Translations under genes and position numbers: made by a program | In this document: positions 1 to 64,000 of the stretch, piece after piece | How positions within the stretch are numbered: the stretch's first letter is position 1 | Layout of the letters: the number at the start of each line of letters is the position of its first letter | Origin: a virus | Reading direction: 5' to 3' (one strand) | IMG/VR virus record: IMGVR_UViG_3300009702_000026 | Location: 1,718 to 65,717 of that record | DNA: 64,000 bases | Notes under the pieces: generated by a model | Databases searched by the model: none | What the model was told of the DNA's origin: nothing | Seen by the model: only the letters and a program-made list of their open reading frames with translations

Positions 1-417
1 CTCCGGTGGTAGTCCGATGCGCTTATGCCTGTGCTCGATCAGCTCGTTGCAACTGCCAAGGGTAAGATCGACGTTGAGTTTTGGCGCTCAGCCTACAAGA
101 ACGGAGGAGGCTCAGGCGGCCCCTTCGTCAACGGTTGGGTCAACACCCTCTTTCCGTTCCTCCCTCACCCGCGGGAGGGCAGCGTGCGCAACCCTTACGT
201 GATCACGCTGTCGGAGACCGGGCGGATGCCACACCAAGGCCCCTGCTACTCCGGCTTCCCCGAGGGTCTGGTGAGCGTTGACTGCGAGTGGAAGGACCTC
301 GGGCGCAAACGAGACCTACAGTTCCACGGGGGGCTCCTGGGAATCTCTCAGGCTGAGGACCTCACCCTGCGTGCTGAATGCGGCTGGGCACTGTCCGAGA
401 AGATCGAGTGCGGTTGA
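1..417 (+). CDS. C-terminal part of DUF4419-like protein (probably starts before the window; in-frame TAG at 10-12)
   Basis: LxPVLDQ...FWRSAYK...SGGPFVNGWVNTLFP matches my recollection of the DUF4419 C-terminal motif. ATG at 25 has no clear SD. Confidence 0.55.
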
Positions 418-442
418 CGGTCAAGGGGAAACGTGCTAGACC
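414..442 (+). promoter_or_regulatory. sigma70-like promoter
   Basis: TTGACG(414-419)-17 nt-TAGACC(437-442), with TG before the -10, in the intergenic gap. Confidence 0.5.
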
Positions 443-481
443 GGCTCCGAAGTGGGAAGCGTCCCGCTAGGAGCTGAGCCT

Positions 482-1687
482 ATGTCTGATCTGATCCCCG
501 TTCCTACCCTCGATGACTTCAAGCGCGCGTCTAGGCGCGCGTTCAAGGCGTGGGAGGCTGGCGAGCCGGTCCACCGGCAGATGGCAGTGATCCGCCTCAT
601 GAGCGCCATCGTCGCCTGCGAGGGGGACCTCCCCGAGACGACATGGTTTGCTGACTGCCTCGACCCCGAGCACCCCGCCTATGAGGGGTTTTCCCGCATA
701 TGGGGGAACCGAGCGCTCGACCTGCGGGGCACCGACTCCTGGCTCAATGCAGCCCTGCACTACTCCGCGCTGCGACAGCTCGGCGTAGCCCAGTCGCCGA
801 CCTGGTTCAGCCTCTCCGAAGCGCTCGCGCTGCGACTGCTCACCACGGAGATCCGAGGCGTCTACGCGCAGGACGTGAAGACCCCGTTCGAGGGGTTCTT
901 GATCGAGTTGCCGCCCAGGCTCCTGTGGTGGGACCACGCGGAGACGGGGCGCCATGAGGTCCGGTCGATCTCCGTCGTTGAAGGTCACTGCAAGCCCGCC
1001 ATGACGCGCTACTCCGACGTCGCCCAGCACCCGGGGCGCAGGCTGTTCGTCATGTGCTACTGCGAGCCCAACCAGCACAGCGTCGATCCCGCCGACGACA
1101 ATCTTGCCTACCTATCCGTTCCGCTCTTCGACGGCTCGATGACCGTCGAGGAGATGTTCGCGCTGGACCGCGCGTCCGTCGAGGCCCGAGGGGACCATCG
1201 GGTCCTCGCACACGACAGCGACATCAACGGGCGCTTTGGTGGCATCGAGCTGACCAACCGCCAACTACGCGAACTGGTCAGGCAGTTCGTGGTCAACGTC
1301 CTGCTCTACCTCAGCTCCCCCAATGCGGACGTCATCCACGTGAACGAGGAGAGGGCCCGAAAGATCCGGAAGCAGAAGGCCAAGAGCAAGAAGGCCCGCG
1401 AGCAGCGCAAGCGGCGCGTCCAGGCCGTGCTCGCGGAGCGGAGCTGGCTCGTCGGCTCTCGGGTGCTGATCGACCACAACCTGAAGCGAGCCGTCTCGGA
1501 GGGTCGAGGACAGGGTGGAAAGCTGAGGTTCAAGAGCCTCGTGCGCGGACACTGGCGCAACCAGGCCTACGGTCCGAAGTGGAGCCTGCGGAAGGTCCTC
1601 TGGATCGAGCCGCACGTGCGGGGCGGCGAGCTGGAGGGTCCGTTGCTCGGGCACCAGTACGACGTGCAGGGGAAGAAGACCCGATGA
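482..1687 (+). CDS. phage hypothetical protein with C-terminal RGHWRNQxYGP motif
   Basis: ~400-aa ORF, GGAG before ATG 482. VRGHWRNQAYGP...WIEPHVRG is a motif recurrent in phage hypotheticals. Confidence 0.7.
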   Translation: MSDLIPVPTLDDFKRASRRAFKAWEAGEPVHRQMAVIRLMSAIVACEGDLPETTWFADCLDPEHPAYEGFSRIWGNRALDLRGTDSWLNAALHYSALRQLGVAQSPTWFSLSEALALRLLTTEIRGVYAQDVKTPFEGFLIELPPRLLWWDHAETGRHEVRSISVVEGHCKPAMTRYSDVAQHPGRRLFVMCYCEPNQHSVDPADDNLAYLSVPLFDGSMTVEEMFALDRASVEARGDHRVLAHDSDINGRFGGIELTNRQLRELVRQFVVNVLLYLSSPNADVIHVNEERARKIRKQKAKSKKAREQRKRRVQAVLAERSWLVGSRVLIDHNLKRAVSEGRGQGGKLRFKSLVRGHWRNQAYGPKWSLRKVLWIEPHVRGGELEGPLLGHQYDVQGKKTR

Positions 1688-1721
1688 GCGGACCGGGCAA
1701 GCCCCGGCGAAGGAGATCGAG

Positions 1722-1946
1722 ATGACGAAGGAAGAGGTCGGCCCGACGGGGGAGTTTCCCAAGGGCAAGATGAACGCGCACGACGAAGGGGAGCTGGTGC
1801 TGAGAGTCGGACGCACCGAGGAGGGTAAGGTCGTCCTGGAGTTCGGGAAGTCGATCGCCTGGCTGGGGATGGACCCCGAGGATGCGAAGGCCCTCGCCGA
1901 AAGCCTCGTGACCCACGCCGCCGAAGCTGAGAAGATGCGCGGATGA
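1722..1946 (+). CDS. hypothetical protein
   Basis: AAGGAG SD, 74 aa, coupled to next gene (ATGA). Confidence 0.7.
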   Translation: MTKEEVGPTGEFPKGKMNAHDEGELVLRVGRTEEGKVVLEFGKSIAWLGMDPEDAKALAESLVTHAAEAEKMRG

Positions 1947-2296
1947 GCAACATCACTCAGTACATCAACCGCGTCGTCATCGACTCCGAGTCCAGGGAGT
2001 GGTCGGAGCGCGAAGGGAAACTGTTCCTCGATCGCTCCGTCATGATTGGGGACAGCATCCTCCTGGAGTCCAGCGATGAGCAGTCCTGGAGGAGCCGTCG
2101 AATCCTGGTCGGTCCGGGAGGGGAGGCCCATCTCTACCTCCACCCCGATTGTCTGAGACTGACTACGATCGAGGCATGGGAGCCCCCGGAGAGCACCGAG
2201 GGGCCCCTGTCCAGCATCGAGGATCTGAGGAGGCAGATGGTCGAGGCGAAGGCGAGGATCAAGCGGATAGAGGAAGCTCTCGACAAGTACACGTAG
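1943..2296 (+). CDS. hypothetical protein with C-terminal coiled coil
   Basis: 117 aa, ATGA overlap, typical codon usage. Confidence 0.7.
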   Translation: MSNITQYINRVVIDSESREWSEREGKLFLDRSVMIGDSILLESSDEQSWRSRRILVGPGGEAHLYLHPDCLRLTTIEAWEPPESTEGPLSSIEDLRRQMVEAKARIKRIEEALDKYT

Positions 2297-2361
2297 TACG
2301 CGGGCTCGAACTTGCCTGAGGGGGGCTCCACGGGTCAGGATGAGGTAGCAGGAGATCGACC

Positions 2362-3402
2362 ATGGCCCGCACCTTCGCCCGACCTGATGAGCAGATCCGC
2401 AACTCGGACGTCTATGACGACACGATTGCTGCCGGGCTCACCATGGAGACCGGCGCGACGTCGATCGAGGACGACCTCAACAACCTCCGCTCGCAGTTGA
2501 AGCGCCTGAGTGGGGAGGTAAACTGGCACGACCCCCTGAGCGGCAACGACCTGCTCACCACGAGCACCAGCGTCGGCTCGCTGAACACGAAGGGGATGCT
2601 GTTCCGCACGCAGGTCCTCACTGATATCACGGTGACCGCTGCACAGAACTGGGAGGTGCTGAGCGTGTCCGGGTCGGAAACTCCGACGGAGACGGCAGCG
2701 GTTGGTGCGGTCACGACCTCGGGGGCGGTCGTCGCTGCTCACGGCGGCACGTTCGGTACGCACTCGCTGGCAGTCGTCGCAGGTCTGAACGCCCTTCGTC
2801 CAGTCAACCTCTGCGTCGTGCGCGATGCGGCGACCGGGCAGCCGATTCAGAGCGGTGGCAAGGGCATCTGGGCGCTCCTCCAGTCGGAGATCGCTACGGA
2901 CAGCCACACCTTCAACGACACGACTCAGCGCGTGCAGTTGAGTTTTGTGATCGAGAACACGACTGGCGATGGCCTCCTGGCTTGTCCAGTGGGGGACATC
3001 GCAGGCGCGACGATCAACTACTCCTATGTTCGGCGCCTGGACTGGTCGAGCGTGCCCGAGAGCGCGTTCCTCGATGGCATCTTCGTGGACCAGGCGGCGG
3101 CTTCGGCGAGCGCACGGGTCACGAAGGTCTTCGCGAACGTCATCGCGAACGTCAACGCAGACACGGACGTGGGCGGGTCAGGGGGCGGTACCAACCTCGA
3201 CGTGCAGTTGCCGGACCTGAGCACGGGAGCGTTCCTCGCCGACTACGACGTGTACCTCAACGGCGAGCTGTTGCGCCCCGGCGCCGACGCGACCGCCAAC
3301 AACGACTACTACCCCGGCACCTCGTTGGCGCTCGGTCAGTTGAAGTTCGAGTTCAAACTCAAGGCGAACAAGGACGTGATCGCCGTGGTAGCCTACGCCT
3401 GA
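2362..3402 (+). CDS. putative virion structural protein (fibre/decoration-like)
   Basis: AGGAG SD; T/G/A/V-rich beta-type composition; YDVYLNGELL...DYYP motif typical of tail/baseplate-associated beta domains. Confidence 0.6.
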   Translation: MARTFARPDEQIRNSDVYDDTIAAGLTMETGATSIEDDLNNLRSQLKRLSGEVNWHDPLSGNDLLTTSTSVGSLNTKGMLFRTQVLTDITVTAAQNWEVLSVSGSETPTETAAVGAVTTSGAVVAAHGGTFGTHSLAVVAGLNALRPVNLCVVRDAATGQPIQSGGKGIWALLQSEIATDSHTFNDTTQRVQLSFVIENTTGDGLLACPVGDIAGATINYSYVRRLDWSSVPESAFLDGIFVDQAAASASARVTKVFANVIANVNADTDVGGSGGGTNLDVQLPDLSTGAFLADYDVYLNGELLRPGADATANNDYYPGTSLALGQLKFEFKLKANKDVIAVVAYA

Positions 3403-3875
3403 TGGAGCGCACAGAGATCAAGATGAGCACAGCCTCGACCATCGGGTCGAAGCTGGAGGACATGGCGGAGGCCGCTCAGGGGGTCGCACACCGGCTGGAG
3501 GGGGCCCACGGCGCACTAGTACGAGCGGGCCAACAGATGGAGGCGTTGCTCGCGTCCGCGGACACGCAAGTGGATGCAGGGGAACTCGGGCTCGACGAAG
3601 CGAGGCTCGTGAAGGTCACGGTGACCAAGTGCATCGCGGTGACGGCTCAAGCCGCACGCGAGGCGTTGCAGCAATCCCTCGGCGCCAATGGTCGAGTCGC
3701 TGGATTGCGATCTGCGGTCGCGGCGACGAAGGTGATCTACGACGCCGAAGCCTCTAGGCTGAGGGGTAACTCGGAAGGCACTGCTCACGGTAGGCGGCAA
3801 GCCGGCGTTCGTCCCGTGTCGAAGCTGGCGGAGAGGCGAGCGGAGGCGGAAGCGGCGAAGGCGGAGAAGCTATGA
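3402..3875 (+). CDS. Ala-rich helical hypothetical protein
   Basis: TGATG coupling at 3402 (alternative ATG 3423); lies within the longer ORF 2982-3875. Confidence 0.65.
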   Translation: MERTEIKMSTASTIGSKLEDMAEAAQGVAHRLEGAHGALVRAGQQMEALLASADTQVDAGELGLDEARLVKVTVTKCIAVTAQAAREALQQSLGANGRVAGLRSAVAATKVIYDAEASRLRGNSEGTAHGRRQAGVRPVSKLAERRAEAEAAKAEKL

Positions 3876-4159
3876 GCACCCGCGACGAGGTCGTCAGCGA
3901 CCTGTTGATGCTGGATCAAACTCCCGAGGGCCCTCCGGCAGAGGAGGGCCTCGTTCGGCTCGTCAGCGGCGACCTGGTGGCCTTCGTTGGAGGACAGGTG
4001 AGGAGCCTCACGCAGCAAGGAGGGGGTGCTCTCCCGCCTGCGACTCAGGTGGGACAGGTGTTGTTTTCCGCTGACGGCACCTCGTTCACCGTGGAAGTTC
4101 CCATCACGAGCTGTGACGGGTGGCTTGTGAATGACGACGGCGTGCTATTGGTGGTGTGA
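3872..4159 (+). CDS. small putative structural protein
   Basis: 95 aa, ATGA coupling, Gly/Val-rich. Confidence 0.6.
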   Translation: MSTRDEVVSDLLMLDQTPEGPPAEEGLVRLVSGDLVAFVGGQVRSLTQQGGGALPPATQVGQVLFSADGTSFTVEVPITSCDGWLVNDDGVLLVV

Positions 4160-4362
4160 TGCTGATCGACCGCGGACAAGAAGGCGAGATGCTCCTGACG
4201 CACTCGGGGCAGACCTCGGGCTGCACGTTGGTGCTCACGTTGGGGGACGAAACGCAGTTCGAGTCGCAGCGTGATGGTGTGGTGCAGATCAGACTGAAGC
4301 GCGAAGACGTGCTGAGGGTCATGCAAACTCTTGCAGCCATGCTTCGGGAGGGTCAGCCATGA
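4156..4362 (+). CDS. hypothetical protein
   Basis: 68 aa, coupled on both sides. Confidence 0.55.
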   Translation: MMLIDRGQEGEMLLTHSGQTSGCTLVLTLGDETQFESQRDGVVQIRLKREDVLRVMQTLAAMLREGQP

Positions 4363-4979
4363 CCGTAGCGCGGCATAAGGATCAAGGGCCGAACGAGGGC
4401 ATCCACGTCATCCACAACTGGGATGTCGCGGACGCTACGGCCCGACTCGCGCTGAGCGTAGTTGCGGCTGACGTTGGCAAGGTTGCGTACCAGCAGTCCG
4501 ACGCGACCTTCTGGGTTCTCGCATCGGTTACCCCTGTCACTTGGGCAGAGATCACGGCGGGCGGCGCGGCGGCTCCGGTCTTCGGAACCGAGTTTGTGAA
4601 GGCCGAGGCCCCCGGAGGTTCAACCACGACGAGCACCGCGTGGCAGACCAAGGCGACGCTGAACGTCCCGGCTGTGATCGGAGGTACATACCGCGTAGGA
4701 ATCAACTACGTCTGGAACCACGATAGTAGGACTAACGACTTCGAGGGTCGTGTTCAGGTTGACGGCGTAACGCAAGGTGAGATCCACAAGCAAGAGCCGA
4801 AGGACGCGGCGGGGGCTGACCCATCTGGAACGACGCAACGCTACCTCGCATCACGAGTTCTCTATCTCACGCTATCCCCCGGCGCTGCGCCCGTGATCAC
4901 TGTGGACTGGCGAACGGACAGCGGCGGAAACGCCTCCACAATCTACGACGCGACGGTTGAGTTCTGGAGGGTCGCGTGA
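4359..4979 (+). CDS. putative fibre/receptor-binding-type structural protein
   Basis: N-terminal ADATARLAL...DVGKVAYQQSDATFWVL fibre-like motif; C-terminal beta-sandwich-like domain resembling that of the next gene. Confidence 0.6.
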   Translation: MTVARHKDQGPNEGIHVIHNWDVADATARLALSVVAADVGKVAYQQSDATFWVLASVTPVTWAEITAGGAAAPVFGTEFVKAEAPGGSTTTSTAWQTKATLNVPAVIGGTYRVGINYVWNHDSRTNDFEGRVQVDGVTQGEIHKQEPKDAAGADPSGTTQRYLASRVLYLTLSPGAAPVITVDWRTDSGGNASTIYDATVEFWRVA

Positions 4980-5770
4980 ACTATTCCTACCCGTTGTCAG
5001 CCTTCACTTCCGTAGGTCAAGGGGTTCCCAACTTGACCCTGTTGACGTCGGAGATCGCAGTATCTTCCATCGCTTCTGCGCTTGACGGGATCAACCTTGA
5101 AGGCCCGACGTACACGTTCGTCTTCCTCGGTACGCTCACGTCGGCAGAGCAAACTACTCTGGACGGCATCGTAGCGGCTCACACGGGTGAGGCCACGCCA
5201 GCGGAGCAGTTCGCGGAGACGGCGCATACCGTGCCTCCATCGGTGCTTGATGGCGCCTCGCAGGGGTACGTCTTGGGGTCACGGTGGTTCGTGGGATCGG
5301 ATCTGTACGTCTGCACCGACACAACTTCCAGGGCTGCGGTCTGGGTTCGCACCACTGTGCCGAGGTTTGAGCCGGAGCGATTCTATTCGGAAGTCCCCAA
5401 GCCCAATACGCACACGTCGACCTCGATGCTCGCGGCCAACACGCTCAACGCCACGGTCGAGGGCGGGACGTACTCGCTCGACTGGTACTACGAGTGGGCT
5501 CTAAACTACTACTACTATGCCTTCAAGGCCGAGGTTCTTGTGGACGGTGTAGTGGTCGCACGCCATGTTCAAAACCCATGGGATCTTGGAGGGGGAATAA
5601 GTGTGTCCGGAAGCCGGTCGGGTACGAACAAAATACATCCCGTGCAGGGTTTCTGGGAGGGGATGCTCTCGCCAGGTGCCCACACTATCAAGCTCCTTTT
5701 CGCGACGGGTAGCAGCTACTACCAAGCAACGGTCTACCAGTCGCGACTGAGACTCACGAGGGTCGGATGA
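4976..5770 (+). CDS. putative fibre-type structural protein (modular)
   Basis: N-terminus similar to 5767-6879, C-terminus similar to 4359-4979; contains GYVLGSRWFVGSDLYVCTD fibre-like motif. Confidence 0.6.
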   Translation: MNYSYPLSAFTSVGQGVPNLTLLTSEIAVSSIASALDGINLEGPTYTFVFLGTLTSAEQTTLDGIVAAHTGEATPAEQFAETAHTVPPSVLDGASQGYVLGSRWFVGSDLYVCTDTTSRAAVWVRTTVPRFEPERFYSEVPKPNTHTSTSMLAANTLNATVEGGTYSLDWYYEWALNYYYYAFKAEVLVDGVVVARHVQNPWDLGGGISVSGSRSGTNKIHPVQGFWEGMLSPGAHTIKLLFATGSSYYQATVYQSRLRLTRVG

Positions 5771-6879
5771 CGGACTACAGCTACCTACTAACGGATTTCA
5801 CGTCCCTCGATCCCTCAGTGACCGGGCCATCTTTGAGCCAGCTCACGCAGGAGATTCGGGACAGCGCCATCACTGTCGCGCTTGACCACCTGTACGGGGA
5901 CACTGTCGTCGTGTTCAAGGCCGCCCTGACGTCGCAGGAAAAGCTCCTTCTCGACCAGCTCGTGGCAGCACACACAGGACTCGGCATTCAGGACCCTACG
6001 AACGCAGCGGGCGTCCCCTACACGGTGCTTTCTGGCGACCAGAACGTGGTGCAGATCGCCGGGCGCAAGGGCTCCGACTTGATCGCCGCCACGCACAACT
6101 TCGCTGACTCCACAACATGGTTCCAGGCGAGCACGCGCACCACAGACACGCTCACGGACTCCGGTGACGGGCTGACCTTCAACGGCCACCACCCGAACTG
6201 GATCGACCTGACGCACGGCAAGTACCTCTACGAGCGCAACTTGGTTGCGGACGCCATCGCGGCGGGTGGCAACGGCTGGGCTGTCTCGGTCACAGTGGAT
6301 GGCGTGCCCAAGACGCAGCGTGCGCCTTTCGCCACGAGCGGCGGAGATTTCACGGTCGACTACGCGGCCGGGACCATCACCTTCGCAGCGGCGCAAACGG
6401 GCGTGGTCGTCGCGGAGTACAGCTACGCAGGGTCGAGCCAGTGGGAGCTGGTGCCGGACACAGGCAAGGAACTGGAGATCATCGACTCCGAGCTTCAGTT
6501 CTCGCTCGACGCACAGCTCCAGTCAGCCATCGTCTACGAGATCGTGGGTCCGGTGGAGGTGTTCGCTCCGACGCTCGCGGTGAGTAGCGGCGGCCCGCTG
6601 CCTGACGGGACGCTCATCCGGCTTGGCGGGAAAGATTACGACACCATCGATCAACTGATCGACGATGCGCGTGGCGCCTACCCGCAGATCCCTGCGATGC
6701 CCGGTCCTCGTGGGTTCACACAACCGCGCATCGGCTTCCCCTTCTGGTACGGCACGATCAACGAGCTGTACTCCAGCCAAGGAATGCGCCTGCGCGTGCG
6801 CCTTGAGAGCGATGTCCCCGTGCTCGGGGAGAGAGGGACGGGCACGATGTACTGTTTGAGCAAGACGGAGAGCACCTGA
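5767..6879 (+). CDS. putative virion structural protein
   Basis: 370 aa; DFTVDYAAGTITF motif typical of baseplate/tail proteins. Confidence 0.6.
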   Translation: MTDYSYLLTDFTSLDPSVTGPSLSQLTQEIRDSAITVALDHLYGDTVVVFKAALTSQEKLLLDQLVAAHTGLGIQDPTNAAGVPYTVLSGDQNVVQIAGRKGSDLIAATHNFADSTTWFQASTRTTDTLTDSGDGLTFNGHHPNWIDLTHGKYLYERNLVADAIAAGGNGWAVSVTVDGVPKTQRAPFATSGGDFTVDYAAGTITFAAAQTGVVVAEYSYAGSSQWELVPDTGKELEIIDSELQFSLDAQLQSAIVYEIVGPVEVFAPTLAVSSGGPLPDGTLIRLGGKDYDTIDQLIDDARGAYPQIPAMPGPRGFTQPRIGFPFWYGTINELYSSQGMRLRVRLESDVPVLGERGTGTMYCLSKTEST

Positions 6880-7271
6880 TGGTCTGGGAATACTACGCGA
6901 AGGTGCTGAAGGTCGTGGATGGGGACACCCTCGATCTGCGGGTGGACTTGGGGTTCACGGCATCCGTGGACATTCGTGTGCGGCTACACGGGATCAACAC
7001 CCCCGAGATTCACGGTGTGAAGCAGGAGAGCCTGGAGTACGCAGCGGGCCTTGCTGCCGAGAGCTTCGTGATCGACTGGCTCGTTGAGGCTGCCAAGGGC
7101 CTTGGGACAGTGCTCGATGCGCCCGTGCGCATCGTCTCCCATGACGGGGACAAGTTGCACACCGGGAAGTACGGTCGTTGGATCGCCGAGATCTACCGAG
7201 ATGGGGACCTTGTCAGCCTCAACGCTGCGCTGGTCGGAGCAGGACACGCGGAGCTTGTAGAGTACGGCTGA
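6879..7271 (+). CDS. thermonuclease (staphylococcal nuclease-like) family protein
   Basis: YxAKVLKVVDGDT...RVRLHGINTPE...GKYGRWIA signature. Confidence 0.85.
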   Translation: MVWEYYAKVLKVVDGDTLDLRVDLGFTASVDIRVRLHGINTPEIHGVKQESLEYAAGLAAESFVIDWLVEAAKGLGTVLDAPVRIVSHDGDKLHTGKYGRWIAEIYRDGDLVSLNAALVGAGHAELVEYG

Positions 7272-7300
7272 CCTCGGTCGTCTCCAGGCACCGCAGGGGC

Positions 7301-7364
7301 TTGACTATCCCCTGCTAGTTGGTACAAAAGGGGTCTTGATTCCGCATGGAGTGCGGGAAGGAGG
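7301..7364 (+). promoter_or_regulatory. sigma70-like promoter + 5' hairpin + SD (copy 1 of a repeated element)
   Basis: TTGACT(7301)-16-TACAAA(7323) preceded by TGG; hairpin 7340-7358; AAGGAGG 7358-7364; near-identical to 11517-11578. Confidence 0.75.
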
Positions 7365-7373
7365 ACGACCTCG

Positions 7374-7691
7374 ATGGAAAAGGTAGATGAGCACATGCAC
7401 CGAGCGGCTGAGGGCTTCCCGTGCCCGAGCTGCGGTTCGGTCCTCGATGCGGCAAGCGGTCCGAACGGTGCGGTTCCGCGGCCTGGAGATTTCTCGATCT
7501 GCGCTTACTGCGGCGTGACCCTTCGCTTCGAGGATCCGCTGCCGCAGACCCGCCTCGCGACCGACGAGGACCTCGCGGAGCTGGATGACGAAGGCCGGAA
7601 AGGCATGGAGCAGGCCCGCTCCCTCGTGGAAGACATGCGTGCAGTCCGAGCGATCAAGGACACCTTCATGAAGCACTTCGGGACGGAGTGA
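7374..7691 (+). CDS. small Zn-ribbon protein
   Basis: CPSCG...CAYCG, strong SD. Confidence 0.75.
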   Translation: MEKVDEHMHRAAEGFPCPSCGSVLDAASGPNGAVPRPGDFSICAYCGVTLRFEDPLPQTRLATDEDLAELDDEGRKGMEQARSLVEDMRAVRAIKDTFMKHFGTE

Positions 7692-8026
7692 TCATGGCCA
7701 AAGAGAACGAGCTTGAGGGTCGCAAGGCGAAGGTACGGCGAAGGCTGTCCACTGCGCTCACGGATATCGGGCGTCTGGTGTTCACCGTGCCCGAGGGCAA
7801 GGAGATCCGCGAGCTGGACATCGTCCGAGGCGTAGATCAGCTCGTCCAGTCCGAGAGGCGTCTCAGGAAGGCCCTCCAGCGGCTCCTAGACGCCCGCGTG
7901 TCCGGGACGGTGTCGGCTGAGGAGAAGGCCCAGGCGCGGGGCGAGGCGGCCCTCAGAGAGGGCTTCGCGGCTCAGAGAGAAGCTGCCGAGGCTCTCGCAA
8001 CATCCAGGAAGGAGCAGGTCGAATGA
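7688..8026 (+). CDS. hypothetical protein
   Basis: 112 aa, coupled overlap. Confidence 0.7.
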   Translation: MIMAKENELEGRKAKVRRRLSTALTDIGRLVFTVPEGKEIRELDIVRGVDQLVQSERRLRKALQRLLDARVSGTVSAEEKAQARGEAALREGFAAQREAAEALATSRKEQVE

Positions 8027-8388
8027 CGGGATGGAAGATCAGCGTGCCTGATGCGGTGCCCGAAGATCAATCCGCGCACCCTGCGGTAGCGCGCACGTAC
8101 TCATGCGCGGAGGAGCACAATCTCCGATACCCGGAGGGCTACGCCTGGGACTTGCTCTCAGCGCTCTGGTATGCCTACCAGGCGGCTGATTGCGACTCCC
8201 CGCAGGAGACCTTCTACAGTGAGACGATGGACAAGATCGACCCTCGTTGGGAGGACGACTGGGGACCGAACGAGGTGACCTGGGAGCCTGTCGAGAAGGA
8301 CGGCTCTACGACGGATGCGTCGATATATCCGCACACCCGAGAGATGCCCACGGCGTTCTTCGAGCGGCTGGATCGGATGCAGGGATGA
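8023..8388 (+). CDS. hypothetical protein
   Basis: 121 aa, ATGA overlaps on both sides. Confidence 0.7.
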   Translation: MTGWKISVPDAVPEDQSAHPAVARTYSCAEEHNLRYPEGYAWDLLSALWYAYQAADCDSPQETFYSETMDKIDPRWEDDWGPNEVTWEPVEKDGSTTDASIYPHTREMPTAFFERLDRMQG

Positions 8389-8723
8389 GGGTCGGGGCGA
8401 GGGTCGGGGCGATCTGCGGCACCGACGAGTCGACCAAGACGGTCGAGATCTTCGGCTTCGGGGTCTACGAGGGCGACCACGTGGCCGGTGCGGGGGACCC
8501 GATGCCGGTAGGCTGGGTCGCCGACATGATGCAGAAGTTCTCGCGCCCCAACCCCCGAATCCGGCTGGACAGTGGGAAGGTGGTCTGGGGCTGTGAGTGC
8601 TGGTGGGCCCCCGAGGAACAGGTCCAGAGAAAGCTGGAGCGCCTCAAGACGGAGGGCTACTCGGTGGTCGAGGTGGACATCGAGGCCGAGCGTGCGGCCT
8701 CGCAGGCCTCACAGACGGAGTAG
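8385..8723 (+). CDS. conserved phage hypothetical protein
   Basis: ATG 8385 overlaps the previous stop; FGFGVYEGD...NPRIRLDSGKVVWGCECWW motif. Confidence 0.7.
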   Translation: MRVGARVGAICGTDESTKTVEIFGFGVYEGDHVAGAGDPMPVGWVADMMQKFSRPNPRIRLDSGKVVWGCECWWAPEEQVQRKLERLKTEGYSVVEVDIEAERAASQASQTE

Positions 8724-8851
8724 CCGGGGAGAGGCTCGGTGCTCGATTCCATGAGCATCTCGGGCGAGGGTTCCCCGCAGAGGGCCTCCCATTCGTCGTC
8801 GGGGTGCGCGAGGTGGACGGGCCAGGTGAAGAGCTGAATGACGTTGGACAT
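8657..8851 (-). CDS. possible small Zn-binding protein on the opposite strand
   Basis: VHLAH...ALCG...CEAC pattern; fills the otherwise empty 8724-8908 gap; GAGAGGG upstream. Confidence 0.4.
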   Translation of the reverse strand: MSNVIQLFTWPVHLAHPDDEWEALCGEPSPEMLMESSTEPLPGYSVCEACEAARSASMSTSTTE

Positions 8852-8908
8852 GGAGAGACCCTCTCAGATCGATTCGAGGGGGTCCAAAAAACGACAAGGA
8901 CGCAGGCG

Positions 8909-9271
8909 ATGAAGTGGAAGACAGTAGGGCTCATCCCGAAGGACGGAATGGAGATCAAGGTCGATGACTACGAGATGACGCTGCGAGGTGCAGTGGGGAA
9001 AGCTGTCGTGATGGCTCTCCCTCCGTGCCTGTTCAAGGGAGGGGCTCCATTCCAGTCGGTGATCCGCCGAGCGCGAGCGATCGCTCAGGAGTCCACGGGG
9101 ATCGAGGATGTCCTAGCGGTCGAGGAGGGGATAGAGTTTCTTCGCCTGGTTCCCGTAGACTTGGACGAGAGGATCTCCAAAGCACTGGGGGAGTGCGACG
9201 CATGTTGCCTGAACGACGAGACGGATCGAAAGAGAGTCTTCGAGGCTCTCAAGTCAGCGCTGACCGAGTAG
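8909..9271 (+). CDS. hypothetical protein
   Basis: MKWKTVGL... start with AAGGA upstream; 3' part of ORF 8597-9271. Confidence 0.65.
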   Translation: MKWKTVGLIPKDGMEIKVDDYEMTLRGAVGKAVVMALPPCLFKGGAPFQSVIRRARAIAQESTGIEDVLAVEEGIEFLRLVPVDLDERISKALGECDACCLNDETDRKRVFEALKSALTE

Positions 9272-9279
9272 TGCCCGTG

Positions 9280-9522
9280 ATGATGGATGGCGGGTGCTAC
9301 GCCGACCTCAACGCCGACCAGACGGCCTGGTTGGAGCGGTGCTCCATCCACGTCGAAAGTCTTGATCTGCCTGACGGGGTCTGGCGCGTCACGGTGACGC
9401 AGGAGTCGGAGGTCCTGATGAGGGACATCGCTTACGGATCGACAGATGACACAGACGAGGCTGGGCGAAAGCTCGCTTACCGCGCAGCGCTCGCCTATTG
9501 CACCGGCCCGAGCGCCGGGTAG
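9280..9522 (+). CDS. hypothetical protein
   Basis: 3' part of ORF 9025-9522, directly after the previous stop. Confidence 0.55.
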   Translation: MMDGGCYADLNADQTAWLERCSIHVESLDLPDGVWRVTVTQESEVLMRDIAYGSTDDTDEAGRKLAYRAALAYCTGPSAG

Positions 9523-9531
9523 GGTTTCGAT

Positions 9532-10185
9532 ATGGGCGACCTGGTAGCTATGCAGCGCAAGATCAACGTCTCGGTCAGTCGGTTCGGCCGGGTCTTCGCG
9601 TTGGAGTGGAAGGCGGGTCGTACCCCGCGCATGTGTGAGCCCGCAGCCACGCTGACAGTGAACGGGGAGTTCCTCGCATGGTGTGCGATCGCGTTCCACG
9701 ATCCCGACGACTGGAGCGAGGTGTACGTCTCGCTCTCCGATGACTACCGGCTACTCCACCCCAACGACCTGGGGATCTCCGAGTCGACCGAAGACGACAT
9801 GGACTTTCACTTCCTTGCGGAAGCGGAGGACTATGTGATGGGGCTGATCAACGAGGCGCTCGCACAAAAGCTCTCAGACACCGCTCGGGAGCCTGGGGCC
9901 GAAGACGAGGAGCCGAGCGAGGAGAATGACCCGCTCGCGCTGACGCCCCTCGACCGGGGCAAGCGGGTGGTGAGCGTCTGGCACAACCATGGCGAGCGGA
10001 AGGACCAACTTCCCGACCTCATCTCGATTGAGCTTTACGACGCCCTCCAGTGTGTGGGGTTGGCGCTTGGAGACGTGCTCGATGCGGACCAGGGTGTTCC
10101 CCGAGACCAGTGCGGCGCGCATGTGCGCGAGACGGTCGCGGAGGCCTTGGAGACGTGGCGCGCGGCGGACCTAGAATCGGATTGA
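9532..10185 (+). CDS. acidic hypothetical protein
   Basis: 217-aa ORF in gene-sized gap. Confidence 0.65.
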   Translation: MGDLVAMQRKINVSVSRFGRVFALEWKAGRTPRMCEPAATLTVNGEFLAWCAIAFHDPDDWSEVYVSLSDDYRLLHPNDLGISESTEDDMDFHFLAEAEDYVMGLINEALAQKLSDTAREPGAEDEEPSEENDPLALTPLDRGKRVVSVWHNHGERKDQLPDLISIELYDALQCVGLALGDVLDADQGVPRDQCGAHVRETVAEALETWRAADLESD

Positions 10186-10246
10186 CTATCCGGGGGCTTG
10201 TTGATACGGTTTCGAGCCAAGCCGGATGAGATCTGGCTAGAAGGAG
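10182..10246 (+). promoter_or_regulatory. sigma70-like promoter + hairpin + SD
   Basis: TTGACT(10182)-17-TACGGT(10205); hairpin AGCCGGAT/ATCTGGCT 10220-10238; AAGGAG 10241-10246. Confidence 0.65.
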
Positions 10247-10252
10247 TAGGTG

Positions 10253-10801
10253 ATGGCGAAGTTTCAAGTGGATGTACCTGAGGAGGAGCCTGAGGAGCGT
10301 CCGGGGTTCTCGTTCCGCGGTGCGGATCCGGTCCCGGTGGGTGGGGCGAAGACTCCCGAAGGGAGCCCCCGGCAGAAGACCCTGGAGGCGACGATGGCGG
10401 TTCTCGTGCGCGCGCACGAGCAGATCCAGAACGCCGACACGCAGCTCTTCCTCCTTGCTGAGTTCGTCGCGGGGCTGAAGACAGGTGACCGTCCGATCGA
10501 GGACAACATGGGTCGAGGTGCGAGGATGATCGAGGCAGTACGGAAGCAGTTGATCAACTCCGTTGTCGCGCTCGACCACACGGCCCTCGTGATCGACCTC
10601 GAAGAGCGTGGTGTCCTGGGTCGGCACGACGGTCGGGAGTTCGCTCGGCTCGGCGTCAAGTTGCTCGAACAGACCCAAGAGGAGTACGAGCGGTGGGGGC
10701 TCTCTGCCGAGGCCCCGGGACTTCCCGAGGAGGCGGTCGAGCTGATGCGTCAGGCGGCAGCTCAGTTGGAGTCCGAGGAAGAGAAGGTGTCCGATGAATA
10801 G
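10253..10801 (+). CDS. hypothetical protein
   Basis: strong SD, ~182 aa. Confidence 0.7.
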   Translation: MAKFQVDVPEEEPEERPGFSFRGADPVPVGGAKTPEGSPRQKTLEATMAVLVRAHEQIQNADTQLFLLAEFVAGLKTGDRPIEDNMGRGARMIEAVRKQLINSVVALDHTALVIDLEERGVLGRHDGREFARLGVKLLEQTQEEYERWGLSAEAPGLPEEAVELMRQAAAQLESEEEKVSDE

Positions 10802-11252
10802 CAGGAGCAAGAGGGTCGTCGAGGGCATTCGGAGGCAGGTGAAGGACAAGCTCCTCGCCGACTTCCATGAGGCCCTCCAGAAGTCCGAGGCCGAGGCGCG
10901 ATCGAAGGGTGCTCCGTTCGGGGAGGGCCACCGGCTGGAGATCATGATGGGCTTCGCTCAGGGCTGCATCGCGGCCGGCGCGGAGGTCGCAGCACAGTCC
11001 GGCATACCGTACCTCCACTACCTCTCCGTCTGTGCGTGCATCGGCTCGAAGGCCCGCTCGGTCATGGGGGAGGGCGAGGAGTCCCTGCACCAGCTCTTTC
11101 ACAAGCTCATGAGCACGTTCCCGGGTGGGGACCTCCCGGCGAGTGTGGTCTTCGACTCCGCCGACAGCCCGGTCGAGCTGCTCGAAATGCTGAGAGCGGT
11201 CGGTGTTCCCGATCCGCCGATCGCCCCGAAGACCTCAACTGATGCGGCTTGA
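10794..11252 (+). CDS. hypothetical protein
   Basis: 152 aa, overlaps previous stop. Confidence 0.7.
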   Translation: MNSRSKRVVEGIRRQVKDKLLADFHEALQKSEAEARSKGAPFGEGHRLEIMMGFAQGCIAAGAEVAAQSGIPYLHYLSVCACIGSKARSVMGEGEESLHQLFHKLMSTFPGGDLPASVVFDSADSPVELLEMLRAVGVPDPPIAPKTSTDAA

Positions 11253-11520
11253 CGATACCGACCTCCCTGAGGAGTTGAGCGGGCAGGGGGTCGATCAGCT
11301 CGTGCGGGCTGTCGCGGTGGCGGCCAAGCCCTACTTCGACGAGGGGAGCGACCACGTGGTCGTAGCGCGCCACTGCGGGACGCTGTACGTCGGGACCCTC
11401 GTTCCGAAGCGCTGTGGGAGCTGCGGCGAGGCGGACCCCGAGGCGCTCCGGATCGTGTATGCGCGGCCCGACGAAGAGGGTCCTCACGGCATCCTAATGT
11501 TTCGTGAAGATCCCTCTTGA
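11242..11520 (+). CDS. small CxxC hypothetical protein
   Basis: MRLDDTDL..., PKRCGSCG. Confidence 0.6.
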   Translation: MRLDDTDLPEELSGQGVDQLVRAVAVAAKPYFDEGSDHVVVARHCGTLYVGTLVPKRCGSCGEADPEALRIVYARPDEEGPHGILMFREDPS

Positions 11521-11578
11521 CAATCTCTCGCTAGTTGGTACAAGTGGTTTCGATTCCGCACGTGGTGCGGGAAGGAGG
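11517..11578 (+). promoter_or_regulatory. sigma70-like promoter + 5' hairpin + SD (copy 2)
   Basis: TTGACA(11517)-16-TACAAG(11539); shares GCTAGTTGGTACAA and ATTCCGCA-N5-TGCGGGAAGGAGGAC with 7301-7366. Confidence 0.75.
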
Positions 11579-11583
11579 ACGCG

Positions 11584-11940
11584 ATGATGGAGCTGAGAAG
11601 CAAGCCGATCGCTGAGGCGATCACCAAGGACCGGGACCTACAGGGCGGCTCTCGGTTCATCGAGTACTGTCCTGGGGACGGTACGCGCTACGAGCTGGTG
11701 TTCACCCCGGTGGGTGATGCCCCTTCGGGCACGTCTGATTCGGTACTCGTGACCCTGGTCAACTTTTCTCATAGCCCCTCGATGCTCGTGGAGCGGGGGC
11801 ACGGATTCCTCGCGGTCCAGTTCGTCGAGGAGAAGCTGGGGATCCGCGGCGCGTCCGCGATCACCCTCACGGAGATCATCGCCCGGTTCACGGACCGCGA
11901 TGCCCTCAGCCCGGAGCACTACCGGGCGCAACACGGATGA
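11584..11940 (+). CDS. hypothetical protein
   Basis: 118 aa after strong SD. Confidence 0.7.
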   Translation: MMELRSKPIAEAITKDRDLQGGSRFIEYCPGDGTRYELVFTPVGDAPSGTSDSVLVTLVNFSHSPSMLVERGHGFLAVQFVEEKLGIRGASAITLTEIIARFTDRDALSPEHYRAQHG

Positions 11941-11982
11941 TCCGCCGAGTCCCGGCGGAAGAAAGATAGAAAGGCACACAGA

Positions 11983-13533
11983 ATGGCAAGCAGTAAGAAG
12001 GCAAGAGACGCCGAGGCGGCACCCGACCTCGACAAGCTCGGCAAGCACGGGATCCTCCAGGTCGCTGCGGAACGGGTCGACGGTGTTCGGGTCCGCGACA
12101 AGATCGTGGACGTCCAGCACTCGAAGCAGACGAAGCAGATCACGTTGCCCGACGGCATGGCTGCGGACGACGCGATCGTCTGGCTGATGCGGAAGGACCA
12201 CGAGGAGAACAGAATCGTCACGATCAAGGAGTACGTGGATGCGTACCCCCTCGATGGTGCCTACGCGCTGGCGAAGGCGATGGCGCGCACCTACGGGTGG
12301 ACGAACCTGATCCCGACCCCCGGCTTCTTCGGGCCCAACCCGCCCGAGATGGTCGGCGTTCAGATCAGCCCCGACTCGAACGACGTCGTGCAGGTCCCGT
12401 GGGGCCGCATGGAGGTCCCCGGCGTCGATGGCTTCATCCAGTGCGGGATGTTCCTCAAGGACAACCTGCGACCCGTCTTCCTGATCACCGGTCAGGTGAA
12501 GAGGAAGCACGAGAAGGAGATCAGCAAGCTCGCTCAGTCCTGTCGTGACATCGTGCGCGACGAGAGCATCTACCGGGGCGAGGCGATCCGAGTCCACTTC
12601 CCCGACCCCGAGGAGGCCCAACCCGACGACTTCAACCCGAGGTTCATCGACCTCTCGGGCGTGAAGGCGGAAGAGCTGATCTTCAAGAAGGACACGATGG
12701 ACCTGATCAGGACCAACCTGTTCACCCCCATCGAGAAGACGCAGCTTTGCCGCGACCACGGTATCCCGTTGAAGCGCGGGGTCCTGCTCGCCGGCCCCTA
12801 CGGCGTCGGCAAGACGCTCACGGCCCACGTCGCCGCGAAGAAGTGCCAGGACAACGGCTGGACCTTCATCTATCTCGATCACATCGAGGACCTCCAGGCT
12901 GCGATCTACTTCGCGCAGCAATACAGCCCGGCCATGGTCTTCGCGGAGGACATCGATCGCCTCGTCGCCACCGATCGGGACGACAAGGTCAACGCGATCC
13001 TCAACGTCATCGACGGCGTGGACACCAAGCACTCCGAGGTGCTCATCGCGCTGACGACGAACCACGTCGACAAGATCAACCAAGCGCTCCTGCGCCCCGG
13101 TCGACTCGATGCGGTGGTCTCGGTCGGTCCGCCCGACGCTGAGGCCGCACAGCGACTCGTGCGCCAGTACGGGCGAGGGCTCGTGGCGAGCGAGGAGGAC
13201 CTCACGAAGGTGGGCGACAAGCTCGCGGGCAACATCCCAGCGGTGATCCGCGAGGTGGTCGAGCGCGCGAAGCTGGCTGCCATCGACCGGACCAACCCCG
13301 GAGAGCCCTTCTCGATCTCGGGGTCCGACCTCGTGATCTCGGTGGACTCGATGCTCACTCATCTGGAGCTGCTCGCGCCTCAGCCCGAGGACGCTCGCTC
13401 CGACGTCGAGAAGGCCGCCGAGACCCTCGGAGAGCGCGTGCTCACCGGTATGGTCCAGGCTGCCGAGCAGCGGGTCAGTGGCGTCGCCAAGAAGCAGAAC
13501 CACGGCTCCAACGGAGCCTCCGTCTCTGCGTGA
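11983..13533 (+). CDS. AAA+ ATPase (classical clade-like) with long N-terminal domain
   Basis: Walker A GPYGVGKT, Walker B VFAEDID, TTNH sensor, LLRPGRLD arginine finger. Confidence 0.9.
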   Translation: MASSKKARDAEAAPDLDKLGKHGILQVAAERVDGVRVRDKIVDVQHSKQTKQITLPDGMAADDAIVWLMRKDHEENRIVTIKEYVDAYPLDGAYALAKAMARTYGWTNLIPTPGFFGPNPPEMVGVQISPDSNDVVQVPWGRMEVPGVDGFIQCGMFLKDNLRPVFLITGQVKRKHEKEISKLAQSCRDIVRDESIYRGEAIRVHFPDPEEAQPDDFNPRFIDLSGVKAEELIFKKDTMDLIRTNLFTPIEKTQLCRDHGIPLKRGVLLAGPYGVGKTLTAHVAAKKCQDNGWTFIYLDHIEDLQAAIYFAQQYSPAMVFAEDIDRLVATDRDDKVNAILNVIDGVDTKHSEVLIALTTNHVDKINQALLRPGRLDAVVSVGPPDAEAAQRLVRQYGRGLVASEEDLTKVGDKLAGNIPAVIREVVERAKLAAIDRTNPGEPFSISGSDLVISVDSMLTHLELLAPQPEDARSDVEKAAETLGERVLTGMVQAAEQRVSGVAKKQNHGSNGASVSA

Positions 13534-13616
13534 GGACCTGCGGGCGCCCCTGCCCGCAGGTGTGCCTAGAGCGCCCGGAGGTAGGACCATCCTGCCTCCG
13601 GGCGTTCACTTTGATG

Positions 13617-13643
13617 AGGCCGGCCTTCCCAGGTCGGCCTTTT
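13617..13643 (+). terminator. intrinsic terminator-like hairpin
   Basis: AGGCCGGCCT-TCCC-AGGTCGGCCT followed by TTT; two further hairpins just upstream (13537-13604). Confidence 0.55.
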
Positions 13644-13675
13644 CTCTGGCATCCTTCTGAAAACTCGGAGGAACG

Positions 13676-14527
13676 ATGCTCAAAGGAACAGCTCTCTACA
13701 TTCGGCGCTACTCGAAGAAACGCCACGGCACCCCGAAGCAGCTCGCGAAGAAGTTCGCCGACCATGGCGCGAGCTGGGTCGCGATCGGGGGCCCTTGGCA
13801 TGAGAAGCGCGGGAACAAGATCAGTACGGGCGTTATGAACTCCCCCGAGACCTGCAAGAAACTGTGCGACGCCTTCTACGAGAAGGACGTTGACCCGTTC
13901 ATCTGGGGCTACCCCTGGCAGGGCACTGAGGAGAAGTTCGCCGACCAAATGGATGCGTGCGCCGGAGAGTACAACCTGGGACTGCTCGATCCCGAGCTGG
14001 GTAGCAACCCCCAGCGCGCGTCGAAGGGCCTGGGGAAGCGATGGGCCGACGCGCACGCGGAGAAGGTCGTCAAACTCATGGCCGAGCGGTTCGCAGGAGG
14101 GATCGTCGGACTGAGCACCTACGGGTCGGGGGTGCGTATGGGGTTCTTCCCCCTCTACGCATTCGCCAAGGCCCTCGCAAAGCACTTCCCAGGCGCAGCC
14201 TTTCTCGGGGGCCAGACCTACACGAATGACGCCAGTGTCGATCCGAGCATCGCGGACTTCTTGAAGGCCATCGAGAAGTGCGGCGGCCTCGACGTGCTCC
14301 AGCTCGTTCCGAACTTCGGGACCTACAAGCGCGTGACCCGAGGGGGCAAGCGGCGAGCCGTCGCGAAAACGGGCCCGGAGCTGTACAGCCACTTCGGCGA
14401 GTTCATCGACGAGGGCGAACCGGTTCACGCCATGATCGGTTGGGCTGAAAACTTCATGAACGCTGAACTGTGGCGAGTTTTCGCCCGAATGAGCGAGCAG
14501 ATCGACCGCGGCGCATGTAGCCTGTAA
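13676..14527 (+). CDS. putative GH25-like TIM-barrel peptidoglycan hydrolase
   Basis: GGAGG SD; KG.(l)yi...GaSWVAI...IWGYP...LLDPE (D-x-E) pattern resembles GH25-type muramidases; by eye only. Confidence 0.45.
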   Translation: MLKGTALYIRRYSKKRHGTPKQLAKKFADHGASWVAIGGPWHEKRGNKISTGVMNSPETCKKLCDAFYEKDVDPFIWGYPWQGTEEKFADQMDACAGEYNLGLLDPELGSNPQRASKGLGKRWADAHAEKVVKLMAERFAGGIVGLSTYGSGVRMGFFPLYAFAKALAKHFPGAAFLGGQTYTNDASVDPSIADFLKAIEKCGGLDVLQLVPNFGTYKRVTRGGKRRAVAKTGPELYSHFGEFIDEGEPVHAMIGWAENFMNAELWRVFARMSEQIDRGACSL

Positions 14528-14564
14528 CCCGTCGGAATCGCCGGGGTTCTGGCATATATTTGGC

Positions 14565-14593
14565 TTGAGCCCTAAGGGTCTTCATGTTACAGT
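14565..14593 (+). promoter_or_regulatory. sigma70-like promoter
   Basis: TTGAGC(14565)-17-TACAGT(14588) with TG extension. Confidence 0.6.
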
Positions 14594-14633
14594 AGTCCCT
14601 ATATGCGGGATGCTTCCCGCAGGGAGACTGCAC

Positions 14634-15452
14634 ATGACGATCCGAGTACCACAACCCCCCGAGAAGCACGGCTACTTGCACCCCGCGAGTGCCTTCGGCT
14701 TCATGTCCGCTGACGGCCGCTGGTGGTCTTATGTCAAGCTGTGGATGACCTGCAACTTCCCACCTGCGGGGAAAGCTACTGACACGTATCTGATGCCGAG
14801 TGTGATCGACGCACTGCGGCTGAAGTTCGCCTTCAACCACGACATCCGGAAGGCCTTGGTCGGCACGGGCAAGACGGAGATCCGATCGGGCAAGAAGGGT
14901 CAGGATCACTGGCTCGGCCACGCGCTGATGCAGATCAGGCGCGAGTTCCAGTCGGGCGACTGGGCACTGACTGTGCCCTGGACGCCGTTCACCGAGGCGA
15001 CCTTCCAACAATCCACGACGGATCAACTCGTCCGGACGGCGCACGGCGAGGGCTACGTGGGCGTATTCCTGAACAGCCGCTATCAGGTAGTGATCTCGCA
15101 AGAGCGCGTCGAGGGCTTCTCCGGTCCGGTCGACCACCTCTCGATCAAGCGCTGGGACAAGGCGCCAGCGCGAGATTGGCGAGAGATGCAGCGCATCAAG
15201 AACACGCTGTGCGGGAAGAGCCGCGAAGCGTGCGAGCTGTACCCCGCCGAGGATCGACTCGTAGATACCGCCAACCAATATCACTTGTGGGTGCTGCCAC
15301 CGAAGACGAGGTTCCCCTTCGGCTTCTCCGAGCGTCTGGTCGTCAAGGAGGGCGAGGGGATGCTCGCACCCGGCTCGAAGCAACGGGAGTTCGAGGCGGC
15401 CCCTGAGGACGCCCTCACGCCCGAGGAGCTGGACACCAAGGCGCTGGGCTGA
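14634..15452 (+). CDS. fusion of degenerate NADAR/YbiA-like domain and DUF7694-like domain
   Basis: ALRLKFAFNHDIRKALVGTG...LGHALMQIRRE is YbiA-like; HLSIKR...DWREMQRIKN...ELYPAEDRLVDTANQYHLW is DUF7694-like; AGGGAG SD before ATG 14634. Confidence 0.7.
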   Translation: MTIRVPQPPEKHGYLHPASAFGFMSADGRWWSYVKLWMTCNFPPAGKATDTYLMPSVIDALRLKFAFNHDIRKALVGTGKTEIRSGKKGQDHWLGHALMQIRREFQSGDWALTVPWTPFTEATFQQSTTDQLVRTAHGEGYVGVFLNSRYQVVISQERVEGFSGPVDHLSIKRWDKAPARDWREMQRIKNTLCGKSREACELYPAEDRLVDTANQYHLWVLPPKTRFPFGFSERLVVKEGEGMLAPGSKQREFEAAPEDALTPEELDTKALG

Positions 15453-15868
15453 TGGGAGGGTTCTCCTTCCGTAGCCTCCGGAGCGGCCCCATCGCCTGGA
15501 CGACCGTCGGGCTCCAACAGCGGCGCCTCGTGCTCGAAGCGATGGTGGCCTCGGGTGCCGGCTGGGAGGTCTCCGGGGAGTCCTGCCCCGAGTGCATGTA
15601 CGCTCACGTTACGCGCGCAAGCGCACTCAAGGCGCTGGAGAAGGCGAGGCTTCACGCCTTTCGCAACCCTACCTTCCTCGCAGATGATCCGGTCGCATGG
15701 AAGAGCGGGAAATCTTCTCGCGAGGTGTTCTTCGAGATCCTCAAGGTGCTCCTCGAAGAGCTGGCCGCGATCGAGGATGAGGTGATCGTGATCGAGGACG
15801 ACTACCTCCACTGCACACACCCGAAGATGACATCGCCGAAGGATCGGCGAAGGAGCAAGAAGCGATGA
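15452..15868 (+). CDS. hypothetical protein (CxxC)
   Basis: TGATG coupling, CPEC motif. Confidence 0.6.
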   Translation: MGGFSFRSLRSGPIAWTTVGLQQRRLVLEAMVASGAGWEVSGESCPECMYAHVTRASALKALEKARLHAFRNPTFLADDPVAWKSGKSSREVFFEILKVLLEELAAIEDEVIVIEDDYLHCTHPKMTSPKDRRRSKKR

Positions 15869-16356
15869 ATACCTACACAACCGAGATGGTGGTCGAAGAG
15901 GTCGAGCCCGACCGAGAGAGGCTGCTGGAGGACCTCGTAGATGCGGAGGTCCCCTCGTTCCTCAAGTCCCTTGCGCCGTTCCAGGATGCCTGGTGCGCAG
16001 GGGGCTGGCTGCGCGCGAAGCTGGTCGCGAACGACTGCCCCGAAGAGCGCGTCAGGCGCATCGTCTTCGAGCACGGTCAGCGGTCCTTCCATGACAACCC
16101 CTACACGTGCGCAGCGACGATGTTCAACGCCTTCGTCGAGGGGACTCTCCAGGAGCGGCCCGGGGATGAGCTGGCCCTGGAGCTGATTGGGCACCACATC
16201 GAGCGGCAAGGGGATGCCCTCGTGCTCAAGGTCGGGAGCCCCGAAGTCAAAGCTCGGCTGGAGGAACTGATCGACCGGCTCAAGGGTCTATCGCCTGAGG
16301 AGGTGGAAGCGGAGAAGGAACGCATGGCCCGAGAGTTCGGATTCAAGATCCCATGA
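15865..16356 (+). CDS. hypothetical protein
   Basis: 163 aa, ATGA coupling. Confidence 0.7.
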   Translation: MNTYTTEMVVEEVEPDRERLLEDLVDAEVPSFLKSLAPFQDAWCAGGWLRAKLVANDCPEERVRRIVFEHGQRSFHDNPYTCAATMFNAFVEGTLQERPGDELALELIGHHIERQGDALVLKVGSPEVKARLEELIDRLKGLSPEEVEAEKERMAREFGFKIP

Positions 16357-16982
16357 CCCCGGAACCGAAGCTGACCACCGCACCCACCGCGGAGGTGCTG
16401 GAGAGCTTTCCTGGGCTCATCGCGTTGCAGGTGATCTACGAGACCCATGTGTACGGCTGCACCAAGTGCGGCCTGCACGAAGGGCGCACGAAGATCGTCT
16501 TCGGCTCAGGCAACAGCGAGGGGCCTCCGATCGCTTTCGTGGGCGAGGGCCCCGGCAAAGCGGAGGACGAATCGGGCCACCCCTTTGTTGGCGCGTCGGG
16601 AGAGCTGCTCACGAAGATGATCGAGGCGATGGGACTGGCGCGGGGCGAGGTCTACCTCTGCAACTCCGTGGCGTGCCGACCCCCGGGCAATCGGAACCCC
16701 TCGAAGGTTGAGCTTGCAGCGTGCTGGCCAGTGATGGCCTCGCAGCTCAGGACGGTCCGGCCCCAGGTCATCGTGGCGCTGGGCTCGACCGCCTGTCGCC
16801 AGCTCCTCCAGACGTCCTCGGGGGTAGGCGACCTGCGAAGGGCCTGGCACACCTGGGATGGAATCCCCGTCCGCGCGACGTACCATCCGGCCTACCTGCT
16901 CAGGAAGCCAGAGATGAAGGCCCGGGCCTGGACCGACATGAAGGTGGTGCTGGCCAAGCTCGGACGGGAGATCCCTACATGA
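16353..16982 (+). CDS. udg: uracil-DNA glycosylase, family 4 (Fe-S)
   Basis: CTKCGL, FVGEGPGKAED..G.PFVGASG.LL, NSVACRPP.NRNP, TYHPAYLLR. Confidence 0.92.
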   Translation: MTPEPKLTTAPTAEVLESFPGLIALQVIYETHVYGCTKCGLHEGRTKIVFGSGNSEGPPIAFVGEGPGKAEDESGHPFVGASGELLTKMIEAMGLARGEVYLCNSVACRPPGNRNPSKVELAACWPVMASQLRTVRPQVIVALGSTACRQLLQTSSGVGDLRRAWHTWDGIPVRATYHPAYLLRKPEMKARAWTDMKVVLAKLGREIPT

Positions 16983-16988
16983 GACGCA

Positions 16989-17017
16989 TTGTGGCTGGCA
17001 GCTATGCCCCGTATAGT
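16989..17017 (+). promoter_or_regulatory. sigma70-like promoter, possibly giving a leaderless mRNA
   Basis: TTGTGG(16989)-17-TATAGT(17012); GTG start at 17025 without SD. Confidence 0.5.
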
Positions 17018-17024
17018 CAATCCC

Positions 17025-17255
17025 GTGGACGAACCGAAACGATGTGTCGTGTGTGGGAAGGCAATCCGAGCCAGGCAGCGTGCCTACCGAATCTCCACAG
17101 GGGCGATGAAGCCTCGGGGCTTCGGCGAGCGGGCTCTCTGGGGCTTCGCGCACCATGCGTGCTTCGCGCAGGCGGTGGACTCTCCCAACGCGGTGCTCTC
17201 CGAGCTGAAGCGAGCCGCCGCTAGTGAGCCGGGAGCTGGAGCAGCTACGGGCTGA
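17025..17255 (+). CDS. small Zn-binding protein (CxxC...HxxC)
   Basis: RCVVCGKAI...FAHHACF. Confidence 0.6.
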   Translation: MDEPKRCVVCGKAIRARQRAYRISTGAMKPRGFGERALWGFAHHACFAQAVDSPNAVLSELKRAAASEPGAGAATG

Positions 17256-17433
17256 CCTCGAAGCCTCTGGACTCAAGCCCGGCAGTCCTGCGTTCGAGCG
17301 CGAGGAATGCCGTCAGAAGGTCGAGATGTGCAAGGCCCGGCAAGGGGTTCACTCGTGCTGGGACTGCCGGGCCTTCGACCACTGCAAGCTGATCAAGGCG
17401 CACCTGAGAAATCTCCACAATGTCCGTCCGTAG
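17224..17433 (+). CDS. small Cys-rich hypothetical protein
   Basis: CRQKVEMC...CWDC..FDHC. Confidence 0.55.
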   Translation: MSRELEQLRADLEASGLKPGSPAFEREECRQKVEMCKARQGVHSCWDCRAFDHCKLIKAHLRNLHNVRP

Positions 17434-17710
17434 AAAAATCATCGAGATGCCGAAGGTCCTCCCCCTGGAGGACTCCGTCCTGCTCCTCGAAGTCGCCCGC
17501 TCGCTGGTAGACCACCCAGCGGAGGTGAAGGTCCATCGCGAGGACAACCCGACGTACAAGACACTCACGCTCACGCTCGATGTCCTCCCAGCCGACCGAG
17601 GGAGAGTCATCGGAAGGAAGGGGCGGACGATCTCAGCGATCCGGAACCTGTTCTCAGCCATCGGGCTGATGGACGGGCGGCGAGTCCTCATCAAACTGCG
17701 GGAGGATTGA
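17420..17710 (+). CDS. khpA: KH-domain RNA-binding protein, KhpA/YlqC family
   Basis: LVDHPAEVKV...DRGRVIGRKGRTISAIRNL with GxxG loop. Confidence 0.85.
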   Translation: MSVRRKIIEMPKVLPLEDSVLLLEVARSLVDHPAEVKVHREDNPTYKTLTLTLDVLPADRGRVIGRKGRTISAIRNLFSAIGLMDGRRVLIKLRED

Positions 17711-17770
17711 CTAGCCGGAGACTATTTGGTACGACAAGGAATCAGGTCGGGCTCGACGAGTCCGAAGGAG
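17707..17770 (+). promoter_or_regulatory. sigma70-like promoter + hairpin + SD
   Basis: TTGACT(17707)-17-TACGAC(17730) after TGG; hairpin 17747-17765; AGGAG 17766-17770. Confidence 0.7.
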
Positions 17771-17776
17771 ACAGAC

Positions 17777-18355
17777 ATGTACGAAGCGATCGAAGAATGG
17801 ATGGACGCTGAGCTGCACCCGTTGGTAACGGGGCACGCGATGACCGGCGACCTACGAGACATGGGCGAGGAAGAGATCCTCCAAGCCTGGACACTGCTCC
17901 GCTGTGCGGGCGACTTCATCGCGAAGCGCCTGGACGAGATTCGAGCTGTGCTGCTCAAGGAGGCCGCGGAGTTCGGTCAGGACACGGACAAGGGCGGGCA
18001 GCGACTCTACGTGGGCCGACATCTGGTGCTGCGCGAGAAGCGCGTGGCGAAGCTGCCGGAGGCCGACAAGTTCAAAGCGCTCATGGAGACGGCTGGTCTG
18101 AAGTTGGACCAGGCGTACACCAAGAAGACGACGACGGTTCTCGACCCCTCGAAGATCGAGAACCTGATCAACTTGGGCAAGCTCAACACCAAGGCCGTAG
18201 ACAAGATCAAGAAGGTCACATGGGCCCTGCGTGTGAAGCCCGACCCAGACCTGGAGACGGTGCTTGACGAGGCGTTCGGTCCTGGTGAAGACAAGCTGCC
18301 TGACGTGCAGCCGCGAGCAAAGCGCTCCACCGCGGAGGGGGGTCGTAAGTCATGA
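17777..18355 (+). CDS. hypothetical protein (coiled-coil, basic)
   Basis: SD-supported ATG 17777, ~192 aa. Confidence 0.7.
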   Translation: MYEAIEEWMDAELHPLVTGHAMTGDLRDMGEEEILQAWTLLRCAGDFIAKRLDEIRAVLLKEAAEFGQDTDKGGQRLYVGRHLVLREKRVAKLPEADKFKALMETAGLKLDQAYTKKTTTVLDPSKIENLINLGKLNTKAVDKIKKVTWALRVKPDPDLETVLDEAFGPGEDKLPDVQPRAKRSTAEGGRKS

Positions 18356-19068
18356 CCGACCAAGAAACCCCGGACCTCCTCAAGATGATCGAAGCTCTCC
18401 GCGCTGCGGGCGTTCCGATCCCCGACGACGCCAACCCTGTCCAGCTCCTCACAGCCCTGCTCGCGGCAAAGGCCGAGCAGAAGGGGGAGGACTCCTGGAC
18501 TCACTGGGAGGGCTTCCCCAGCCTCCTCGGGGATGACTTCCCGATCGTCCTCCTCGATGACATGATGAAGAACGAGTACCTCCCCAAGTTCCGACGCAAT
18601 CTCTTGGAGCACGGGTCGTTGCAGCCCGTCGGCTTCGTCTTCGCCCGGCACGCCCCTTACAGCCCCACCCGGAGGGTGAAGCTGGGGCAGGCCCGTCACA
18701 TCATCCTCGGGGCCCAGGGGTCCTTTGAGCCGGAAGAGAAGCAGAAGTTCGCGCACGCCCTGAAGCTGCTCGCATGGAAGACCGACGCGGCGGCCGTGGT
18801 CTTTGGATGCGAGGCCTGGATGTTGAAGCGCGTCGAGGCCGAAATGGCTGAGGAGTATGAGGGCCGCCTCGACGAGCACCCTAATCGCATCGAGGTGATC
18901 ATGGTCCACTACGAGCGCGAGCGTGAGTGTGCCTACTACACCGCGCAGATCCATCGAGACGGGGAGGGCAACATCGACCACCTAGACGACTGGGAGTGCC
19001 AACCAGAGGCCTCGCAGGCTACGGGCCGTTTCACCCACTTCATGCTCCAGAACGAGGTGCGACCGTGA
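18352..19068 (+). CDS. conserved phage hypothetical protein
   Basis: 238 aa, AVVFGCEAW...HPNRIEVI motif, coupled to the MoxR gene. Confidence 0.7.
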   Translation: MTDQETPDLLKMIEALRAAGVPIPDDANPVQLLTALLAAKAEQKGEDSWTHWEGFPSLLGDDFPIVLLDDMMKNEYLPKFRRNLLEHGSLQPVGFVFARHAPYSPTRRVKLGQARHIILGAQGSFEPEEKQKFAHALKLLAWKTDAAAVVFGCEAWMLKRVEAEMAEEYEGRLDEHPNRIEVIMVHYERERECAYYTAQIHRDGEGNIDHLDDWECQPEASQATGRFTHFMLQNEVRP

Positions 19069-19886
19069 TCACCATCGAACGGCTCCAGGCGGAGGACTTC
19101 ACGCCCGACACCTCCCTGACCTACATCGACACGAACCAGCTCTATCCGATCTTCGACAAGCTCGCGTTCCGGGCGAACGTCATCCTGGTTGGACCGAAGG
19201 GCATCGCGAAGACGCTCAGCATCGCCTCATGGGCTGCGCAGCGTAGTTGCCCGATCCTCACGTTCGACTGCTCGGAGGACGTGCGGCGTAGCCACCTGAT
19301 CGGGAACTACATCTTGCGCGGGGACGAGACGCCGTTCGTGCTCGGACCCCTGACCACGGCGATCGAGATCGCGAACGAGCGGGGGGAGTGCATCCTCTGC
19401 CTTGAGGAGATCAACGCCCTGACACCGCAGATGCAGAAGGTGCTCAACCCCCTCGGCGACTTCCGGCGACGCATCGAGGTGCCGGAGTGCAGCAAGGTCT
19501 TCCGCCTGCGTGAGGACGCGCGGCTCTGGCTCTGCGGCACGATGAACACTTCGGTCTACGGGGGCGTGTACGAGTTGAACGAGGACCTCAAGAGCCGCTT
19601 CCGAATGGTCCCTCTCAACTACCCGACCAAGAAAGCTGAGGAGGCGATCATCGCGGAGGTCGTAAAGGCCTCGACGGTTCCGAAGGCGACCATCAAGTCG
19701 ATCCTCACGCTCGCGCACGAGACTCGGCAGAAGAGCCTCGACTACGCACTGTCCACGCGCGACGTGGTGCAGATCATCGAGGACATCGAGGCCTCGGACT
19801 TGGACACGGCGCTGCGCTTGGCGAGCGGCAAGTTCGAGGGCCAGGACCGGGACGTGTTCCTCAAGCGCGCGAAGTCGACCTTCTGA
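19065..19886 (+). CDS. MoxR/CbbQ/NirQ-type AAA+ ATPase
   Basis: GPKGIAKT Walker A, LCLEEINA Walker B, GTMN sensor, DLKSRF, STRDVVQ. Confidence 0.88.
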   Translation: MITIERLQAEDFTPDTSLTYIDTNQLYPIFDKLAFRANVILVGPKGIAKTLSIASWAAQRSCPILTFDCSEDVRRSHLIGNYILRGDETPFVLGPLTTAIEIANERGECILCLEEINALTPQMQKVLNPLGDFRRRIEVPECSKVFRLREDARLWLCGTMNTSVYGGVYELNEDLKSRFRMVPLNYPTKKAEEAIIAEVVKASTVPKATIKSILTLAHETRQKSLDYALSTRDVVQIIEDIEASDLDTALRLASGKFEGQDRDVFLKRAKSTF

Positions 19887-19887
19887 G

Positions 19888-21813
19888 ATGGCAGGCGCGT
19901 CCGAGAAGGCGCTGGCCTACAAGACGGTAGAGATCTTCGCGGGCATCACCGGCCGAAAGCTCTACTTGAAGGACGGGTCAGTCCCCAAGACGAACGGGTG
20001 GGTCATCGAGGTCCCCATGAGGGACCCCGACATGTACACCCTCGTGGAGCACGAAATCAGTCACCCGCTGTTCGGCTCCGATCCCACTGCCAAGGCGCTC
20101 TTCGTCGAGGAGTACTCCAGGAAGATTACCCTCGTGGCTGCGCGGCGCGAAGTCCACCTCAATCGTCGATCGCTGCGAGTCGCACTCAACCTCTTCGTGG
20201 GCATCCTCGAAGACGAGCGGGTGATCTCCCTCTGGGGCTTGCTCTACCGCGGCTCCGAGCGACGCCTTCGCGAGATGGCAGCGACGGACACGGAGACGCA
20301 GCTCCCGCACGCACACGAGAACCTAGTCAGCCAGTTCGCGGCAATCGCGGGGGGCCACGACCCGGGAGAGGGCAAGCTCCGGCGATTCGAGCCCTACTTC
20401 CGGGAGGCTCTTCGCAAGGTCCACCTGCGGGACTTCACGGCGACGCTGATCACGGCCAAGTGGCTGGTCACGATGCTTGTGTCGGAAGTCATTCGGCAGA
20501 GCCGGGGCGAACCGCCGCCCAAGGACGGCGACTCCTTCGACGGTGCGAGCCCGGCACCGGGCCTGGGGCCCCCTGAGAGCGGCTCTGAGGGCTCCCAGGC
20601 TCTATCAGACCCGGATACCGCTCAGGAGGACGAGGACGGCCCTGGAGGCCACGGAGAGGGTCCCTGGCAGCCTCCCGAGGTGAAGGCCAGCGCGGATGAG
20701 CGCACAGAGGCCCTCCAGAGCATGGTGGACCAGCTCGGAGCAGCCCCGCGCCAGCTCCGTGAGCGCTTCGATGACTTCGAGGAATCCAAGTACAAGAACC
20801 GGTGGGCGGAGCAGGAAGCAAAGCGCAAGGCGAAGCGTGCGATGGACGCCTCGGTCAAGGATGGAGACCAGCTCGAACGCAAGCTCGAACAGTCCCGCGC
20901 GAAGATGCGGGAGATCATCCATCGGGTGCGCACGGCGACCGCCAACGTCGAGATCCAAGACGACCGCATTCGGCGCGAAGCCTTCGCCAAGGTGACCTTC
21001 ACTGACATCCGGCCTGAAGACATCACGACGGAGGTCCGCATGTCGGTCGAGGATGAGGACACGGTGCGGCGACTGTGCGCGATGTTCATCCGCGTCATGG
21101 GCCGGAGGAAATCGGTGCTCGATCACCAGGGCATGGCGATCGACATACCGGCTTACATCGAGCGCCGACTGACCCACACCGCGCTGCCCGTTTTCAAGTC
21201 GGAGGGCTCCGGTCGGGGCTTCAAGGCGCTCGTCCTGATCGACCGCAGCTCCTCGATGTCGGGGGCTCGCACGAAGCAGGCGGAGCGAGCTTGTCGAATC
21301 GTCTCCCGTGCGCTCGACTTCCCGTTCGTCGAGACCTGCATCTGGGGGTTTCAGGGCCTTGGCAGAAACGAAGTCGGAATCACCCGCTTCGAGAAGGGGG
21401 TCGAGGTCTTCGACACGTCGAAGAGCCGCGTGAAGGGGTTCACGCCACTGCACATCGCCATGCGTGTGGCTGCGAACTTCCTCCAAGAGGGGAACGAGGT
21501 GAAGCAGCTCATCGTGATCTCCGACGGCTTCCCGACCCACGTCTCGACCCGAGGGCTGTCCAGCACCAAGGCCCTGATCAACTTCGTGCGCACGGAGGTG
21601 TACCGTGCGCGAAGGCTGGGCATCCATGTCACCGGCGTCATGATCGGTACGGACTCGGCTCGGGGAGGGGTGAGAGGCGAGGTCTCTCCAGCCATGATGC
21701 GTAGGATGTTCGGAGGGACGAGGTACTGGCGCCTCATGGGAGGGCGCAATCTCAATCAAGGGCTCGTGCAGCTCGTCTCGCAGTCCTTCGTGGACTATCT
21801 GAGATCGCCATGA
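19888..21813 (+). CDS. VWA-domain protein (CobT/NorD-like) with N-terminal HExxH motif
   Basis: HEISH near N-terminus; MIDAS DRSSS, FTPLH, ISDG; adjacent to MoxR ATPase. Confidence 0.85.
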   Translation: MAGASEKALAYKTVEIFAGITGRKLYLKDGSVPKTNGWVIEVPMRDPDMYTLVEHEISHPLFGSDPTAKALFVEEYSRKITLVAARREVHLNRRSLRVALNLFVGILEDERVISLWGLLYRGSERRLREMAATDTETQLPHAHENLVSQFAAIAGGHDPGEGKLRRFEPYFREALRKVHLRDFTATLITAKWLVTMLVSEVIRQSRGEPPPKDGDSFDGASPAPGLGPPESGSEGSQALSDPDTAQEDEDGPGGHGEGPWQPPEVKASADERTEALQSMVDQLGAAPRQLRERFDDFEESKYKNRWAEQEAKRKAKRAMDASVKDGDQLERKLEQSRAKMREIIHRVRTATANVEIQDDRIRREAFAKVTFTDIRPEDITTEVRMSVEDEDTVRRLCAMFIRVMGRRKSVLDHQGMAIDIPAYIERRLTHTALPVFKSEGSGRGFKALVLIDRSSSMSGARTKQAERACRIVSRALDFPFVETCIWGFQGLGRNEVGITRFEKGVEVFDTSKSRVKGFTPLHIAMRVAANFLQEGNEVKQLIVISDGFPTHVSTRGLSSTKALINFVRTEVYRARRLGIHVTGVMIGTDSARGGVRGEVSPAMMRRMFGGTRYWRLMGGRNLNQGLVQLVSQSFVDYLRSP

Positions 21814-22295
21814 GTGGCAGGCGTGCGGCCCGGCCGCTCGTTTACGAGGGGCCGAAGGGGTTGTGCGGTTGCTGCGATCGGAAGACGGAGATCGCCATCG
21901 GCTCCACCGGGGGTGAGCCCTCCTTGGCAACGTGGATAGTCGCGGAGGAAACCCTGCGAGTCGTCTACTCGGGCATAGGCCCCCTCATCCGCTCGAAGCA
22001 GACCAAGGACGGGCGGACCCGCTACTACCTCTACGACCCTCAGGCGTTCATGACCGGGCGCCCGATCCGAAGGAACAAGCTCTACTTCGTCGAAGGCGAC
22101 GAGGGCAGCATCGCAGGACCGTTTGGCCCAGAAGGGCTCAAGGTCTTCTTCGGTCAGGTCGGCCGTGACGACCAACGCATCTACGTGGTCTCGACAACCC
22201 ATCGAAGCCTCAGCATCATTCGCAACTCCCCCCTCCAGCACTCGACTACCGAGGCGCTGGACGCCGTGGAGGGGGACGGAGAGGACCTGTACTGA
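21810..22295 (+). CDS. hypothetical protein
   Basis: 161 aa, ATGA coupling. Confidence 0.65.
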   Translation: MSGRRAARPLVYEGPKGLCGCCDRKTEIAIGSTGGEPSLATWIVAEETLRVVYSGIGPLIRSKQTKDGRTRYYLYDPQAFMTGRPIRRNKLYFVEGDEGSIAGPFGPEGLKVFFGQVGRDDQRIYVVSTTHRSLSIIRNSPLQHSTTEALDAVEGDGEDLY

Positions 22296-22435
22296 TGAGC
22301 CTTTGGGAATACACAAGAGTCGCGCTGCCGGCGCTCGCAGGGGCGTTCGTCGCGACGTTCGTGCTGGTCGAGGTCCTCAACGGGGTCTGGTACGTGGTGA
22401 AGCGCCTGCGACCACGTGGTCGTGACGAGGGGTAG
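22295..22435 (+). CDS. small single-pass membrane protein (46 aa)
   Basis: TGATG coupling; MSLWEYTRVALPALAGAFVATFVLVEVLNGVWYVVKRLRPRGRDEG (translated by hand). Confidence 0.55.
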   Translation: MSLWEYTRVALPALAGAFVATFVLVEVLNGVWYVVKRLRPRGRDEG

Positions 22436-22476
22436 GGGGCTGGTCAGACCTGGAGCCCCGCTCTACGGAAACTCAT

Positions 22477-23058
22477 ATGGGAGACAGGTTCAGCCTCACT
22501 GACGAAGAGTTCCGCAAACGCTACCCCGCGCTCTGGAAGCGGCATGAGCGGAAGAACGCCTCCAAGCCGCCCCCGCCGCCGACACGAGTCGAGAAAGCGG
22601 TCGTCGCTCGAAAGAGGAACCGCTCGAAGGTCGAGCGCCATGGGTGCCGATGGACCGAGGAAGAGGATCACTACCTCTGGAAGCACTGGGGTGTGCGCAG
22701 TTTGGAGGTCATGGGTCGAGAGTTGGGTCGATCCGGTAGGGCCCTTTACGAGCGAGCGCGGGATCTCGATCTGCGCATTGAACGCGAAGACATGTCCCTC
22801 TCCGCTTTTGCAAAGTACTCAGGCTTCGACCGATCGAAGGTCCGCAACGCCTGTACGGTGCTAGGGCTCAAACTCAGGCGCGGAACAAGGGCCCGTAAAT
22901 GGAAGAAGTCCGCCTCCAGGAAGGCCTCCGGATCAAGTCGAACGACCAACCGTTTGTTCGTCCCGATCGACATCCAAGAAGAGCTGCTCGCGTTCCTCCT
23001 GGAGAACGCTGAGAAGCGTATTCAGGTACGGCGCCGGACGCGCTCGAAACCGCCTTGA
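22477..23058 (+). CDS. Myb/HTH-like DNA-binding protein
   Basis: RWTEEEDHYLWKHWG...MGRELGRS Myb-like repeat plus second HTH-like segment. Confidence 0.65.
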   Translation: MGDRFSLTDEEFRKRYPALWKRHERKNASKPPPPPTRVEKAVVARKRNRSKVERHGCRWTEEEDHYLWKHWGVRSLEVMGRELGRSGRALYERARDLDLRIEREDMSLSAFAKYSGFDRSKVRNACTVLGLKLRRGTRARKWKKSASRKASGSSRTTNRLFVPIDIQEELLAFLLENAEKRIQVRRRTRSKPP

Positions 23059-23121
23059 CTATCCCTCGCTATGTGAGAAGGTGGACGCCTGCTTCAGCCC
23101 TGCGAGGCTGATGGAAGGAGG
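23055..23121 (+). promoter_or_regulatory. promoter-like element + hairpin + SD
   Basis: TTGACTATCCC.CGCTA resembles 7301 element; hairpin TCAGCC/GGCTGA 23094-23111; AAGGAGG 23115-23121; -10 box weak. Confidence 0.55.
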
Positions 23122-23131
23122 ACGGGAATCG

Positions 23132-23419
23132 ATGAAGCTGATCGTGTTGAGCGAGTCGGAGTTCAAGGACATCCGACACTTCGTCGAGACCGGACGGCGC
23201 CTTGAAGATCTTCACGCCACCGACGCTTGGGTAGAGAAAGCTCTGGAGCGATGCGCATCGGAGATCGCGGAACTGGAGGACCGAATCGACATCTTCCAGG
23301 AGACCGCTGAGACGTGCGTGAACGCTCGTTCTGCGGGGCTGAAGATCTACAGGGCGTGGCGCAAGGGCGAGCTGACCAACGACATGATGAAGGCGTTCGG
23401 GAAGGTGTTGCGCTCGTGA
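23132..23419 (+). CDS. hypothetical protein
   Basis: SD-supported ATG 23132. Confidence 0.7.
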   Translation: MKLIVLSESEFKDIRHFVETGRRLEDLHATDAWVEKALERCASEIAELEDRIDIFQETAETCVNARSAGLKIYRAWRKGELTNDMMKAFGKVLRS

Positions 23420-23516
23420 CCGATCCGAGTAAGGCTCCGGGCTCATACCACATAGCCGCTCGGATCTCGTTTGCGCCCTCGCGCTCGATCCTGGGACCGG
23501 CCTATAGGAGGTTCGT

Positions 23517-24527
23517 ATGAGACCTGTCGCCGTTGCGATCGCCGCGCTTCTCTGCGCGTGTCAGCCCATCGAGTCAGCCGACCCCGTTGAGTCCGAGTTC
23601 CTGCCCGAGTCCGGGAGTCCGCGCGACGGGTCTCCCAACGAGGACGAAAACTTCCTCACCGAAGAGGCCGAAGCCGGAGAGCCCCTTCCCGCGGCTGCGA
23701 CCATCCCGGCCAACATCGCTGCGAGCACTGCCGGCGCCCGGCGCACCCAACGCCTTCGCGAGGGTCGTCTCCCAGTTCCTACCGATCGGGACGAGCTGCG
23801 AGCGCGCACCATCGAGGCGTTACTCCGTGTTGCGATCAGCGAGGAGGGCTGGGCGAACGAGATCGGCATGAAGGCGATATGGCAGGTGGCCCGGGCTACC
23901 CGCGGTTGCCTCGACGAGAACAACGTCCACGTCTCCTGTCGTGACCCCCGTTCAACCCGTCGTCGGGCGCCTCCCCTTGCAGGCCTCTGGCGCAACTCCC
24001 CGAGAGCGACTGGAAATCTCCCGCCCGTGGGTCGCCGTGGGGCGTGGGTCCGTTCGATCACTGTCGACTGCGAGCAGCCCACCGAGTGGCCCAAGCGAAC
24101 GCGCCGAGGGTCCCCCTACGCGCAGTGGGTCAGCTACCAGGGCCACTGCGAGGACCTGGTGCGAGCCGCCGAGGCGATCGTGGATGGCAAGGACCACATC
24201 CAGGCGTGCCCTTCAGGTTCGCGCCCGATCGCGTGGGGATGCGATCCCGAGCGCCGACGAGCCATCCGCGAGGTGCTCGGCCGCAACCGCCCGGTCAACG
24301 GCTGCAACGACTCCCCGATCGCGAGGCGTCGTCAACTCCAGCGGCTCGACTGCGGGGAGACGGAGAACGCCTACTGGTGCCGACCGGGGACTCCCCACTG
24401 CGGCACCCTACCAGCGTCGGAACGAGCGCTTCGGAGCCTCGACCCTGAGGAGGGGGGCAGCGAAGATCGTGCGGAGGGCGAAAACTCCACGGATACGGGC
24501 TTGACTCAGGAGGTCATGTCGTCGTAA
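23517..24527 (+). CDS. Cys-rich lipoprotein, possible SleB-like cell-wall hydrolase
   Basis: Signal peptide with lipobox LCAC; LLRVAISEEG...MKAIWQVARA resembles the SleB/hydrolase_2 N-terminal helix pair. Confidence 0.55.
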   Translation: MRPVAVAIAALLCACQPIESADPVESEFLPESGSPRDGSPNEDENFLTEEAEAGEPLPAAATIPANIAASTAGARRTQRLREGRLPVPTDRDELRARTIEALLRVAISEEGWANEIGMKAIWQVARATRGCLDENNVHVSCRDPRSTRRRAPPLAGLWRNSPRATGNLPPVGRRGAWVRSITVDCEQPTEWPKRTRRGSPYAQWVSYQGHCEDLVRAAEAIVDGKDHIQACPSGSRPIAWGCDPERRRAIREVLGRNRPVNGCNDSPIARRRQLQRLDCGETENAYWCRPGTPHCGTLPASERALRSLDPEEGGSEDRAEGENSTDTGLTQEVMSS

Positions 24528-24530
24528 CAA
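24501..24530 (+). promoter_or_regulatory. sigma70-like promoter for the replication operon
   Basis: TTGACT(24501)-18-TAACAA(24525). Confidence 0.45.
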
Positions 24531-24552
24531 CATCGTCCATCCAGTTCGACCA

Positions 24553-24784
24553 GGTGCCCACCCCCGGCGAACCGAAGACTCTCAACATGCGTCATTTACT
24601 GTGCTACGATTCTGACCTCACGGGCCTTCTAGGGGTTCCGGTACGAGGACCTGAGAGCTTGGCCTAAGGGCCTGCCCGCCAAGGAGATCGACGTCACAGC
24701 GTCGGTCACCGCATGTTGGGAGTCCTCGATTCACCGGGTGGGCACCCCTAGAAGGCCCGCTCTTTATGCGGGCCGGGAGGCCCG
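24553..24784 (+). ncRNA. putative structured RNA / leader upstream of the replication initiator
   Basis: Long-range complementarity: 24553-24563 with 24736-24746, 24577-24591 with 24710-24724, 24599-24603 with 24695-24699, and a crossing 14-bp pair 24622-24635 with 24745-24758. Confidence 0.5.
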
Positions 24785-26034
24785 TATTGAAACCGTCTGA
24801 CGAGAAAACTCGAAGCGAGCGCCAGCGCTTCATCAACCCCTGGCGCCGGTACGTCGGATCGTTCGTTCCGAACTGGTTGCTGTGCCGCCACGAGGTATCC
24901 GCACAGGCGAAGTTGCTCTACGCCCGCCTCGCTCAGTACGCGGGGCAGAAGGGCGTCGCATACCCCCGGCAAGACACCCTCGCCCGAGAGCTGGGCAGTC
25001 TCTCGGAGCGCACTGTGAGGCGCTACGTGGCTGAGCTGCGCGAGCACGGGCTCATTCACGTCGAAGACCGGCGGAACAAGAACTTCCCCAACAAGTACAA
25101 GTTTTTGGACCATCCCTGGCAGCACGAGGGCGATGTCATCGATGACGATGAATCACCGATGAGTCCCCCGGATGAGCACAGGACAGAACTGTCCTCAGGT
25201 ACAGGGGGACCACAGGACAAGGTTGTCCTATCCGGACAGGACAAGGTTGTCCTCTCTAGAAGAGACTCACTAGAAGAGAATAACTCACAAGAAGAGAATC
25301 ACACTGCCGGAGCTACCCGCTCCGGCCGTATTCGGGCGAGAAAACCCCCGAAGCCTCCTCCGCGCCCGAAGGTCTTCGAGGACACTCCCTCCCTCGGGAG
25401 TGAAGGAGAGGACTCCTCGGGCGAAGACCCAGGAGAAGGGGCCGCAAAACCGGCCGCTCGTCCGAAAGCTCGGAGGCGCCTGACGAAGTCCCAGAAGATC
25501 GCTGAGGAAGCCGCGGAGAGGGCCAAGGCGCAGGTCTCGGCCAACACGCAGAAGCGCTTGAAGGCTGCGGAGGTGCAGGAGCAGCGGCAGAAGAACCTGG
25601 CAAGCAAGGGTCCGAGGGATCCGGGAGTGCGGGCCTTGGAACAGCTCTGGTACGAGCTGATGGAGAGGGACCTACCATCGTTGACTATCGCCCGCTGGGG
25701 CGGGAAGGAGCGCGGTCAAGCCCGGAAGTTGCAGGACAAATACGGCGTGCAGATCGCTCTCGATGCGCTACGCTATGTGGTAGCAAACTGGAACGGAATC
25801 AACGAGCGGATCTTCAAAGGGCGGGCGAGCCACCCCACGATCGGGATGGTTTTGAAGCTCCACGAGACGCTGGTCATCGAGGCGCAGAAGTGGTCACAGC
25901 ACGAGCAAACGATCTCCGAATGGGAGGCCTGGACTAGGGAGAACCCCTACTCGCTAAACGCACCTGGAGATCTCGATGAGAGGTATCAGCGGGCGATGAA
26001 GGAGCTAGAGGCCCTCGGAATCGTAGGGTCCTGA
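24766..26034 (+). CDS. replication initiator protein (N-terminal winged HTH, lambda O-like architecture)
   Basis: AKLLYARL...AYPRQDTLARELGSLSERTVRRYVAELREHGLI HTH; followed by DnaC-like, DnaB, DnaG; alternative TTG start 24787 with GGGAGG SD. Confidence 0.8.
   Translation: MRAGRPVLKPSDEKTRSERQRFINPWRRYVGSFVPNWLLCRHEVSAQAKLLYARLAQYAGQKGVAYPRQDTLARELGSLSERTVRRYVAELREHGLIHVEDRRNKNFPNKYKFLDHPWQHEGDVIDDDESPMSPPDEHRTELSSGTGGPQDKVVLSGQDKVVLSRRDSLEENNSQEENHTAGATRSGRIRARKPPKPPPRPKVFEDTPSLGSEGEDSSGEDPGEGAAKPAARPKARRRLTKSQKIAEEAAERAKAQVSANTQKRLKAAEVQEQRQKNLASKGPRDPGVRALEQLWYELMERDLPSLTIARWGGKERGQARKLQDKYGVQIALDALRYVVANWNGINERIFKGRASHPTIGMVLKLHETLVIEAQKWSQHEQTISEWEAWTRENPYSLNAPGDLDERYQRAMKELEALGIVGS
25178..25253. 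repeat. three palindromic iteron-like repeats (putative origin) inside the initiator gene
   Basis: ACAGGACA-N4-TGTCCT at 25178-25195, 25212-25229, 25236-25253, followed by an A/G-rich lower-GC tract 25256-25300. Confidence 0.7.
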
Positions 26035-26052
26035 TGCTTGAAGGATGCGAAA

Positions 26053-26670
26053 ATGAGTACGGCGATGTTCAAACGGAAGCTCGATGCGGAGGACCTGAGG
26101 CGGATGAACCTGCCGGAGGAGTTCTGGCGCACCCGCGTGGACCAAGCTCCCGAGGCTGTCCGCCCGGCTGTTGCCCGGTATCTGCGGCGAATCGACCAGA
26201 TGGCCCAGCAAGGGGTGGGGCTGTTCGTCACGGGCAAGAGCGGGGTGGGCAAGAGCGCCATCGCGGCGTTGGTCGTGAAGGAGGCACGGTCGCGCGGCTA
26301 CACGGCCTACTACACTTCGTTCTGGGAGCTGCGGGAGATGGTCCGATCGAAGATCATGTTCGACGACGAGACCTCGATGCTGGGACGCTGTCAGCGGGTG
26401 GATGTCCTGGTGCTGGACGGGATGCGCGAGGAGGACGCTCAGGAGAAGTGGTTCGGGCTCAAGGAGGCTGCGGAGCTGGTTCGCTATCGGGGGAACAAGC
26501 ACCTCGTGACGCTCATCACGACTCAGCTCGGGTTCAAGGAGCTGAAGCGCTTCCCCTTCCGGAGTTTGCTCGATGCCAGTCAGGGGCACCTGGTCCAGTT
26601 CCCAGTCGAGGGGCCGAATCGGCACGAGCAGCGGCAGAACAACCTACGTCGCGCCGTCTTCGGCGACTGA
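26053..26670 (+). CDS. DnaC/IstB-like helicase-loader ATPase
   Basis: GLFVTGKSGVGKS Walker A, DVLVLDG Walker B, LITTQL. Confidence 0.85.
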   Translation: MSTAMFKRKLDAEDLRRMNLPEEFWRTRVDQAPEAVRPAVARYLRRIDQMAQQGVGLFVTGKSGVGKSAIAALVVKEARSRGYTAYYTSFWELREMVRSKIMFDDETSMLGRCQRVDVLVLDGMREEDAQEKWFGLKEAAELVRYRGNKHLVTLITTQLGFKELKRFPFRSLLDASQGHLVQFPVEGPNRHEQRQNNLRRAVFGD

Positions 26671-26689
26671 CCGATCGAGGGGCTGAGGC

Positions 26690-28054
26690 ATGGACCTCGA
26701 TCTGATCTTCGTGGCGTCCATCCTGAAGGGTGGGCAGGACGCGGTGCGGGACGCGCTGGAGAAGGTTCCTGAGGACCTGCTCCAAGGCGAGGGGCTGACT
26801 GCCTACAAGTTCGTGCGCGAGTACGTGCGCGACTACAAGGCGATCCCGGACCCGGGGATGGTCCACGGCAAGACCAACGTGAAGCTGCCGGACCCTCCTC
26901 CGGCGCCGCCGCTCTTCTTCATCGATGAGATCCTGAATCGACAGCTCCACGGCGAGCTGGGCAAGTACCTCAAGGAGATCATCGGTCACTACGAGGCGCG
27001 CGATCCGAAGCAGGCGTACCAGGCCTACGAGGAGGGGCTGCGAGAGCTTCGGAAACTCGACACGGGTCAGGCCAAGACCATCGCCCTGCCCTCGCTCGCG
27101 CCGGAGTTCCTGGACTACTACGACAGGCTCAAGGCGGGCGAGACGGGCATCCTCACGCCGTGGCCGACCATCAACGAGGCGACGCTAGGGTTCTGGCCCG
27201 AGGACTTCGTGCTCTTCGTTGCACGTCTGGGAGTCGGTAAGACCTGGACGCTGGTCTTGCTCGCGAACTACGCCTGGCACGTCTGCAAGAAGAAGGTCCT
27301 CTTCGCGACGACGGAGATGAGTCGTATCAAGATCCTCCAACGCTGGGTCGCGGTTCACTACCGGCTGGCCTACAACGACCTCCGTCGCGGCCGTCTCGAT
27401 GCCTTCGCCGAGAAGAAGATGCGCGATGGGCTGGAAGCGATTCAGGATGCGGAGGGGCTCGACATCATCGGCGGTGACTTCGACTTCCGCATCGAGAGTT
27501 TGGAGGCGGCCATCGAGTACGCCGAGCCCGACATCCTCTTCGTGGATGGTGCGTACCTCCTGCGTACTTCGGGCGACGGGCGCTTCGAGAAGGCGGCCAA
27601 CTCTTTCGACGAGCTGAAGCGCGTGGCGAAGCGGAACGGGATCCCGGTCGTCAGCTCGACGCAGTTCAACCGTCAGGTGAAGCAGGACAAGGTCAACTCC
27701 GCGTCGGTCGAGAAGATCGCTATGTCGGATGCCGCAGGCTGGAACGCGGACTTGATCTATGCGCTCCTCCAGTCCGAGGACATGAAGAAGGACCGGCGGA
27801 TGCTGTTCAAGCCGATGAAGTTCCGAGAGGGGTCCGGCGAGGAGGTCGAGACCTGGTGGGACTTCGAGGTCATGAACTTCGATGAGCTGCCGAAGGGCCC
27901 GAGCGGTCCCGGGCCTGCCATCCCTTCGGGCACAAGTGGGGGTGGAGGTGGGGGCGGTAGTACAAGCTCGGATGAGGACGACCCCTTCGGGACTGGAGCG
28001 CTCGACTTCGGTGATGACGACAAGAAGCCGAGCGATGCGGACGTGCCGTTCTAA
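26690..28054 (+). CDS. dnaB: DnaB-like replicative helicase
   Basis: ARLGVGKT Walker A, FATTEM, ILFVDGAYLL, STQFNR, I..SDA.G..AD; acidic tail ending DADVPF. Confidence 0.9.
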   Translation: MDLDLIFVASILKGGQDAVRDALEKVPEDLLQGEGLTAYKFVREYVRDYKAIPDPGMVHGKTNVKLPDPPPAPPLFFIDEILNRQLHGELGKYLKEIIGHYEARDPKQAYQAYEEGLRELRKLDTGQAKTIALPSLAPEFLDYYDRLKAGETGILTPWPTINEATLGFWPEDFVLFVARLGVGKTWTLVLLANYAWHVCKKKVLFATTEMSRIKILQRWVAVHYRLAYNDLRRGRLDAFAEKKMRDGLEAIQDAEGLDIIGGDFDFRIESLEAAIEYAEPDILFVDGAYLLRTSGDGRFEKAANSFDELKRVAKRNGIPVVSSTQFNRQVKQDKVNSASVEKIAMSDAAGWNADLIYALLQSEDMKKDRRMLFKPMKFREGSGEEVETWWDFEVMNFDELPKGPSGPGPAIPSGTSGGGGGGGSTSSDEDDPFGTGALDFGDDDKKPSDADVPF

Positions 28055-28521
28055 TGGCTTCTGGTGACATTCCGATTCTGGTGAGGCATGTGGCGCTCGC
28101 GATCTACAAGAGCGGGGACGTAAGGGGTGCCAGCACCCTGGAGAAGGCGATCGGGGCGTTCGACATCGCGAGGCACCGACTCACCGAGTATGGCTTCCTC
28201 AGGAAGGGCTCTGAGAAGGGCAAGCCCTCCAAGATCAAGATGACGGTGAAGGGTCACAAGGCGGACGCCAAGCACCGGAGCGAGGTGGGGTCGAAGACCA
28301 AGACGAAGGAGTGGGACAAACTCTATTCGTTGATCTCGGAGGCGGAAGAGGAACCGGTCGACAGCGGTGCGATGAACGAGGTGAGCGGTCTCCCCGCGGC
28401 GTCGAGCAAGCCGGGACCGAAGGCGCGGAAGAAGCAGGATCAGGTACGACGGGCGCGGGTAGCGAAGAGACGGACGACGAGAGCGCGCGTGCCACGCGCG
28501 AAGAAGGCGAAGCGAGGATGA
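28054..28521 (+). CDS. basic hypothetical protein
   Basis: 155 aa, TAATG coupling, K/R-rich C-terminus. Confidence 0.65.
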   Translation: MASGDIPILVRHVALAIYKSGDVRGASTLEKAIGAFDIARHRLTEYGFLRKGSEKGKPSKIKMTVKGHKADAKHRSEVGSKTKTKEWDKLYSLISEAEEEPVDSGAMNEVSGLPAASSKPGPKARKKQDQVRRARVAKRRTTRARVPRAKKAKRG

Positions 28522-29571
28522 ATGGACGCGGGAAAGGCTCAGGAGTTCTTGCAGCTCATCGGGTGCAGGAAGATCAGCGTAGGTGCGGGCTGGGTGAGGT
28601 CGACTTGCCCCTTGGAGTACAGACACTCAGGAGGGCATGACAAGCAACCCTCATTCGCGATCAGCATCCGATCGGGTGACAGTAGCGGTTGCCGCTGTCA
28701 GGGCTGCGGGTACGCCACGGAGATCCTCCACCAGCTCCTTTGGAAACTCTCCATCGAGCGCGGGAAGGACGTAGAGCGAGCGTCGGCGTTCCTCCTGAAG
28801 CACGACCAGATCGGAGTGGACTGGCTAGAGGCCAACGCCGACCGCAAGCCGGATGACAAGGACCTGATGGGCCGAGTCGTCCACGCGCGTACATATGTGA
28901 GCAGCTTCGACCGGCACAGCAACTTCGTCCATCCGAACGACGAGCCCCAACCTGAGGTCCCGGACGAGGTGCTCCAGAGGATGATCAAGGATCTGACCGA
29001 CCACGTGCGGGAGTACCTCAAGCGGACACCCGACAAGATCAACGGGGTCGAAGGTCGGGCCCTGGACGAGCTGACGATCGCGGAGTGGGAACTAGGGTGG
29101 CACCGGTTGAAGGGCCGGATCTGCATCCCGATTCGAGACGAAACAGGAAAGCTCGTCTCGGTCTCGGGGCGGAAGTTCGATGAGTCGGGATGGGGCCCGA
29201 AGTACCTGCACTCCCCGTTCAAGCGGAACCGCGTCCTCTTCGGCTCGCATCGGCTGAACAAGGGGATCCGCAAGGGCTACTTGCTGGAGGGTTTTTTCCA
29301 AACCATCCGCCTCGCGCAGCTCGGATACCCGAACCCCCTCGGGCGTATGGGCTCGCACCTCTCGAAGCAACAGGCGGACCTTCTGGTGGAGTGGTTCGAT
29401 CATTTGGTCATCGTCCCGGATGGAGACAAGGCCGGATACGAGTCCGCGGAAATCGCCCGCCTGATGCTGGTGGATCGGATTGAGCGGATCGACGTTGCGG
29501 AGATGCCAAGAGGCAAGGACGCGGACAGCCTAAAGCCCTTTCAGTTGCGGGATATCCTCGATCCTATTTGA
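28522..29571 (+). CDS. dnaG: DnaG-like primase (Zn-binding + Toprim)
   Basis: CPLE..H...D..PSF...C.C.GCG Zn domain; PKYLHSP, LLEGFF, PDGDKAG, KDADS Toprim. Confidence 0.88.
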   Translation: MDAGKAQEFLQLIGCRKISVGAGWVRSTCPLEYRHSGGHDKQPSFAISIRSGDSSGCRCQGCGYATEILHQLLWKLSIERGKDVERASAFLLKHDQIGVDWLEANADRKPDDKDLMGRVVHARTYVSSFDRHSNFVHPNDEPQPEVPDEVLQRMIKDLTDHVREYLKRTPDKINGVEGRALDELTIAEWELGWHRLKGRICIPIRDETGKLVSVSGRKFDESGWGPKYLHSPFKRNRVLFGSHRLNKGIRKGYLLEGFFQTIRLAQLGYPNPLGRMGSHLSKQQADLLVEWFDHLVIVPDGDKAGYESAEIARLMLVDRIERIDVAEMPRGKDADSLKPFQLRDILDPI

Positions 29572-29575
29572 GTGG

Positions 29576-29604
29576 TTGACAATCAAAAGCTCATGGGGTA
29601 CGAC
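29576..29604 (+). promoter_or_regulatory. sigma70-like promoter
   Basis: TTGACA(29576)-17-TACGAC(29599). Confidence 0.65.
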
Positions 29605-29659
29605 CGCTTTCTGCCGTGATGGCCAATGAGTTTGCCCGGTGGGCCACTAGGAGGAACAG

Positions 29660-30373
29660 ATGACAGTACGAGCGACGATGATCCGCACCTGTGACAGGTG
29701 CATGAAGGTGTTCGATGAGAAGCACCTAAAGCCAGGCCAGGAGATCCCGAAGATCAAGCAGAAGGGTCTGGTCGTAGTCGAGACCCGAGGCGCCGCGAAC
29801 GACGATGATGAGCGCAAGACGGACGTGCTCTTCGCGTTCGAGGACATGTGCCCGAAGTGCGAGGAGGCAGTCGTCAAGCTCCTCGATCGACTGCGGCTGG
29901 ATGGGAAGGTCCAGAAGAAGACCCGCAAGCCCCGCAAGTCCCGCAAGAAGCCGGCCGAGGCGGCACCGAAGGTCGAGGAGTACTCCGAGGGGACTGCCCC
30001 CGAGAAGCCGAAGGCTGACGAGTCCAAGGTCGCCAAGGCGGCGGCTGTGAAGGTGGTCGAGGCGGCCAAGAAGAACGGCAAGGCGGCGGCTGCTCCCGCG
30101 GCCGAGGAAACTCAGCAGAGCGAGGGAGGTGGGGAGGCCGAAGGTGCCTCCACCAAAAGCGGTTCGGATGATGCTGGTGCAGAAGTACCCGAAGGCGGAT
30201 CCGAAGGCGATCGAGCGGATGCTTCAGCGGAGGCTGGAGCGGGCCGCGAGCTGATCGAGGACCCCGAGACGGGGGATGCCTACGACGCAAAAACCGGAGA
30301 GTTGGTCCGGGAGGGCACGAAGTCCTCGAAGTCCAACGGAGCTGTAGCGGGTGCTGCCGAGCACCCGTTCTGA
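29660..30373 (+). CDS. Zn-binding protein with long low-complexity tail
   Basis: CDRC...CPKC, AGGAGG SD, ends AAEHPF. Confidence 0.7.
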   Translation: MTVRATMIRTCDRCMKVFDEKHLKPGQEIPKIKQKGLVVVETRGAANDDDERKTDVLFAFEDMCPKCEEAVVKLLDRLRLDGKVQKKTRKPRKSRKKPAEAAPKVEEYSEGTAPEKPKADESKVAKAAAVKVVEAAKKNGKAAAAPAAEETQQSEGGGEAEGASTKSGSDDAGAEVPEGGSEGDRADASAEAGAGRELIEDPETGDAYDAKTGELVREGTKSSKSNGAVAGAAEHPF

Positions 30374-30415
30374 TCGGATGATCCAACCAATAACAATGAG
30401 GCAAAGAGGTAACCG

Positions 30416-31213
30416 ATGAGCTGGTATGACACAGGGTTCGATGGGATGGACAAGGAGCAGCAAAGGCTCGACTCGCAAGGCGGGCCGGGCAGGCTGTGGA
30501 TCCCCTCGGGAGCGAGCAAGGACATCGTCGCGGTGGACGATGACCCCTTCTGCGTTCACGAGCACAACCCGAAGATGAATGGGAACTACCGCAACTGGCT
30601 GACGTGTCTGCGCAACGCCTACGACGAGGTCGTGTGCTGCCAGGTGCTCGGGCCAAACTCACGGTACTACTGCGGGTACATCACTTCGGTCGACTGCTCG
30701 AAGTGGACCGACAACCGGGGCAACGAGCACCAGTACGAGATGCGGCTCATTCAGCTCAAAATGAAGTCGCTCAAGAAGTTCCGTCGGAAGAAGGAGGACA
30801 AGGGCTCGCTCGTCGGGACCATGTGGAACTTCCACCGGGAGGACAATCGCTCGCCGACCTGTGGTGACGAGTGGGAGTTCAAGCGCGACGTCGACATGGA
30901 CAAGCTCTTCAACTTCGTTCGCTACCGCGGCAAGAAGCTGGCCGATCTTTGGGACGAGGCCGAGGAGAAGGCGGAGGTGATGCAGCGCGTCCAGAGCTGG
31001 TTCCAGATCAAGCCGGACGACAACGGGAAGCTCCCGAGGATCGTTCCCGCCTTCAACTACATGGAGGTCCTCAAGCCCATGTCGCCGAAGGACGCTCGAC
31101 TGCACCTCGGCGCGGTCGAGCCCGATGATGACTCCTCGTCCTTCTCGGACGGAGGGAGTAAGTCCAACGGGGCTTCCTCCGGAACGGCGGCGCAGGACGA
31201 CGTGCCGTTCTGA
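30416..31213 (+). CDS. ssDNA-binding protein (T4 gp32-like/phage SSB)
   Basis: Aromatic-rich core with HEH...C...CC metal ligands; acidic Gly/Ser tail ending DDVPF; replication cluster. Confidence 0.65.
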   Translation: MSWYDTGFDGMDKEQQRLDSQGGPGRLWIPSGASKDIVAVDDDPFCVHEHNPKMNGNYRNWLTCLRNAYDEVVCCQVLGPNSRYYCGYITSVDCSKWTDNRGNEHQYEMRLIQLKMKSLKKFRRKKEDKGSLVGTMWNFHREDNRSPTCGDEWEFKRDVDMDKLFNFVRYRGKKLADLWDEAEEKAEVMQRVQSWFQIKPDDNGKLPRIVPAFNYMEVLKPMSPKDARLHLGAVEPDDDSSSFSDGGSKSNGASSGTAAQDDVPF

Positions 31214-31224
31214 GACGAACCTGT

Positions 31225-31256
31225 AGCCCCCGGCCGCTTCGTGCGCCCGGGGGCTT
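31225..31256 (+). terminator. GC-rich hairpin after SSB gene, overlapping a promoter-like TTCGTG-17-TATACT
   Basis: AGCCCCCGG/CCGGGGGCT stem; TATACT at 31261-31266. Confidence 0.5.
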
Positions 31257-31284
31257 CGGGTATACTGAAAACTCGTTCATGTAG

Positions 31285-31521
31285 GTGTTGCACGTGAAAG
31301 CAGATCAGAAGCCCTGTGTGAGGTGCAAGAAGCGCCCGCAGCGGCTCAAGCACCGGTACTGCAAGGAGTGCCATGCGGAGTACATGCGGGAGTATCGTCG
31401 GCAGGAGAAGCTCAAGCAGAAGAAGTTGGAGATGACGCACTGCCCGCACTGCGGGAAGGCGTTGCTCGGAGAAGCACCGGAGAGCGACCATGTGGTCGCA
31501 AAGGAGATGGACAATGGCTGA
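31285..31521 (+). CDS. small multi-CxxC Zn-finger protein
   Basis: CVRC...CKEC...CPHCG; start uncertain. Confidence 0.65.
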   Translation: MLHVKADQKPCVRCKKRPQRLKHRYCKECHAEYMREYRRQEKLKQKKLEMTHCPHCGKALLGEAPESDHVVAKEMDNG

Positions 31522-32275
31522 GGCGTACACAGACATCACGATGGTGGTGGACAAGTCGTCTTCGATGGCGAACCAGGTCAGTTCGACGATCGAGGGATTC
31601 AACACCTTCCTGCACCAACAGAAGGAGGCGGAGGGGAAGGCAACGATCACGCTGATTCAGTTCGGCAGCGACATCCAGACAGACTACGAAGGCCTCGACG
31701 TGCAGGATGCGCCTGAGCTTTCGGAGGGGTTCTACGTCCCGAACGGTATGACGGCTCTCAACGACGCGGTCGGCTCAGCCATCCTCCAGGCTCAGAAGCG
31801 GCACCGGGCGATGGCGGAGGCGGAGCGCCCGCACAAGGTGGTCGTTGTGGTGCTCACGGACGGGCAGGAGAACCAGTCCAAGGAGTTCGCGGGCCCGCAG
31901 GGACTCCACAACTTGAAGACGCTGATCGAGCGTCAGCAAACCGAGGGTTGGGAGTTCGTTTTCCTCGGTCAGGACCTCGACGCGCAGGCGGTCGCACAGA
32001 CCTATGCGATCCCTCAGGGCCAGGCGCTCTCCTACAGGGGCTCCAGTCGGGGAATCGAGCACGCCTACGTTGCAACCAGCCACGCGATTGCGGACTCACG
32101 TATGGCGCTCAACGACGTCGTGCGAGCGCATGACGGCGACGACTTGCTGTTCATGGAGCAGGCGCGGGAGGTCTCTGTCGCGTTCCGCGACGAGGACCTC
32201 GTGAAGAACGACGAGATCGTCAACGGAGAGGCCGATGCCGCACCGAGCGCGACGACCAGCTCTTCCGGCACCTGA
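31514..32275 (+). CDS. stand-alone VWA-domain protein
   Basis: DITMVVDKSSSM MIDAS, MTALNDAVG, VLTDGQENQSKEF. Confidence 0.88.
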   Translation: MAEAYTDITMVVDKSSSMANQVSSTIEGFNTFLHQQKEAEGKATITLIQFGSDIQTDYEGLDVQDAPELSEGFYVPNGMTALNDAVGSAILQAQKRHRAMAEAERPHKVVVVVLTDGQENQSKEFAGPQGLHNLKTLIERQQTEGWEFVFLGQDLDAQAVAQTYAIPQGQALSYRGSSRGIEHAYVATSHAIADSRMALNDVVRAHDGDDLLFMEQAREVSVAFRDEDLVKNDEIVNGEADAAPSATTSSSGT

Positions 32276-32324
32276 GCGGCGGCCCAAACTTCTCTTCGTC
32301 CGCATCTACCTGGAAGAGAGCCGG

Positions 32325-32504
32325 ATGGATGTGGGCGTCGAGGACCCGCTCTGGAACAAGCGCCGAGTCATTCGCTACCGCTGGATGCAGAAGGACTCCA
32401 AGAGTGTCCCGCCCGAACACTGGTTCGAGGCGATCTGCGGTGAGGTGGAGTTCCAGCGTCAAGAGGACTTCGACAAGAAGACCGGAAGGAAGATCGAGTT
32501 GTGA
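32325..32504 (+). CDS. small hypothetical protein
   Basis: 3' part of ORF 32235-32504; start uncertain. Confidence 0.45.
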   Translation: MDVGVEDPLWNKRRVIRYRWMQKDSKSVPPEHWFEAICGEVEFQRQEDFDKKTGRKIEL

Positions 32505-32863
32505 GAAAGATGATGAAGCCTGACCCCGAAGAGTTCCGACGACTGGGTAAGGAGGTTGGAGAGTTGGTCGCCCAGAAGAACGAGGCCTATGGAAACTCGT
32601 TCTCAACCGCGGGTGAAGCGCTGAGGCTGCTCTACCCCGACGGCATCCGGTCCAACCAGTACTCAGACGCCCTCGCGATCGTGCGCGTGTGGGACAAGAT
32701 GATGCGGATTGCGACGGACCGGGATGCGATGGGGGAGAGCCCCTACCGCGACATCGCCGGCTACGGGCTCCTGGGGGCCGAGAGAGCCGAGCGAGAGCGT
32801 GCCCTGGCCGAAGTGCGCGAGGGGTTCCCTAAGGGCTCTCTGGGGGCTTCTGAGGGCCCCTGA
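32501..32863 (+). CDS. nucleotide modification-associated domain 1 (DUF1599-like) protein
   Basis: LVAQKNEAYGNSF...VRVWDKMMRI...ESPYRDIAGYGLLG. Confidence 0.75.
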   Translation: MRKMMKPDPEEFRRLGKEVGELVAQKNEAYGNSFSTAGEALRLLYPDGIRSNQYSDALAIVRVWDKMMRIATDRDAMGESPYRDIAGYGLLGAERAERERALAEVREGFPKGSLGASEGP

Positions 32864-34236
32864 TGGAGGTTCTGGTCAATGGCTGGGCCTGGCTGCCCAA
32901 GGCGGAGCTGACCCCGCGGCAGATCGTGGGCCTCAAGGATACGCTCACGGTGCAGCCGCGCCGCACGTCGGAGGAGCAGAAGGAGGACCCTGAGCCCATC
33001 CCCTTGTGGACCGAGGACGAGACGCACCTCGGCATCGCGCGCGAGTACTTCTTTCAGCATCGGCGCCCGGTCCACTCCGTAAAGTGGGATGTGACCAGGG
33101 GCTCGAAGCACTGGCACCCTGCCGAGTTTGAGGGCCAGCTCCGACCCGAGCAGAAGACCGCGCTCGAAGAGGTGCTTCGGCGCTTCCGGGCAGGGCAGCT
33201 CGGTGGGATCGTCCAAGCAAAGCCCGGTTGGGGAAAGACGGTCACGGCGCTCGCGATCGCGGCGGAGCTGGGAGTTCCAACGCTCGTGGTCGTCCACAAG
33301 AAGTTCCTGATGGACCAGTGGATCGAGCGCATCCAAGGGGTCCAGGACCCCGACCCTAAGAAGTGCCTACCGGCCTTCCTACCGGACGCCCGTGTCGGGC
33401 GTGTGCAACAGGACGAGTGCGACTTCCAGGACAAGACCGTCGTTCTGGGGATGGTTCACTCGCTGGGTTCGCGAAACTACCCCGAGGAGTTCTATCGCTG
33501 GCCGGGGCTGATCATCGTGGACGAGTGCCATCGCATCGGTGCGCGCACGTGGGCGCCTGTGCCCGCGCGTTTCCACGCGAAGTACCGGCTGGGGTTCAGC
33601 GCGACTCCGAGGCGCAAGGACGGGGCGGACCCTGTCTTCTGGAATCACCTGGGACCCGTGTTGTTCGTCGGCAAAGAGCAGAGGCTCACTCCGAAGATCA
33701 AGAGGGTGTGGACTCGGTTCAAGCTCGTGAAGACCGATCGCTTCAACCCGAGGCTGGCGAACCGCAACCTGCTCCTTCGGTTCCTGTGCGCGAGCAACCA
33801 TCGCAACGATGCGATCGCTAACCAGATCATCAAGGCGGTTGCGGCTGGGCGGAAGTGCCTCGTTCTGAGCGAGCGCATCGTGCAACTGGAGAGGGTCGAG
33901 GCCCGGCTTCTCAAGACATGGCCGAACCAGTACGGGTCTCCGCCCACGACCGACTTCTACATCGGGGGCCGGAAGAAGCAGGAGTACGATGAGGCCGCTA
34001 AGGCGCAGGTGATCTTTGCGACGTCTCAGTACGCTGCCGAGGGCCTCGACATTCCGGCGCTCGACACCCTGCTTCTAATCTCTCCGATGAGCGACGTGGA
34101 GCAGGCTGTCGGTAGAATCCAACGACCGCACCCGGGCAAGAAGGACCCGATCGTCGTGGACTTCCGGGATGACACGATTCCCATGTTCGCGGCTCAGGGC
34201 CGGAAGCGTGAGCGCTTCTATGAGCGGGTGACCTGA
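32863..34236 (+). CDS. superfamily 2 helicase (XPB/UvsW-like)
   Basis: LRPEQ, AKPGWGKT, IIVDECH, GFSATP.RKDG, AEGLDIP, QAVGRIQR. Confidence 0.92.
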   Translation: MEVLVNGWAWLPKAELTPRQIVGLKDTLTVQPRRTSEEQKEDPEPIPLWTEDETHLGIAREYFFQHRRPVHSVKWDVTRGSKHWHPAEFEGQLRPEQKTALEEVLRRFRAGQLGGIVQAKPGWGKTVTALAIAAELGVPTLVVVHKKFLMDQWIERIQGVQDPDPKKCLPAFLPDARVGRVQQDECDFQDKTVVLGMVHSLGSRNYPEEFYRWPGLIIVDECHRIGARTWAPVPARFHAKYRLGFSATPRRKDGADPVFWNHLGPVLFVGKEQRLTPKIKRVWTRFKLVKTDRFNPRLANRNLLLRFLCASNHRNDAIANQIIKAVAAGRKCLVLSERIVQLERVEARLLKTWPNQYGSPPTTDFYIGGRKKQEYDEAAKAQVIFATSQYAAEGLDIPALDTLLLISPMSDVEQAVGRIQRPHPGKKDPIVVDFRDDTIPMFAAQGRKRERFYERVT

Positions 34237-35051
34237 TGAGACAAGGAATGGCAGTGTCCGACGACAAAAACTCGTATTTCAAGGACTGGTATGAAGACAA
34301 CGCCGAGGACTTGAACGCGCGTCGGCGCAGCCGGTACCAGAGCGACATCGCCTACCGGGACAAGGTCCAAGGCTGGAACCGTCGGGCGCGTAATAAGCGG
34401 AACAAAGAGCGGTCCCAGGAACAGCGGGCCGAGCGTAAGGCGAAGAAGATGGCGACGTCAGGAGCATGGAAGACCGTGGAGATCGAGGTGGACGGCGTGA
34501 AGCGCTGTATGTTCACCATCGGCGCCCTTGCCAAGGTGCTCGGAAGAGGGGTCTCCACGATCCGCGTCTGGGAGCGCTTCGGGATTCTTCCCGAGACCCC
34601 GTACCGGTCCAATAAGGGTGACCGCCTCTATAGCGTCGAGATGGTCGAGGGCATCCGCGAGCAGCTCCAGGAGCAGGGCAAACTCAGTCCGGAGAAGTTG
34701 AAGCGCAAGGTGAAGCCCTCCTACGTGGTGCGCACCGTGCGGTACTCGGACGGTACGAAGGCTAAGGTTCAGCTCTTCAAGATCGGGTCGTTGGCCAAGG
34801 CGGTCAGCCGGACGGTGGTCGCGTTGACTCAGATGGAGAAGCGAGGGCACCTACCCCGCACGCCACTGTTGGCATCGAGGATCCAATACCGGCTCTACAC
34901 GGTCGACATGATCCAGGCGGTGCAGGAGGCCCTGGAGAAGCGGGGAGGACGAGTTCGAGGGCACTCGGAGTGGATGGATTTCTATTCTGAGATCAAGGAA
35001 GCATGGACGGAGCTACGGCTCATGGAAGCGAGGCTGATGGATGAAGGCTAA
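34236..35051 (+). CDS. tandem MerR-type HTH protein
   Basis: FTIGALAKVLGRGVSTIRVWERFGILP...RLY and FKIGSLAKAVSRTVVALTQMEKRGHLP...RLY. Confidence 0.8.
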   Translation: MRQGMAVSDDKNSYFKDWYEDNAEDLNARRRSRYQSDIAYRDKVQGWNRRARNKRNKERSQEQRAERKAKKMATSGAWKTVEIEVDGVKRCMFTIGALAKVLGRGVSTIRVWERFGILPETPYRSNKGDRLYSVEMVEGIREQLQEQGKLSPEKLKRKVKPSYVVRTVRYSDGTKAKVQLFKIGSLAKAVSRTVVALTQMEKRGHLPRTPLLASRIQYRLYTVDMIQAVQEALEKRGGRVRGHSEWMDFYSEIKEAWTELRLMEARLMDEG

Positions 35052-35481
35052 GGTGGTCCCGGAGGGGACGAAAACTCTCGAAGATGAACGGCGGGAGAAC
35101 CTGGAGGACCTCGACGCTCCGAAGGCGGACGAGGAGCTGGAGGCGGTTACGCATGTTCCCACGAAGGTGCTCGTCAAGCGGTCGTTCAAGAACAGCTACT
35201 ACAAGACGGAGCGTGAGGAGATCGAAGACGAGGTTCTCACGGTGCGCCCGTTCGTTGTGGAGGCGGCCGAGGTGAGCCTCACTCGGGGGCTCACAGTCAA
35301 CCTTGGCAACTACGAGTCCGCGCGGATCGATGTCGGCCTCAAGGTGCCCTGCTACCTGGAGGAGGCTGCCGACGCTTACAAGTTTGCTCAGCGGTGGACT
35401 ACGGAGCGGGTCGAGTCCGAGAAGAGGATGATCATTGGGGGCCAGGCACGGAAGCACCTCAAGCAAGAGGACCCGTTCTGA
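35041..35481 (+). CDS. conserved phage hypothetical protein (NLGNYES motif)
   Basis: TVNLGNYESARIDVGL; ends QEDPF. Confidence 0.7.
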   Translation: MKAKVVPEGTKTLEDERRENLEDLDAPKADEELEAVTHVPTKVLVKRSFKNSYYKTEREEIEDEVLTVRPFVVEAAEVSLTRGLTVNLGNYESARIDVGLKVPCYLEEAADAYKFAQRWTTERVESEKRMIIGGQARKHLKQEDPF

Positions 35482-36599
35482 TGGCGGAGCAAAACCGGTT
35501 CGAGAAGCTGCTCGCGAGCGACCTTCTCAAGAAGATCCAGAAGAAGCACGGAAAGGCCATCCTCACCCGTGCGGACGACGCGAAGATCCAGAGGGTGCCG
35601 CGTATCCCTTCGGGGATCTTCGAGCTGGATGCTGCTCTCGGGGGAGGCTTCCCTGCGGGCCGCGTCAACATCGTCTGGGGCAACAAGTCCACGGGCAAGA
35701 GCGTGATCTGTACTCGGACGATGGGGAGCGCCCAGAAGCTCTGCGCGAACTGTTGCAGCGGGGAGTTCGTTGACGAGGAGGGTGAGGTGCATCCGTGCGA
35801 GTGCGGAGATTTCCGCGAGTGCGTCTGTGCGTACCTCGACGTCGAGGGCACCTGGGATCAGGAGTGGGCGCGTGCGATGGGGGTCCATACCGACAAGGTG
35901 CTGCTCTCTGTTCCGGAGTACGCGGAGCAGACGCTCGACATCGCTGAGGCGCTCCTCCGTTCGGGCGAGGTCGACTTCTTGGTCCTCGACTCGATTGCAT
36001 TCCTCACTCCGGCCAAGGAGATCGAGGAGTCCTCGGGCAAGGCCCTTCAGGCGGAGCAGGCCCGCGTGCTGGGTCGGGGCATCCGGAAGTTCACGGCCGC
36101 GCTCAACTACATGGGCAACCACTTCGGGCGGCGCCCTACCATCATGTTCACCAACCAGATCCGAATGAAGATCGGAATGATGTTCGGGAACCCGGAAACT
36201 CAGCCCGGAGGCAAGGCCAGTGGGTTCAGTGCGACGACGGAGGTGAAGACCTACGGCGGCTCGACCAGGGCCTACAAGATGGACGACGTCACGGGGCGCC
36301 CGCTCTACACAGACCTGGCCTTTCGGGTCGAGAAGAACAAATCGTCCCCCGCCAAGATGGAGGGGGAGTGGCGGCTGGTGCTCGCGGACATGGAGCACAA
36401 GACGAAGGGCGACATCTACGAAGAGCCCCGGATGGTCGAGATCGGAATCAAGATCGGTCTGATCGAGAAGAACGGGAGCAACTGGACGTGCTTCGGCGAG
36501 AAGTACCGGGCCAAGTCGCTGGTCGTGAAGAGGCTGCTCCAGGATGCCGAGTTCGCGCAGACCTATAGGCACTCCCTGATGACGGTGCTGACGGCATGA
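35481..36599 (+). CDS. recA: RecA/UvsX-like recombinase with Cys-rich insertion
   Basis: IPSGIFELDAALGGGFPAGR, GNKSTGKS, YLDVEG, FLVLDSIAFL, FTNQIRMKIG, ETQPGG, KNK. Confidence 0.92.
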   Translation: MAEQNRFEKLLASDLLKKIQKKHGKAILTRADDAKIQRVPRIPSGIFELDAALGGGFPAGRVNIVWGNKSTGKSVICTRTMGSAQKLCANCCSGEFVDEEGEVHPCECGDFRECVCAYLDVEGTWDQEWARAMGVHTDKVLLSVPEYAEQTLDIAEALLRSGEVDFLVLDSIAFLTPAKEIEESSGKALQAEQARVLGRGIRKFTAALNYMGNHFGRRPTIMFTNQIRMKIGMMFGNPETQPGGKASGFSATTEVKTYGGSTRAYKMDDVTGRPLYTDLAFRVEKNKSSPAKMEGEWRLVLADMEHKTKGDIYEEPRMVEIGIKIGLIEKNGSNWTCFGEKYRAKSLVVKRLLQDAEFAQTYRHSLMTVLTA

Positions 36600-37009
36600 G
36601 CGAAGGCCCTCGACCGAAGGTCTTCGACGCCAACCACGACCGGTACAAGAAGTCGAAGCGGGAGGAGGACCGCATCGCGGCCAAACTCGGGGGTCAACGC
36701 CTTCCCCGCTCCGGCGGCCTGTCTTGGTCTGCGCATGACAAGACGACGGATGGCGGCGACTTGAAGGGCCGGCACATGTTGGTCGAGCACAAGCGCGTCT
36801 CGGAAGGCGTGAAGTCGATCGGCGTGAAGCGGGACTGGTTGGCCAAGGTGACGAAGGGTGCGTCGAGGCGCACGGACAAGGTACCGGCGCTTGTCATCTC
36901 CTTCGAGAACCCTCGGGGGCACGCTCAGGACTGGCTCATGATCCCCTTGGACATCGCGAAGCGGCTGATGGACGTTCAGCTAGAGGAAGGCGATGATGGC
37001 GAAGGGTAA
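36596..37009 (+). CDS. PD-(D/E)xK nuclease, Holliday-junction resolvase-like
   Basis: EDRIA..LGGQR.P.SG...GDL...LVEHK. Confidence 0.75.
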   Translation: MSEGPRPKVFDANHDRYKKSKREEDRIAAKLGGQRLPRSGGLSWSAHDKTTDGGDLKGRHMLVEHKRVSEGVKSIGVKRDWLAKVTKGASRRTDKVPALVISFENPRGHAQDWLMIPLDIAKRLMDVQLEEGDDGEG

Positions 37010-37379
37010 GCCGGTCTTTCTCTTGGATCTGTTGAAGATGCGAGGGGACCTTGCGGTGGACGCCCGAGGCAGTCTGAGGGTCATCCTCGACCCGACCCCT
37101 TCGGGGAAGCTCCATATTGCGCTAGAGTGCTGCGCGTGTGAAGAGATGCTGGAGTGGGATCACCACGCGACGTGGTGGTTCTGTCCTAGTTGCGAGCAAG
37201 AGTTTACGGATACGGAAGTGGAAGGGCTGCTAGTAGCCTGTGCGAAGGCCTTCGTTGCGGGCACCCGGGACGATCAGCCGACGGATGAGGGGCCGGACAA
37301 CGAGCCGGCTGAAACGGACGAAGGAAGAGAGGACGGACGATGGGGCGGTCGAATCATGAGCTGGATCAAGGGTCGCTGA
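36993..37379 (+). CDS. Zn-ribbon protein
   Basis: CCACEE...WWFCPSCE. Confidence 0.7.
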   Translation: MMAKGKPVFLLDLLKMRGDLAVDARGSLRVILDPTPSGKLHIALECCACEEMLEWDHHATWWFCPSCEQEFTDTEVEGLLVACAKAFVAGTRDDQPTDEGPDNEPAETDEGREDGRWGGRIMSWIKGR

Positions 37380-38197
37380 AGCCCCTCATCGCGGAGGCAC
37401 TGTTCGAGGATCGAGCGGTGCCTATGTTGACGCCCGACTCCTGGCTGCGAGTCTCAGCGCTCGCGGGGCTGTGCGCGCGTGAGGAGGTCATCTGCTCGGT
37501 GGATGAGCTGGTCCGCAAGGACCCGATTTCTTCCGACCTGATGATGATCTTCGAGCACGGTCACTCGCTGCACTGGGGCCTCCAGAATAGGGTGCTCCCG
37601 AAAACTCACACGATCCATGGGCGGTGGCGTTGCATCATGTGCGGCCACGTGCGCGGCGGCGCGGACACGTGGGTGCTTCCGCTCCCCGAGGACTTCCACG
37701 CGCGACAGCTCCTCCGAGGTGACCGCTGTCCGAACTGCGACGCCGAGCAGAACGCCGATACCTGCATCTATGTCGAGCAGTGGTTCAAGAACGAGGAGTT
37801 CCGCATCGCCGGACATCCGGACGGCTTCCTCCGCATCCCGTCCCTCGAAGGGCCCGGAGTCCTGGAGGGGAAGTCGATTAGCTCCAGGGGCGCCTGGGAG
37901 GTGCGGAGCGTACCGAAGATGGACCATGTCGTTCAGGCGATGACGTACATGTGGTTGACCGGGTGCAGGTGGGGAAAGATCGTCTATTGGAACAAGGGCG
38001 GGTACGGCAAGGACACCCTGATCGAGCACCACATCGAGTACGACGAGGACCATGTGGAGTCCATCCAAGAGTTGATCCGTAGCATCTGGAACGGTGTACG
38101 CGACGGGAAACTCCCCGAGAGGATCTGCGGTGACTCGGGCTGCAAGCGCGCGAAGGCCTGCTTCGTGACGGACGAGTGCTTCGGAAGGGGCGACTGA
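37340..38197 (+). CDS. Cas4-like / RecB-family exonuclease
   Basis: RVSAL..LCARE, GHPDG, LEGKS, QAMTYM, C-terminal Cys cluster; extra CxxC...CxxC insert. Confidence 0.8.
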   Translation: MGRSNHELDQGSLKPLIAEALFEDRAVPMLTPDSWLRVSALAGLCAREEVICSVDELVRKDPISSDLMMIFEHGHSLHWGLQNRVLPKTHTIHGRWRCIMCGHVRGGADTWVLPLPEDFHARQLLRGDRCPNCDAEQNADTCIYVEQWFKNEEFRIAGHPDGFLRIPSLEGPGVLEGKSISSRGAWEVRSVPKMDHVVQAMTYMWLTGCRWGKIVYWNKGGYGKDTLIEHHIEYDEDHVESIQELIRSIWNGVRDGKLPERICGDSGCKRAKACFVTDECFGRGD

Positions 38198-38571
38198 TGA
38201 GTCCCCACAAGCCCCTGATCGTTGACAGCCAGTACCTCCGGCCGCTCCCGAAGGCCATGTGGGACACGGCCTGCGAGCGGTGCGACAAGCGGCAAGCGAA
38301 GTGGTCCTTCTTACCGTCCGAAGCCGCACCCCCCTCGGGGGACTACCCCATGTGCTCGCTCTGTTGGCTCTACGAGTCCGAGTGGGGCAAGGGGCGACGC
38401 GAGGACCTCGACAAGATGATCCTCGACGTCCAGAGGGCGAAGGGGAGGATCTTTCAGCGCGCCAAGGGCAACAAGCTCTGGTCGTGCAAGGACGCGGACG
38501 TGATCCTCGGCGCCATCGTGATGACGTCTCGGATCTTCGAGATCCAGGCTAGGGCAAGGAGTGGCGAGTGA
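38197..38571 (+). CDS. Zn-binding hypothetical protein
   Basis: CERCD...CSLCW, TGATG coupling. Confidence 0.7.
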   Translation: MSPHKPLIVDSQYLRPLPKAMWDTACERCDKRQAKWSFLPSEAAPPSGDYPMCSLCWLYESEWGKGRREDLDKMILDVQRAKGRIFQRAKGNKLWSCKDADVILGAIVMTSRIFEIQARARSGE

Positions 38572-39128
38572 GCGGTGAGGTCTATGTGCTCGGGCTCGAC
38601 CCCGGCTTCGCGTCTTTCGGCTACTCCGTTCTACGGTTCACCCCGGAGGGCGAAGAGGTAGTCGCGGTCAATGTGATCCGCACGAAGAAAACTGGGAAGA
38701 AGCGGAACGTGCTCGCGTCCGACGACAACTTCCGACGCGCTCGTGCGATCGCCTCGGTGCTGCGCGAGGTCGTCGTAGGCTTCCAGCCCCGTGCCCTCGC
38801 CGCGGAGGCCCTCTCCCTGCCACGAAACGCGAGCGCCGCGGCAAAGGTCGCGATGTCTTGGGGCATCCTCGCGGACATCGTCGAGGAGTTCCAGATCCCG
38901 CTGGTTCAACAGAGCCCGCAGGGCATCAAGAAGACGCTGTGCGGCAAAGTCTCAGCGACCAAGGTCGAGGTCCAAGAGGTGGTCATGAAACGCTATCCGG
39001 GAGCTTTCCAGCCCTTCATGGACGCGACGCCGAAGGGTCAGTGGGAGCACGGGTTCGACTCGGTCTCCGCGGTTCTCGCGACGATTGACAGTGACGTGCT
39101 ACGGGCGGTTCGGGGGGCGACCCGATGA
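38568..39128 (+). CDS. ruvC: RuvC-like Holliday junction resolvase
   Basis: VLGLDPGFASFG, AAEAL, P..IKKTLCGKVSATK.EV, HGFDSV. Confidence 0.85.
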   Translation: MSGEVYVLGLDPGFASFGYSVLRFTPEGEEVVAVNVIRTKKTGKKRNVLASDDNFRRARAIASVLREVVVGFQPRALAAEALSLPRNASAAAKVAMSWGILADIVEEFQIPLVQQSPQGIKKTLCGKVSATKVEVQEVVMKRYPGAFQPFMDATPKGQWEHGFDSVSAVLATIDSDVLRAVRGATR

Positions 39129-39427
39129 GAGGCGTCAACAGTGTGATCCTCTCGGGGAATGTGGGGAAGGTCAACTTCGGCACGATGAACAGCGGCGCCG
39201 ACGTGCTCTCGTTCACGGTCGCTTCCGACCGCTACGGCAACGGTGACAAGATCACAGTCTGGGTGAAGATCAACGTCTACGTCGAGAACCTGATTCGCAT
39301 CTGCAAGTCGAAGCTGTCCAGGGGCGGCTACGTGATCGTTCAGGGCGAGCTGATGAACCGGGAGGGTCAGCACGGGGAGCTAACAGAGGTACGGGCCCGT
39401 GAGGTCATTTTTGTAGGAGGTCGATGA
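39125..39427 (+). CDS. ssb: OB-fold single-stranded DNA-binding protein lacking an acidic tail
   Basis: VNSVILSGNVG...FTVA...TVWVKINV...L..G..V.VQGEL. Confidence 0.85.
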   Translation: MRGVNSVILSGNVGKVNFGTMNSGADVLSFTVASDRYGNGDKITVWVKINVYVENLIRICKSKLSRGGYVIVQGELMNREGQHGELTEVRAREVIFVGGR

Positions 39428-40278
39428 TGAAGCAGCCGTATTTCATAGGGAATCTCAAGTTGAAGGACACGGACACTCCGGGCTCCGAGAACTGGAGCAT
39501 CAAGGTCCGGCGTCGCGCACGCACGCTCATGAAGACCCTCGATGTCGGGTACATGGAGCTGGCCGAGATTCTCTACCTGGTCAACGAGATGACCATCGAT
39601 GGGGATCCGAGAAAGGCTGCGGTCTTCAACGCCTGGGGCTACGACACCTTTGCCGAGTGGGCTGAGGACGAGCTGAACCTCCATCGTCGGAAGGCCGAGC
39701 GGCTGCGTCGCATCTTCTACGACATCAACCTGTTGGATCAGGACGGTCTCGAACCGAAGGTCCGCAAGCGGCTGATCGAGCTGGGATGGTCGAAGGTGCG
39801 AGACCTGCTTCGGGTTGTTAGCGTGAAGAATGCGGAGCAGTGGATCGATATGGGTGAAAATCTTAGCTATCCGGAGCTGATGGTCGCCATCGCCAAGGCG
39901 GTCGAGGAGGCCGAAAAGAAGAATCCCGGCGAGAAGGACCCGAAGCCTGCGCCCGTAAGTCTCCCCATAGACTTCAAGGACGTGAAGACCCTTTCCTTTC
40001 CTGTCTTCCCTGGTCAGAGGCAGACCATCAAGGATGCGCTGGTTCGCGCCCAGCAAGTGACGGGGTCGAAGATCCGCGGTCACAACCTGGAGATGATCTG
40101 TACCGACTACCTTGCGACCAACGACTTCCGCCTCGCAGACGATCCGAAGTCCGCGCTTCGGTACCTCGCCAAGATCGAGAAGCTGACTCGGAAGAAACTC
40201 ATCATCGTGGACCCCGAAACGCTCGACGTGGAGTACGGCATTGGCGTGCTTGAAGACATGGCGAAGGAGGAGGACTGA
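39424..40278 (+). CDS. hypothetical helical protein (DUF3102-like)
   Basis: GYMELAEIL...GYDTFAEWAEDEL...LGWSKVR pattern. Confidence 0.55.
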   Translation: MMKQPYFIGNLKLKDTDTPGSENWSIKVRRRARTLMKTLDVGYMELAEILYLVNEMTIDGDPRKAAVFNAWGYDTFAEWAEDELNLHRRKAERLRRIFYDINLLDQDGLEPKVRKRLIELGWSKVRDLLRVVSVKNAEQWIDMGENLSYPELMVAIAKAVEEAEKKNPGEKDPKPAPVSLPIDFKDVKTLSFPVFPGQRQTIKDALVRAQQVTGSKIRGHNLEMICTDYLATNDFRLADDPKSALRYLAKIEKLTRKKLIIVDPETLDVEYGIGVLEDMAKEED

Positions 40279-40517
40279 TGGCCGAAGGCATCACGATGCC
40301 GGTGCATCCGGACACGTTCCACAAGGACCTGGAGCACATGGCGGAGATCGTCATCAAGTGGCGCGACCGCGTGGGGAAGGAGGGCATCCCTGGGGTGGAC
40401 CAGCCCGCGGCCGATGCGGAGCTGCGATACGACCGGTTCATCCGCGAGTTTACCGGGGAGCTGCTCTACGTCTCCGGTAAGGCCCAGAACATCGCCTTGA
40501 TCCTGAGCGAACGGTGA
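40278..40517 (+). CDS. hypothetical protein
   Basis: 79 aa, TGATG coupling. Confidence 0.65.
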   Translation: MAEGITMPVHPDTFHKDLEHMAEIVIKWRDRVGKEGIPGVDQPAADAELRYDRFIREFTGELLYVSGKAQNIALILSER

Positions 40518-41332
40518 ACGACCAGATCCCTATCGAGTACCGGCTCGTTGACGTCGACCTTCTGGAGAACAACTCTTGGAACCCGAACTCGATGGAGCAG
40601 GCCGACTTCGATCGCCTCATCGAGGAGATCAAGGACGTAGGCTTCCTCGACCCGGTAGCGGTGGTGGAGTTGGAGAACGGGCGCTACCGGCTCATCGGGG
40701 GAGAGCACCGAAGTGCGGCGGCGCGAGACCTGAAGATGGAGCAGGTTCCCGCGGTCGTGCTCCAGGGGGCGAAGTTCGCGACCGAGGAGCTACAGAAGCT
40801 CCTGACGGTTCGCTTCAACGTGCTCTCGGGCAAGACGAACCCGGAGAAGATGGCCTTGCTCTACAACGAGATGGCCAAGAAGCACGGGGAGGACAAACTC
40901 CAACATCTCTTCGCGTTCACCGACAAGCACGGCTGGAAGAAGCTGGTCTCGCAGATCAAGCGCGGGCTCTCGAACGTGAAGCTGCCGAAGGAGCAGCGCG
41001 ACAAGTTCGATGAGGAGGTCAAGGAGGCCAAGACCCTCCACGACCTGGAGAAGATCCTGAACAACATGTGGTCGAGCTACGGCGACACCATCGGTCAGTC
41101 GTTCATGATCTTCACCTTCGGGACCCGTGAGCACATCTACGTCGCGATGGACAAGCAGACACGCGATGCGGTCAAGAAGATCACGAAGCACTGCAAGGCC
41201 GAGGGCAAGGACATCAACGCGGTGCTGGCTCCCGCGCTCCAGGCCCTCGGAGAGGTCCTCGCCAAGCGGACTTCCAAGGAGCCCGCCAAGAAGCCCACCG
41301 GGGTCAAGCAGGAAGATGCAGTCGAGTTCTAG
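40514..41332 (+). CDS. ParB/Srx N-terminal domain protein
   Basis: NSWNPNSM...LIEEIKDVGFLDPVAV...YRLIGGEHRSAAA. Confidence 0.88.
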   Translation: MNDQIPIEYRLVDVDLLENNSWNPNSMEQADFDRLIEEIKDVGFLDPVAVVELENGRYRLIGGEHRSAAARDLKMEQVPAVVLQGAKFATEELQKLLTVRFNVLSGKTNPEKMALLYNEMAKKHGEDKLQHLFAFTDKHGWKKLVSQIKRGLSNVKLPKEQRDKFDEEVKEAKTLHDLEKILNNMWSSYGDTIGQSFMIFTFGTREHIYVAMDKQTRDAVKKITKHCKAEGKDINAVLAPALQALGEVLAKRTSKEPAKKPTGVKQEDAVEF

Positions 41333-41341
41333 TCGTGGTAG

Positions 41342-41370
41342 CTGACTTTGGCCCCTCGGCGCAGTAAACT
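41342..41370 (+). promoter_or_regulatory. sigma70-like promoter
   Basis: CTGACT(41342)-17-TAAACT(41365) upstream of the 2082-aa gene. Confidence 0.5.
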
Positions 41371-41390
41371 CGTCGAGATCGAGGACCCGG

Positions 41391-44300
41391 ATGCTTCTTG
41401 AGCCCCATCGACCCTGGCGCCACCGCGCACTTATCCCGCTCGCCCTGACCGAGGCGGTCAAGACCGTCTACGTCGCCAAGTGGACTGACAAGCGCGTCAC
41501 GGTCTACGTGCCCGACGGCAAAGGGGGCGTGAAGAAGGTTGCGGTCGCCCATAAGAACCTCGGCAAGTATGCCCACAAGACGGTCGATCCCCCTCCCGGG
41601 CAGAAGCCTGTCGGCTTCGTTGCCGACCCCTCGAAGTACACGGGACCGAAGGACATTATCTCGGTTTCCGCGCCCAGCGCTGTACCTACGAGCGCGCCCG
41701 CGCCTGCGAAGAAGGCGAAGTTCATCCCGGTCTTCGACTGGGGTGAGAAGTCGGTCTGGGTCTGGGTGAAGAAGTCCGGGGGTCAGCCGGTCCTGACGGA
41801 GATCCCGCACAAGAAGATCAAGGGGTACGCGAAGCGTCTTGGTTGGGTGACTCAGAAGGTCAAACTCGTAGGAAAGATCGACCCTACCAGCTACTCCGGG
41901 CCTGAGGACATCTACCCCCTCGACTGGGATCCGGGGGACGGGTCTCCTGGGTTCATTCCGACGGTGACCAACTCGATCTCCACGGAGTTCGTTCCGGAGT
42001 ACGAGGACGAGAAGGCGGTGCCAGCGGCCGAGCCGGAGCAGGTCGTGATCAAGCCGATCACGGACCCCAGTGTCCCGAAGCTGAACATCCCTGCCGAGTT
42101 TGAGACCCTGAGCAAGACGGACCCGAACGGGTTCCCGCAGGTCAAGCACAAGGGCTCCGGCTTGCACTACTCCGTGATCTCCTCGGGCTCTCTCGCGGTC
42201 TGGGACAAGGACGTAGGCAAGTACCTACCGATCAAGAAGACGAGTGGCGGTTGGGACTTCGACCACGACGCGCCGATCATCTCTCCCAAGACCTTGAAGA
42301 AGACCCAAGAGGTCGAGTCCGGCAAGTTCTCGGGCCCTCCGGACGACCCGAAGAAGGGCATCAAGCGCGACGGTGAGGACCCGAACGGCCTTCCCGCGTA
42401 CAAGATCACAGACCCCGAGCCGTTCCCCGGAAGCGTTCCGGGCTCGATTGTCTATCTCCCTTCCGGGGAGTGGGCCTACCTGGACGGCTCGACCTACTAC
42501 ACGCTGGAGTGGGAAGACGGCGAGTGGTGGGAGGGCGACGCGGAGTACTCCGCCTCCGCGGTCGCGAAGATGAAGCCGACTGTGCTGCCCAAGGGGTTCA
42601 AACTCCCTGGCGACGGCTACAAGGTCAAGACGGCCACGAAGGACTACGTCGTCGTCCTGACGCCCGACGGTGAGTCCATCAAGTGGGACGCCAAGCAGCA
42701 CGCCTGGTTCCTCATGGACGAGCCCTGGAAGGAGTGGAGTCCACCGGTGCTCGGGAGTAAGCCGCAGCCCGTTCCGGGCACGGACGTCCCGGATGGTGCC
42801 CCGACTCCCCCGCCCGGCTTTACGGTGACCAGCGGTCCGAACAAGGCGGGCGCGTGGCCGCTCAGCACGAAGGACTTCCACGACGCCTCCAACTGGTTCC
42901 TCCTGCCCAACGGCAAGCTCGCCAAGTACGACGACTACAAGGGCACCTACGAGACCTACACCTACTCCGCGAAGGGCCTTGTGCTCGACAACGCCCCCGG
43001 GCTGACATCGGTCTCGGTGAAGATGCAGCAGTATTATCCGGAGCCGCTGCCGGTCCCTGACGGGTATCAGCTCGCAGGCTACGACCTGAACGGGCTGCCA
43101 CAGGTCAATCAGGGCAAGGGCACGAAGCTGGTCACACTGCTCCCGAACGGGATGACTGCGGTGTGGTCGCCCTCGAAGGAGGCGTACAAGACGCAGACTG
43201 GATCGAGCCTAACGCTCGGGCAGGTTCTCGTTGGGGACTTCGGATCGCTGTCCATTCCGAAGACCACGGTGGCCAAGGCTCCTGAGGAGGGCGCCTACGC
43301 GACGAAGTTCCTCGACAAACTCGACCCGAACGGGTTCCCGATGGTCGACGAGGTAGACCCCGATGATCCGGAGTCTCCCTACACGGCCACAGACCTGACG
43401 CTGATGCCCGACCAGACAGTCGCGAGACTGTCCACAGCCGGGTACTACCTGCTGTACAAGTGGGATACGGACGAGGGGTACATCCAGACCCACACCTCCC
43501 TCCCGGTGCAGGACGTGGAGCGCCTCCAGGCGTCCCTGGGGCTGACTGTCCAGGACTTCCGGTACCACAAGGTCGTGCAGGTCGGGGACGAGTCCTCTGT
43601 CGAAGCTGGGGGGCCTCCAGGGTTCGAGCTGCTCACTCCTACGCCCGAGCAGAAGGGGCTGATCCCCGCCAAAGCACTCGCAACGGGTAAGACCTACTTC
43701 CTACTTCCCGGGAATCTCTCAGCTCTCTACGACGAATCGTTTGTCGCCATCGGGTTGTACCCCCTCTACCAGGTCGGGCCCGGTGGGAAACTCACACACC
43801 TCAACAAGAGTGCCACGATCGAGATGCTCCGTGCGATGACCCAGGGGTATGATCCCGAGCCCCCTGATCACACGAAGTACGTCCAAGGCTCGAAGGCGTT
43901 CGACAAGCACGGTTACCCCCATGTCGTCGACGTCGAGGGGGAGAGGCTGACCCTACTTCCGAATGGCGAGGTCGCGAAGTGGGACAAGCCGACCAAGACC
44001 TATGAGATCTGGGCCTACGACTACGGGTTCGAGGGCTATTACCCTCGGCATCCTGAGAAGGCTTACACGCTGAAGCAGGTCGAGAAGTTGAAGCTGAAGA
44101 AGCTGAAAAACTTCAAGAGCGTGTCGCCCACCAAGATCCCCGAGCCGAAGGTGGCGCCACCATCGACCGCGGTCACCCCCGAAGAGCAGAAGGGGGTTCC
44201 AGTACCTACGGGGGCCAAGGACCTGAACGGCTACGCCGTCTACAAGTACGGCGATGGACAACCCTTTTCAAAGATCCCGATCGATACGGGGTGGGGTACG

Positions 44301-47300
44301 TGGAAGTCTGATGTGGGCGCCTATGCGATCAGGTACTACAACCAGACCACTGATACGTTCAACACCCAGCACAAGGGCTTCTTCATCGCGTATTGGTACC
44401 CGGGGGATACTCAGTCGCACGCCGGGCTGAAGAAGGGTGTGAAGGGCATCCCGAAGTGGAAGTTCGTTCCGAGCGCCAAGAAGGACCCGCACGGCTACCC
44501 GATGGTCCACCTAGCGCTCAATGGCAAGCGGCATAGCACCTATGTGCAGCTTCCTACGGGAGATCTCGGCAGGTGGTCGACTGCCAACAAGGCGTATCTA
44601 ATCCACACGATCGACAAGAACCCGATCCCTCCAGAGGCCATTCCGGTCTACAGCACGTCCGAGTTTTTCAAGCCTAAGATCGACGTTGGGGGGTACAAGT
44701 ACCCATTCGAGGTGAAGTGGAAGCTCCCGAAGGAGTGGAAGCCGAAGGAGAACGACGACCTGAGCGCGAAGGTGTATGGTTCCTGGAAGTACTCCAAGGG
44801 TACGACCACGGCGGAGCTGAAGCCGGATGGGGAGATCTACGTGACCTCAACCACCACCATCCCAGGGGTCCCGGAGCTATACGACCCCACCATCGGCTTC
44901 TATATTTCTGTCTGGGATCCGATGGTGGGTTACCTCGAAACCCCCTTCACTCCGAAGAAGAAGGTTCCTCCGAAGCCGCTAGGTATCGATCCGAAGCAGG
45001 TCGAGAAGGATGCGGCGGCGGCCGACAAGCCCACAGGTAAGGGGGCTTCGCAGCTCATCGCCGACCTGGCCGGAAAGCTCCCCGACATCGACGCGCTCAC
45101 CTACAAGGGTGATGGAGGGCATCTTGGGGGTGCGGGCCAGAAGAGCATCTTCGAGGATCCAACCACCGGCATGAAGTTCATCTTCAAGCCTGCACTGCCC
45201 AAGGGCGGGTCGAAGACCGAGGCCTTCCGCGCGCACGCTCAGGAGGCGTTCTCCGCGCTCGCTACGAGGGTGCGCGAAGACCACATCCCGATCAAGACGG
45301 TTACCTACAAGGGCAAGTTGGGCACGCTCCAGCCGATGGTCGAGCTGGACGCGAAGCAGTCGGACCTGAAGAAGGCCGGCGGCATGGCGCCCGAGCAGCT
45401 AACGCCTCAGCAACAGGAGGACGTTGGCACCGAGCACATGCTCTCGTGGCTGATGAGCCAGCACGACGACCACCGCGGGAACCTGCTCAAGACCAAGGAT
45501 GGTCGGATCATCTCCGTCGACAAGGAGCAGGGCTGGAAGTACTTCGACTTCGACAAACTCGACGTCGACTTCCATCCGAATAGCAAGTACGGCGAAGAGG
45601 AGCCGTTCTACAACAAGTTCTGGCGTGCGTTCTCCACGGGGAAGATCGACTTCGACCCCATGACGCTCAGGAAGCCCCTCACGAAGATCGAGGACATGGC
45701 TTCGGAGGACTACCTGAAGACCCTCAACGGGTACGCGCAAGCCTCCTTCCCGGGTGATGAGGTGAAGCAGTACCGGTTCCGCCAGAAGGCCCTCAAGCGG
45801 AAGCTCCGTCTGCGCAAGGACTTCGAGGACTTCATCACGAAGCTCTTCGAGAAGCGCACGGGGAGCAAGGGGACGTTCAACTTCGAGGAGGGTTGGCTCT
45901 CGGAGGGGGACAAGCAGACCAAGAAGTACAAGACGATCACCATCGAGGCGAAGGACCTCATTCCGCCGCCCGGTCAGAAGTCCACGCCGAAGACGGTGGA
46001 GGCCCAGCAAAAGTTCGGCATCGACATCCGTGTCTACCCCTACGAGTTTGTCGATCCCACTACGAAGCAGAAGACGGCCGACCCGACAAGGCTGACGCTA
46101 AAGATCCCCACGGGAGGGTCGAAGACGAAGTTCCTGGAGTTCTTGGATCAGCTCGGCCTGAAGCCGATCCCGTTCCCCAACGGCGAGGACACCCTTGTGG
46201 GCCAGGCGTATTTCATGGCGGCCGTCAACAGGGCGGAGTTCGAGAAGGCGTCCATCACGAAGAAGGTTCTCATCACGGGGGCGTTTGGTTCGACGCCCGC
46301 CAAGCCGCGCTACTGGCCAGAGCTGCCTGAGCCCGCAAAGATGAAGCCTACGCTGGAGAAGGACCTCAAGGAGCTGGACAGCAAGAAGCTGGGGCGCGAG
46401 GGGCACGCCATGCTCTCCGATGGTTCGGGAGTCGAAGGCCAGGCTGCGAAGGCGAAGCGGTGGAAGGACAAGAAAGGAGAGTTCTACTTCCTGACATTCA
46501 AGCTCAGGCCGAAGCTCTGGGAGAAGATCAAGTCATCCGGGAACACCACAAGCGCTTCGTACAAGTTTCACGAGGCTGACTACGATCCGAAGAAGGACCT
46601 CTTTGTTGAGCAGCCATCTAGCAGCTCGTCAGACACCGGTTACGAGTGGCAGTACGAGGGGGTTGAGTGCTTCCTTGCAACGGGCAAGTACACGTACCGC
46701 GGTCAGGTCTACATGAAGATGCGAGGTGTTAGCAGCTCTCAGATCCTCTCCAAGGCCAAGGCTGCGCTCAACTATGCCACCAGCGGTGTAGGTGACGATG
46801 TCTTCCGAGATCCTACGCCCGAGGATCGAGAGGTCATGAAGATGATGCGTCTCCTCTGGGCGCTGAGGCCACAGACTGCCGACAAACTCCCTGAGGAGGA
46901 CCGGACGATTCCGAAGTTGAGGGCCCGACTCAAGAAGCTGGGAGCGCTTTCGGACCTGGGTAAGATCGAGGAGCAGGAGGTCTTCAAGGGTTATCACAGC
47001 CACGTGATCCCCGGCCGCTGGAAGGAGATGGAGGGCCTCCTCTTTGTCTGGAACGGTATTGGCTCGCAGGAAGCCGCGCTCTCGATCATGCGGTCCGGGC
47101 TCATGTCCATCCACGAGCGCAATCTGGCCGGTATAGCCCGGTTCGGTACCTCGTATTCCTCCGATGAGGGGACGGGTTCGGGTGACGGCTCGATCTGCCG
47201 TGTCGCGGTGAAGAAGGGGTCGTCACACTCCTTCAGCGGCCACCACGGGGCTGGTAAATATCAGGCGATCTTGCACCCGGACGTGATGGACCGTCTTGAT

Positions 47301-47639
47301 CCCTATATGCACTCGACGGATCGGTTCGGGAACTGCGATCCTAACAATGGCAACTATGGCTCCGCTTGGCGCAACCGTAAGCCCGTGGATAAGACGGTCG
47401 CAAGCCTGAATAAGTCCTACTCGTCCGGGAATGAGATTTCCTTCCGGAAGGGTATTCACAAGTCCAAGATCGTCAGGATCACCTGTAGCTCGGAGGGTAA
47501 CCGGAAGAGCCTGATCACGGCGGCCCGAGACGAGGGGTTTGAAGAGGTCAATGGTATCCCCATCGACGATTTTGTGGTGGTAGCCTCCAGCTTCGGAGAT
47601 GCCTATAGTAGGTATGTGAAGCCTCTTCTGGGGGCTTAG
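41391..47639 (+). CDS. 2082-aa multidomain protein: ~10 DxNG(F/Y/L)P repeats + PI3/4-kinase/HipA-like kinase + C-terminal ADP-ribosyltransferase-like domain
   Basis: Kinase motifs LGGAGQK, FIFKP, HDDHRGN (45462-45482), SVDKEQ; tip WNG...SIMRSGLMSIHER...GTSYSSD.GTG; repeats visible at ~42110-44930. Confidence 0.8.
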   Translation: MLLEPHRPWRHRALIPLALTEAVKTVYVAKWTDKRVTVYVPDGKGGVKKVAVAHKNLGKYAHKTVDPPPGQKPVGFVADPSKYTGPKDIISVSAPSAVPTSAPAPAKKAKFIPVFDWGEKSVWVWVKKSGGQPVLTEIPHKKIKGYAKRLGWVTQKVKLVGKIDPTSYSGPEDIYPLDWDPGDGSPGFIPTVTNSISTEFVPEYEDEKAVPAAEPEQVVIKPITDPSVPKLNIPAEFETLSKTDPNGFPQVKHKGSGLHYSVISSGSLAVWDKDVGKYLPIKKTSGGWDFDHDAPIISPKTLKKTQEVESGKFSGPPDDPKKGIKRDGEDPNGLPAYKITDPEPFPGSVPGSIVYLPSGEWAYLDGSTYYTLEWEDGEWWEGDAEYSASAVAKMKPTVLPKGFKLPGDGYKVKTATKDYVVVLTPDGESIKWDAKQHAWFLMDEPWKEWSPPVLGSKPQPVPGTDVPDGAPTPPPGFTVTSGPNKAGAWPLSTKDFHDASNWFLLPNGKLAKYDDYKGTYETYTYSAKGLVLDNAPGLTSVSVKMQQYYPEPLPVPDGYQLAGYDLNGLPQVNQGKGTKLVTLLPNGMTAVWSPSKEAYKTQTGSSLTLGQVLVGDFGSLSIPKTTVAKAPEEGAYATKFLDKLDPNGFPMVDEVDPDDPESPYTATDLTLMPDQTVARLSTAGYYLLYKWDTDEGYIQTHTSLPVQDVERLQASLGLTVQDFRYHKVVQVGDESSVEAGGPPGFELLTPTPEQKGLIPAKALATGKTYFLLPGNLSALYDESFVAIGLYPLYQVGPGGKLTHLNKSATIEMLRAMTQGYDPEPPDHTKYVQGSKAFDKHGYPHVVDVEGERLTLLPNGEVAKWDKPTKTYEIWAYDYGFEGYYPRHPEKAYTLKQVEKLKLKKLKNFKSVSPTKIPEPKVAPPSTAVTPEEQKGVPVPTGAKDLNGYAVYKYGDGQPFSKIPIDTGWGTWKSDVGAYAIRYYNQTTDTFNTQHKGFFIAYWYPGDTQSHAGLKKGVKGIPKWKFVPSAKKDPHGYPMVHLALNGKRHSTYVQLPTGDLGRWSTANKAYLIHTIDKNPIPPEAIPVYSTSEFFKPKIDVGGYKYPFEVKWKLPKEWKPKENDDLSAKVYGSWKYSKGTTTAELKPDGEIYVTSTTTIPGVPELYDPTIGFYISVWDPMVGYLETPFTPKKKVPPKPLGIDPKQVEKDAAAADKPTGKGASQLIADLAGKLPDIDALTYKGDGGHLGGAGQKSIFEDPTTGMKFIFKPALPKGGSKTEAFRAHAQEAFSALATRVREDHIPIKTVTYKGKLGTLQPMVELDAKQSDLKKAGGMAPEQLTPQQQEDVGTEHMLSWLMSQHDDHRGNLLKTKDGRIISVDKEQGWKYFDFDKLDVDFHPNSKYGEEEPFYNKFWRAFSTGKIDFDPMTLRKPLTKIEDMASEDYLKTLNGYAQASFPGDEVKQYRFRQKALKRKLRLRKDFEDFITKLFEKRTGSKGTFNFEEGWLSEGDKQTKKYKTITIEAKDLIPPPGQKSTPKTVEAQQKFGIDIRVYPYEFVDPTTKQKTADPTRLTLKIPTGGSKTKFLEFLDQLGLKPIPFPNGEDTLVGQAYFMAAVNRAEFEKASITKKVLITGAFGSTPAKPRYWPELPEPAKMKPTLEKDLKELDSKKLGREGHAMLSDGSGVEGQAAKAKRWKDKKGEFYFLTFKLRPKLWEKIKSSGNTTSASYKFHEADYDPKKDLFVEQPSSSSSDTGYEWQYEGVECFLATGKYTYRGQVYMKMRGVSSSQILSKAKAALNYATSGVGDDVFRDPTPEDREVMKMMRLLWALRPQTADKLPEEDRTIPKLRARLKKLGALSDLGKIEEQEVFKGYHSHVIPGRWKEMEGLLFVWNGIGSQEAALSIMRSGLMSIHERNLAGIARFGTSYSSDEGTGSGDGSICRVAVKKGSSHSFSGHHGAGKYQAILHPDVMDRLDPYMHSTDRFGNCDPNNGNYGSAWRNRKPVDKTVASLNKSYSSGNEISFRKGIHKSKIVRITCSSEGNRKSLITAARDEGFEEVNGIPIDDFVVVASSFGDAYSRYVKPLLGA

Positions 47640-47647
47640 GACCAAGA

Positions 47648-48019
47648 ATGAGTCTCGTTTTCAACCAGGTCTACTTGTTGACCAATCCTGCACTTCCACG
47701 TGAGGAGAGCTTCCACCTCATCGCGCTCGGCCCTCGCACGCGCATAGACGACTACGGGTCGATGCTTCAGGTCCTCACTAACGACGGCATCGGGAGCCAC
47801 GGGTTTAGGGTGCGGGAGACTCTACGCGACGAGATTCAAACTGGCGTGGTGGAGCTACGGGACGAGCACGACATCGTGTGGCGGTTCGAGCCTCTGACGG
47901 TGGAGGCGTTTCGACGTCTCGAAGGTTACCCTGAGTCCCTCCGCCGCTATGAGGAGGATGAGGACCTGCGGAGCTACTTTCGCGAGCAGCTCCTCCAAGA
48001 TTGGTGGACGGAGACGTAG
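47648..48019 (+). CDS. small acidic protein directly downstream of the giant protein (candidate partner/immunity)
   Basis: 123 aa, 8-nt gap, AGGA SD. Confidence 0.7.
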   Translation: MSLVFNQVYLLTNPALPREESFHLIALGPRTRIDDYGSMLQVLTNDGIGSHGFRVRETLRDEIQTGVVELRDEHDIVWRFEPLTVEAFRRLEGYPESLRRYEEDEDLRSYFREQLLQDWWTET

Positions 48020-48313
48020 GTGCCTTCGGCTCTAGGTGTGCTTGCGTGTTGTGACGCTGACGAGACAGGGCTGGCGATTGTCCCCTCGGTCCGCGTGAGC
48101 GCCCGTGAGTTCGCCTTGATTCTCGCAGCCAACGGTGTGAGTGTCCGCCCTCTCGGACAGGGGTCGGCACAGGTGTGCGATTCCCAGGGTCGAAGGGCCC
48201 GCGTCGGAGGCGTAGTGATCATCGCGGCCAGGTCGTCGGAGGTCAGAAAGCTGAAGACGCACGCCCGGTTGTGCGGGGTCACGGTGATCCCTGTGCGTGT
48301 GGAGAGTCCTTGA
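48020..48313 (+). CDS. hypothetical protein
   Basis: 97-aa ORF abutting previous stop; GTG start. Confidence 0.45.
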   Translation: MPSALGVLACCDADETGLAIVPSVRVSAREFALILAANGVSVRPLGQGSAQVCDSQGRRARVGGVVIIAARSSEVRKLKTHARLCGVTVIPVRVESP

Positions 48314-48379
48314 TCGACGACCGATCTGTGGTACGGTGGGGCACACGTTGAGCGGTGACTCCGCTCATGGAACTAGGAG
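48310..48379 (+). promoter_or_regulatory. sigma70-like promoter + hairpin + SD
   Basis: TTGATC(48310)-16-TACGGT(48332) after TGG; hairpin TGAGCGG/CCGCTCA 48349-48367; AGGAG 48375-48379. Confidence 0.65.
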
Positions 48380-48387
48380 ATGGACAG

Positions 48388-48903
48388 ATGGCAAAGAACG
48401 AATCGACGAAGGTGAAGGGCGTGAAAGAGGCCCTAGCAGCGGTCAAAAAGGCGGGTGCCAAGAAGGCTCCGGCCAAGGCGAAGGCGGTCAAGAAGAAGGC
48501 TGCCAAGAAGGCCCCCGCTAAGACGAGGGCAAAGGCGAAGAAGGCTCCCGCCAAGAAGGCGGCGAAGGCCCCGGCCAAGAAGGCAGCACCGAAGCAGGCG
48601 GGCAGGTCGTCCAGCGGGCAGGGCGGTACGTCGCTCGATCTTCCGATCGAGAAGATCTCGGCCAAGGAGATGCGCGTGGTCGACGTGCTCAACGGCGCGG
48701 GGTCCGGCACTCGGGAAATCTGGACCATCGCCGATCTGGCGGCTGCGGCCTGGAAGAGCAAGTCCCGGAAGCAGGCCAACTCGTGGGTTCGCAACAGTCT
48801 CCGCCGCCTCATCCGAGGGGGCATCGTGGAGAAGGTCGAGCGCGGTAAGTTCCGGGTCTCCGATTCGGGCCGCAAGAAGCTGGCACGCGCGGAAGCCGCC
48901 TGA
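48388..48903 (+). CDS. histone H1-like (PAKK-repeat) protein fused to a winged HTH
   Basis: KKAPAK/KKAAK repeats then WTIADLAAAAW...WVRNSLRRLIRGGIVEKVERGKFRV. Confidence 0.8.
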   Translation: MAKNESTKVKGVKEALAAVKKAGAKKAPAKAKAVKKKAAKKAPAKTRAKAKKAPAKKAAKAPAKKAAPKQAGRSSSGQGGTSLDLPIEKISAKEMRVVDVLNGAGSGTREIWTIADLAAAAWKSKSRKQANSWVRNSLRRLIRGGIVEKVERGKFRVSDSGRKKLARAEAA

Positions 48904-48909
48904 GACCTA

Positions 48910-48955
48910 AGGACAAACCTGTCCTTTGAAGACCCTCTAGGCTCCGAGGTAGGAT
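48910..48955 (+). promoter_or_regulatory. AGGACA-N4-TGTCCT palindrome abutting a promoter-like TTGAAG-18-TAGGAT
   Basis: Palindrome 48910-48925 matches the iteron consensus; GTG of polA at 48962. Confidence 0.55.
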
Positions 48956-48961
48956 TCATTC

Positions 48962-51760
48962 GTGCGCTACGAGTACGTCACGGATGCGTCCGCCCTCGGA
49001 GCCGTCGCGAACCGCGTCGAGCAGGCGAAGCTGATCGGCTTCGACATCGAGACCACGAGCCTCAACCCGCGCGACGGGAAGATCAGGTTGGTCCAGCTCG
49101 CGATGGGGGATCCGGCAGATCCGGACATCTACGTCATCGACCTCTGGCAGACGGAAGGGCTCGGACCCGTGCTCGATGCGATGAGGGCGACGAAAGCTCT
49201 CTTCATCATCCACAACGCGAAGTTCGAGCAGAAGTGGTTCTGGTGGTTCCACCGCTTCGAGTTCTGGCCGGTCTTCTGCACGTTCCGCGCGAGTGCGATC
49301 CTCTACAACGGCCGGCGAGAGCTGAGGCACAATCTTGACTCGGTCATCGTTCGTGAGCTGCAAGAGCAGCCCTCGAATGTGGGGCAGGGGGGCTCCGACT
49401 GGACCAGGCCGAACCTCGGGAGCGAGCAGCTCGACTACGCGGCCGAGGACGTTCTTCGCCTCATGCGTCTCTACAAGGCGCTGAGGCAGAAACTCGTCCA
49501 GTACGGACTGCTCAAGTGCGCATTGATCGAGTTCGGAGTGATCCTCCCAGAATGTCGCACGGAGCTGAACGGCTTCCACCTCGCGAAGGACAAGTGGCTC
49601 GCGCTCGCCGAGGCCAACCTGCTCAACTCCAAGCGGCTCAAGGAGGAGCTGCTCGCGGAGCTGCCGCACCCGATGGGGCAGATGGCGCTGCCGGGGATGA
49701 CCCCCGGATGGAACCTGGGGTCGCCGAAGCAGATGCTCGGGTCGCTCCATCGGATCCGAGGTCTCCATGAGCTGGAGGACACGAAGGAGATCACGCTCGC
49801 CATGGAGGCGGGGCGCTTCCCGATCATCAAGAAGATCCTGGAGTGGCGCGGCTACAACCAGCGGGTGAAGACCTTCGGTCCAAACTACCTCCGGTGGGTC
49901 CGATCAGACACCGGCAGGATCCACACCGAGTACTACGCGCTCCTCGCGGCCGGACGCTACAGCTCGTCGAAGCCGAACCTGCAACAGATCCCTCGCGATG
50001 CCGACTACCGCGACTGCTTCACGGCGCCCCCTGGGCGAGTTTTGATCCTCGCCGACTACTCGGGCATCGAGATGCGCATCGTCGCGGAGATCAGCAACGA
50101 CCCTGAACTCATCAAGGTCTTCACCAGTGGGGACGATGCCCACTACGCGACGGCGGCTATCATCTTGGAGAAGCCCGTCTCCGAGGTGACCAAGGCCGAG
50201 CGGCAGTTCGCGAAGCCAGTGAACTTCGGACTGATCTACGGGATGATGCCGGCCAAGCTCGTCCTCTACGCGCAGTCCGGCTACGGCGTCGCGATGAGCC
50301 TCGGCCAGGCAGAGCGCTACCACAAGCGCTACTTCGACCGCTTCCGCGGAGTCGCCCGCTGGCACAACAAGGTGTCGCGGGACGGCCGGCGGCAAGGCAT
50401 CAGCCGCACCCTCTCCGGGCGTCTGCGCTGGCTCGACCCCCAGAAGAGCTGGAACGAGTTCAAGAACTGCTTGGACGCCAAGACTGAAGCCCTGACGCTA
50501 CGTGGGTGGGTTCCGGGGATGGAGCTTTCAAACGACGACGTGTTGTTGACGAAGAACATCGACACAGGTCGATTGGAGTGGCAAAAGGCGACCGAGATCA
50601 AGAAGTGGCCAGACTATGAAGGGCCCTTGATCGAGTTCCGAAGTCGATCTTTCAACGCCGTGTCGACGCCGGACCACCGCTGGATGGTCACGGAGAAGCA
50701 CTCAGGGCGGGCGGTGTGTCGGACGACGGAGCGGGTCTCCTTACACGGGGACGACCGAATCCACCGCACGGGGGACTATGTCGGGCCGGAGCGCTCGGAG
50801 TTCACGGATGCCGAAGTGGAGTTGGTGGGCTGGCTCGTGACGGACGGCTCAATCGTCCCTGTCCGTGATCGTGGTGGCAGGCCTAAGGTCGTGCTGTCCC
50901 AATCGGAGCGTGCGAAACCTGAGAACGTGGCTCGAATCGACGCCGCCCTAAATGCGATGGGGTGGGGTCATTCCCGCCATGTTGCGAGGCGCACTGAGTG
51001 TGTGACCTGGCATCTCCACAAGGCGGAGTCCGCCCGTCTTGCTGCTATGTTTCCAGGGCGTCTTCTCTCGGGAGTTTTTCTTAGGCAGCTCTCTAGGGAT
51101 CAGATCAACCTCTTGTTCGAGACCATGGTTCGAGGGGATGGGCATCGTGAGGAAGGCGGGAAGACGACTTTCTACGCGGGCACGAAGGAGGCTGCGGATG
51201 CGTTTGGGATGGTGGCTACGCTAGCGGGGTTTGCCACGAACACCCGGGTGCGCGATATGAGCCAGTACAGGCCGAAGTCGGACAAACTCCTGAATGTTCC
51301 GAAGATGGGTTTGATCTGGGTCGTGACGGTGTTGGCCCGGACGACCGCTCAAGTACTTGAAACGCAACGCAGGGACTTCCGTTCCAAGCAGCCGATCTGG
51401 TGCCCTATCGTGCCCAACACATTTTTCGTGGCGCGGCGTGAAGGTCAGGTGTTCGTCACCGGTAACACTCCAGTGCAGGGCACGGGCGCGGACGCGCTCA
51501 AGACCTCGATGCGGCTCGTCCAAGATCGGATCGACAAGACCTTCGGAGTTTCCGCCGCCGAGACGATGGACGGGCCGGTGGCGATCTGCCACCACGTGCA
51601 TGACGAGATCATATTGGAGTGCGACGAGGACGAGGAGATGAAGCGAGAGGCCTCGAAGCAGCTCCACGATGGGATGCACGAGGGCATGAGCCGGTTCCTC
51701 GACAAGGTCCCCGTGGTCGTTGACCCCTCGTCGGGTAGAAGCTGGGCGGAAGCAAAATGA
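48962..51760 (+). CDS. polA: family A DNA polymerase (3'-5' exo + pol) with intein
   Basis: FDIET, HNAKFE, YAAED exo motifs; PNLQQIP, ADYSGIEMRI, AK.VNFGLIYG, N/TPVQGTGAD, HDEII. Confidence 0.95.
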   Translation: MRYEYVTDASALGAVANRVEQAKLIGFDIETTSLNPRDGKIRLVQLAMGDPADPDIYVIDLWQTEGLGPVLDAMRATKALFIIHNAKFEQKWFWWFHRFEFWPVFCTFRASAILYNGRRELRHNLDSVIVRELQEQPSNVGQGGSDWTRPNLGSEQLDYAAEDVLRLMRLYKALRQKLVQYGLLKCALIEFGVILPECRTELNGFHLAKDKWLALAEANLLNSKRLKEELLAELPHPMGQMALPGMTPGWNLGSPKQMLGSLHRIRGLHELEDTKEITLAMEAGRFPIIKKILEWRGYNQRVKTFGPNYLRWVRSDTGRIHTEYYALLAAGRYSSSKPNLQQIPRDADYRDCFTAPPGRVLILADYSGIEMRIVAEISNDPELIKVFTSGDDAHYATAAIILEKPVSEVTKAERQFAKPVNFGLIYGMMPAKLVLYAQSGYGVAMSLGQAERYHKRYFDRFRGVARWHNKVSRDGRRQGISRTLSGRLRWLDPQKSWNEFKNCLDAKTEALTLRGWVPGMELSNDDVLLTKNIDTGRLEWQKATEIKKWPDYEGPLIEFRSRSFNAVSTPDHRWMVTEKHSGRAVCRTTERVSLHGDDRIHRTGDYVGPERSEFTDAEVELVGWLVTDGSIVPVRDRGGRPKVVLSQSERAKPENVARIDAALNAMGWGHSRHVARRTECVTWHLHKAESARLAAMFPGRLLSGVFLRQLSRDQINLLFETMVRGDGHREEGGKTTFYAGTKEAADAFGMVATLAGFATNTRVRDMSQYRPKSDKLLNVPKMGLIWVVTVLARTTAQVLETQRRDFRSKQPIWCPIVPNTFFVARREGQVFVTGNTPVQGTGADALKTSMRLVQDRIDKTFGVSAAETMDGPVAICHHVHDEIILECDEDEEMKREASKQLHDGMHEGMSRFLDKVPVVVDPSSGRSWAEAK
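50468..51466 (+). mobile_element. intein with LAGLIDADG-type homing endonuclease in DNA polymerase
   Basis: 333 aa CLDAKTEAL...STPDHRW...RREGQVFVTGN, then Thr; LVGWLVTDGS and LFETMVRGDG motifs; removal restores EFKN-TPVQGT. Confidence 0.9.
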
Positions 51761-51901
51761 CCCTGTGGAGCGTTCGTAGCGAGGACTGGGGTGGCTGCGG
51801 CTCTGGAAAACTTCAACTTCAAGGGGGTCGATTCTGACCCCGAGAGTGTTGCAACTGCTCGTGCGCGGATCCTGCACGCGAGGTCTGGAGGTGTCCCATG
51901 A
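51761..51901 (+). pseudogene. remnant resembling the C-terminus of an amino-DNA methyltransferase
   Basis: In polA frame after its stop: PCGAFVARTGVAAALENFNFKGVDSDPESVATARARILHAR, compare DPFxGSGTTxVAA...FIGxExDxxYxxxAxxRI; no start/SD. Confidence 0.45.
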
Positions 51902-52044
51902 CGATGAGTTTCCCGACCATTGGCCCGGAGGGGGTCTCCGACCTCATCTACGCCCTCCTCTCGATGTGGATCCGAGCGCATGAGCTGGCCTTCAGCCTCA
52001 TCGACTTTCTCGTGATCGCGATCCTCGGGGAGGGCTGGGTCTAA
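51898..52044 (+). CDS. possible small hydrophobic protein (48 aa)
   Basis: GGAGG before ATG 51898; MTMSFPTIGPEGVSDLIYALLSMWIRAHELAFSLIDFLVIAILGEGWV. Confidence 0.4.
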   Translation: MTMSFPTIGPEGVSDLIYALLSMWIRAHELAFSLIDFLVIAILGEGWV

Positions 52045-52086
52045 CCTACATCGCCCTACCTGTCTCACTTATTTGAACGTTTCCCC

Positions 52087-52149
52087 TTGACGGCCCACGC
52101 GGATCGGCCCATAGTGATCTCACATCGGAGATGGTTCTCCGAAGGAAGG
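52087..52149 (+). promoter_or_regulatory. promoter + hairpin + SD
   Basis: TTGACG(52087)-17-CATAGT; hairpin TCGGAGA/TCTCCGA 52125-52142; AGGAAGG 52143-52149. Confidence 0.6.
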
Positions 52150-52159
52150 TCAGAATCAG

Positions 52160-52681
52160 ATGAGCTACGAATCCGCCCCCGCCACCCAACTGGTCGCCAC
52201 GCACTGTTGCGCGTGCAACCGCCCCCTCGTGGACGCCAAGTCCGTGGAGCTAGGCATCGGCCCCGTGTGCCGCAAGAAGCACGGCTTCGACATGCCCGTG
52301 GACGACGCCACGCGGAAGGCCGCCAACGCGCTCGTGTACCAGATCGCGGCTGCGCCCCAGGGCCTCCAATGCCTGGAGAAGATTGCCCAAGTTCGCGAGC
52401 TGGGCTTCGCCGTCCTCGCGGACCGGCTGGAGTCCCGCGTTGCTCGGGTGCGCGTCGCCATGGTCGACGGTCGCGTCCGCCTCACGACCCCCTACGATGC
52501 GGCGTTCGTCGACTCGATTCGCCAGATCCAGGGGCGCAAGTGGCACAAGCAGGAGAAGGTCTGGTCCTTCCCCCTGTCCGCCCGCGCGGCCCTGTGGAGC
52601 GCGCTTCGCCTTCACTTCGAGGGCGCGCTGGCCATCGGCCCGAAGGGGCCCTTCAAGATCGAGCTGGCTGCCGCTGCCTGA
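52160..52681 (+). CDS. DUF6011-like Zn finger fused to a HARP-like domain
   Basis: CCACNRPLVDAKSVELGIGPVC; LTTPYDAAFVDSIRQIQGRKW....KVWSFP. Confidence 0.75.
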   Translation: MSYESAPATQLVATHCCACNRPLVDAKSVELGIGPVCRKKHGFDMPVDDATRKAANALVYQIAAAPQGLQCLEKIAQVRELGFAVLADRLESRVARVRVAMVDGRVRLTTPYDAAFVDSIRQIQGRKWHKQEKVWSFPLSARAALWSALRLHFEGALAIGPKGPFKIELAAAA

Positions 52682-52708
52682 GCGGCTCTAAGCCCCCGCG
52701 GCGCCACG

Positions 52709-52740
52709 AAGGCCCGTTCCCTCCTGGGAGCGGGCCTTCT
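52709..52740 (+). terminator. intrinsic terminator-like hairpin
   Basis: 13-bp stem AAGGCCCGTTCCC/GGGAGCGGGCCTT, 4-nt loop, short T tract. Confidence 0.6.
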
Positions 52741-52783
52741 GCCATCTGGAGGGCTCCTGTGGCCCTCCGTGGCAGGTTCTCGT

Positions 52784-53467
52784 ATGATGGTCAAGATGGC
52801 CAAGCGGAAGCCGATGAAGCCCCGGAGATCCAACCGGTACAAGAAGTTGCGCGCGCTCGCGTGCTACGAGGCCGCCTACGCGCGGATCTGCGACGGGTGG
52901 GCTGCGACCGAGGTCGCGCGCTTCATCCAGGAGGAGCACAAGGAGTACACGGAAATCTCGCGCACGGGGTTGGAGCGGATGCTGAACGACTTCCGCGCTC
53001 AGGAGGTTCCGGCGGGTGACTTGGTCAAGAAGCGCTTCCCGGAGGTCTATGATGCCGCCAAGGATAAGATCGAGAAGGGGATCGACGAGGTCGAGGAGCT
53101 GGAGGAGCTGTACCGCATCCAGATGCACCGGGTCTCCACCGACTTCAAGACCGAGAAGGCGATCGGAAAACTCCTGCCCTCGATGACTTCGGAGATCAAG
53201 GAGGCGCGGCAGCTCTTGGAGTCGCTCGCCAACCTGAAGATGGAGCTGGGCCTCGCCTCTCGGGCGCCCCAGGAGCACAAGCACGACGTCAATGTCGGAG
53301 TCTCTGTTGAGGCGACACTGGGCCAAGAGCTTTCCCAACACTTCAGCTCGGAGGCGGTCAAAGACGTTCTCCAGGACCCCGAGTCGCGGCACCGAGTGCA
53401 GGGCGTGATCGACCGCTTCTTGAAGCTGGCCCCGCCCAAGGGGGAGCCGGCAGGCGATGTCGGGTAG
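52784..53467 (+). CDS. terminase small subunit candidate
   Basis: Immediately upstream of TerL; N-terminal helical DNA-binding-like segment then coiled-coil; start uncertain (52784/52796). Confidence 0.5.
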   Translation: MMVKMAKRKPMKPRRSNRYKKLRALACYEAAYARICDGWAATEVARFIQEEHKEYTEISRTGLERMLNDFRAQEVPAGDLVKKRFPEVYDAAKDKIEKGIDEVEELEELYRIQMHRVSTDFKTEKAIGKLLPSMTSEIKEARQLLESLANLKMELGLASRAPQEHKHDVNVGVSVEATLGQELSQHFSSEAVKDVLQDPESRHRVQGVIDRFLKLAPPKGEPAGDVG

Positions 53468-53470
53468 ATC

Positions 53471-55483
53471 ATGACCGTCGAGTGGAAGAACGGGCACAGC
53501 CGTTCGCTCCGAACGGATGAGGAAGCTGCGAGCCTGCTCCAACAGGACGTTGAGACGCTATCCCCCGAGGAGCGCGAGGTCGTCGAGCTGATCTTGAACG
53601 GGCTCCACGACTCCGAGGGCGGCGCGGTGCTCCTGAAGACCATCAAGGAGCTGGAGTGGATCCGAACGCCGGTGTCGATGGAGGAGTTCGTGATGAACCC
53701 CTACTACCTCGGCAACACGTGCGACAATCTCTACCCGCGCCTGCTCGAAGACATGAGGGCGCTGTTCGATGGGGACTACCGCGAGGCGGTCTTCACTGGA
53801 GCGATCGGCTGGGGGAAGACATTCTCCGCGTCGATTGGAGTTTGTTACCTGCTCTACCTGTTGAGCTGCATGAGGGACCCGCATCGGTCCTTCGGCATCG
53901 CGGCCAACTCCAACATCTCGATCGTCTGTCTCTCGGTCAACGAGGTCCTCGCCACCAAGGTGGCCTACGAGAACATCGCGACGAAGATCGAGGCGAGCCC
54001 GTACTTCCAGCAACACTTCCCGTTCGAGAAGACGAAGAAGGAGCTTCGCTTCCCGAAGAAGGTCTGGGTCGCGGCGCGCACCTCGAACGACGGGTCGGTT
54101 CTAGGACTCAACGTGATCGGTGGACTTCTCGACGAGACCAACTTCATGCCGACGCGCGGGAAGAAGTCCGACCCGAGGTTCAATCTCGAAGACCGGGCCG
54201 AGACCCTCTACAACGCGATGCAGCGTCGGATGAAGTCGCGCTTCGGGCGCAAGGGGCGACTGCCTGGCCTCCTCTTCGTTGTCTCGTCGAAGCAGACCTC
54301 TGACGACTTCACTGCCAAGCGAATCGAGGAGGCCAAGGGCGATCCCACCATCTTCGTGCGAGATTACGCGCTCTGGGACGTCAAGCCGGAGGCTTACTAC
54401 TCGGGCAAGTGGTTCCACGTCGTTGTGGGGGACGACAGCTCTCCGAGTCGTATCCTCAAGGAGGATGAGGACCCGGACCTCGTGCGCGTGACGCTCTCGG
54501 ACGGGTGCGTCCTCATCAAGGTCCCGGACGACTTCAAGCAGGACTTCGAGCAGAACCTCGAAGGCGCCATTCGCGACCTGGCAGGTGTCGCGACAGTAGC
54601 GATCAGCCCGTACATTCAGCGGCGAGACAAGATCCAGGAAGCGATCGACACGAATCGGTCGCACCCCGTCAGCGTGGAATCCTGGGACCCCTCGCAGCCG
54701 ATGCAGCTCTATTGGAGCAAGCTCGTCGGCCCCAACACGCAGCCGGGTATCCCTGACGTGTTGGAGCGACCTCTCCTGAACCCCAGTGCTCCTCGGCACA
54801 TCCACATCGACCCCTCGCTTCGGGGGGACTCGACCGGGTTCGCGATGGGGCACGTGGCAGGGTTCACCGAGGTCGTTCGTCGGGACGATGAGGGCAACCG
54901 GTTCCCTGAGCGGGCGCCTGTCATCGTTGTCGACCTGGCTCTGAGGATCGTTCCGCCCATCGGTGGGGAGATCATCTTGGGGGACGTGCGGCGTCTGGTG
55001 TACCAGCTCTCGAAGCGGGGCTTCATGATCACCAGCGTGTCGCTCGACTCCTGGAACTCGGCGGACGCGATTCAGAAACTCAACCAGCGAGGCTTCAACG
55101 CGATTCAGCTCTCGGTGGACCGGACGATGGCCCCCTACGACCTGTTGAAGACCTCGCTGTACGAGGGGCGGATCCACTTCTACGAGTACAGGCCGCTGAT
55201 CAAGGAGCTACAGGAGCTAGAGCATGACCGCGTCAAGCGGAAGGTCGACCATCCCCAGAAGGGCTCGAAGGATGTTTCGGATGCAGTGGCGGGAATCGTT
55301 TACACGCTGACCGAAAACTCCCAGTACATGCCCCTGCCCATGATGAAGAGCATCCCGAAGACAGGGGACATGTGGATGGCTGAGCACCAACAGGCGGCTC
55401 TCGCGGGGGCGCACGGGAGCCCGGGTGCGCCGGATTTGTCTCCCGACACGCTACTCCCTCCGTTCCTGGTAGGCTCCGGATAA
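53471..55483 (+). CDS. terL: terminase large subunit
   Basis: FTGAIGWGKT, GLLDETNF, HIDPS...DSTGFAMGH, VSLDSWNS, VDHP..GSKDVSDAVAG. Confidence 0.9.
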   Translation: MTVEWKNGHSRSLRTDEEAASLLQQDVETLSPEEREVVELILNGLHDSEGGAVLLKTIKELEWIRTPVSMEEFVMNPYYLGNTCDNLYPRLLEDMRALFDGDYREAVFTGAIGWGKTFSASIGVCYLLYLLSCMRDPHRSFGIAANSNISIVCLSVNEVLATKVAYENIATKIEASPYFQQHFPFEKTKKELRFPKKVWVAARTSNDGSVLGLNVIGGLLDETNFMPTRGKKSDPRFNLEDRAETLYNAMQRRMKSRFGRKGRLPGLLFVVSSKQTSDDFTAKRIEEAKGDPTIFVRDYALWDVKPEAYYSGKWFHVVVGDDSSPSRILKEDEDPDLVRVTLSDGCVLIKVPDDFKQDFEQNLEGAIRDLAGVATVAISPYIQRRDKIQEAIDTNRSHPVSVESWDPSQPMQLYWSKLVGPNTQPGIPDVLERPLLNPSAPRHIHIDPSLRGDSTGFAMGHVAGFTEVVRRDDEGNRFPERAPVIVVDLALRIVPPIGGEIILGDVRRLVYQLSKRGFMITSVSLDSWNSADAIQKLNQRGFNAIQLSVDRTMAPYDLLKTSLYEGRIHFYEYRPLIKELQELEHDRVKRKVDHPQKGSKDVSDAVAGIVYTLTENSQYMPLPMMKSIPKTGDMWMAEHQQAALAGAHGSPGAPDLSPDTLLPPFLVGSG

Positions 55484-55488
55484 CTCGC

Positions 55489-55845
55489 ATGGTAGAGAGA
55501 ACGATGGTGAAAGACCTCAAGGACCAGTTGGAGGACGTGTTCGGCGGCGGAGGCCAGGTGGCCCCCGGTGGCACGGGCGCGGTTCTCACGAAGCCCTCGG
55601 GGATCGACATGGAGTTGGCCACGCAGCTCCTCAAGCAGATGTCTCTCGATGCGGTCTTTCGAGATCTCGGGGCGGTAGCTGCACGCGAGGTGGCGGACGA
55701 GATGGACCGTCACGCTCTCAAGCCCTCGGACTTCGCCAACCTCCCCGACTTCCCAATGGTCGTCGCGAAGCGTATCGTTGCGCGCCTGGTCGGGTCCGAA
55801 GAGTTTTCCCGATCTCTCCAGAAGTACCTTGGGATGAGGGGCTGA
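55489..55845 (+). CDS. hypothetical protein in the head module
   Basis: 118 aa between TerL and portal. Confidence 0.7.
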   Translation: MVERTMVKDLKDQLEDVFGGGGQVAPGGTGAVLTKPSGIDMELATQLLKQMSLDAVFRDLGAVAAREVADEMDRHALKPSDFANLPDFPMVVAKRIVARLVGSEEFSRSLQKYLGMRG

Positions 55846-55846
55846 C

Positions 55847-58654
55847 GTGGGAGCTGTTCAGAACGTAGTCGACCGCCTTCGTCAGGCATTTGTCCTCGAC
55901 AAGGAGCGCGGCGGAGAACTACTCGCGAAGGGCTCGACCTCCCCCTCGTACCCGGACTCTGGGTATGACCTACTCCAGGCCTATGGGTACGATGCGCTCT
56001 CGGACTACCTGCGGTTGGAGCACGACCTCCTCAGCCGCTACGTCGACTACGAGGAGATGGACGACTATCCGGAGGTGGCCTGTCTTGCGGGGGAGTCGGC
56101 GGTGTTCACCCTGGAAGGCGGCTGGCAGCGCATCGAGGCCCTCCCAGGGCAGGACTTCCATGTGTTGTCCTACGATCGGGTGAGGCGGTCGCTCGTGCCG
56201 GCTAAGGCGCGAGTGGCCCAGCGCACCGGAAAAGCAGGGCACAACAAGTCGATGGTCCGGGTCGTGCTCGATGACGGCTCAGCTATTCGCTGCACGGCCG
56301 ACCACCTGTTCCTCACCAAGGAGGGGGCTTGGGTCGAGGCAGGGAAGCTCGGAACGGGCCAGCGTCTTATGCCGGGTGCTGCGCGTCTACGCGCGCTCAA
56401 CGGGGCGGACGGCCTTTGCTACTGGCAGGTCCATCAGCCCCATGCGGACTCACAGGTACGGGCTGCGGATGGTCGTCGGTGGACCTGGGTCCATCGCCTT
56501 GTAGGCGAGGAGCTGTTGCGAGTAGCGCCGGGGGCGGGCGACATTCTTCACCATCGAGACCACAACCCGCTCAACAACGCCCCATCGAATCTGTCAGTCG
56601 AGGGCTTCGCATCTCACGCGCAGGAGCACATCGCAAAGCTCGATAATCGCGCGTACTTCCCGGAGTGGACTCCAGAACGGCGGGAAGCCCGCGCGAAGAG
56701 GATGCGAGGGAACTCCTTCTCGAAGGGCTGCAAGAGGTCCGAGGCCCACAAGGGGGCGATCGCGAAGGCGGCCAGGCGCCCGAAGAGCACGGAGCACCGT
56801 CATCGCATCGGCAAGGCGCAACCGAATAGGATCGACATCCCACGCGAGCGGGTCGAGGCGGCTATTCAGGGTGCGCCTACTCTGGCGGGTGCGGCGCGGG
56901 AGCTTGGGGTCTCGTGGTCCTGGGTGAAGCGGAAGGCGGTGCAGTGGGATCTTCAGGCCGACAGCGCCAACCATCGGGTGCTCCGGGTGGAGGTCCTTGA
57001 AGAGCGGCCGGACGTTTACGACATCGAGGTCCCGGGTTATCGGAACTTCGTGTGTAACGGGGTCGTGGTCCACAACTCCGCGGTGGACATCTACGCCGAC
57101 GACGCCTCGCAGCCGGATACCTCTCTCGGGCGCACGGTGTGGGTCACGAGCAAGGATCGGACGCTCCAGGGGGTTCTCGACGATCTGTTCCACAAGCGGC
57201 TGCGGCTCGACGAGGAAATCTGGGAGATCACTCGCAGCCTCGTGAAGTACGGCAACGACTACGAGGAGATGTTGGTCACCAACGATGGGGTGGTTGGCCT
57301 CAACTTCCTCCCGGCGCCCACGGTGCGGCGTGTCGAGGGTCCGCGCGGGGAGCTGTACGGTTTCGTTCAGGACTTCAAGGGCCGCTTCGGGTACTCGCCT
57401 CAGGAGTTCCAGAAGATTCTCGCGCAGCGAACGGACGCGATCCGGAACATGGCTCAGCCGGGGACCGCGAAGCAGCCGGGGAACATGCTCCAGCGGGTTT
57501 CCGCGATGGAGCCCTGGGAGGTATCGCACTTCCGTCTTCGCGGGAAGCACCGTCGGAGCATCTACGGGTACTCGGTGCTCGAACCTGTTCGGTGGATCTG
57601 GAAGCGGCTGATGCTGCTCGAAGATGCTGCGATGATCTACCGGCTCCAGCGCGCGCCGGAGCGGTTCGCGTTCTACGTGGACGTCGGAGATCTCCCGCCC
57701 GCGGAGGCGTTGGCGTTCGTCAACAAGATCCGTCAGCAGCACAAGAAGAAGCGCTTCGTGAACCCCTCGACGGGGAAACTCGACTTGAAGTTCGAGCCAC
57801 TCAGTCAGGACGACGACTTTTACGTGCCCGTGCGCAAGGGTGTGGAAGGTACGAGGATCGAGGTCCTCGGGGGTCCGAGCTGGCAGCACATGGACGACGT
57901 CGAGTACTTCCAGAAGAAGATGTTCTCCGGGCTCAAGGTCCCGAAGGCCTATCTCGCTCAGGACGAGTCGGCGGCTCGGGCGGTGCTCTCCTCGGAGGAT
58001 GTTCGGTTCGCTCGATCCGTCCTTCGGGTTCAGCGGGAGGTGAAGAACGGCCTGCGGAAGATCGCCCGTACTCACCTGGCCGCGCTGAATATCGACCCCT
58101 ACGCCGTCGAGTACGACATCCACATGACGGTCCCGTCGGCGATTTTCGAGCTTGCCCAGTTGGAGGTTCGGAACGCTCGGGCGGACCTAGCGTCCCGCAT
58201 GAAGGAGCACGTTTCCCTTCGCTGGGTGCTCACCAACGTCTACCAGCTCGCCGATGAGGACATCGAGACGGTCCTCAAGGAGCGCTCGGATGACATCAAG
58301 CGGGAGGGCGCGGCTACTGCCGAGGCTGAGAAGATGAGCCTCCGAGCGAACGCCGAGGTCGAGCGCGAGAACGCCGCTCAGGCCGGTGGAGGCGGTGGGG
58401 GTGGAGCGGCTCCTCGGTTCGCTCATGCGGGCACTCCCAAGGGTATGAAGCTCCTGGAGGCCAAGCTCGCTACCTTGCCCGATCGAATCCGGCGTAGTAT
58501 CTCAGAGTCCGAGATGAGCCGAGGATCACGAGAAGGCGAGAAGCGAGCCAACGACAAGTTGGACCGGCTCCTTCGATCCAACGATCAGCAGGTACGCAGG
58601 ATTCGGGAAGTTGGGGCCCTTCTACGCGACGTAGCGGACGCCACGAGGCGATGA
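55847..58654 (+). CDS. portal protein (T4 gp20-like) with intein
   Basis: YEEMDDYPEVA/SAVDIYADD, LLEDAAMIYRLQRAPERFAFYVDVGDLP, DDFYVP.RKG..GT.IEVL.G, DDVEYFQKK...LKVP. Confidence 0.93.
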   Translation: MGAVQNVVDRLRQAFVLDKERGGELLAKGSTSPSYPDSGYDLLQAYGYDALSDYLRLEHDLLSRYVDYEEMDDYPEVACLAGESAVFTLEGGWQRIEALPGQDFHVLSYDRVRRSLVPAKARVAQRTGKAGHNKSMVRVVLDDGSAIRCTADHLFLTKEGAWVEAGKLGTGQRLMPGAARLRALNGADGLCYWQVHQPHADSQVRAADGRRWTWVHRLVGEELLRVAPGAGDILHHRDHNPLNNAPSNLSVEGFASHAQEHIAKLDNRAYFPEWTPERREARAKRMRGNSFSKGCKRSEAHKGAIAKAARRPKSTEHRHRIGKAQPNRIDIPRERVEAAIQGAPTLAGAARELGVSWSWVKRKAVQWDLQADSANHRVLRVEVLEERPDVYDIEVPGYRNFVCNGVVVHNSAVDIYADDASQPDTSLGRTVWVTSKDRTLQGVLDDLFHKRLRLDEEIWEITRSLVKYGNDYEEMLVTNDGVVGLNFLPAPTVRRVEGPRGELYGFVQDFKGRFGYSPQEFQKILAQRTDAIRNMAQPGTAKQPGNMLQRVSAMEPWEVSHFRLRGKHRRSIYGYSVLEPVRWIWKRLMLLEDAAMIYRLQRAPERFAFYVDVGDLPPAEALAFVNKIRQQHKKKRFVNPSTGKLDLKFEPLSQDDDFYVPVRKGVEGTRIEVLGGPSWQHMDDVEYFQKKMFSGLKVPKAYLAQDESAARAVLSSEDVRFARSVLRVQREVKNGLRKIARTHLAALNIDPYAVEYDIHMTVPSAIFELAQLEVRNARADLASRMKEHVSLRWVLTNVYQLADEDIETVLKERSDDIKREGAATAEAEKMSLRANAEVERENAAQAGGGGGGGAAPRFAHAGTPKGMKLLEAKLATLPDRIRRSISESEMSRGSREGEKRANDKLDRLLRSNDQQVRRIREVGALLRDVADATRR
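56081..57076 (+). mobile_element. intein with HNH homing endonuclease in the portal protein
   Basis: 332 aa CLAGES...CTADHLF...VYDIEVPGYRNFVCNGVVVHN, then Ser; VHRLV...ILHHRDHNPLNNAPSNL HNH plus NUMOD3-like basic repeats. Confidence 0.92.
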
Positions 58655-58673
58655 TCTGATCGCCCTCCGTTTC

Positions 58674-58700
58674 TTGACAGCGAAATAGCAACCATATAAC
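58674..58700 (+). promoter_or_regulatory. sigma70-like promoter
   Basis: TTGACA(58674) with TATAAC at 58695-58700 in an AT-rich gap. Confidence 0.55.
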
Positions 58701-58710
58701 GTCGGCAAAG

Positions 58711-59631
58711 ATGATCACGATCCAAAAACTCGTTCCCGCCTCCGAACTTCGTCGGATCAGCACAGGGTCCTACGAGGAGAAGATCGAAGCGGTGCGCGGA
58801 GTCGTCGTGGACCACCTTCGTGAGGTTCTTGGGACCTCCGAGGTCAAGGTCGTCGCCACCCACAGCGACCATGTGGTCGCACATGCGGGGGGTTGCTTCC
58901 ACCGGGTGGACCTCAAAACGTCCGACAAGGGGGCTACACGGGTGGTTGACGTGGGGGCTCTCCAGGTCGAGACCTACGAAGAGCCGACCAAGTTTGCCAC
59001 CAAGGAGGCTGAGCGGGTCGTTGACCTCTTCTTCCACGGTGCCGTGGACCAGGCACAGGAGAAGCTGGTTGGCATCATCCCCCTGGTCATCACTGACCAG
59101 AAGCGGGATGAGGACCAGCGGGTTGAGGGCGTCGAGGAGCTGATCGGGGCTGACCGGCCTTGGCGCACGCTCTTCGAGGAGCGCTCCGCCCAGCTCAAGG
59201 AGTTCATTCTCGACGAGCTGGAGGTCCTGGAAGCCCACCGGCCCCAGCCCAAATACCGGGCTCTCTACGAGGGGTCGATCGACGAGAGCAAGCTCGGCAG
59301 CTATGCTGACCTGGTCGAAGAGGACCTGGAGATCATGCTGGATCGCATCGAGGCTGTTCGGGAGACGACGCTGACCGCGTTCAAGCGCGCACGTCCAGCT
59401 CTTCGGGAGTCGGGGGACGATGAGGTCTTCCCGATGTACGAGCAGTTCGCTGTCGACTTGATCGACGACCTCGGTACTGTACACGAGGCGGGATCGAGGG
59501 CAGCGTTTGAGATCGAAGACGTAGGCTGTCGTGGTAAACTCCGCGACAGGCTTGCAGAATCGATCCACAACTATGAGGTCGCGAGTCGTTTCGTCGTCGC
59601 GGTAGCACAGCGCCTTACGGCCGAGGTTTAG
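58711..59631 (+). CDS. head-module hypothetical protein (helical)
   Basis: 306 aa between portal and protease. Confidence 0.75.
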   Translation: MITIQKLVPASELRRISTGSYEEKIEAVRGVVVDHLREVLGTSEVKVVATHSDHVVAHAGGCFHRVDLKTSDKGATRVVDVGALQVETYEEPTKFATKEAERVVDLFFHGAVDQAQEKLVGIIPLVITDQKRDEDQRVEGVEELIGADRPWRTLFEERSAQLKEFILDELEVLEAHRPQPKYRALYEGSIDESKLGSYADLVEEDLEIMLDRIEAVRETTLTAFKRARPALRESGDDEVFPMYEQFAVDLIDDLGTVHEAGSRAAFEIEDVGCRGKLRDRLAESIHNYEVASRFVVAVAQRLTAEV

Positions 59632-59640
59632 GAGAAACAC

Positions 59641-60648
<1,008 letters not shown>

Positions 60649-60653
60649 AGTCG

Positions 60654-60881
60654 GTGAAGCCACGGAGTCCCTTGAAGAAGGGCTCTTGGCGGCGCCGACG
60701 CTCAGCATATTCCTCGGGGCGTAAGGAGATGATCGGAGTGGAGAAGAGTTCTGTGAAGCGGAAGACGCGGAAGGTGGGCGATGGATCGCCGGCCTTCGAT
60801 CGTTCAAACTTCAAAGGCTCTCTCGGCCCCGCTCTCAAGCACACCCCTTTCAAGTCCAACTTTCGGTGGAGGCGTTACTGA
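60654..60881 (+). CDS. small basic hypothetical protein
   Basis: 75 aa, K/R-rich, TGATG-coupled to the protease gene. Confidence 0.45.
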   Translation: MKPRSPLKKGSWRRRRSAYSSGRKEMIGVEKSSVKRKTRKVGDGSPAFDRSNFKGSLGPALKHTPFKSNFRWRRY

Positions 60882-62893
60882 TGGGTCAGATGCTCACCGC
60901 AGCCGACAAGCAGAAGATTCTCGATGAGCTGAAGCTGATCGACGAGCAGGTCTCACACACCACCCTTGACTTGGTCGAGGGTGAGGGTGCTCAGGCAGGG
61001 AGGATCTACGCACGTGGGGAGTTTGGCCATGCCGGCAAGCCCACTGCGAACGGTCGCTTCTACCCGCCGCAGATCTGGGAATCGAACATCCGGCGGCTCT
61101 CTGCGAACCTCTCGGAGCGCAAGGTGCTTGGGGAGCTGGACCACCCTTCCGATGGGCGAACGGCTCTCCAGCGTGCCTCGCACGTGATCACCGATCTTCG
61201 GCTCGAAGGTGATCGTGTCATCGGCGAAGCCGAGATCCTCAACACCAGCAAGGGCCGCGACCTGAAGGCCATCCTCGAAGCTGGGGTCCCCGTGGGCATT
61301 AGCTCCCGGGGGTATGGCTCGACCAAGACGGACGGTAAGGGTAAGGACGTGGTCCAAGAGGACTACAAGCTCGTCACGTTCGACTTCGTTGCGGAGCCTG
61401 CGGACAGCACGGCATACCCGGATGTCTTTTTCGAGGGTGTCGAGTTCCCGGCGGAGGCGAAGATGGACGAGAGCACGAAGATGGACGAGGCGAAGAACGA
61501 GTACCTCACCTTCGTTGGTGAGCACGATGGTGCGCAGACCGGCCCCGCCGCTCACTTCCTGAGCAGTTGGCGTCGCGACTCCAACGCTTTGAAGGCGATC
61601 AAGATGGCGATGAAGGGTGAGTCAGCGTCCTTCGAGGGTCCCCGCGGTCAGATCACCTTCCGGCCTGCGACTCCCAAGGAAATCTCGGACTTCAAGAAGA
61701 AGCATGAGGACGAGCAGCTCTCTGGTGAGTCTCTCGAAGAGAGCATGGCCTCGCAGATCAGCGCCATGAGCGACGAGGAGAAGGCGCTCGCGCGGCGCTT
61801 CTTGGACGTGGCTTACGGTACTGAGACCACGAACGAGGGCAAGAGCGTCGAAGCGAAGATGAAGGCCAAGGGCTACCACTACAAGATCCCGTTGGATCCG
61901 AAGGACGGTGAGCCTCTCTACGCAAAGACCCCGCAACACGCCACGAAGATGGCGCGGGAATACGGGATCGACCCCACCAGGATCACGAAGCTGGAGGACG
62001 TCAACACGGAGGCTCTCAAGAAAGAGTTCAGTGCTCAGATCCTCTCGAAGATTGGTGCCATGCGTGGCGACCTCGAAGAGGAGATCCGACGCGAGATGCT
62101 GGCCGACCCTGAGGTCGGTGGCGCGAAGGGCGCGATGGAGCAGGTCGCACGTATCCTCCGCCCCTACCTCCTACCGGAGGACGTCGGCGAGGTTGTGGAG
62201 TCCAAGGACGCGGAGATCGCTGCACTCCAGCGCCAAGTGCAGGAGCAGGAGCTTCGGCATAAGGAGCTGGAGGGCTTGGTCGAGAAACTCGCTACGGCGG
62301 CCAAGGAGTCCGGCTACAAGTACCATCTGGAGCGCTTGGTCTCCGGGGAGTCCGAGGCCGACCTCGTGCGCGCGCTCGTGGGCGACGTGACCCAGTACGA
62401 GAGCGCCGACGAGATCACGACCAAGGTCGAGGAGGCCCGGGAGCAGGCTGATTCTCGCCACCTCGAAGAGGAGAAGGTCACCCGGGTGCATTCGGCTCAT
62501 ACGACGCGGCTGGAGGAGAAGACCACGCAGCTCGCCGAGGGTCTGGAAGAGGCTTTGGGGGTGAACAAGCAGCTCGCGCTGCGTCTCTACGCGGCCGAGA
62601 GGTTGCAAACTCATCCCAAGGCTGCGAAGATCCATCGCATGTTGGAGAGCACCGGTTACCACTCCCAGGATCAGATCGACGATCTGATCGAAGAGTTCCG
62701 TGAGCCGGTGCGCGACCGTGATGATCTCGACGACATCCGCAGCCGTATCCGATCGAAACTCCAGGGTGGCTCTGAGTACATCCAGGAGGACACTCGTCGT
62801 AGCCCGCGCTCTGGTGAAAGAGCCGGCAACTACAATGGTCTGGGCATGTCGCTCGGTCAGCTCAAGCATCTCGCAGGGCTGGACAACAGGTAA
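60881..62893 (+). CDS. prohead protease (T4 gp21-like) fused to a scaffold-like domain
   Basis: NGRFYP, LGELDHP, SHVITDL, VGISSRGYGS, DYKLVTFDFVAEPA; long coiled-coil acidic C-terminal half. Confidence 0.92.
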   Translation: MGQMLTAADKQKILDELKLIDEQVSHTTLDLVEGEGAQAGRIYARGEFGHAGKPTANGRFYPPQIWESNIRRLSANLSERKVLGELDHPSDGRTALQRASHVITDLRLEGDRVIGEAEILNTSKGRDLKAILEAGVPVGISSRGYGSTKTDGKGKDVVQEDYKLVTFDFVAEPADSTAYPDVFFEGVEFPAEAKMDESTKMDEAKNEYLTFVGEHDGAQTGPAAHFLSSWRRDSNALKAIKMAMKGESASFEGPRGQITFRPATPKEISDFKKKHEDEQLSGESLEESMASQISAMSDEEKALARRFLDVAYGTETTNEGKSVEAKMKAKGYHYKIPLDPKDGEPLYAKTPQHATKMAREYGIDPTRITKLEDVNTEALKKEFSAQILSKIGAMRGDLEEEIRREMLADPEVGGAKGAMEQVARILRPYLLPEDVGEVVESKDAEIAALQRQVQEQELRHKELEGLVEKLATAAKESGYKYHLERLVSGESEADLVRALVGDVTQYESADEITTKVEEAREQADSRHLEEEKVTRVHSAHTTRLEEKTTQLAEGLEEALGVNKQLALRLYAAERLQTHPKAAKIHRMLESTGYHSQDQIDDLIEEFREPVRDRDDLDDIRSRIRSKLQGGSEYIQEDTRRSPRSGERAGNYNGLGMSLGQLKHLAGLDNR

Positions 62894-62944
62894 AACAGGA
62901 TCAAGGCGGACGACCCGCCTGAATGGAACCATAGGAGGCAAACA

Positions 62945-64000
62945 GTGACGGAAGCACGACAGATGCTCCAGGAAGAGGGTCGTCGCACCATCGCCGACCA
63001 GTCCTACGTAGGAGCGCTCATCCGCAAGTGGGGCGATTTCCTCGAAGGGCTGCCCGACACGACCGAGCAGGACCGGTACATCCTCGGATGCACCGCGATG
63101 CTCATGGAGAACGAGTCGATCTGGCTCCAGGGCCTCACCGAGGAAACTCGGACGGTCAACGTCGGATCGTTCACGAAGTTCATCTTCCCTGTGTTGAGGC
63201 GGGTCTTCCCGAACCTCATCGCGAATGAGATCGTCTCGGTTCAGCCGATGACGGCGCCCATCGGCGCGGTGTTCTTCCTCGACTACGTCTACGGGTCGAC
63301 CAAGGGCGGCACGCAGGCCGGGGCTGTGTTCCCGCGCGACTTCGACCGAGACTACTCGGGCGAGTTTGTGAATGGCGAGCCGCTTGCGGCAGGTGACGGC
63401 ACCAACTTCGGTGGTGCGGGATCCTCGCTCGGCGCGACTCTCGCGTGGACTCCGGTCCGTCCTCTCGACAGCGGCCGAGGCTTCTCGGTTGTCTTGCGCG
63501 AGGTCGACAGCACCGGCGCGACCGTCCAGGAGGCGACCTTCGACGCGGCTGGCACGGGTGTGAGTGGCGATGCGTCGGCGGGCACGCTCAACCACGCCAA
63601 CGGCGCTCTCACCGGGTTCTTGTTCACGGCAGCTCCGGCGTCCGGGAACCAGATCAAGGCGTACTACTACTACGACGGCGAGCTGAACACGAAGGTGCCG
63701 GAGATCCGGCTCGACGTGAAGAAGTCGCCCGTCGAGGCCATCCCACGTCGGCTGAAGGCCCTCTGGTCCTCCGAGGCCGCCGAGGACCTCCGTGCCTTCC
63801 ACGGGCTGGATGCGGAGACCGAGATCGTTTCGATCATCGCGCAAGAGATTGCGCTGGAGATCGACCGCGAGATCATCAACGACCTCTTCCTCAGCTCGAC
63901 CGGCACCACCGGCGCGTTCAACCGTGTGCCGCCCGGCGGCATCTCCGAGATCGACCACCTCCGGGCGCTGATCACGCAGATCAGCACGGTCTCGAACCTC
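62945..64000 (+). CDS. major capsid protein (T4 gp23-like), truncated by window end
   Basis: GTG after AGGAGG; FPVLRRVFPNLIANEIVSVQPMTAP.G.VFFLDYVY; RRLKALWS.EAAEDLRAFHGLDAE.E...EIALEIDREII. Confidence 0.95.
   Translation, partial: MTEARQMLQEEGRRTIADQSYVGALIRKWGDFLEGLPDTTEQDRYILGCTAMLMENESIWLQGLTEETRTVNVGSFTKFIFPVLRRVFPNLIANEIVSVQPMTAPIGAVFFLDYVYGSTKGGTQAGAVFPRDFDRDYSGEFVNGEPLAAGDGTNFGGAGSSLGATLAWTPVRPLDSGRGFSVVLREVDSTGATVQEATFDAAGTGVSGDASAGTLNHANGALTGFLFTAAPASGNQIKAYYYYDGELNTKVPEIRLDVKKSPVEAIPRRLKALWSSEAAEDLRAFHGLDAETEIVSIIAQEIALEIDREIINDLFLSSTGTTGAFNRVPPGGISEIDHLRALITQISTVSNL

Follow-up and report, generated by a model that had tools for sequence, protein, structure and literature searches.

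The window analysed here is a 64,000-nucleotide stretch from an uncultured phage of about 180 kb, and all genes within it lie on the plus strand, in a polycistronic, one-strand genome. A gene-free gap of 259 bases is located 5' of the gene for a DNA-replication initiator. In this phage and in two diverged relatives (L004 and L009) the order is a SleB-like gene, the element described below, and then the genes for an HTH_36 initiator, a loader, DnaB and a primase. Since the protein encoded upstream of the gap has a SleB-like fold and is not related to replication, the gap forms a module boundary. HTH_36 is a clear hit in the initiator, together with a weak hit to PF03428 RP-C (19.3 bits, under the 24.4 cut-off). 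An independent gene call agrees with the TTG start at 24787 that a preliminary description of this DNA had assigned (415-aa product), and in the relatives, too, an SD with an ATG or TTG start stands at the matching position. Iterons sit 400 bp downstream of the gap, within the initiator coding sequence (Table 1); their pattern has four matches in the window against 0.08 expected, and L004 and L005 carry iterons too. Judging from their sequence, these iterons are likely to be the origin, and with an iteron-type origin inside the initiator gene the gap need not be the origin. No iteron array was seen in 24528-24786, where we found no direct-repeat family beyond chance two-copy matches. A search of public sequencing runs found the sequence in one run, of DNA from a subsurface metagenome, and in no RNA run.

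Table 1. Positions in the window of the features of the element and of the initiator gene that follows it
Feature	Position	Strand	Remarks
P1a, rod 5' strand	24553..24591	+	pairs with 24710-46
Small ORF, 25 codons	24588..24665	+	AUG in P1a, stop in P3 loop
Junction segment a, CUGUGCU	24599..24610	+	complementary to P4 loop; overlaps candidate extended -10
P2	24616..24648	+	CCUC 24616-19 with GAGG 24645-48; from Alifold
B region, helix II 5' strand	24621..24650	+	includes the 14-mer of the preliminary description, 24622-35
P3, bipartite hairpin	24650..24684	+	3 pairs changed on both sides
P4 hairpin, GAUCGACG with CGUCGGUC	24686..24707 (24686-93 with 24700-07)	+	2 pairs changed on both sides
P1b, rod 3' strand	24710..24746	+	24722-28, 24734-38 and 24744-46 also used by helix II
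Helix II 3' strand	24722..24759	+	includes B' of the preliminary description, 24745-58
P5 hairpin, directly 5' of SD	24754..24774	+	in all three phages; length and loop vary
Initiator SD GGGAGG and TTG start	24775..24789 (SD 24775-80; TTG 24787)	+	gene call, 415 aa
Three AGGACA-N4-TGTCCT iterons	25180..25253	+	within initiator CDS

The preliminary description had proposed that the gap encodes a structured RNA, and every helix that it listed is present in the sequence. The plus strand of 24528-24790 folds at -121.5 kcal/mol, against -96.8 +/- 5.3 kcal/mol for dinucleotide shuffles (z -4.66), and no shuffle folds as well. The element is syntenic in the three phages, whose initiators are 47-53% identical in protein, and its nucleotide identity is 80%, against 48-77% for the neighboring genes, with one 265-aa gene of the 13-kb region likewise at 80%. 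Within that region it is the stretch with the strongest conservation: of the identical runs in the 13-kb syntenic alignment it contains the longest, of 50 nt, in which the B region falls, and the third-longest, of 29 nt. The covariation sought among related phages was found as well: compensatory changes affect 12 pairs in P1, P3 and P4, whereas slid controls gave 0-2, and the share of paired cells is 93.6%; these covariation and conservation counts are drawn from three independent sequences. The element is absent from a more distant relative that has the same replication module (initiator 37% identical), and an nhmmer search was negative on all 31 loci.

The consensus fold is better on the plus than on the minus strand, both for the core (Alifold, -112.4 vs -102.9 kcal/mol) and for the inner domain (-29.4 vs -21.2 kcal/mol). 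Counts of G.U to A.C pairs (16:5) favor the plus strand, as do the conserved U.G pairs, the GNRA loops and the location of all genes on that strand. With the window sequence alone, the minus strand folds slightly better than the plus strand. The long outer helix P1 comes close to a perfect Watson-Crick palindrome, departing from it by one G-U and one A-C, and being almost without G-U it cannot by itself separate an RNA from a DNA palindrome.

In the first of two folds (fold I) the P1 rod consists of 35 pairs, with 96% of cells paired across the three phages and seven pairs changed on both sides. It includes the two rod helices of the preliminary description, namely 11 perfect pairs between 24553-63 and 24736-46 and 15 pairs with one G-U between 24577-91 and 24710-24. 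Its 5' strand contains an SD-like GAAGA plus the AUG at 24588. The center of the fold is a four-way junction of hairpins (P2, P3 and P4), in place of the open central bubble, of the kind found in 6S RNA, that had been proposed. P2 is paired in 92% of cells, has no double changes, and closes a large loop formed by the invariant B segment. The P3 loop, UAAG in the window phage, is a GNRA tetraloop in the relatives (GUAA, GCAA). P4 keeps a U.G pair in all three phages that on the minus strand would read as an A.C mismatch, and its loop, UCACAG, carries a segment a' (24695-99) complementary to junction segment a. The 3' hairpin P5 had also been described correctly, and no U-tract follows it.

The a-a' pairing, read from the sequences, is CUGUG/CACAG in the window, CUGUGCU/AGCAUAG in L004 and UAUGCUAG/CUAGCAUA in L009, so that one of its pairs changes among the phages from G-C to G.U to A-U. 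The window pairing (24599-603 with 24695-99) is the one given in the preliminary description, about 1 nt from where it had been placed. A second inner helix proposed there, CGAU/AUCG, exists in the sequence but is not conserved and competes with the covarying hairpin P4. Because the linker after a' is 0 nt, the full P4 and the a-a' pairing probably cannot coexist, and on this geometry we rejected an H-type pseudoknot between P4 and the junction segment.

The same RNA can form a second long helix. Helix II joins 24621-50 to 24722-59 in 29 bp, and the 14-bp complementarity noted in the preliminary description (24622-35 with 24745-58) is part of its perfect core of 16 bp (24621-36 with 24744-59), a length reached by none of 1000 dinucleotide shuffles. 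Each paired nucleotide of helix II is identical in the three phages, and the helix shows no covariation because it never varies. The 14-bp helix had been described as crossing the rod; its 3' strand abuts and overlaps the base of the rod, which on geometric grounds makes it an alternative fold (fold II) and not a pseudoknot. As helix II shares much of the 3' strand of the rod, folds I and II exclude each other. In P1b, none of the 15 positions shared with helix II varies, against 8 of the 20 that serve P1 only (Fisher p = 0.0056), so that variation is confined to positions outside helix II, as dual pairing constraints predict.

Forcing the helix II state on the full-length RNA places it 9.5-17 kcal/mol above the MFE, and helix II is the MFE once the RNA begins after P1a. 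Helix II consumes the 5' arm of P5, so that this hairpin is removed from beside the SD. With B' sequestered, the freed 3' arm of P5 pairs with the SD/start region in the window phage and in L004, and the situation is unclear in L009. The computed accessibility from SD to start shows no consistent shift between the folds (0.40 to 0.30, 0.36 to 0.36 and 0.42 to 0.52) and thus does not bear out a consistent occlusion of the SD in fold II. The preliminary description had the SD masked by the apical segment of the rod. That pairing can be drawn for the window phage (ACGGGCCU, 24620-27, with AGGCCCGU, 24778-85; 8 bp) but is absent in both relatives. The proposal of a switch on initiator expression therefore retains a conserved, covarying structure with an exclusive second helix, but loses conserved masking of the SD.

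We also considered a role for the region at the DNA level, either as an auxiliary origin structure (a single-strand initiation hairpin or cruciform) or as protein-binding inverted repeats at the promoter of the replication module. The IncQ oriV has a large inverted repeat beside iterons. Here the element lies 400 bp from iterons and beside initiator, helicase and primase genes, P1 is close to a perfect palindrome, and both strands fold well; moreover, matched changes in the arms of a palindrome can mimic covariation, and the invariant 16-mers could serve as recognition sites. However, the covarying hairpins P3 and P4 have conserved U.G pairs and GNRA loops that are meaningful on the plus strand only, the arms are 118 nt apart, which is unfavorable for cruciform extrusion, and the relative with the same replication module lacks the element. 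The 16-mer has no second copy in the 68-kb record, which argues against a recognition site and excludes an operator repeated across the genome. Two alternative helices that share one 3' strand are, furthermore, typical of an RNA attenuator and not of a binding site. A DNA-level role is, on balance, unlikely.

Between P1a and B lies a candidate extended -10 element, TGCTACGAT (24602-10). All three phages keep the pattern TGnTAnnnT, which is similar to three good promoters of the window phage. The -35 is poor, a weak -35-like TCAACA (24582-87) inside P1a, and a simple sigma-70 scan gave no promoter. No terminator-like site was seen after the element on the plus strand. A small ORF of 24-27 aa occurs in each of the three phages; conservation is lacking in its N-terminal half, frame-shifts separate the phages at both of its ends, and the part that is conserved shows no variation at any synonymous site either. 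Since it ends about 120 nt before the initiator TTG, coupling to the initiator is impossible. These features led us to reject leader-peptide attenuation, and the small ORF is probably incidental.

Database searches gave no relatives of the element. None of the 4227 Rfam families, riboswitch and T-box aptamer models included, matched anywhere in the window at gathering score, the ctRNA models matched neither strand, and at E <= 10 the region 24450-24850 yielded nothing but minus-strand hits at chance level, to CRISPR-DR20, Trp_leader and snoU82P. The element had no blastn match among the INPHARED phages. Scans of viral, metagenome and genome contigs for the exact patterns of three conserved blocks returned no true match; 18-mer matches in Planctomycetota and Flavobacteriaceae MAGs (two) are due to chance, as their surroundings do not match. 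Protein-guided searches of viral and metagenome contigs for the locus (initiator, upstream protein and DnaB) found nothing, and tblastn against cultured phages gave just distant HTH or DnaB matches. No tRNA or tmRNA was found. A MITE or dispersed palindromic repeat was rejected, as the 68-kb record has just one copy of the element, which is syntenic, not dispersed, in the relatives. The sequence family is new, while the kind of regulation is familiar.

The element might instead be an independent small RNA acting in trans, either a 6S-like decoy of RNA polymerase, as the preliminary description had suggested, or a minus-strand countertranscript as in the repABC and IncI plasmids. Size (about 200-240 nt) and rod shape would suit, the minus-strand P5 is followed by UUCU, and countertranscripts control plasmid initiators to which the RP-C resemblance, weak here, would connect this one (PMC3155836). 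Like 6S RNA (RF00013), the element is non-coding, about 200 nt long, and pairs its ends into a long rod. Yet no 6S or ctRNA model matches at gathering score or at E <= 10, the center is a paired four-way junction of hairpins and not a promoter-like open bubble, and the element has no plus-strand terminator of its own, shows no sign of being a separate gene, and abuts a ribosome-binding site. For a countertranscript, there is no TANNNT -10 hexamer on the minus strand in 24760-24960 and no sigma-70-like minus-strand promoter conserved in the three phages (a scan that covers canonical types), and the minus-strand consensus fold is the worse one. With its promoter not found, the countertranscript was rejected, and a small RNA of either sort appears very improbable.

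Among known systems, the inc-alpha region between repB and repC of repABC replicons forms a large stem-loop in the mRNA that, together with a countertranscript, controls RepC (PMC3155836). Like it, the element is a conserved non-coding region directly 5' of an initiator gene (PMC3155836). In addition, the candidate origin, known here from the iterons, is inside the initiator coding sequence, the initiator resembles RP-C (RepC N-terminal), if weakly and below cut-off, and the SD and TTG of all three phages are outside the large stem-loop, P1 and its junction ending at 24746. It differs from inc-alpha in having no sequence or Rfam match and no detected promoter for a minus-strand countertranscript, in finding its alternative partner within its own RNA, in the internal B region, in being about four times as long as the ctRNA target, and in belonging to a phage of about 180 kb. 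The leaders of IncI1 and IncB plasmids (ColIb-P9 repZ, pMU720 repA) combine a leader peptide, a long-range pseudoknot and an antisense Inc RNA (PMC8053102). There, as here, the sequence of a hairpin loop has its complement a short way 5' of the rep ribosome-binding site, the leader has a small ORF, and the target is a replication initiator. In contrast, the complementarity here extends over 16-29 bp and, in place of a short pseudoknot, gives a helix in competition with a 35-bp rod, the small ORF stops well before the initiator, an antisense promoter was not found, and there is no homology.

The pT181 repC and inc18 repR genes are controlled by countertranscript-driven attenuation, to be compared with classical attenuators and with the expression platforms of riboswitches. 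As in attenuators, a 'pre-emptor', here P1a, would sequester P1b, otherwise available to another partner, and so determine whether a hairpin immediately 5' of the gene forms; unlike them, P5 has no U-tract, and the helices are unusually long. The c4 RNA of phage P1 and the CI RNA of satellite P4 are antisense RNAs from the same transcript as their targets. In the element, too, a loop in an upstream structured RNA (B, in fold I the loop of P2) has a perfect complement further 3' on the same transcript, in the site B' before the initiator gene, whereas the c4 and CI targets are immunity genes and not a replication initiator, and there is no homology.

The explanation that we favor, and to which we give about half of our confidence, is a bistable cis-regulatory leader RNA, perhaps tied to the internal extended -10 promoter. 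We infer a structured leader on the plus strand, from about 24553 to 24774, that would serve the block of initiator, loader, DnaB and primase genes. In fold I the 35-bp rod would close the four-way junction, with a separate P5 abutting the initiator SD; in fold II the pairing of B with the 3' half of the rod and the 5' arm of P5 would dissolve both rod and P5. The choice of fold would set the structure around the ribosome-binding site and, through it, initiator output. Because P5 lacks a U-tract, this output is probably not intrinsic termination. One possible trigger is whether P1a is present in the transcript, as it would be after read-through from upstream, or absent, as when transcription begins near 24617 at the candidate internal promoter. 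Another is something that occupies P1a.

The element may instead act in mRNA processing and stability. The rod may be an RNase III-type site that splits the upstream and replication messages, with the leftover helices protecting the new RNA ends and no true switching. The rod, of about 35 bp and with small bulges, lies exactly between two functional modules of a one-strand polycistronic genome, a position comparable to those of intergenic RNase III sites in T7 and of the lambda N leader, and helix II would start about 4 nt from a 5' end made at about 24617. This reading leaves unexplained the apical block of 50 invariant nt, the alternative helix of 29 bp and the partition of the rod into variable and invariant positions, and RNase III sites are usually tolerant of sequence change. 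We therefore regard mRNA processing or stability as distinctly unlikely to be the role of the element.

The rod domain might do more than form a passive leader, although we think the chance of this small. It may be excised, in which case the invariant B loop, then exposed, may act in trans on B' of other initiator mRNAs, a self-encoded antisense dosage sensor of genome copy number by analogy with c4 of phage P1 and CI of P4. Alternatively, the invariant core of the four-way junction may be the binding site of a protein or small molecule through which the balance between folds I and II is shifted. If true, the former would be c4/CI-like control, but of replication and in a giant phage, and the latter a new riboswitch-like class that gates phage DNA replication.

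Folded leader RNAs that control the synthesis of replication initiators are textbook for plasmids; to our knowledge, such control is poorly documented for large lytic phages. The practical weight of the case is limited, as it is built on three metagenomic sequences. It is of interest that an uncultured phage lineage offers a clean, conserved case with two long competing helices, in which the pattern of invariant and covarying positions in itself suggests dual pairing. If confirmed, the element would represent a new RNA family and a testable RNA-level control of the timing or dosage of phage replication.

The folded stretch at about 24553-24774, in the gap before the initiator gene, is very probably a conserved structured element. 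No homologue turned up in the DNA collections searched; the relatives came from protein searches, whose hits were then looked up on their contigs. Three diverged phages carry the element: the window phage (the same as contig locus L006 but for two SNPs), L004, and L009 (identical to L010), and in all three it lies between a SleB-like gene and the initiator. It was absent 3' of the SleB-like gene in ~12 other phages and missing in L024 (L024:3633-8476), which is more distantly related (37% identity in the initiator) and in which the start of the initiator is overlapped by a T5orf172/MUG113 (GIY-YIG-like) gene. The DnaB of L024 contains a LAGLIDADG intein. When L006 and L004 were aligned over 13 kb, nucleotide identity was 80% for the element versus 48-77% for the neighbouring genes, except one gene of 265 aa that matched the 80%, and of the identical runs the longest (50 nt) and the third in length (29 nt) fell within the element. 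The second-longest run, farther downstream, may serve as a signal for translational coupling or reflect a conserved coding feature.

Features of the element and its surroundings (window positions)
Feature	Position	Description
Upstream gene	23517-24527	336 aa; SleB-like by predicted structure; Cys- and Trp-rich
End of upstream gene	24501-24527	TTGAC (rare Leu TTG codon) and TCGTCGTAACA unchanged in three phages
Gene-free gap	24528-24786	259 nt; holds element
P1	24553-91 with 24710-46	35 bp, 7 of them with both sides changed, e.g. GAA/UUC to ACG/CGU
P2		CCUC with GAGG; encloses invariant B segment
P3		3 double changes; loop GUAA or GCAA in two phages
P4		2 double changes; U.G pair kept in all three phages
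P5	24754-74	directly 5' of SD
Candidate extended -10	24602-10	between P1a (5' strand of P1) and B; TGCTACGAT; L004 TGCTACATT, L009 TGCTAGTCT at same place
Helix II, part 1	24621-36 with 24744-59	perfect 16-bp pairing; none of 1000 shuffles reached this length
Helix II, part 2	24637-42 with 24733-38	
Helix II, part 3	24644-50 with 24722-28	
Replication module	3' of gap	HTH_36/lambda-O-like initiator; loader; DnaB helicase; DnaG-type primase
Three palindromic iterons	25180-25253	AGGACA-N4-TGTCCT, inside initiator coding sequence
Fourth copy	48910-48925	adjoins promoter-like site before gene at 48962
Identical run, 48 nt	28501-28548 (L006:9715-9762)	spans ATGA stop/start overlap of 155-aa ORF and primase gene
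Phage promoters	10182-10210, 14565-14593, 48310-48337	TTGAnn-N14-TGnTAC(G/A)GT; each followed within ~45 nt by SD and start codon

The IMG/VR viral record is 68 kb long, most of it in the window, with a CheckV completeness of 42%, and the phage was seen a second time as a 181-kb assembly contig (L006). All long ORFs of the window are on the plus strand and its G+C content is ~63%. An independent gene call placed the initiator start at TTG 24787, behind GGGAGG, and the loader homologue of one relative matches IstB_IS21. The 336-aa upstream protein had no Pfam or PHROG match, and its confident AlphaFold model (pLDDT > 90 over 202 core residues) gave no PDB match with Foldseek, while VIA-align matched it to the catalytic domain of the SleB lytic transglycosylase (Z 6.8 and 6.3, against 3.8 for the next-best match). 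Its homologue lies directly 3' of an RNase HII gene in many other phages. The residues between the two unchanged motifs at the end of this gene differ among the three phages; the segment could mark the 5' boundary of the element or act as another promoter-like signal (TTGACT-N18-TAACAA, in which the final T is missing).

RNAalifold and explicit pair counts across the three phages defined fold I, a rod (P1) with a junction of P2, P3 and P4, followed by P5. In total 93.6% of cells were paired and 12 pairs showed double changes, versus 0-2 when partners were shifted by 1-3 columns. The pairings listed in the preliminary description were all present in the sequence, and among them CUGUG/CACAG, which links the junction with the P4 loop, covaries (CUGUGCU/AGCAUAG in L004, UAUGCUAG/CUAGCAUA in L009); CGAU/AUCG was not conserved. 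Folding was well beyond that of dinucleotide shuffles on the plus strand (-121.5 kcal/mol, z -4.66) and also on the minus strand (-131.8 kcal/mol, z -5.62). The plus strand is favoured by the consensus energy (-112.4 versus -102.9 kcal/mol), by the inner domain (-29.4 versus -21.2), by single-sequence folds that are 12-16 kcal/mol better in two of the three phages, and by a G.U to A.C count of 16:5. P1 alone cannot distinguish an RNA from a DNA palindrome, since its pairs are almost purely Watson-Crick, and a DNA-level role as an auxiliary origin structure or a set of protein sites is possible; against it, the P3 and P4 features are plus-strand-specific, the helix overlap described below is attenuator-like, and the 16-mer has no further copies in the 68-kb record. 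That the element acts as a plus-strand RNA is likely.

The 14-bp crossing helix noted previously exists, as the core of a 29-bp helix of three stacked parts (helix II, or fold II) that joins B (24621-50) to 24722-59. Its coexistence with the rod as a pseudoknot appears sterically implausible, because the 3' partner of the 14-bp core (B', 24745-58) abuts the base of the 35-bp rod. The 3' strand of helix II overlaps both the 3' strand of P1 (P1b) and the 5' arm of P5, so that fold II excludes the rod and P5. All 29 pairs are identical across the three phages and hence show no covariation. Within P1b, 0 of 15 positions in common with helix II vary, whereas 8 of 20 P1-only positions vary and covary (Fisher p = 0.0056), a pattern that would be expected if these nucleotides must serve two partners. 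The two SNPs between the window and L006 leave the helix II pairs untouched: A24643 (C elsewhere) is the sole unpaired base within helix II, and A24656 (G elsewhere) gives an A.C mismatch in P3. A role in RNase III processing or as a stabiliser would explain the rod but leaves the invariant 50-nt block and helix II unexplained.

Fold II is 9.5-17 kcal/mol less stable than fold I when the RNA is full-length, and becomes the minimum free energy structure of an RNA starting after P1a. The candidate TGCTACGAT is very like the extended -10 element in three convincing promoters of the window phage. Its -35, TCAACA, is weak, and a simple sigma-70 scan found no promoter; TGnTAnnnT occurs at 11 plus-strand sites in the window versus ~21 expected, and is rarer (4 sites) on the minus strand. 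An RNA started near 24617 would have its 5' end 4 nt before helix II. As a possible trigger, transcripts reading through from upstream would adopt fold I and promoter-initiated RNA fold II. A minus-strand countertranscript is unlikely, as that strand showed no TANNNT -10 hexamer between 24760 and 24960 and no promoter conserved in the three phages, and a small ORF common to the phages (24-27 codons) looks incidental.

Sequestration of B' frees the 3' arm of P5, which then pairs with the SD/start region both in the window (AUGCGGGCC with GGCCCGUAU) and in L004; in L009 this pairing is not clear. The suggested masking of the SD by the apical segment is an 8-bp match confined to the window phage, and ensemble SD accessibility did not shift consistently between folds I and II, so direct masking is not established. 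What can be said most safely is that P5 stands beside the ribosome-binding site in one fold and is missing from the other. The switch of the preliminary description is thus partly supported, with competing 35-bp and 29-bp helices in place of an SD-masking pseudoknot. Its other reading, a 6S-like RNA polymerase decoy, failed on every point that could be tested. Rfam gave no match in the whole window at gathering score and chance-level matches only in 24450-24850 at E <= 10, and no tRNA or tmRNA was found.

The AGGACA-N4-TGTCCT motif has four matches in the window versus 0.08 expected, and it recurs within the initiator genes of relatives (L004:6452-6467, L005:13-28). Because the iterons lie in the initiator coding sequence here and in relatives, the origin is probably inside this gene, in the style of lambda and RepC.

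Control of plasmid rep-gene leaders includes pT181-type attenuation, and phage P1 and satellite P4 make antisense RNAs from the same transcript as their targets. The repABC inc-alpha region has a stem-loop and a ctRNA, with the origin inside repC (PMC3155836), and IncI1 and IncB have pseudoknot systems in their rep-gene leaders (PMC8053102). These three kinds of plasmid leader are the closest functional counterparts of the element, and the phage P1 and satellite P4 antisense RNAs are also close. None is homologous, and several defining features of each were looked for and found lacking. We consider the chances about even that the element controls initiator expression by switching between two states.

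Follow-up and report, generated by a model that had tools for sequence, protein, structure and literature searches.

Why a palindrome that forms the iterons of a candidate replication origin recurs once more, 23.7 kb downstream of the origin cluster and directly in front of the DNA polymerase gene polA, is the question raised by this locus. The stretch of viral DNA that was analysed (64,000 nucleotides of record IMGVR_UViG_3300009702_000026) is referred to as the window. A first-pass annotation had suggested that the replication initiator doubles as a transcription regulator of polA, bound in the position of a class II activator and coupling polymerase synthesis to origin firing, with a weak terminator hairpin as the alternative.

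The candidate origin and its initiator

The cluster with which the lone copy has to be compared lies between 25.18 and 25.30 kb, where the following features were located:

24766-26034, + strand: O-like replication initiator with the candidate origin in its linker (HTH_36 at residues 45-97)
25180-25253, no strand assigned: iteron cluster of three exact palindromes found by motif scan (25180-25195, 25214-25229 and 25238-25253)
25254-25300, + strand: A-rich purine tract of GAAGAGA(A/C)T repeats, by its A/T content a candidate DNA-unwinding element
26690-28054, + strand: gene for a replicative helicase of the DnaB kind, 3' of the initiator gene (PF03796, phrog_19)

The initiator ORF matched PF13730 (9.7e-13) and phrog_270, replication initiation protein (3.2e-16), and the repeats take up its codons 139-163, downstream of HTH_36, with start-to-start spacings of 34 and 24 bp. 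No 60-nt segment of the 64 kb is richer in A/T than the tract from 25246, which shares first place, and homologs have an equivalent tract in the form of an EEN-coding repeat. By its repeats, its location, its A/T tract and the DnaB gene close by, the cluster presents itself as a candidate origin of the lambda O or SPP1 oriL type inside the initiator gene. No operator copy of the palindrome was found in the gap upstream of the initiator gene, so that an independent sign of the initiator regulating transcription is absent.

A lone iteron in the spacer before polA

The region around the lone copy, hereafter site 4, comprises the following features:

48310-48334, + strand: putative promoter of a recurrent class, TTGATC-N13-TGGTAC, predicted to transcribe the winged-helix gene and to reach polA by read-through
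48388-48903, + strand: gene for a 171-aa protein with a Lys/Ala-rich tail and a C-terminal winged helix, conserved immediately 5' of polA
48904-48961, + strand: spacer of 58 nt and 50% GC between the winged-helix gene and polA, by gap comparison with relatives apparently a lineage-specific insertion
48909-48926, + strand: hairpin if transcribed, with a 7-bp stem and a 4-nt loop (-7.9 kcal/mol)
48910-48925, no strand assigned: site 4, lone exact origin iteron palindrome with AACC between its arms (exact motif scan)
48926-48955, + strand: sigma-70-like hexamer pair TTGAAG-N18-TAGGAT, a weak putative promoter (score 8/12)
48946-48954, + strand: Shine-Dalgarno-like GAGGTAGGA, overlapping the proposed -10, its AGGA ending 7 nt before the GTG
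48962-51760, + strand: polA, family A DNA polymerase with a 3'-5' exonuclease domain (PF00476, PF01612, phrog_17)
50468-51463, + strand: intein-like insert inside polA, spanning residues 503-834

Read directly from the window, AGGACAAACCTGTCCT (48910-48925) fits AGGACA-N4-TGTCCT exactly, and the positions given in the first-pass annotation all proved right, from the palindrome through TTGAAG (48926-48931), the 18-nt spacer and TAGGAT (48950-48955) to the polA GTG at 48962. Its claim that the iteron consensus recurs before polA was likewise borne out by scanning: the window contains four matches (25180, 25214, 25238 and 48910) against 0.02 expected, none of 100 shuffles gave four, and the full contig, 68,254 bp out of a genome of about 181 kb, holds the same four copies and no others, with site 4 as the only one away from the origin cluster. 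Allowing one mismatch yielded no extra sites, and allowing two yielded three further matches, a number at chance level. Among the 42 perfect 6-N4-6 palindromes of the window, AGGACA is the sole arm that occurs more than twice. As the non-coding share of the window is about 11%, only about 0.002 chance copies would be expected in a gap. The stem at site 4 in fact extends to 7 bp (AAGGACA/TGTCCTT, 48909-48926). Site 4 ends 36 nt upstream of the polA start codon, which puts an exact iteron among the control sequences of a replication gene.

Its placement, in a rare non-coding gap and immediately 5' of a replication gene, also speaks for an initiator site. Two other accounts of the site were considered and rejected. 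A second replication origin of the SPP1 oriR type was dismissed on account of the lone copy, with none at two or fewer mismatches within kilobases, and of the lack of an unwinding element in the 58 nt (50% A/T); the spacer falls in the top 1% of A/T-rich 60-nt segments. Partial duplication of the origin edge was dismissed since the flanks are dissimilar to the origin flanks and a search of the spacer against the rest of the window gave no other match.

TTGAAG-N18-TAGGAT is the only sigma-70-like hexamer pair within the spacer, and site 4 directly adjoins it. Its score of 8/12 does not reach the scan threshold of 9/12, yet it is one of only 22 such sites (8/12 or better) on the + strand of the 64 kb, five of which are intergenic. 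TAGGAT also contains the AGGA that lies 7 nt upstream of the GTG, and could just as well be a Shine-Dalgarno sequence as a -10; the majority of genes in the window carry GGAG, GAGG or AGGA 5-10 nt upstream of the start. Taken as a -10, TAGGAT would give a leaderless polA mRNA and, with the start inferred at the GTG, a palindrome centre at about -44.5 rather than -41.5. With hexamers below threshold, a proposed -10 that overlaps the Shine-Dalgarno-like sequence and a centre that would be shifted from -41.5, the class II activator position finds no support. The wider idea of the initiator as a polA regulator found partial support, in that an origin iteron, present far above chance, abuts the sole sigma-70-like pair of the spacer.

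The putative promoter at 48310 belongs to a different class, TTGA-N14-16-TGGTAC, with four matches where 0.05 would be expected; each of them is on the + strand and in an intergenic gap. The class was looked for in the polA spacer and is absent there. Downstream of the predicted 48310 promoter come a leader hairpin and an AGGAG Shine-Dalgarno sequence. A strong predicted promoter of the phage's own class would already serve the gene upstream of polA.

As a hairpin, site 4 reaches -7.9 kcal/mol against -19 to -32 kcal/mol for the real terminators of the window, which makes it 2.5-4 times weaker, and it was not picked up in the terminator scan, its tail being TTGAAG with no T-run. An intrinsic (Rho-independent) terminator at site 4 was rejected for this weak stem together with the missing T-run, and the alternative of a weak terminator hairpin put forward in the first-pass annotation is thus not supported.

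The iteron and the polA junction in other phages

At least ten other phages, with GC contents of 31-69%, have origin arrays built from this palindrome, located within or next to HTH_36 genes. Paired copies in these ten viral contigs are arranged in arrays of 2-5 with start-to-start distances of 18-46 bp (mostly 22-26), next to repeats rich in A/T. Of the seven long ORFs that enclose arrays, six are HTH_36 proteins, and the linkers of initiator homologs encode the same half-sites. The initiator P0002 of a 132-kb contig is 51% identical and has the same iteron type. In G012 and G013 the iterons are exchanged along with the N-terminal DNA-binding module, the C-terminal half being common to both. 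The recognition helix (RT[V/I]RR versus RTVQR) is only weakly consistent with specificity, with L007 as an exception. A genome-wide scan for paired iterons as such gave mostly unrelated tandem or dispersed repeats, 3 of 38 matches being linked to HTH_36. Because the same palindrome is the origin array in or beside the HTH_36 genes of other phages, the initiator is the likely binder of site 4, and judged by these co-occurrences the HTH_36 protein probably binds there as well as at the origin. GGACA-N4-TGTCC arrays in HTH_36 initiator genes of phages with 31-69% GC would represent a widespread origin type, and they could help to find origins in uncultured phage genomes.

Copies outside the origin were sought in the ten phages with this iteron, two of them complete genomes, and no exact one was found in any of the ten; in the five checked at up to one mismatch, none turned up either. 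In G012, whose sequence covers both initiator and polA, the iteron is a different one, GTGACA-N4-TGTCAC, and it occurs at the origin only, even if two mismatches are allowed.

At this junction, polA mostly follows the winged-helix gene directly in 29 relatives, with a median gap of 3 nt; the gap is 20 nt or less in 22 of 27 metagenome junctions and in L040, and none of these has the motif. The L040 homolog of the winged-helix protein gave weak Mrr_N/AbiEi_4/TrmB winged-helix matches. None of 33 + 3 loci with a winged-helix/polA junction bears the palindrome, and neither conservation of an initiator site at polA nor its co-variation with the iteron type was found in the relatives examined. Since the gene pair abuts in relatives, the 58-nt spacer appears to be a recent insertion; by the evidence of gene layout, winged-helix gene and polA are normally translationally coupled and the spacer is an insertion specific to this lineage. 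The closest polA relative, L039, with whose 595-aa protein the polA product aligns from residue 1, has a spacer consisting of an intrinsic terminator and a promoter, colinear with the 58-nt spacer, its TTGCCC-N17-TAGGCT being colinear with TTGAAG-N18-TAGGAT (alignment p=0.11). The junctions of L047 and L058 contain small hairpins unrelated to site 4. Closer relatives were sought by blastn against GenBank phages, by single-protein loci and by alignment of the initiator against viral and metagenome contigs, with nothing useful obtained.

Possible roles of site 4 and comparison with known initiators

On these sequence comparisons, we put about even weight on the explanation that site 4 is a genuine extra site for the O-like initiator and acts as a lineage-specific operator modulating the transcription of polA in either direction. 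The spacer with site 4 would have been inserted between the normally coupled winged-helix gene and polA in the present lineage; once the initiator accumulates, an initiator dimer would occupy site 4 and the level of polA transcription would change. The bound protein might form a roadblock to read-through from the strong 48310 promoter, where L039 has an intrinsic terminator, or it might contact RNA polymerase at the weak TTGAAG/TAGGAT element next to it. With somewhat more reserve we propose that a lambda-O-type initiator was recently recruited as polA regulator by way of the inserted iteron spacer, in which case occupancy would set the ratio of polymerase to winged-helix protein and tie the supply of polymerase to origin licensing. 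As the arrangement is missing from all relatives examined, a coupling of polymerase synthesis to origin firing would at most be recent and lineage-specific.

Clearly less probable, but the strongest of the competing explanations, is a coincidence, by which site 4 would form a small RNA hairpin, placed either between the cistrons or where the winged-helix transcript ends, and serve as a weak attenuator, as a leader hairpin or to stabilise the 3' end, or would have no function at all. Short hairpins of 6-8 bp are frequent in the gaps of this phage, the equivalent position holds a true intrinsic terminator in L039 and small unrelated hairpins in L047 and L058, the site is kept in no relative, and the pooled phages with this iteron, about 430 kb, lead one to expect about 0.13 chance copies, so that one copy is possible. 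However, only about 1 in 4096 hairpins with a stem of 6 bp and a loop of 4 nt would match the iteron arm by chance, random sequence would supply 0.02 copies per window and about 0.002 in non-coding DNA, the stem is far weaker than that of real terminators, and recurrent leader hairpins abut the Shine-Dalgarno sequence, whereas that of site 4 lies 20 nt from it. That the palindrome is recognised by the upstream winged-helix protein or by a host regulator instead of the initiator seems very improbable: the upstream protein does have a C-terminal winged helix and is always linked to polA, but 29 relatives hold both genes together without the palindrome, which in unrelated phages goes with HTH_36 initiator genes and here has three of its four copies in the origin.

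A role in replication is unlikely, more so than coincidence. Here the initiator would loop or handcuff site 4 with the origin, or, when bound to site 4, would stall the origin fork as SPP1 gp38 does at oriR, switching replication from theta to concatemers. Looping mediated by the initiator is established in iteron plasmids, where Zzaman and Bastia reportedly dealt with it in 2005 (a work cited in PMC5043065). The stalling variant has its parallel in SPP1, since in the present phage the initiator gene contains the origin and site 4, 23.7 kb downstream, is intergenic: gp38 binds repeats in its own gene (oriL) and at the intergenic oriR about 13 kb away (PMC6316719), and the replication switch has been proposed to be triggered by forks that stall at gp38-oriR (PMC6316719; PMC3485210). 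Against either variant, site 4 consists of one palindrome and has neither an array nor the purine-rich A/T tract of the origin, comparison of its flanks with those of the origin gave no similarity (p=0.38 and 0.76), a second site is absent from the ten phages with this iteron and from G012, and the GC skew, dominated as it is by coding-strand bias, has no inflection at 48.9 kb.

Under our preferred reading, an initiator operator before polA, the locus can be set beside several known systems. Lambda O resembles it in the palindromic iterons within the initiator linker beside an A/T-rich tract, to which corresponds the joint exchange of DNA-binding module and iterons in G012/G013; it differs in having four iterons where the present phage has three and an initiator of fold family HTH_36. 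For lambda O we know of no functional site outside ori and of no regulation of transcription. Initiator-binding copies outside the minimal origin, used for repression or handcuffing, are found at the Rep loci of iteron plasmids (pSC101, F, R6K and P1 incA), but the plasmid operators lie at the rep promoter and serve autoregulation, whereas here none precedes the initiator gene and the extra site precedes polA. SPP1 likewise has its primary origin within the initiator coding sequence, followed by genes for a loader and a DnaB-type helicase, and a second cognate locus that is intergenic and many kilobases away (PMC6316719). Its oriR, in contrast, consists of several direct repeats and an A/T-rich unwinding element among late genes, and the likeness of the initiator itself to gp38 is one of PHROG labels only ('replication initiation O-like' and 'DnaD-like helicase loader').

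DnaA acts as a transcription factor at the replication genes nrdAB and dnaN, and in its boxes (dnaA, nrdAB, dnaN) an initiator consensus site also stands in the promoter region of a replication gene, where position and occupancy decide between activation and repression (PMC8203912). As an AAA+ protein with asymmetric 9-mer boxes and a conserved regulon, DnaA differs from the present case, in which a predicted wHTH dimer site occurs once and in one lineage. If the initiator acts at site 4, this would be a clean and recently evolved second job of a phage origin-binding protein outside its origin, of a kind that is documented for DnaA and SPP1 gp38 and, to our knowledge, not for O-like HTH_36 initiators; recruitment as a polA regulator would then make it a phage-encoded counterpart of the control of nrdAB and dnaN by DnaA.

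Origin iterons and their probable ligand

The predicted replication origin of the phage lies within its initiator gene, with the following features.

25180, 25214 and 25238, strand not assigned: iterons 1-3, within ORF 24766-26034
24766-26034, + strand: initiator ORF (HTH_36 at residues 45-97, E=9.7e-13; PHROG replication-initiation and O-like families)
26690-28054, + strand: DnaB-type helicase gene

The iterons, of consensus AGGACA-N4-TGTCCT, are placed in the linker just past the DNA-binding domain and are followed by a purine-rich tract of GAAGAGA(A/C)T repeats, which ties as the most A/T-rich 60-nt window in the 64 kb. Lambda O and SPP1 oriL have the same layout, and judged by sequence organization this origin is an ordinary member of their kind.

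Together with site 4, the solitary copy before the DNA polymerase gene polA, the window holds four copies against 0.02 expected, a number reached in 0 of 100 shuffles. The copies exceed chance, and the motif is not frequent, which answers the check on chance occurrence proposed in the first-pass annotation. No extra copies were found in the window at one mismatch, and three matches at two mismatches were at background level; the entire 68,254-bp IMG/VR contig (68 kb out of an about 181-kb genome) holds the same four only. The window has 42 perfect 6-N4-6 palindromes, and AGGACA is the sole arm present more than twice among them.

An IMG/VR scan for two neighbouring copies returned ten more contigs with GC contents of 31% to 69%, carrying arrays of 2-5 palindromes (start-to-start 18-46 bp, mostly 22-26) and an adjoining A/T-rich repeat tract. 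Seven long ORFs contain such an array, and six of them encode HTH_36 proteins, with identities of only 24-40% to the N-terminal domain of the window's initiator; the iteron half-sites are encodable by linker peptides of its closer homologs P0002, P0003 and P0004. A DNA motif that holds steady amid drift in base composition and in the codons around it marks a domain-tied protein-binding site. The palindrome behaves in this way, so the comparison argues strongly that the window initiator recognises AGGACA-N4-TGTCCT, and since an exact copy elsewhere would be expected to be bound too, binding of the HTH_36 initiator to site 4 is strongly indicated.

Arrays of GGACA-N4-TGTCC in or beside HTH_36 genes (IMG/VR contigs L005-L014; Acutalibacteraceae MAGs L086, L096, L101) are, by these sequence matches, a widespread origin type of phages and prophages at GC 31%-69% and a usable signature to find origins in uncultured phages. 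On bacterial genome contigs (L080-L117), most paired AGGACA-N4-TGTCCT matches belonged to tandem arrays at several loci, with a period of 30-45 bp and no HTH_36 link, present in Porphyromonas loveana, Lentisphaeraceae, Opitutales and Pyrinomonadaceae; they look like another repeat family in which this palindrome also occurs.

The spacer upstream of polA

The 16-mer of site 4, AGGACAAACCTGTCCT (48910-48925), is extended by a flanking A and T to a 7-bp stem (48909-48926). Its surroundings, and the recurrent promoters of the phage, are as follows.

48310-48334, + strand: TGGTAC-class promoter before the WH gene, with leader hairpin and AGGAG Shine-Dalgarno (SD) sequence downstream
48901-48903, + strand: stop TGA of the WH gene
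48926-48931, + strand: TTGAAG hexamer, directly 3' of site 4, followed by 18 nt
48950-48955, + strand: TAGGAT hexamer, 6 nt before the polA GTG
48962, + strand: GTG start of polA, family A DNA polymerase (PF00476, PF01612, phrog_17)
7301, 11517, 17707 and 48310, + strand: intergenic TTGA-N14-16-TGGTAC promoters (extended -10 type, TGGTAC[A/G])

The coordinates first assigned to palindrome, hexamers and GTG proved exact on re-reading, and the polA start is backed by alignment with relatives from residue 1.

The WH gene, which encodes a winged-helix protein directly upstream of polA, has its true start at ATG 48388; its 171-aa product combines a Lys/Ala/Pro-rich tail with a C-terminal winged helix. 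The gene is a regular companion of polA: an alignment-based metagenome scan with this protein gave 33 loci, with polA next in 27, at a median gap of 3 nt (<=20 nt in 22 of the 27, several 4-nt overlaps; 3 nt in the relative L040). Such short gaps and overlaps point to an ancestral pair that was co-transcribed and translationally coupled, with no space for a control element, and hence identify the 58-nt spacer of the window as inserted in this lineage. A clearly comparable spacer occurs only in the closest polA relative, L039, and consists of the stop codon, a textbook intrinsic terminator (GC-rich stem and TTTTTCTTT) and, 3' of it, TTGCCC-N17-TAGGCT, 24 nt upstream of the ATG. Both spacers are colinear (hairpin, TTTG, CCCTC, GGTAGGxT) in an alignment that is not significant (p=0.11).

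The WH protein (window 48388-48903; L039:2517-2903; L040:2518-2994; L047-L075), with its histone-H1-like tail and without family assignment, could be an accessory factor of the polymerase or tether it to DNA. In a distant relative, polA is preceded by a gap of 143 nt (L054:847-989), which holds GGACCAGGTTGTCC, one mismatch off the core of window iterons 2/3, besides repeated CGGACCAG and GCGTCC/GGACGC motifs; the initiator gene is outside this fragment. The window's polA itself measures 932 aa vs 595-598 aa in relatives owing to a 332-aa insert (50468-51463, residues 503-834), which begins with Cys directly after SWNEFKN and ends in VFVTGN before TPVQG, where relatives read SWNEFKN-TPIQG; it had no match in Pfam and resembles an intein placed in the active-site region of the polymerase.

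A terminator hairpin, considered in the first-pass annotation as an alternative, was rejected as the main function of site 4: a terminator scan of the window did not call it, its stem reaches -7.9 kcal/mol vs -19 to -32 for real terminators (13.5 kb and 52.7 kb gaps), and its tail is TTGAAG. Of the promoter claimed there, the element TTGAAG-N18-TAGGAT is indeed present and abuts the palindrome. It scores 8/12, under the scan threshold; similar sites are nevertheless rare in the GC-rich window (22 on the + strand, 5 intergenic). TAGGAT also contains an AGGA lying 7 nt upstream of the GTG, where this phage usually has its Shine-Dalgarno sequence. As a -10 element TAGGAT would imply a leaderless polA mRNA, unlike other genes here, with the palindrome centre near -44.5; the aligned TAGGCT of L039 is too distant from its ATG for an SD, which mildly favours the -10 reading. 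The recurrent class TTGA-N14-16-TGGTAC (four matches vs 0.05 expected, all in gaps) is absent from the polA spacer. Because of its member at 48310, polA should be transcribable by read-through; the spacer may hold a promoter of its own but does not need one.

Downstream of the promoters at 7301 and 11517 lies a conserved leader, ~60 nt long (CTAGTTGGTACAA...GATTCCGCA...TGCGGGAAGGAGGACG). A near-consensus sigma-70 promoter (58672-58698; TTGACA, 15-16 nt, TATAAC) precedes gene 58711; the 56-nt gap that holds it is the most A/T-rich 60-nt window. In class it differs from the TGGTAC promoters, which points to two or more promoter classes in this phage.

Distribution and possible role of site 4

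None of the ten other iteron phages, which include two complete genomes with terminal repeats, had an exact copy outside the origin array, and the five scanned at one mismatch had none there either. Zero copies of GGACA-N4-TGTCC occur in the records of the polymerase relatives L039 (63% identity), L040 (58%) and L041 (53%). In G012, a record with a related initiator, the distance between polA and initiator is ~21 kb, similar to that in the window, and three iterons GGTGACA-N4-TGTCACC lie in the initiator linker; the rest of the 55-kb record has none, even with two mismatches allowed. Across these records, site 4 does not appear as a conserved feature. Only the C-terminal half of the G012 initiator is common to that of the window: the protein is modular, DNA-binding module and iterons swapping together as in lambdoid O genes. 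In G012 (L042:769-2151) and G013 (L043:31-2172) this half shows 30-35% identity to initiator residues ~210-420; the N-terminal wHTH differs, with weak Crp/GntR-like matches.

Site 4 is an exact origin iteron, located directly next to a weak promoter-like element in a spacer that was newly inserted between two genes which are normally coupled. The initiator would occupy site 4, and we infer that occupancy would change polA transcription: it could block the read-through from 48310, and so take the functional place of the L039-type terminator, or act by contact with RNA polymerase at TTGAAG/TAGGAT. We give an even chance to site 4 being a functional operator through which the initiator affects polA expression, in either direction; against regulation stand the lack of conservation in any relative examined and the promoter region of the initiator gene itself, which holds no operator copy. 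With ~11% of the window non-coding, the expectation of a chance copy in a gap is near 0.002, and a coincidental match, or a hairpin independent of the initiator, is rather unlikely. Binding by another protein is given very little credence.

In SPP1, gp38 binds both oriL, inside its own gene, and oriR, an intergenic site far away; fork stalling by gp38 is the proposed trigger of the theta-to-sigma switch (PMC6316719; PMC3485210). A replication role on this model we regard as distinctly improbable for site 4. A second origin was rejected, with neither array nor unwinding element found, as was a conserved regulon site, whose defining feature is missing. In the way it would work, site 4 most resembles SPP1 oriR or a DnaA box in the control region of nrdAB or dnaN (PMC8203912), and it is best regarded as a new and lineage-specific form of initiator site outside the origin.
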